NCBI GenBank assembly: GCA_000165425.1
Contig: CT868069.1
Span: forward strand, 119,748-139,747
DNA from: Paramecium tetraurelia
Lineage: Eukaryota
Length of the DNA stretch: 20,000 nt
Direction of reading: 5' to 3'
Positions 1 to 20,000 of the stretch are shown here, one piece after another; position 1 is the first letter of the stretch, and each line of letters begins with the position of its first letter. The notes below the pieces were generated by a model that saw only the letters and a program-made list of their open reading frames with translations, was not told where the DNA came from and did not search any database. The translations under genes were made by a program, and so were the position numbers.

Positions 1-1546
1 AATAGGTTGAGTTAATAGTACAAAGGATTAGAAATAGATTAGTATCAAGAGGAGCTCGAGGATTTATTTCCTTGTATAGAGTGGCAAAGATTTTGGACGC
101 TGATTAAGATGGAATGCTCAATTTATCAGAATTCAGAAGAGCTATCAGAGATCATAAAATAGAAGTTACAGATCCAGAGATAGATTTAGTATTCTAATAT
201 TTTGACAGAGATGTTTCAGGATTAATTGATATATGGGGGTTCATGTTTGTGTTGAGAGGTGAGATGAGTGAATAGAGAATCTAATTAGTGGAATCATTAT
301 TTGAAAAATACAGGCAAGGAGACTACGTAACTATTTCGAATCTAAGGAATAATTTCACTGTTAGAAATCATCCAGATTTAAAAAGCGGAAAAAAGAGTGA
401 TGATGAAATCATTTAGGATTTCTTTGAACCTTTACAATAATTGCATAATATCAATGGAGGTTTTGGAAATGAAAATATTAGTAAGGATGAACTCATAGAA
501 TATTTTAGCAATTTCAGTGCTTCTGTCCCTGATGATAAATATTTTGAATAAATTCTTGTTACTGTATTCAGAATATAAGCTGAATAACAAAAAACACATC
601 ATGCTGGCAATAAATAAGTCTTTGAACCAGATCATAAGCGAAGTTACCTACAAGATCATCATCGATATGTTGTTCAGGGTGGAAGTGTATCTGCCAATGC
701 TCCTTTTGGCACATTTACCCAATAAGAACAAGTTTAATAGTAAAGACCTGCTTCAGGATTTGAATAACCAGCTTCTTTCAACATCTTCAAGCCACTTTAA
801 GATAATCCTTCAAAATCTAATGTCTAATTAGCTAATTCTTAATTGTCGCAATAATCACAATAAAATTAATAATAATAATTTCATTATTAAATTGATTAGA
901 CTCCTAAGTAGTAGAAATAAAAAATTGATAGTTTTTAGATTTTGAAAAACAAGATTTTGTAAAGAGGAATAAGAGGATTGATTAATATTTAACAAAGATT
1001 TAGAGTGTTTGATAAGTAAGGAGTGGGATCCTTAGCCTTGAATGATTGGTTAAACAGCTTTAAGTCTTGGAGATTGGACTTGAATGACTAGGTAATTTAG
1101 GACGTGTTCCATTAACAGTAAGTCAATGGGATGATTATTTATGACAATTTTGTTAAATAACTCTAAGGTACTATGAGTCTTAGGAAATTCAACATTCTAT
1201 AATAGGTATTTGAATCTTTACCTAAATAAAACGTTGAGATTGTGAAAAGTATGATATGAAAATATAATTAGGTTCTTTTAATTCCAAGGAGCATCCAGAT
1301 GTTAAATTAAATAGAAGAAGGGAAGATGATGTTCTTTGTGAATTTATTGATACATTCGAATAGCATCATTAAATATATGTAAGATATATATTAATTTTGT
1401 AGACTGGAACAGACTATTTGAAAAATCCAAATGTCACATTTGAAGAATTTATCAATTATTATAATAACTTGAGTGTTTTAATAGAAGATGATACTTAATT
1501 TGAATAATTCTTAGGAGCAGTCTGGAATCTTAGAAAAAGATTATGA
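1..1546 (+). CDS. Calcyphosin-like multi-EF-hand Ca2+-binding protein (5' end outside window)
   Basis: Frame from nt 3 with TAA/TAG=Gln: QVELIVQRIRNRLVSRGARGFISLYRVAKILDADQDGMLNLSEFRRA...FDRDVSGLID...NHPDLKSGKK...YFSNFSASVPDDKYF. A Q-rich linker follows, then a second module (LKNKILQRGIRG...FDKQGVGSL...EHPDVKLNRR...YYNNLSVLIEDDTQFEQFLGAVWNL). Introns 1249-1271 (23 nt) and 1379-1402 (24 nt); TGA at 1544-1546. RGxRG, HPD and SxxDDxxF are calcyphosin-family hallmarks. Confidence 0.88.
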
Positions 1547-1637
1547 AACATTAACATATATATATTTTATTATAAAATACTACTACAATATAAAGAATAA
1601 TAAAATTTGAATTTTAAATAATTCAGATAACCAACTA

Positions 1638-4172
1638 ATGAGATTAAATGATTTAACTGAATCAAGGAAGATGTTAAAACAGTTGAAAGAAAAGGATGTT
1701 CGACCGCCTAGATCATATAGCGACTTTTCAAAATCTCCAAGATAATTGCAATTGGATACAATATAATTATATTCATGGGGTATGATAGTCGAATAATAGT
1801 CTAGGTTTAAATAATTGTGGGCAATTATTGAAAACAAATAAAAATATAATCCCTCATTATTAAGGAGTACAATTATGTTCTGCAGGCGAAAATCACACTA
1901 TTATAGTGAATAATAAAAATGAAGTAATAGGATTTGGTGATAATCAATTTGGATAGTTGGGATATGAATCTAACACCTAACCTAAATTAACTCCAATATT
2001 TAAAGATTAAAGAATAACAAGCGTAGTTTGTGGGGCAGAACACACATTTATGTTGACGGCTAAAGGAGAAGTGTATTCTTGGGGATTAAATTTGAAAGGC
2101 CAATTAGGATTGGGTTGTTTTGACAACGCTTTGTAGCCTACTCTCGTTTATGGTCTTTTGCCTTTTGGTACAAGCAACAGCAAAGCAAGAGAACAACAGG
2201 TAGGACACAAAAGGATGAAGAGTGCAAATGAAGGAGATTCATCTACTTCCCCAGGCTTGAAGGAAAGATCATCTTCTATTGATAACATAATGGAGCACAT
2301 TGTCATGATGAAGGAAAAGATTAAATAGAAAAGTTCATGCGAAGTATAGTGCTAAATCCTTTTATAAAATGATGAAGCAGTATAGTAAATTACATGTGGA
2401 GCATTGCACACATTAGTTTTAACAAATAAAAACAGAGTCTTTTCCTGCGGGTTTGGAGAATCCTATGCTTTAGGACATCCGGAAAATCAAACCCTTAATG
2501 AATTCAAATAAATATCAAACTTACAACACTTCAAAGTCGATAAAGTTTGTAGTGGATTAGCCCATTCAGGATGCATAGTTGAAGGAGGAAGATCCTTTAT
2601 TTGGGGAGTCTGCAAATCAAATAAAGATCAAATAAAGTTACCATAATAAACTAAAATTGTAGATGAATTAAATAGTTAATAATGTGTTCTAGATATGAAA
2701 ATGGGAGAGATGTTCACCTTATTTCTCACTAGTAAGGGGGAAGTGTACTCTTTGGGAGAGAATATCCAAGGATAATTGGGAATAGAATAGAATTGCACTG
2801 ATATTCCATTGAAAGTGTTAGGTTTGCCCTTAATCTCACAAATTTCAAGCGGGAGAAATCATTGTGTTGCACTATCAGCTGATTACAAATAAATCTATGG
2901 ATGGGGATCCAATATTTATGGTTAATTAACTGGACAACCTAGCGTAAATTGTAAAGGAATTATATCTCCGAAATTGTTATTTACAGTACCTGAAACTTAA
3001 AAGATTGTTTGTGGTAACTTTCATACTTTGTTATTATCATCATCTTTCTTAGAAATCATTTTAGATGATAATGAAAATTCTCATAAGGACTAGGAGAAAT
3101 TAAACGAGGAAGTTGAGAAATGTAAAAATGAGCAAGAAATATTGAAATAATAGAATATTTAATTGTAATTAAAATATGATAGAATGAAGAATGAAATTTT
3201 GTAGAAAAAGAAAGTCAAAGATCAAAAGGTGTAAACAAATGAATCATATATCTAAAGGCAAATTAAAAAATAATAATCAAAATTTGATATTTCTGCTTTA
3301 GAGATCTCACCAGAACGACCAATTAAACATAGAATATTTTAATCAAGTTTAGATATCGATTTTAATGACATAATGCTTGAAAAACAGATAAGTGAAGGTG
3401 GATATGGAGTGATTTATAGAGCTAAATGGAGAGAAACTACAGTTGCTGTAAAAATGTTTAAAATTGATGGAATGAATGAAAATCACATCAGAGATTTCCT
3501 ATCAGAATGTCATGCAATGGAGGCACTAAGACATCCAAATATAGTAATGTTTTTAGGTGCTTGTACAAAACCTCCTAATTTAGCTATTGTTCTTGAATAT
3601 TGTTAGCGAGGTTCTTTATGGTAGGTGATCTAAAATCATGACATTCATTTAACATGGGAGGATCGAAGGAGGATGGCTTTGGATGCAGCTAAAGGGGTAT
3701 TGTATTTACACTCTTTTAATCCTCCCATTTTGCATAGGGATTTAAAAAGTCTCAATTTATTGTTGGATGAAGCTTTTAGAACAAAGTTAGCAGACTTTGG
3801 ATGGACTAGAACTCTATCTAATTATATGACCAGCAAAATAGGGACTTATTAATGGATGGCACCTGAGGTAATCGCAGGATAAATTTACACAGAAAAAGCT
3901 GATGTTTTTAGCTTCGGTATAATATTGTGGGAAATAGCAGCAAGAGAGCCGCCTTATAGAAGTAATAAGTCATTAATATTTTAGATATTACTGGTTTGTA
4001 GGTCTCCTTAGATGTGTTAAATAATGACTTTAGACCCACCATACCAAAAAAAACTCCTGAAGTTTTTGCAAGACTTACTAAGAGGTGTTGGGATAGGGAT
4101 CCAGAAAAGCGTCCATCTTTTAAAGAAATAATTAAGGAACTGGAGATTATGAAATTTCCTCCTGGAATATGA
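1638..4172 (+). CDS. RCC1-repeat domain + coiled coil + tyrosine-kinase-like (TKL, Raf/MAP3K-like) protein kinase, ~828 aa
   Basis: ATG 1638; introns 1780-1804 (25 nt) and 3962-3984 (23 nt); TGA 4170-4172. RCC1 repeats include [52 protein letters not shown] and SGRNHCVAL...[11 protein letters not shown]. Coiled coil at ~3060-3280. Kinase motifs: [52 protein letters not shown]. Confidence 0.93.
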
Positions 4173-4229
4173 TAATTAATATGAAAAGTTTTAATATTAT
4201 TTTTTCATTATTAATTGTGATTATAAATA

Positions 4230-4975
4230 ATGTTTGCATTATCAAGAGGTATCTTTTTATTAGTATAATAAGCCCTTAAATTTCAGTAACCAATATTTGC
4301 TTTCTCTCAATTTTAATTGCTAAAAGGAAAGTATGCTGTCCCACCTAAACCAAGAAAATAGAGAAATGCAGTACCAATTACATTTAATTTAAGGATTCGA
4401 CAATTCATCAACAATAATTAAAAGAGTGGTAAGAAAATTATGATGTACCAAAAAGACCAAGCATAACATCAGAAAAGATCCAATTTTATGGAAATAAGTT
4501 CCCACATTTGAAAACTAAGTGGGCTGAATTATTACAACATATTAAGACTTTGCCTGCAGATGAGGTTGCAAAGAATGAAGAAATAATTAAAAGCTCTGCA
4601 GAACAGAAGACTCAAATCTTTTAAAAACGCATGGAAGAATATCAGAACAAATACTTAGTTAGATTAAGTAATGTGACAGCATCATCTGTTTTTTTTTCAA
4701 CCATTCCATTTAAGGATCTCAAATCGGCCTGGGCTAAGTATAATGAGTTATCAGAAGAAGAAAAATAAAAATACCAAAAATTAGCCAATGAAGAAAATTA
4801 AAAAAAAAATGCAAAATTAGAAAAAATTGCTAAATAATTTGGAATGTCACTTGAAGAATTTAAAAAGGAAGTACGTTAGATAATTAATGAAACCAGAACA
4901 AAAAAGGAGGAATCTTCTTCATCATCTTCAGACGATGAAAAGAAATAATCAAATAAGAAAGAATAAAAAAATTGA
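4230..4975 (+). CDS. HMG-box-like basic protein with probable mitochondrial targeting peptide, ~232 aa
   Basis: ATG 4230; introns 4249-4272 (24 nt) and 4371-4393 (23 nt, needed for frame); TGA 4973-4975. Translation: MFALSRALKFQQPIFAFS...VPPKPRK...WQENYDVPKRP...KSAWAKYNELSEEEKQKYQKLANEE...SSSSSSDDEKK. PKRP and LSEEEKQKY are HMG-box-type motifs. Confidence 0.7.
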
Positions 4976-5346
4976 TATTGAGATAATAAATTACGAAAAT
5001 AGATTATAATTTCAATTTATGTTTTAAATAAATTAAGTCTAACTACAGTTTATTGTTCTTTATAAAGAGGTCAATCTCAAACTCTGAAAAAACCTGTTTT
5101 TAATGCTGTTGAATTATTTTCTTATTAAGTAATCTCAATAACTCAAATTATTATACAAACAAGATTAGATATTTATACATTCAATTAATGACTTTTAAAG
5201 GTTTTTTCTAGTTTAAATATATAAAACTCAAATCTATTTCACTGTCAAGATAAAGAAAAATAAATTACAATATTGTTGAATTTTATAAAAGAAAGACTAT
5301 ATAAAATCATAATTTATAAACATTAAGTTGTCTAGTACTATATAGA

Positions 5347-7888
5347 TCATTTTAAATCTTATTCTACCCCACTCATCACATGTAGAGGATATACATGTGG
5401 CATCTAATATGGGTCATTTGAAACCCTCATTCTACTAGACCCTCCAAAATTCATCACTTTTGTTGATGCATATTCTTCGTAGGACTCCATATGAGTGACC
5501 TTAATAGATGTTAAACAATTAGCAAGCACAGATAGGAACAGCGCACAAATAATGATTATCACAACAATAGATTCTTTTTATATTGATTAGGCATACTTTA
5601 TGCACATGCCATCTAGCATTTTATTATAATGATCCTATATTTCATATATTATTTACTTTGATAAATGTACAATTTGTTGATTTAAGCATACTATTCATGC
5701 TTGCTAAAATCATTTATTCCTTTTCATTAAATGCCTTAAACTAATTTATGTATAGGTTTAAATCAGCACTAAGTTATTAATTTAATGTTATAAATTAAGA
5801 CTCTAACTATTAGGCTTCTATCCATGCTTGGGCTTAAGATTAAAAATGTTATTTTAATTTCTAAAATTCATTATATTAATCTGGACAACTAGGTGAATAT
5901 TTAGTTATCAAATATGATGGATGCCAGCATAATTATGATTAATTTTAAGAACCTTACTTTTTTGGACTTCCTCCATCTGAACAAGTCTAAAAGGCTAATT
6001 CAGCACAATTGTTTATTCCTTTAAAATCATTAAACGATTTCACTATTTTTTTAAATTCCTCTTATTGTTAATCATCTAGATCAATAATTGTTCCGTCTAA
6101 AAAGGAAGTCAAACTTTGGCTATTTTTAGATAAATTTTCAATAAATTATTCATAATTGGAATTGATTCTCAAGATCTATTCGTCGACTCCCTTGTCACTA
6201 TTTATGTATGTTCGAATATCTTTCAACTTTTAAGCAAAATTTAATTGCTCATAAATATTTCCATCTTCAAACAAACAACTTTTTAGTGTCTATTTTGTAT
6301 CATCAAAATTAATAATGTCTTAAGTTTAATAGACTTCTACTTTATTCACAAACCCATCAAAATATATGCAGATATCATTCGACAATTCAGAATGTGAATG
6401 TAGAAAAATATTAATAATCAAAAGGGCAATTAGTAATAAATTGCAAACAAACCACAAAAAATCTACAATAGCTTTTATTTTTAATTGATGATTTACCCAA
6501 TAACCTCCCCAAATTAAAATTTGAATAAAACAAAGAATTATTAATGTAATTCCAATACCCTTTACAGAATTTGTGTATTTATTCATGTTGTCCTTCAAAT
6601 TTTGATTAAATCTCAAATATTATTTTGAATATTCAAATAAGTAATCATTGATTAATGTTAATTTTTATTGAGCCCTCATATATGTTGATGTTAATCTTTG
6701 ATCTCTCAGAGCAAAAGAGGAGTTTTCTATTGATCCAAAATGCAAAAATATGTTGTCATAAAAACTATTAACTTAATTCACTTAATCTGTTAATTAAATT
6801 GATTCCTATTTTTATTTGATAAGTTAATAATATTCTTAAAACGTTAAATAATCTTCATCTTATTTATTGGAAAGGATGTAATCAAACTATAATAATTATT
6901 TAAGATTTACTAATTTAGATCTTGAAAAATAAGATTCTGTTTCTTCTATTACATTTGTTCCATTTGAAGATATCATTATTGGTAAAGGAGATTTTTGGAG
7001 ATTTCTCTTTAATCTAAATTAGATAAGAAAATACTAATCATTAAATTCAATCATCTCAGATAATTTTTTTGTCATTTTTACGGAGTTTCTATCTGAAAAT
7101 AAAGCCTTTAAATTTATTTAAAACTCTTGAACACGCTTTGATAAAATTTCCAAATCAGCTTGAATATGTTAATATCCAACGAAGTTGTCATCGTTTTTGT
7201 TTAATAAATCATCAAATGATTAACTTAAATAGCAATTTGAATAAGAGAGTCCTTCAGTTATATCATTTATAAAAATCTAAATTTCAATTTTATATATTAC
7301 AATTGCAATTATTGAACAAACAATTACGGTAAAATTTAGGATAACTATAGAGATGATTCCATATTTATGATACCTTTTTGTATTTTCAAGAAATTCCTCC
7401 TCGGTATGATTTTTAATCCAAATTACAACAGAACTAAAATTAACAAATATTCTCACTTTGATTTGAAAACAATAAGTATATACATTAGAGAGAGGAAAAA
7501 GGTTCCAATTGCAATGATAAGCCATGGAATTGTGTAGCTTGACAATTAAGAAAAGTAAAAATCATTTGAGAGTTCATAACTGTTGTTAACAAGAAGTTCA
7601 ATGTCTTCTTGTAATTCAAGATGTTATTTAGAATATATTGAACTCCAAACTTATTCTCTTTCCAAATCAGATATGTCAACTAATTTAAGCTATACTTTTA
7701 CAAAATTCGATATCTCTACATTCTTCAGTTCGAGTATTCGTCAAATCAATGTAAGCTGATTAGTTAACATTTAGAGTAAAGCTAGTTTGTATTAAAATGA
7801 TAACTATTAATAAAAAGACAAATGGGTGTAGTTATAAAGTCATTATACCAATTAAATTATTCTAAAAAAATCTGCTTAGACACAACAT
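5347..7888 (-). CDS. Prominin/Tweety-like five-transmembrane glycoprotein, ~800-816 aa
   Basis: In-frame ATGs at 7888 or 7843 (MTLQLHPFVFLLIVIILIQTSFT, signal-peptide-like); introns 7680-7701, 7434-7456, 7277-7300 and 5635-5656; TGA 5349-5347. TM1 IPWLIIAIGTFFLSLMYILIVF; TM2 YGIISIVILNFTVIVCSIIAI; ~250-aa loop; TM3 GIGITLIILCFIQILIWGGYW; TM4 FLWFVCNLLLIALLIINIFL; second large loop with SNDIC, SCLFEDGNIYEQL and NCTFIKDHYNKMLDGMC; TM5 IVVIIIICALFLSVLANCL. Confidence 0.72.
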
Positions 7889-8064
7889 ATATATATAAAA
7901 AAGTCTTTGAATTTGTATGCTTAGAATTGTAGTTTTGCTGATGTCAAGAATTCCTCATCAATCAACATGAATCTATAATTAAATTCATAATTCACTTGCC
8001 TAAGTATATTTCAATAAAAAAATAACTTAAAAATGAAATAGATTTTTATACAATTAATTCTAAA

Positions 8065-8991
8065 TCAATTATCAAGGGGTTCGAAAAATCTTCTATTTCC
8101 TGTTTTAGTGGCAACCATTAATTTATCATATTCGTCCATGTGTTCCTCTGTAGGTTAATATATCCATTTAGCCTCAATGTCAACCTCTTATCTACTATCT
8201 TCAGTCAACAAGTGAATCATATATTACTTATAATAGACCATTAACCATTCATCATCTTTTTATCCACTAATCTAAGGCTTCCCATAAGTTCCTGTACCCA
8301 AATGATGAAGTCTTTTTAAATTCATAATTCCTCTCTAATCAGGTTCAGCATCCATTGCTTCATTGCCCAACCGTAAATTCAAGTTCTTGATTTCTTCTTA
8401 TTCTTTTTAGTATTTGATCATAAATCCTTTTACTAATTCCTTACAAACTTTCCAACCATGGTTGCTAGAATACATTGTTCCGACTATACCATACCTTTAA
8501 GGTAATTGTTTTCCATACTCTTCCAAATCATAATGTACAATGTCTTTAATTTAATTGATCTCAATTATTATTATATAAGAGTACTTCCAAAAAAGAAATT
8601 AGCTTGTAAATGTCTAATTATTCATTAGGATCAAATAAAATGTCTCTTTATTACACTAGCTCACCCTACAATCCCCAAACAGTTCCTTTATCAGGCCTAT
8701 CAACAACTTTTTCATAATAAGGATCATCTCCATCAAACAAAACAGTTTCTTTAATTAAATTAATGTCTGGTTTTTTTGAGTCCTTAAGGATTGTGTCTTA
8801 TTCTAATTTTATATCATTGAGACTTCCGATCACATCTGAATAATCATAATATTAATACCATCATCATCGTTTTTATCTTCATAAGCCATAGAAAATTATT
8901 AAGCAGCCTCTGGGGTCTTTTTTAATTTGTTTACTATCCTAACATTTCTTGCCATTGAGTAAATTGATCGAAAATTTACAAACTTATACAT
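8065..8991 (-). CDS. MALSU1: Mitochondrial ribosomal silencing/assembly factor, RsfS/Iojap/MALSU1 family, ~292 aa
   Basis: ATG 8991 (MYKFVNFRSIYSMARNVRIV, basic and presequence-like); introns 8836-8858 and 8560-8584; TGA 8067-8065. Core LDIYKLISFLEINQIKDIVHYDL...YGIVGTMYSSNHGWKVCKELVK...ISGQKDDEWLMVYYKQYMIHLLTEDSRQEVDIEAKW follows the RsfS pattern (DI; SxxH; GxxxxxW; IHL....R...EKLW). Confidence 0.8.
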
Positions 8992-9405
8992 GATGTGTTA
9001 ATAAAATATAAATATTATTTGCACATTATATATGGTTTATATTGATTAGAATTTTTGTAAAAGCTTTGAATACTTAAGGAATATTTTAAGTTTCAATAAG
9101 GATTCAAATTGAATTCATATTGATGCCTTGTCAAAAATTCAGCACTTTAGTTTAAATAAATCTAGTTATATGAAGAAAATAAATTTAAATTTAATTGCCT
9201 TAACTTTTGAATTAATTAATTTTCAATTATAATTATGATTAAGACCATGAATTAATTAAAGTCTTCATGAGTTAGAAATGTTGTAAGGATAAAAAACAGG
9301 TTAATAAAGGATATAAATTGTTTAATATATATTTAATTATTCATCAACATTATATCACAGTATAAGGAGTATTATATGAGTTATTATCATTTTATAGAAA
9401 ATATT

Positions 9406-9711
9406 TCAATGGATTTAAGCTTAAATCACTAATGAATCAGCAGATATATATAAAAATAACTGGTAATATTATTTGCTTTAATTCATCAATTTGGAACCCC
9501 TTTTTGCTATTGTTGTTTTAGTGGTTGGTCGATATTTGATAATGAATTAAATGGGCTCTGGTTTTTGTTCAATTTTATTTGACTTCACCTTCTTAGCTGC
9601 AGCTTTTGTTTAATACAATAGGATATTTTTTTTTAATTATCTTCTGATTTATTCTACTTACTTTTTGAAAAATTAACCAATTTAACATTTCGTTTTTTTA
9701 TTCTTAGTCAT
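9406..9711 (-). CDS. Possible small basic hypothetical protein (101 aa) or gene remnant
   Basis: Open frame MTKNKKTKCQIGQFFKKQVEQIRRQLKK...KAAAKKVKSNKIEQKPEPIQFII...IH* in the ciliate code. No recognisable domain, and ORFs of this size arise by chance when only TGA stops. Confidence 0.3.
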
Positions 9712-10169
9712 TTCTAAAATCCAATATCAGAAGTTATGCACATGTACCCATAGACAATGAAGAAACAATTTTTAAGAATGAAATCCCAGGAGGAATGATA
9801 TTGACAATAAATTATATAAATTAAAGAGAATTATTTGATAAATAACTCTAACAATGAACATAATAGGCTCCTAATTTATACCACCAATTTATGGAAAAAA
9901 ATTTGATATTGAATCAATATTACAAAAATGGATATGGATCTTCTTAGATAAATAGAACTCAAGCATTCATAAAATAAAAACAAAATTTGAAAATTAATCA
10001 TTCCACAGCCATTTTAAATTAACATCACCATTGATGAAATTTTTTTTCGAATGGCTATATTATCGAGGAAATTAAATAACTCAAACTCTAATGATTTGAA
10101 ATATTAATATCATAAATTAAATTTAGCTTAATATAAATATGTATTTCCTACTTAGAAGAAATATACATG

Positions 10170-13100
10170 TCATTTATATAACACTCGACAGATCGCCGAT
10201 GGATTGATGTTGGAATCCCCTTAATCAAAAATTTGATGATCTGCAAATCTTTTGGGTTACTATTACTTAAAATATTTTTGAAGCCAAGCTTAACCAATTT
10301 TTTTAAAAATTGGCTTTGATAATATGTATATATCTAATATCAGAGTTAGGCTTAAATTACAACTCATAATTCCAATTTAGATCCATCCAAGAGTCACCAA
10401 ATTCTGTGGACTTTTTTGATAAAATTCATGAATCAGATAAATCAGATTCATGAAGACAAAAGTTAAATGCTTAAATTATTTCTTGAAACCCTCCAGTTTT
10501 TCTAATTTATTTCGTTTTAGAAAAAGAAAAGAAAAATAAAATAGTTCATTTATAACACAAAGCTATATTTAAATGATTGGACACTCAAAACATCCTACTA
10601 ATATTACACTAAAAATTATCTTTTAGATACAACTATAAGTATACTAAAATTCACTAAATCTTTAATTCTATTTATTGACTAAATAGAAAATTATTAATAT
10701 TAATAAAATAATTTTGAGCGTCAAACTTATCATTCCTTCTAAATTTTAGTTGTTTTAGTATTGAAATGATAGCATCATGTTTATCACATATTCATATATA
10801 AGAGATTAGAATATTATTTTAAATTATTCGTTAAATTCATTTCCATGATTTTTTTTGCAAATTTTTGCTAATTTCTTCAAAAATTTTAATAAATAAAGTC
10901 TTGACGTTTCATCGTTAAAATTTGTAATATATGTTATGATTTATTTTATAATAATTTAAGAGAAAAGATGGCTGAAATAAGCTAAAAAAATGATGGAGAA
11001 TATTTCTAAAAAAGCACACAAAAAATTTGAGCTCCTTCCATCATCCTCAAAGGAGGATTTTGAATTTTCCTAATTTACATTGAAAATACTTAAGGATTGG
11101 GGTTAAAATCCAATGAATTAGTAAAGGTTTGCTAATTAAATGATTTTAAATGTATCAAAAAATTTTATCAAATTTTATCCTTTGATAATATTAATGTATT
11201 TGTAATAGTATAGCATTTACATCATTTCTATTTAGTTTTCTATGATTTAAAATTTTCCACTTAAAGAAGAGATTAGTACTAATCCAACTATAATTTAAAT
11301 TTGATATTCACTAAATTAAATGAGAGATACAGTAGTTTATTATTCTTCAGCTGATAAAAAATTAGGAGATGCTAGTTATATAGATAATTGCTAACATTCT
11401 TATTCTAACTCTTATTCATTTATGATGATGCTTAGATTCTGAAAAATAAGAAAGAAGACGGGATCAACAACTTTCTCTAAGTACTGAATTTTTATTAAGA
11501 TTTCAAAATATTCTAAATCTTATGATGGTTTAGAATTTGTTTCAATTGTAATGTTTAACTTAATGTTTATGACTGAACCTGATAATGAATTTAAGTATTA
11601 TTCTAATGTACTACCAGGAGATAGTTTTACTTTTTAATCATAAAATAAGATGAGAATTTAGCAATTCTCAATCGATTTAACAAATTTTAATTAAGGGACA
11701 GGATGAAAGATTTAAATACATTCATTTAATTAGCAAAGGCTATTTTTTGAAGGTTAGCAATCAGAATCGCATCCATCCCCATCAATAAAATTACCGTCAT
11801 CGCATAATTCATTTTAATTGATATCTCCATCTCCACACTTACTATGGATTAAATTTTCTTAAATGTTATTATTATTAGCATTAGTATTAGTAATATTAAT
11901 AGCATCTGTTAAATATTGAATGCAAATATTTTTTTCACAAGCGATACAGTTTTGGAAATCGCATTTGTCCTTTGTCTTTGGTTAGCATAATTCATCATAT
12001 AATTCAAAATTATCTAAGCAAACGAGACATTAATTATTTTCGTCTAAAGTCTTACAATTTTTATCTATGATTAATTTACAATTCAAACATTTTCTGGTGT
12101 TTAGTTGATCACATTCTTCATCTGGAGTAGCCATTATTCCATCACCACAAGCACTAAAACAAGATCCGTTCGATTTATCAAAGTAATAACCTTTTTGACA
12201 TGCTGTGCCATCATCTGTACAAACTCCAGCTATACATAATGGGCATATAGGATTACAAGAGTATTTACATTAAAAACAACCATCATATGGATCATCATTA
12301 TCGTCTTCACATTCTTCATAGATAGATTTTACTCCATCTCCACATATGTCGTAACATTAATTAATTAAAACGTTGTAGTAAAGACCATATTCAGGATCAC
12401 ACTTAGATTTTAGAAGGCATTCATTAGTCTATTCAATCAGCATATAATCTTATTCACAATTTTGACACAATCCAAACAAGCATTCAATACACTAATCTTT
12501 ACATTAGAATTGGCAGTTCGAACATATAATATGATTTTCAATTAAATTATGTTCGCACTACTCAAGATCATTAATGTGATTATCTCCACATTTACTCTCA
12601 CATTTAGACCTATTTGCATTTAAATAATAGAAATCATCACAGATAATACAAATTTCATTGATTTAATAGCGGCAATATTATATATAAGCTGAGCTCATAT
12701 AATTTTATTATAAAAGATATTCTTGCGGTGTAATTGAAGTTTTCTTACTGTATTAAATTTCACATATTCCATTTAATAATTTAAATCCTAATTGACAACC
12801 TAAGCATCTTCCTGACTAGCATACTTAACAATTAGAACAGCAATGAAATTAACAAAAATGACAACCATCAAAAGGGGTTATATTTCCATCATCGCAATCT
12901 TCTCCAGAAACAATTAATTCATCTCCACAAATATTTTGGCATTTATTTTCAATTAATCTAAATCCTATTTAACATTATAAACAGCCAGAAATTTGACAAT
13001 TTAAACAACTAGGTTGACAAGATAATTAACAGTTATAACAACCGTCATAAAGTAAAGAATTCATATCTTCACATTTTTCATTTCCAACTTTTACATTATC

Positions 13101-16100
13101 ATTGCAAATTTCTAAGCATTTATTATTTGTATTCAGGTAATAATGATCTATACATTCTAAGCATTTTCCATTCTGGCAAACCTTACAAACGGTAGTTTAA
13201 CATTAATATTTACAACTTGTGCTGCATCCATCATTTGCAACTAAGTTAAAATCATCACATTCTTCTGTATTTCTTCCATATGGATCAACTGCAAGGAACC
13301 CATCCCCACAAATATTAACACAATAATAGCTATAGGGCTAGAATCCAATAACTTAACAATCTAAACAACTCTTTCCATCTGAACTACAAGTTTTGCAATC
13401 ATTTCTGCATAGTCTCTTACACTAATAACAATTATCATTTTCTTCCAGATTATTTCCATCATCACATTCTTCCGATCCTATTACTATTGAATCTCCACAA
13501 TTCTCTACACATTATAAAATGTCAATATTTATAATCCAACCATAAGTTAAACATTCATAGCATAAACCTCTTATGCATCTAGTACATGAGGCTTAACATT
13601 CTAAATTACATTGATAACAACCATCAGATTAGACATTATTGCCATCATCACATTCTTCAAGGCCACTTATGATACCATCTCCACAAATATCTAAGCAAGG
13701 AAAAACTGTTTAAAGATTGCAGGTCTAGCATTATTATGGACACTAAAATTTACAATTTGTACAACCATCATTAATTTTTTAGTTTCCATCTTCACATTCT
13801 TCATCACCTGATAATAATAAATCTCCACATACTGATATACATTAATTTTCAACATTCTAAAAACCTGTCTAACATGCGATTTCATCACAAAGTTAATTAT
13901 GCCATTTAATTATCTGATTACCGCACTTTTTGTAACATTATGATAAGTTTACATCTTCTAATGATGGGCATACTTGACAAAAATTATTAATTTCGTAATA
14001 TCCTAATAAACAAATACATGATAGTCCCTATAACCTTCTGTATTCATTTGGATTGCAACTCAAGCAAGAATTATCAGCTGATGAAAAACAAGTTTAACAT
14101 TTTTTATGGCACAAATTACATATAAAACTAGCATCGTCAAAATAATATCCTTCTTAGCAATTGCAAATATCACCCTTTTTCTCAACTTTTTCTAGCTAAA
14201 TACATTAAGTACACTGATCATTAGTTGATCCATAACATTTTTTACATAATTTACTGCAAACTTGACATTTACCCCCAGTATTATCATCATAATATCCATC
14301 ATAACATATGCATTAATTTAGATACAAATAACGGTATTGCTATTCTTCACAATTGATACATAAATCTTTCTAATTTCTACATTATTTACATTTAAAACTA
14401 CAGTCTAAAATTTTATATATATTTACCTTCGCATAATTATGTTTAGATACTAAAGAATTAATTCACCAAACACATCAATATACATTTGGTAATATATAGT
14501 TTATATGGGTAAAAGCACTAAGTGCATTCATATTCATTAAAACAAGCAACGCATTCTTGAGGGCAGCTCTCACATTTAAAATATTAATAATCGAGATATT
14601 ATTAAGGACCACACTGAGATGGGTCTAATTTAATTATTTAATTATCAAAAGTAGCCATTTAAGTGCAAGTATTTTCATCTAAACATTATAAACAAAATGG
14701 ACTACAATAATGGACAACTATTTAATAATCAGCTAAGGCACAATAACTATCTTTCACATTATTATTTTATCCAACACACTCAAAAGATATTGATAATGAA
14801 GGTAAATATTATGAAATTGTTATTGTTACTGTTTAATTTGAATTCACTTAAGATTATATATTATTAAAAGAGTATTTTAAATAACCTCCACTGCTCTAAA
14901 AATTACTTCCAAAAATTGCATCAAAATAAATTGTTAAAGAATGATGTGGCTTATCTATCGTATATACTTAAGAAAATTTTGCTGTTGCCCAAACATATTG
15001 CCCTCCAAATACTGCTTTTGAAGATATGTATGACCAATATATTAAATCTCCTTTTTAAAAATCTTTGCTAGTTGAGGACTCTAAAATAAAGGTTTCATGT
15101 AAATTTTAAGGAACTGTAAAATCAATAAATAGTCTCATTAAGTATTTTGAATCTAAAAATATACTTAGTGATATACATTTTGTGGTTTAATCATATTTCA
15201 TGCAAACGTTATTTAAAAATAACGAATCTTTAGGGCAACTTAAGACGCATTTTCCATCTGAGACCTTTTTATAGCCATTTTAGCAAATAGAGCATTCATA
15301 TTCTCTTTCACACTTTAAAACAAAATGCAGGACATTAAGCACTTGCAATAATAGAATAAATAATATACCATCCAGAATTAGAATTTCTACATTTAATAAT
15401 ATAATTACGTAAAATTTCCTTTGATTGAAAAATTAAAAATTTCCTTGTTTCTAAANNNNNNNNNNNNNNNNNNNNNNNNNNNNNNNNNNNNNNNNNNNNN
15501 NNNNNNNNNNNNNNNNNNNNNNNNNNNNNNNTTATGGTTTTTGTTTAGTTTGGGGGGTGAATAAGTTAGTGCGCTAAATAGGTTAGGGGGTGATATGGAG
15601 GTAAGGTTAAGCAAAGTACATTGGGTATTTTCATAAGGTTTGGAAAATCTTTTTCTTTTATGTGCGTAGGTTAATAAACAAAAAGTTCAAACATCTATAA
15701 TTTGAAGGTGGTTCACCAGTTAAAATTGTTCTGATAGGACATCGACATGTACCACTAACTAAGCTAACACCTGAAAAGCATGATGTGCATTCATTATAAT
15801 CATCTCCAGTACAAGTTCTACAAGTAGGATGACATAAATAATAAGATAAATGAACATTTTTAATTAAAGCCAAGTTTAATTCATTAACGATCCTGAATTT
15901 TAAATAACTCATAGAAGTGAATTCTTAAAATGCGATTTGAATTGTCTTTACTTCATGTTAACTTGAATTACAGCCTCCTAAACTAAATTACAAAGTATTT
16001 TAAGTGGTAAATTAAAACTAGTAGTTCTAAGTTTTATACTCTATTTTCAAGTAGTCTCCATTCCATTAAGTAAGAAGATATATATCTAAATTTAAAGTGT

Positions 16101-16359
16101 GGTTCATGCCATTTGCTTTCAAATTGTTGAGTTATTCACTTATACTAGCCATCATTTAGGAAGATGATAAAATTAATGCAGTTCCTATAGGATTTGTACA
16201 ATTTGAAAACAGAGCGCTAGTTAATGTCCCACTATATTTGAATGAATAGGGGCAAGTATTAGAAGCGCAATTAAGATAGTTTGGTTAGTGAAAACCATTA
16301 TAGTAGACTTACCATCCCCCCATTACTGATGCAATTAGAATCAGAAATAATATACTCAT
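10170..16359 (-). CDS. Large cysteine-rich surface protein (furin-like + Myxococcus-type Cys-rich/DUF4215 repeats) with multi-pass TM C-terminus, ~2000 aa
   Basis: ATG 16359 with signal peptide MSILFLILIASVMG. Furin-like repeats (CHPTCRTCTG, CHKKCQTCFS); about 10 CGD...ECDDGN...DGC repeats at ~13930-11750; stalk; QMLYYYKYIN motif; about 7-9 hydrophobic helices at ~11300-10330; TGA 10172-10170. Introns 15387-15408, 15153-15176 and 14405-14426; one open exon from 14404 to 10170. Interrupted by the N gap and two single-base frameshifts near it. Confidence 0.87.
11750..13930 (-). repeat. Protein-level tandem array of Myxococcus-type cysteine-rich repeats (CGDGxxxxxEECDDGNxxxxDGC)
   Basis: Recurrent + strand words tctccaca / ccatcatcacattcttc / acaaccatc roughly every 150-250 nt. 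They translate on the - strand to units such as CGDGIISGLEECDDGNNVQSDGC and CGDGDINQNELCDDGNFIDGDGCDSDC. Confidence 0.85.
15456..15531. other. Assembly gap (76 N) with low-quality flanks
   Basis: Run of N inside the large Cys-rich gene. The flanks show an unusual G-rich composition and homopolymer frameshifts. Confidence 0.97.
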
Positions 16360-17004
16360 ATATATATTACTTTAAAGAAAATTTGATTTCTTTTACCATC
16401 TTTGTCGTCTTACATAAATATTAAGGTTGATTTTTCTACGTAGATTATATTCTATAATAAGTTTTGTAGACTTAAAATACAAAATTACGAATAAAAACTC
16501 AATCATAATTTGGAACTTTATAAATGTTTCAGGAGATTCTTCAATCTTTAAATATATCGTTTTATTTTTCTTCTTGAATTTTCGATATTTTAGATATCAG
16601 TCAATTTTTGATTACTTAAATAAAAAGAGAAAAATTATAGAATAGAAAACCATATCTAGTAAAACATATAATATGGCAAATAAATCATTTATCAACTAAC
16701 TTCCATTTGATATAAAATTAAACTTTCAATATTAAGAAATTATTTAATATAATTTATTTTAATCAGATATTATTATAAAAATAATATTAAGTCATGCATG
16801 ATTGATGAAATGGTAAATTTTCCTAATCGTTCCAAGCAATTGTGATAAACAAATTAAATGACTCATTACAATTAATTGAGTGAAGCTTCTGATTTTAAAT
16901 TTTGGCGTGGATGGCGACTATGAATTTCAGATTTTAAGTCGGAATGTGAAGCCATAATAAATTAAATAATCATAAATATTAATTAATATTTATTTAAGAT
17001 AATT

Positions 17005-19790
17005 ATGTAAAATTTACTTAATCTAAACTATGTTGGCTCTAATAATAAGAGAGAAAAAGTCAAAAGATGTATTATGACTAAAATAAAAAGAAGTAGTTCT
17101 AATGACCTCAAATTAATTCTTTATCCTCTGACTTCAAAAACCGCAAATATTTTATCTTTTAGATAGAAATTTAATTCCAGAAGAAGAAGCACTTCTATTT
17201 CATATTTTACACATGATTAAGAATTAAATAGATAATAAAAGTGTATTCAAATTTAGATCGATAATAAAGAACAATAATAACCTAATGAGGGCGATGGTAA
17301 TTCTAAGCCATCATCAAATAATATAATTACAAACAAATAATGGGATGATCTAAATAATATTTACGAAAGGAGAAAAAACGATGTAAATTTTAGACAATTT
17401 ATATAACATTTTTAGTAGGATGCTCTCTAATTGGAAGCATTATATTATTAGCTTTCTTTTTTAGAGTTCCACCTATCTGCCCCTTTATAACTTCCACCTA
17501 TTTTATGTTACTTTTTATATACTTTAATTATGTATAGAGATGATAAAAGAAAACTTTTTAATCAATTTTCAGACACTTATTTTGGGGATGATTATTATAA
17601 AAAATTAAGAAAATTTCAAGGTAGATATTTTAAATAAAAACTTTAAAATTAATGCATTTCACAAATTTCTTTTTATAATGAACCAGAAGAAGAATCTATT
17701 TTACATGAACTCATGTTTTTCTATTATCTTGATAATTTGATTCCCAACCTTGATCTTGATTATAGTATGCTTTTGGATGATTTTTTATCATACTTTTCAT
17801 TATCAAACATTAAAAAAAATTTCATAGAACTCTCTATGAGAGATGATAATATTTTAAGAAAAAACAATATAGCATTTGGAAATATTAGATTTGTCTTCAA
17901 AAAAAAGGATGGATTGTTCATTGATTTTAAGTAACCAATAGGAAGATTTGAAAATATATAATTTCTTGATTACGTTTAGTTTCAAGCTGATTTTACTCAA
18001 TAAGTATCCTCAGCCGAGCCTATTAAATATTTTAATTCATATCGTTCGGAGCCACATAGCGAAAGGACTATGATTTTGTTTCTTTTGGCTGATATATACC
18101 TAAATTAATCCATATTTCAGCATTTAAAATTAGATTTGATAGATTCTCAACAGATAAATAATATCATAAATCTATCCTAAATCTACTTGGAAATAACTAG
18201 TGAGAAAAGAGTTTGTAAAAATTGTTTAGGCATGTTTTAATAGATTCCAATTGAATTTATTTGCTAGAAATTTCAAGAAACATTTGGATTGGGTGTGGAT
18301 ACAAGATTTTAATTCATAATCACCTAATAGTATTTATTGGATCCAAAAATCTCTACAGAAAAAGAAAGATACCAAAGAATTTGGGTAAGAACAACTTAAA
18401 AAAAATTCAATTCATAATATAAATTCTTAAAAGATTAAAAAAAAAATTCGGAAGACTTTTAAAAGGAAAATTAATAAGAAATTCCACTTCAGCTCATTAT
18501 AGAATAAAATGATTAAAATGATGAAAATGATTGTGAACTCGTGCAAAAACAAGATTTACCTCAATAAGACTCCAAATAATCACATTAATAAGAAGATTTA
18601 ATAAAACAAGAATATTTAATTTGCTACGAAGAGCAAGAACCCACTGGATTAATATCTGTGTTGTTTTTAAAAGAAAGATATTGTAAAAGTTAAGTTTGCA
18701 ATTTTAAAACTAAAATTCCTGATATCAAACTCACAAATACATTTTTTATAAATAATGAATCATAATTTTCAGATACAATTTCCCAAAATAGTTTTAATTA
18801 AGATGAAAACTCGCAATCATCTAAATAAATTAAATATTAGAAATAATAAAATAGATTATTAGATCAGCTGCAAAAAAAATAATATACACTTATACATCAT
18901 ATGAATTTTAAGCACAATAATCCAGAAGAATAGAATCTTCAAAAAACAAAGAAACCTTATACGATATATGAAGATTTATTGTTAGAAATTCAATCTGAGT
19001 TTTACTCTTATTTAATAAGGAAGTTTACATCTGATTTTTAAATGTTTGATACTGAGCTTTTTGAATTAGATAAAATTTTGCAATTATATTGGGAAATAGG
19101 ACTTCTTAAAGGACAATAAAATGGCTTAATGAATATTTTAAAGGAAAAATTAATGCTGAATAGTATTCTTGATTGTGGATAATTTAATTTGAAATTATTT
19201 ATCTAGGATTATTAATTTATAAGTGAATGTAGAACTACATAAATTACAAATGAAATGAAAAGTAATTAATAGAGCAGTAAAACTTCAGCTAACTTTTATA
19301 TATTAAAGTTTTATGGATTGAATGAGTCTGGAGAATTTAAAAGAATTGCTTTATCAATTTAGGGCTAAAGTTGTTACTAATTAATTCAACAATTTGATGA
19401 ATAACTTTAAGAAGAAATAAAAAAATTTAAACGGCTTATAATAATTATTTTATCGATTAACTAGATCAACAATTAATGCACCGAAACAATTTACAACCAC
19501 ATATTAAATTTATAACATCCCAAATTTGAACTCAAACATTATTTTTTTGAACAAAATACAAGGGATCAAACCTAAAAGGAGAGGCACAAATCAACTTCGA
19601 TATCAGAATAATAATTGATTCTTTTAGAAAAAGATTTCTTTTTACATCGATATGCGCTTCAGGATTAAAATTGTTTTTAACCTTTTAAGGAGTTGAGTGA
19701 GAAATTTGATCAAGAGTTGATGAGCTTTGAATGCTAAGTAAATTTAAAAATAATTATTAATAGGTCCATACTTGGAATGTCAATTCATGA
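17005..19790 (+). CDS. Uncharacterised ~920-960 aa protein containing a putative zinc-dependent (cytidine-deaminase-fold) deaminase domain
   Basis: ATG 17005 opens a frame with no TGA until 19891-19893 (962 aa unspliced). A likely 26-nt intron at 19738-19763 would end it at TGA 19788-19790 (919 aa). Contains RKNNIAFGNIRF (from 17857), EPHSERTMILFLL (HSE 18055-18063) and IYLEITSEKRVCKNCLGMF (CxxC 18214-18225). The CDS is well supported; the domain call is inference. Confidence 0.75.
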
Positions 19791-20000
19791 ATCCACCCTT
19801 ATGATATTATAATAAAACATTTTAAAACAGCATCTTAAGAGTTTCTAATTAGTGCAAGCGATTGTACCGATTTGTATACTACTATTCACATGATTACGTT
19901 CTCCTGCCTTTTAAAAGTTGGCTGCAATTGAGTAAATGAAAGAAGAATAGGACTACTTTTTAAAAGGTGGTCTGAAGTGATAGGAGGACGAGAGTTGTTT

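What the first reader, a model, noticed from the sequence alone, without database searches (positions are those of the whole stretch)
17857..18260. Hidden toxin-type Zn deaminase domain (NxAxG / HSE / SEKRVCxxC) in a ~920-aa unassigned ciliate protein
Seen: reading TAA/TAG as Gln reveals, in one frame, RKNNIAFGNIRFVF, then YRSEPHSERTMILFLL (HxE followed by a hydrophobic helix), then 53 residues after the His a beta-strand-like IYLEITSEKRV leading into CKNC and an amphipathic helix (LGMFQQI). Established: HxE...CxxC in this order is the Zn-binding and catalytic signature of the deaminase superfamily (CDA, TadA/ADAT, DYW, AID/APOBEC, polymorphic-toxin deaminases). Inference: the N-terminal NxAx motif and the [ST]ExxxCxxC strand look closer to bacterial toxin deaminases (BURPS668_1122/SsdA-like, pattern LxTExxPCxxC) than to housekeeping CDA/ADAT. 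All three putative Zn ligands and the catalytic Glu are present. This could be an undescribed eukaryotic DNA/RNA deaminase acting in defence, editing or mutagenesis. The supplied ORF track stops at 17934, before the HSE and CxxC motifs.
Basis: partly seen in the sequence, partly recalled or inferred. Interest (0 to 1): 0.85.

Follow-up and report, generated by a model that had tools for sequence, protein, structure and literature searches.

The report
Possible hidden deaminase domain in Paramecium
A 919-residue Paramecium protein of unknown function carries a conserved stretch that looks like the zinc active site and fold of a nucleic-acid deaminase, but the resemblance rests on motifs and moderate-confidence models, not on significant database matches.

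Summary
Under the ciliate code the window holds one open gene, Paramecium tetraurelia GSPATT00037985001 (919 aa, unnamed). It has KNNIAFGNIRFVF, EPHSERT and, 53 residues after the His, LEITSEKRVCKNC.

For a deaminase domain:
- H351, E353, C404 and C407 are invariant in 7 of 7 full-length homologues, all from the P. aurelia complex.
- Two AlphaFold2 models (pLDDT 72 and 64) place HSE at the start of one helix and CxxC at the start of the next.
- The predicted element order matches the published deaminase fold, with helical inserts.
- The best structural neighbours are JAB/MPN domains, which share the deaminase-like fold, and the bacterial toxin deaminase DddB.
- Protein-language-model features point to toxin-deaminase clusters.

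Against:
- Every statistical test is weak.
  - Pfam, NCBIfam, PADLOC and PDB sequence searches give no deaminase hit.
  - hhalign against the PF14424 toxin deaminases gives probability 4% (P 0.011).
  - Structural Z is at most 3.9, and Foldseek finds nothing.
- Membership of the BURPS668_1122/PF14424 clade is not met.

My reading: a divergent, lineage-specific deaminase-superfamily domain, probably a nucleic-acid cytosine deaminase (about 0.5). The main rival is a lineage-specific domain with a structural or coincidental His/Cys site.

The parts
17005..19737 (+). Exon 1 of GSPATT00037985001 (residues 1-911), read with TAA/TAG = Gln
   Evidence: There are 0 in-frame TGA in 911 codons against 16 and 45 in the other frames. 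Stranded oligo-dT RNA reads lie on it at low depth.
19738..19763 (+). 26-nt intron (GT..AG) implied by the annotated 919-aa product
   Evidence: P0002 ends ...ECQVHTWNVNS, while the unspliced frame reads ...ECQVNLKII. Sequence. No spliced read was seen because depth was too low.
19764..19790 (+). Exon 2 (VHTWNVNS plus TGA stop)
17851..18339 (+). Candidate deaminase-like domain, residues 283-445
   Evidence: AF2 secondary-structure order, conservation and ESM Atlas leads.
17860..17901 (+). Block 1, KNNIAFGNIRFVFK (residues 286-299): end of predicted helix-1 into strand-1; 12 of 14 columns invariant
   Evidence: It resembles the N[IVM][AG] start of strand 1 in the PF14424 toxins.
17884..17937 (+). 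Predicted strand-1/strand-2 hairpin (residues 294-311). It contains the TAA (17932-17934, Gln310) where a standard-code ORF stops.
   Evidence: T17932C (TAA to CAA) is seen in RNA and DNA-like runs.
17971..18039 (+). [quoted passage not shown]
   Evidence: AF2 helices at 323-334 and 338-345. DddB has a helical insert at the same position (PMC13346905, passages). [quoted passage not shown]
18049..18069 (+). EPHSERT (residues 349-355): candidate Zn-ligand His351 and catalytic Glu353 at the N-terminus of predicted helix-2 (351-365)
   Evidence: Invariant in 7 of 7. Helix start.
18112..18165 (+). Second helical insert between helix-2 and strand-3 (residues 370-387). It accounts for the long His-to-Cys spacing.
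   Evidence: hhalign treats it as an insertion relative to PF00383.
18172..18225 (+). Predicted strand-3 and LEITSEKRVCKNC (residues 390-407). Candidate Zn ligands Cys404 and Cys407 (nt 18214-18225) sit at the start of predicted helix-3.
   Evidence: hhalign aligns it with L.TER.PC.SC of PF14424.
18226..18327 (+). Rest of helix-3 (to 411), a further helix (416-427, with Cys420 conserved in 6 of 6) and predicted strand-4 (433-441, FQFII)

Best explanation
Residues about 283-445 of the P. tetraurelia protein GSPATT00037985001 form a very divergent member of the deaminase superfamily.

Inferred mechanism:
- Glu353 shuttles the proton.
- The conserved loops (KNNIAxGN, PIGxF, LEITxExR) line the base-binding pocket.
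- Two helical inserts, one before the His and one after helix-2, probably grip the substrate.

The motif style and the insert before the His resemble bacterial toxin deaminases. The protein has no signal peptide. I therefore think the most likely substrate is cytosine in DNA or RNA inside the cell. The gene family is confined to the P. aurelia species complex in the databases searched, evolves fast and decays often.

Shown: the motifs, their invariance, the gene model, low-level transcription and the predicted secondary-structure order.

Inferred: the fold, zinc binding, catalysis, the substrate and any origin from a bacterial toxin.
For: (1) H351, E353, C404 and C407 are invariant in 7 of 7 full-length homologues that are 43-56% identical overall. 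The partial P0009 keeps all four. H351 is one of 2 invariant His of 16.

(2) Two AF2 runs give pLDDT 72/pTM 0.76 and pLDDT 64/pTM 0.66.
- Both give the order helix, strand, strand, [helices], helix starting at H351/S352, [helices], strand, helix starting at K405 just after C404, helix, strand.
- That is the helix-1, strand-1, strand-2, helix-2, strand-3, helix-3, strand-4 order described in PMC3239186 section 7. [quoted passage not shown]

(3) In an all-against-48161-chain structural search, both models have JAB/MPN-type entries on top (Rpn11 Z 3.9, RadC Z 3.7). PMC3239186 places that superfamily in the deaminase-like fold.
- The toxin deaminase DddB is at rank 21 (Z 2.7) and rank 12 (Z 3.3, 89 of 108 residues).
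- Among Foldseek's top 1000 chains re-aligned, DddB is rank 1.

(4) ESM Atlas, residues 240-460: the named feature neighbours are toxin-deaminase clusters (PF14424 0.87, MafB19, OTT_1508, SCP1.201 and others). The Atlas model's nearest structural clusters are a Pput_2613-like deaminase and cytidine deaminase. These are leads only.

(5) Invariant columns concentrate in four blocks (43 of 63, against 19 of 108 elsewhere in the domain). The blocks fall on the helix-1/strand-1 junction, the loop after strand-2, the helix-2 N-terminus and the strand-3/helix-3 loop. PMC3239186 names these elements as the walls of the substrate pocket.

(6) hhalign against 89 natural PF14424 sequences gives a collinear alignment. 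NNIAFGNI pairs with NIA.AEI, and LEITSEKRVCKNC pairs with L.TER.PC.SC. P = 0.011, score 20.8.
- 0 of 100 column shuffles reach that score.
- The positive control, PF14424 against PF00383, reaches only P 0.005 and probability 7% in the same set-up.

(7) DddB has a helical insert after strand-2 immediately before its zinc His (PMC13346905, passages). The Paramecium helices 323-345 sit at the same place.

(8) The gene is transcribed on the + strand at low level in three oligo-dT RNA runs.
Against: - No deaminase family appears in any profile-to-sequence search.
  - These were Pfam on the whole protein and on 10 domain sequences at E<=10, NCBIfam and PADLOC, and PDB sequences by phmmer and by profile.
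- The profile of the domain finds nothing in five bacterial genomes that carry PF14424 toxins, even at E<=10.
- hhalign probabilities are 0.6-4%. 5 of 100 block shuffles reach the real score, so the signal is mostly the local TE...CxxC block.
- hhalign puts the toxins' DSE on D363-I-Y, not on HSE.
- Foldseek gives no match at E<=0.001.
- All VIA Z scores are at most 3.9. That is below the tool's stated typical best chance level of 7-8, and JAB/MPN rank above true deaminases.
- In AF2 run 1 the other four models had pLDDT 48.6-59.7.
- The His-to-Cys spacing of 53 is about twice that of DddB (26; PMC13346905) and of the toxins fetched (32).
- One fragmentary paralogue (P0016, P. pentaurelia) reads EQPSERA, with Pro in place of the His.
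- Cys420 is conserved in 6 of 6 and could complete a structural Cys3His site.
- The Atlas structural search of the C-terminal half also returned deaminase-like rows at low TM, so such rows may be unspecific.
- I could not inspect coordinates to see whether H, C and C are adjacent.
Confidence: 0.5

Rival explanations
1. A lineage-specific alpha/beta domain that is not a deaminase. The conserved His and cysteines (H351, C404, C407, perhaps C420) form a structural zinc site or none at all. The HxE...CxxC order is then a coincidence that the first reader and the language model both latched onto.
For: - The bare pattern occurs in 349 of 20000 shuffles, so hundreds of chance cases are expected in a proteome.
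- No profile hit was found.
- hhalign probability is at most 4%, and 5 of 100 block shuffles reach the score.
- Z is at most 3.9 and Foldseek is empty.
- Cys420 is conserved in 6 of 6 as a possible fourth ligand.
- The His-to-Cys spacing of 53 is unusual.
- Deaminase-like structural rows also appear for the unrelated C-terminal half.
Against: - Invariance of the Glu two residues after the His has no role in a purely structural site.
- Both motifs sit at helix N-termini in the right element order in two AF2 runs.
- The top structural neighbours are consistently of one fold class, JAB/MPN plus DddB, in both models rather than a random mix.
- The conserved blocks map onto the pocket-lining loops of that fold (PMC3239186).
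Confidence: 0.3
2. A deaminase-like (or JAB-like) fold that has lost catalysis. It would serve as a nucleic-acid- or protein-binding module within a larger scaffold, as proposed for the inactive Perkinsus BURPS668_1122-like proteins and for inactive tandem deaminase domains.
For: - The fold-level hints are the same as for the main explanation.
- JAB/MPN pseudo-enzymes (Rpn8, CSN6, Npl4) are among the top rows.
- PMC3239186 (section 16 passage) describes apparently inactive eukaryotic deaminase homologues.
- The protein is long (919 aa), with other conserved regions of unknown role.
Against: - All four catalytic-type residues are invariant in every intact copy. That is not expected after loss of catalysis.
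- The JAMM residues (HxH at the end of strand-3) are absent. The window protein's only His residues in 280-450 are H351 and H373.
Confidence: 0.12
3. A deaminase-fold enzyme acting on a small molecule or free nucleotide (salvage-type), not on nucleic acid.
For: The Atlas structural rows include cytidine deaminase clusters. The superfamily contains many nucleotide and base deaminases (PMC3239186, Table 1).
Against: - No similarity to PF00383 was found (hhalign probability 0.26%; Pfam).
- The family is restricted to one species complex, fast-evolving and often pseudogenised. That is unlike a housekeeping enzyme.
- The domain sits inside a 919-aa protein and has helical inserts like the DNA-gripping one of DddB (PMC13346905).
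Confidence: 0.08

Closest known systems
Deaminase superfamily (CDA-like fold; Iyer, Zhang, Rogozin and Aravind 2011, PMC3239186)
   Same: - HxE followed by CxxC.
- The His is predicted at the N-terminus of one helix and the Cys pair at the start of the next.
- The predicted element order is helix, hairpin, helix, strand, helix, strand.
- The conserved loops lie where the substrate pocket lies.
   Different: - There is no significant sequence or profile match to any member family.
- The His-to-Cys spacing is 53 because of an extra helical insert after helix-2.
- Fold similarity is only Z<=3.9.
PF14424 Toxin-deaminase / BURPS668_1122 clade of bacterial polymorphic toxins
   Same: - An N-[IVM]-[AG] start to strand-1.
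- L.TE...C..C leading into helix-3, followed by a hydrophobic-QQ-hydrophobic helix.
[quoted passage not shown]
- It is the top named ESM feature neighbour, at 0.87.
   Different: - The clade signature RxxDxExK in helix-2 and CxxCxS in helix-3 (PMC3239186, Table 1; visible) is not present. Paramecium has EPHSERT and C[KS]xC[LV]x.
- The Pfam model does not hit.
- The Paramecium protein is an intracellular 919-aa eukaryotic protein, not a C-terminal cassette of a secreted toxin.
DddB (BaDTF3) double-stranded-DNA cytosine deaminase toxin, PDB 9k3e (PMC13346905, passages read)
   Same: - It is the best-scoring solved deaminase for both models (Z 2.7 and 3.3; 78 and 89 residues aligned).
- Its zinc is held by His plus CxxC, with Glu two residues after the His.
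- It has a helical insert after strand-2 immediately before the His.
   Different: - The Z scores are at noise level.
- DddB's His-to-Cys spacing is 26, against 53 here.
- DddB has HTE, while Paramecium has HSE.
- No sequence similarity was detected.
JAB/MPN (JAMM) domains: Rpn11, CSN5, BRCC36, RadC
   Same: They are the top structural neighbours of both AF2 models (Z 3.5-3.9, 94-121 residues aligned). PMC3239186 counts them in the deaminase-like fold, with a strand-4/strand-5 hairpin.
   Different: The JAMM catalytic residues are absent (Glu in strand-1, HxH at the end of strand-3, Asp in helix-3). The conserved residues are instead of the deaminase type.

Membership tests
Deaminase superfamily | [HC]xE with the His/Cys at the N-terminus of helix-2 and the Glu two residues later | tested here: met
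   HSE is at 351-353 and invariant in 7 of 7. The AF2 helix starts at 351/352 in both runs. The helix placement is predicted, not observed.
Deaminase superfamily | [quoted passage not shown] | tested here: met
   C404 and C407 are invariant in 7 of 7. The predicted strand 390-397/399 is followed by a helix from 405. This is predicted only.
Deaminase superfamily | Core fold: helix-1, strand-1/2 hairpin, helix-2, strand-3, helix-3, strand-4, sheet order 2-1-3-4 | tested here: inconclusive
   The secondary-structure order fits. The best structural matches are of the deaminase-like fold, but only at Z 2.7-3.9. Foldseek gives none. Sheet order could not be read because no coordinates are returned.
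Deaminase superfamily | Significant sequence or profile similarity to a recognised member family | tested here: not met
   - Pfam, NCBIfam, PADLOC and PDB searches gave no deaminase hit at E<=10.
- hhalign probability is 4% against PF14424 and 0.26% against PF00383.
- The true pair PF14424 against PF00383 scored only 7% in the same set-up, so the test is insensitive.
Deaminase superfamily | Bound zinc and hydrolytic deamination | not testable with these tools
   This needs protein chemistry.
PF14424 / BURPS668_1122 clade | RxxDxExK in helix-2 (PMC3239186, Table 1) | tested here: not met
   Paramecium has EPHSERT. At the position hhalign pairs with DSE it has D363-I-[YEF], where D363 is invariant but residue 365 reads Y, E, E, Y, E, F, E across the seven sequences.
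PF14424 / BURPS668_1122 clade | CxxCxS in helix-3 | tested here: not met
   The window protein has CKNCLG and the family consensus is CSxCVx.
PF14424 / BURPS668_1122 clade | [quoted passage not shown] | tested here: met
   About 40 residues with predicted helices 323-334 and 338-345.
PF14424 / BURPS668_1122 clade | Score above the Pfam gathering threshold | tested here: not met
   There is no PF14424 row for the whole protein or for any of 10 domain sequences at E<=10.
JAB/MPN (JAMM) metallopeptidases | HxH at the end of strand-3, Asp in helix-3, Glu in strand-1 | tested here: not met
   There is no HxH anywhere in residues 280-450. The only His residues there are H351 and H373.
JAB/MPN (JAMM) metallopeptidases | Fold similarity | tested here: inconclusive
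   These are the top rows in both searches, but with Z 3.5-3.9 and rmsd 3.8-4.7 over 94-121 residues.
DYW-like deaminases | [quoted passage not shown] | tested here: inconclusive
   HSER, with Arg354 invariant, is similar in kind. No PF14432 hit was found. No DYW sequences could be fetched for a profile comparison.

The most novel reading that the evidence does not exclude
A previously unrecognised, ciliate-specific clade of active nucleic-acid cytosine deaminases. It would derive from a bacterial toxin or endosymbiont effector domain and be domesticated in the Paramecium aurelia complex as an intracellular mutator or editor. Possible targets are transposon-derived germline DNA, invading nucleic acids or endosymbionts, or specific RNAs. 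Its rapid divergence and repeated pseudogenisation would reflect a genetic conflict or the cost of carrying a mutator.
Probability: 0.2. Interest if true: 0.8.

Novelty: new variant of a known kind. Interest (0 to 1): 0.55.

Why it matters
If it is active, this would be the first toxin-type nucleic-acid deaminase described in a ciliate. I found none in the papers searched:
- Searches returned no such paper.
- PMC3239186 has 0 mentions of ciliate, Paramecium or Tetrahymena.

Ciliates carry out massive programmed DNA elimination and RNA-guided genome surveillance, so a DNA or RNA deaminase there would be a new player to test. Divergent toxin-derived deaminases have also been useful as base-editing tools (DddA, SsdA and DddB, per PMC13346905 and the PMC12494967 abstract). 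A family with unusual helical inserts could have a new substrate preference.

It also shows a class of domain that HMM libraries miss and that standard-code ORF calling hides.

Tried and rejected
- **Own genome:** none is held, so paralogues came only from protein databases.
- **Profile libraries:**
  - Pfam on the whole protein gave only Lectin_C at E 2.5.
  - Pfam on 10 domain sequences at E<=10 gave 5 unrelated families, one member each.
  - NCBIfam gave 5 unrelated families, one member each.
  - PADLOC gave none.
- **PDB sequence searches:** 0 hits by phmmer and by profile at E<=10.
- **Exhaustive profile search of 1.84 billion representatives:** 11 hits, all Paramecium aurelia-complex proteins. 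No relative was found outside them.
- **DNA-level search for relatives:** 297 pattern matches in prokaryote genomes and 505 in metagenomes; none was confirmed by tblastn.
- **Domain profile against five genomes with PF14424 toxins:** 0 matches at E<=10.
- **Foldseek against PDB:** best E 1.2 for model 1 and 0.058 (a de novo design) for model 2; no deaminase among the rows shown.
- **hhalign self-comparison of the full-length alignment:** no internal repeat. A second, degenerate deaminase-like domain in the C-terminal half, hinted at, has no sequence support.
- **ESM Atlas features for residues 530-919:** no usable hit.
- **RNA runs:** no RNA holder is listed in the index. Raw reads of three 2026 oligo-dT runs were laid instead. 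No read spanned the 3' intron.
- **Literature:** the gene id occurs in 0 papers.
- **Earlier findings of this scan:** nothing by place, sequence or words.
- **Membership of the BURPS668_1122 clade:** rejected on its own signatures.
- **An active JAB peptidase:** rejected for lack of HxH.
- **Supplements:** I did not open any paper's supplementary files. The supplementary alignments of PMC3239186 might list ciliate sequences that I could not see.
Full report
**What is there**

The window is AT-rich (GC 0.22-0.35) macronuclear DNA of Paramecium tetraurelia. The protein read from 17005 under the ciliate code is 100% identical to a 919-aa 'unnamed protein product (macronuclear)' of that species. 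Its identifiers are GSPATT00037985001 and UniProt A0CFH9.

The frame from 17005 is open for 962 codons under table 6. The annotated product removes a 26-nt GT..AG intron (19738-19763) and ends at TGA 19788-19790.

Exon 1 has no TGA in 911 in-frame codons, against 16 and 45 in the other two frames. It uses 58 TAA and 15 TAG as sense codons.

Three stranded oligo-dT RNA-seq runs place 48, 29 and 32 reads on 16700-20000. Inside the gene, all of them have the orientation expected for a + strand RNA, at depths mostly under 4. The gene is therefore transcribed at low level in those samples.

The same runs and a DNA-like run read C at 17932, changing TAA to CAA. That strain difference is synonymous only if TAA means Gln.

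**The observation**

All quoted peptides are present at the stated places:
- KNNIAFGNIRFVF (286-298)
- EPHSERT (349-355)
- LEITSEKRVCKNC (395-407)

His351 and Cys404 are 53 residues apart.

The pattern alone is weak. HxE followed within 20-80 residues by CxxC appears in 349 of 20000 shuffles of this protein.

Conservation is what lifts it above chance:
- The family alignment has 7 full-length proteins from P. tetraurelia, primaurelia, octaurelia, pentaurelia and sonneborni, 43-56% identical to the window protein.
- H351, E353, C404 and C407 are invariant in all 7.
- Only 2 of 16 His and 6 of 17 Cys are invariant in the whole protein.
- Four short blocks hold 43 of 63 invariant columns: 286-299, 308-326, 349-363 and 393-407.
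- The rest of residues 280-450 has 19 of 108 invariant columns, and the protein outside it has 121 of 748.

**Who has it**

A profile of the full-length alignment, run by HMMER over 1.84 billion representative proteins, found 11 proteins at E<=0.001. All 11 are named as P. aurelia-complex proteins. Pattern scans of prokaryote genomes and of metagenomes found no relative.

Several hits are pieces of broken or mis-modelled copies. Their coverage of P0002 is:
- P. octaurelia P0010, P0014 and P0011 cover residues 5-343, 410-610 and 639-919.
- P. tetraurelia P0013 and P0015 cover 102-324 and 408-868.
- P. pentaurelia P0016 and P0017 cover 240-375 and 410-654.

In all three copies the missing piece includes the CxxC, and in two also the HSE.

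The tail of P0010 (FHIVLNPIVKGL) matches the +1 frame of the window across the HSE region (IHIVRSHIAKGL, then a stop). That copy therefore carries a frameshift or an assembly error just upstream of the motif.

P0016 reads EQPSERA where the others read EPHSERT. This is the only sequence in which the His is replaced, and it belongs to a split gene model.

The family looks young, fast-evolving and prone to decay. I could not fetch the DNA of these copies.

**Is it a deaminase domain? Sequence tests**

No library sees one:
- Pfam on the whole protein gives only Lectin_C at E 2.5.
- Pfam on ten domain sequences at E<=10 gives five unrelated families, one member each.
- NCBIfam and PADLOC give nothing relevant.
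- PDB sequences give 0 hits by phmmer and by profile.

Five of the 401 had a match above the Pfam cut-off. I then collected their relatives.

These toxins read, for example, GNMGIAQIDI ... RAVDSEAKIL ... INLLTERAPCSSCSNIIQQF, and PRNIAFAEIKT ... ATTMAPCDSCSVVMKQF.

hhalign results:

| Comparison | Probability | P | Score |
|---|---|---|---|
| Paramecium domain vs 89 PF14424 sequences | 4.0% | 0.011 | 20.8 |
| Smaller set-ups of the same comparison | 0.6-2.3% | – | – |
| Paramecium domain vs 13 PF00383 housekeeping deaminases | 0.26% | 0.23 | 13.3 |
| Positive control: PF14424 vs PF00383 | 7% | 0.005 | 26.2 |

- The PF14424 alignment is collinear. KNNIAFGNI pairs with NIA.AEI, and LEITSEKRVCKNC pairs with L.TER.PC.SC.
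- It places the toxins' DSE on D363-I-Y rather than on HSE. Residue 365 is not conserved (it reads Y, E, E, Y, E, F, E across the seven sequences).
- Against PF00383, HSE pairs with HAE and CKNC with PCxxC.
- The positive control reaches only 7%, so this small-profile test cannot settle the matter either way.
- As a null, 0 of 100 column shuffles but 5 of 100 block shuffles of the toxin profile reach the real score. Most of the signal is the local TE...CxxC block.

**Structure tests**

AF2 on residues 240-460 with 10 aligned sequences gave pLDDT 72 and pTM 0.76. The other four models were much lower, at 48.6-59.7. AF2 on residues 280-451 gave pLDDT 64 and pTM 0.66, with all five models between 57.8 and 64.4.

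Both give the same order of elements, in protein numbering:
1. A helix ending at about 292.
2. Strands 294-300 and 305-311.
3. Helices 323-345.
4. A helix 351/352-365 that begins at the His.
5. Helices 370-387.
6. A strand 390-399.
7. A helix 405-411 that begins right after C404, with C407 in its first turn.
8. A helix 416-427.
9. A strand about 433-441.

This is the order that PMC3239186 (section 7, read) gives for the deaminase fold, with the metal ligands at the positions it describes. [quoted passage not shown]

Fold comparison is weak:
- Foldseek finds nothing at E<=0.001.
- An exhaustive alignment to 48161 PDB representatives gives no Z>=5.
- In both models the top rows are entries of JAB/MPN-containing complexes and RadC. 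Examples are Rpn11 at Z 3.9, with 112 and 103 residues aligned, and RadC at Z 3.3 and 3.7.
- The toxin deaminase DddB sits at rank 21 (Z 2.7) and rank 12 (Z 3.3; 89 of 108 residues; rmsd 4.5).
- That the aligned chains are the MPN subunits is my reading of the entry titles.
- Re-aligning Foldseek's top 1000 chains puts DddB first.

PMC3239186 counts JAB domains in the deaminase-like fold. The neighbours are therefore consistent in kind, but they lie below the tool's stated chance level.

DddB's paper (PMC13346905, passages) describes zinc held by His1993, Cys2019 and Cys2022, with Glu1995 two residues after the His. It also describes a helical insert after strand-2 just before the His that grips DNA. 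The Paramecium insert 323-345 sits at the same place.

I could not inspect coordinates, so the adjacency of H351, C404 and C407 is untested.

**Language-model leads**

For residues 240-460 the named feature neighbours are toxin-deaminase clusters:
- PF14424 at 0.87.
- Then MafB19, MsddA-like, OTT_1508, SCP1.201, XOO_2897 and SsdA_C.

The Atlas's own low-confidence model is nearest to a Pput_2613-like deaminase (TM 0.57 by row) and to cytidine deaminase (0.52).

The tool warns that scores under 0.9 are leads only. The C-terminal half also returned deaminase-like structural rows at low TM. This either hints at a second, degenerate domain or shows that such rows are unspecific. hhalign finds no internal repeat.

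**Reading**

The most economical account is a highly divergent deaminase-superfamily domain with an intact HxE/CxxC site (confidence about 0.5).

I favour a nucleic-acid cytosine substrate for these reasons:
- The motif style and the insert resemble toxin deaminases.
- The protein is long and has no N-terminal hydrophobic signal.
- The family behaves like a conflict gene rather than a salvage enzyme.

These steps are inference.

The main rival (0.3) is a lineage-specific domain whose His and Cys residues, with the conserved Cys420, bind structural zinc or nothing. Smaller rivals are an inactive deaminase-like binding module (0.12) and a small-molecule deaminase (0.08).

Membership of the BURPS668_1122/PF14424 clade fails on that clade's own signatures. 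The claim is 'works like a toxin-type deaminase', not 'is a member of that clade'.

**Novelty and score**

I found no description of this gene or of a toxin-type deaminase in ciliates:
- The searches returned none.
- PMC3239186 does not mention ciliates.
- PMC3482391 and PMC3417536 mention ciliates only in other contexts.

If it is real, this is a new, very divergent clade of a known superfamily. I rate it as a new variant of a known kind, with interest 0.55. It is a plausible and testable enzyme in an organism where a DNA or RNA deaminase would be biologically interesting. Every statistical test here is short of significance.

Noticed in passing
window 17932: T>C in 3 of 3 and 1 of 1 RNA reads of two runs, and in the contigs of a DNA-like run. 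It changes the in-frame TAA (Gln310) to CAA (Gln). This strain polymorphism is synonymous only under the ciliate code.
   Followed up: partly
relatives P0010/P0014/P0011 (P. octaurelia), P0013/P0015 and P0012 (P. tetraurelia), P0016/P0017 (P. pentaurelia), P0009 (P. primaurelia): Four loci of the family are annotated in pieces or truncated. In three of them the piece missing between gene models is the one that holds the CxxC, and in two also the HSE. P0010's tail is the +1 frame of the HSE region. Whether these are real frameshifts (decay of a costly enzyme) or assembly errors could not be checked without their DNA.
   Followed up: partly
window 19030-19737 (residues about 675-911): The ESM Atlas model of the C-terminal part has low-TM structural neighbours that again include toxin-deaminase, SNAD3, APOBEC1, cytidine deaminase and RadC clusters. 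It has no HxE/CxxC and no internal repeat by hhalign. This may be a second, inactive deaminase-like domain, or noise.
   Followed up: partly
window 18262-18264 (Cys420): A further cysteine 13 residues after the CxxC is conserved in 6 of 6 homologues that have the position. It could be a fourth metal ligand.
   Followed up: no
window 3-1256 (+), 2050-4149 (+), 8068-8817 (-), 10173-13064 (-): The neighbouring open frames under table 6 are an EF-hand protein, an RCC1-repeat plus protein-kinase fusion, an RsfS-like protein and a 964-aa Cys-rich DUF4215 protein. None has an evident link to the finding.
   Followed up: partly
window 15456-15531: A run of 76 N (assembly gap) lies inside an open frame on the - strand.
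   Followed up: no
window 17620-17646, 17841-17856, 18106-18153: Short contigs of a DNA-like run carry clustered differences from the window (table 3). They may be another strain or a diverged paralogue.
   Followed up: no
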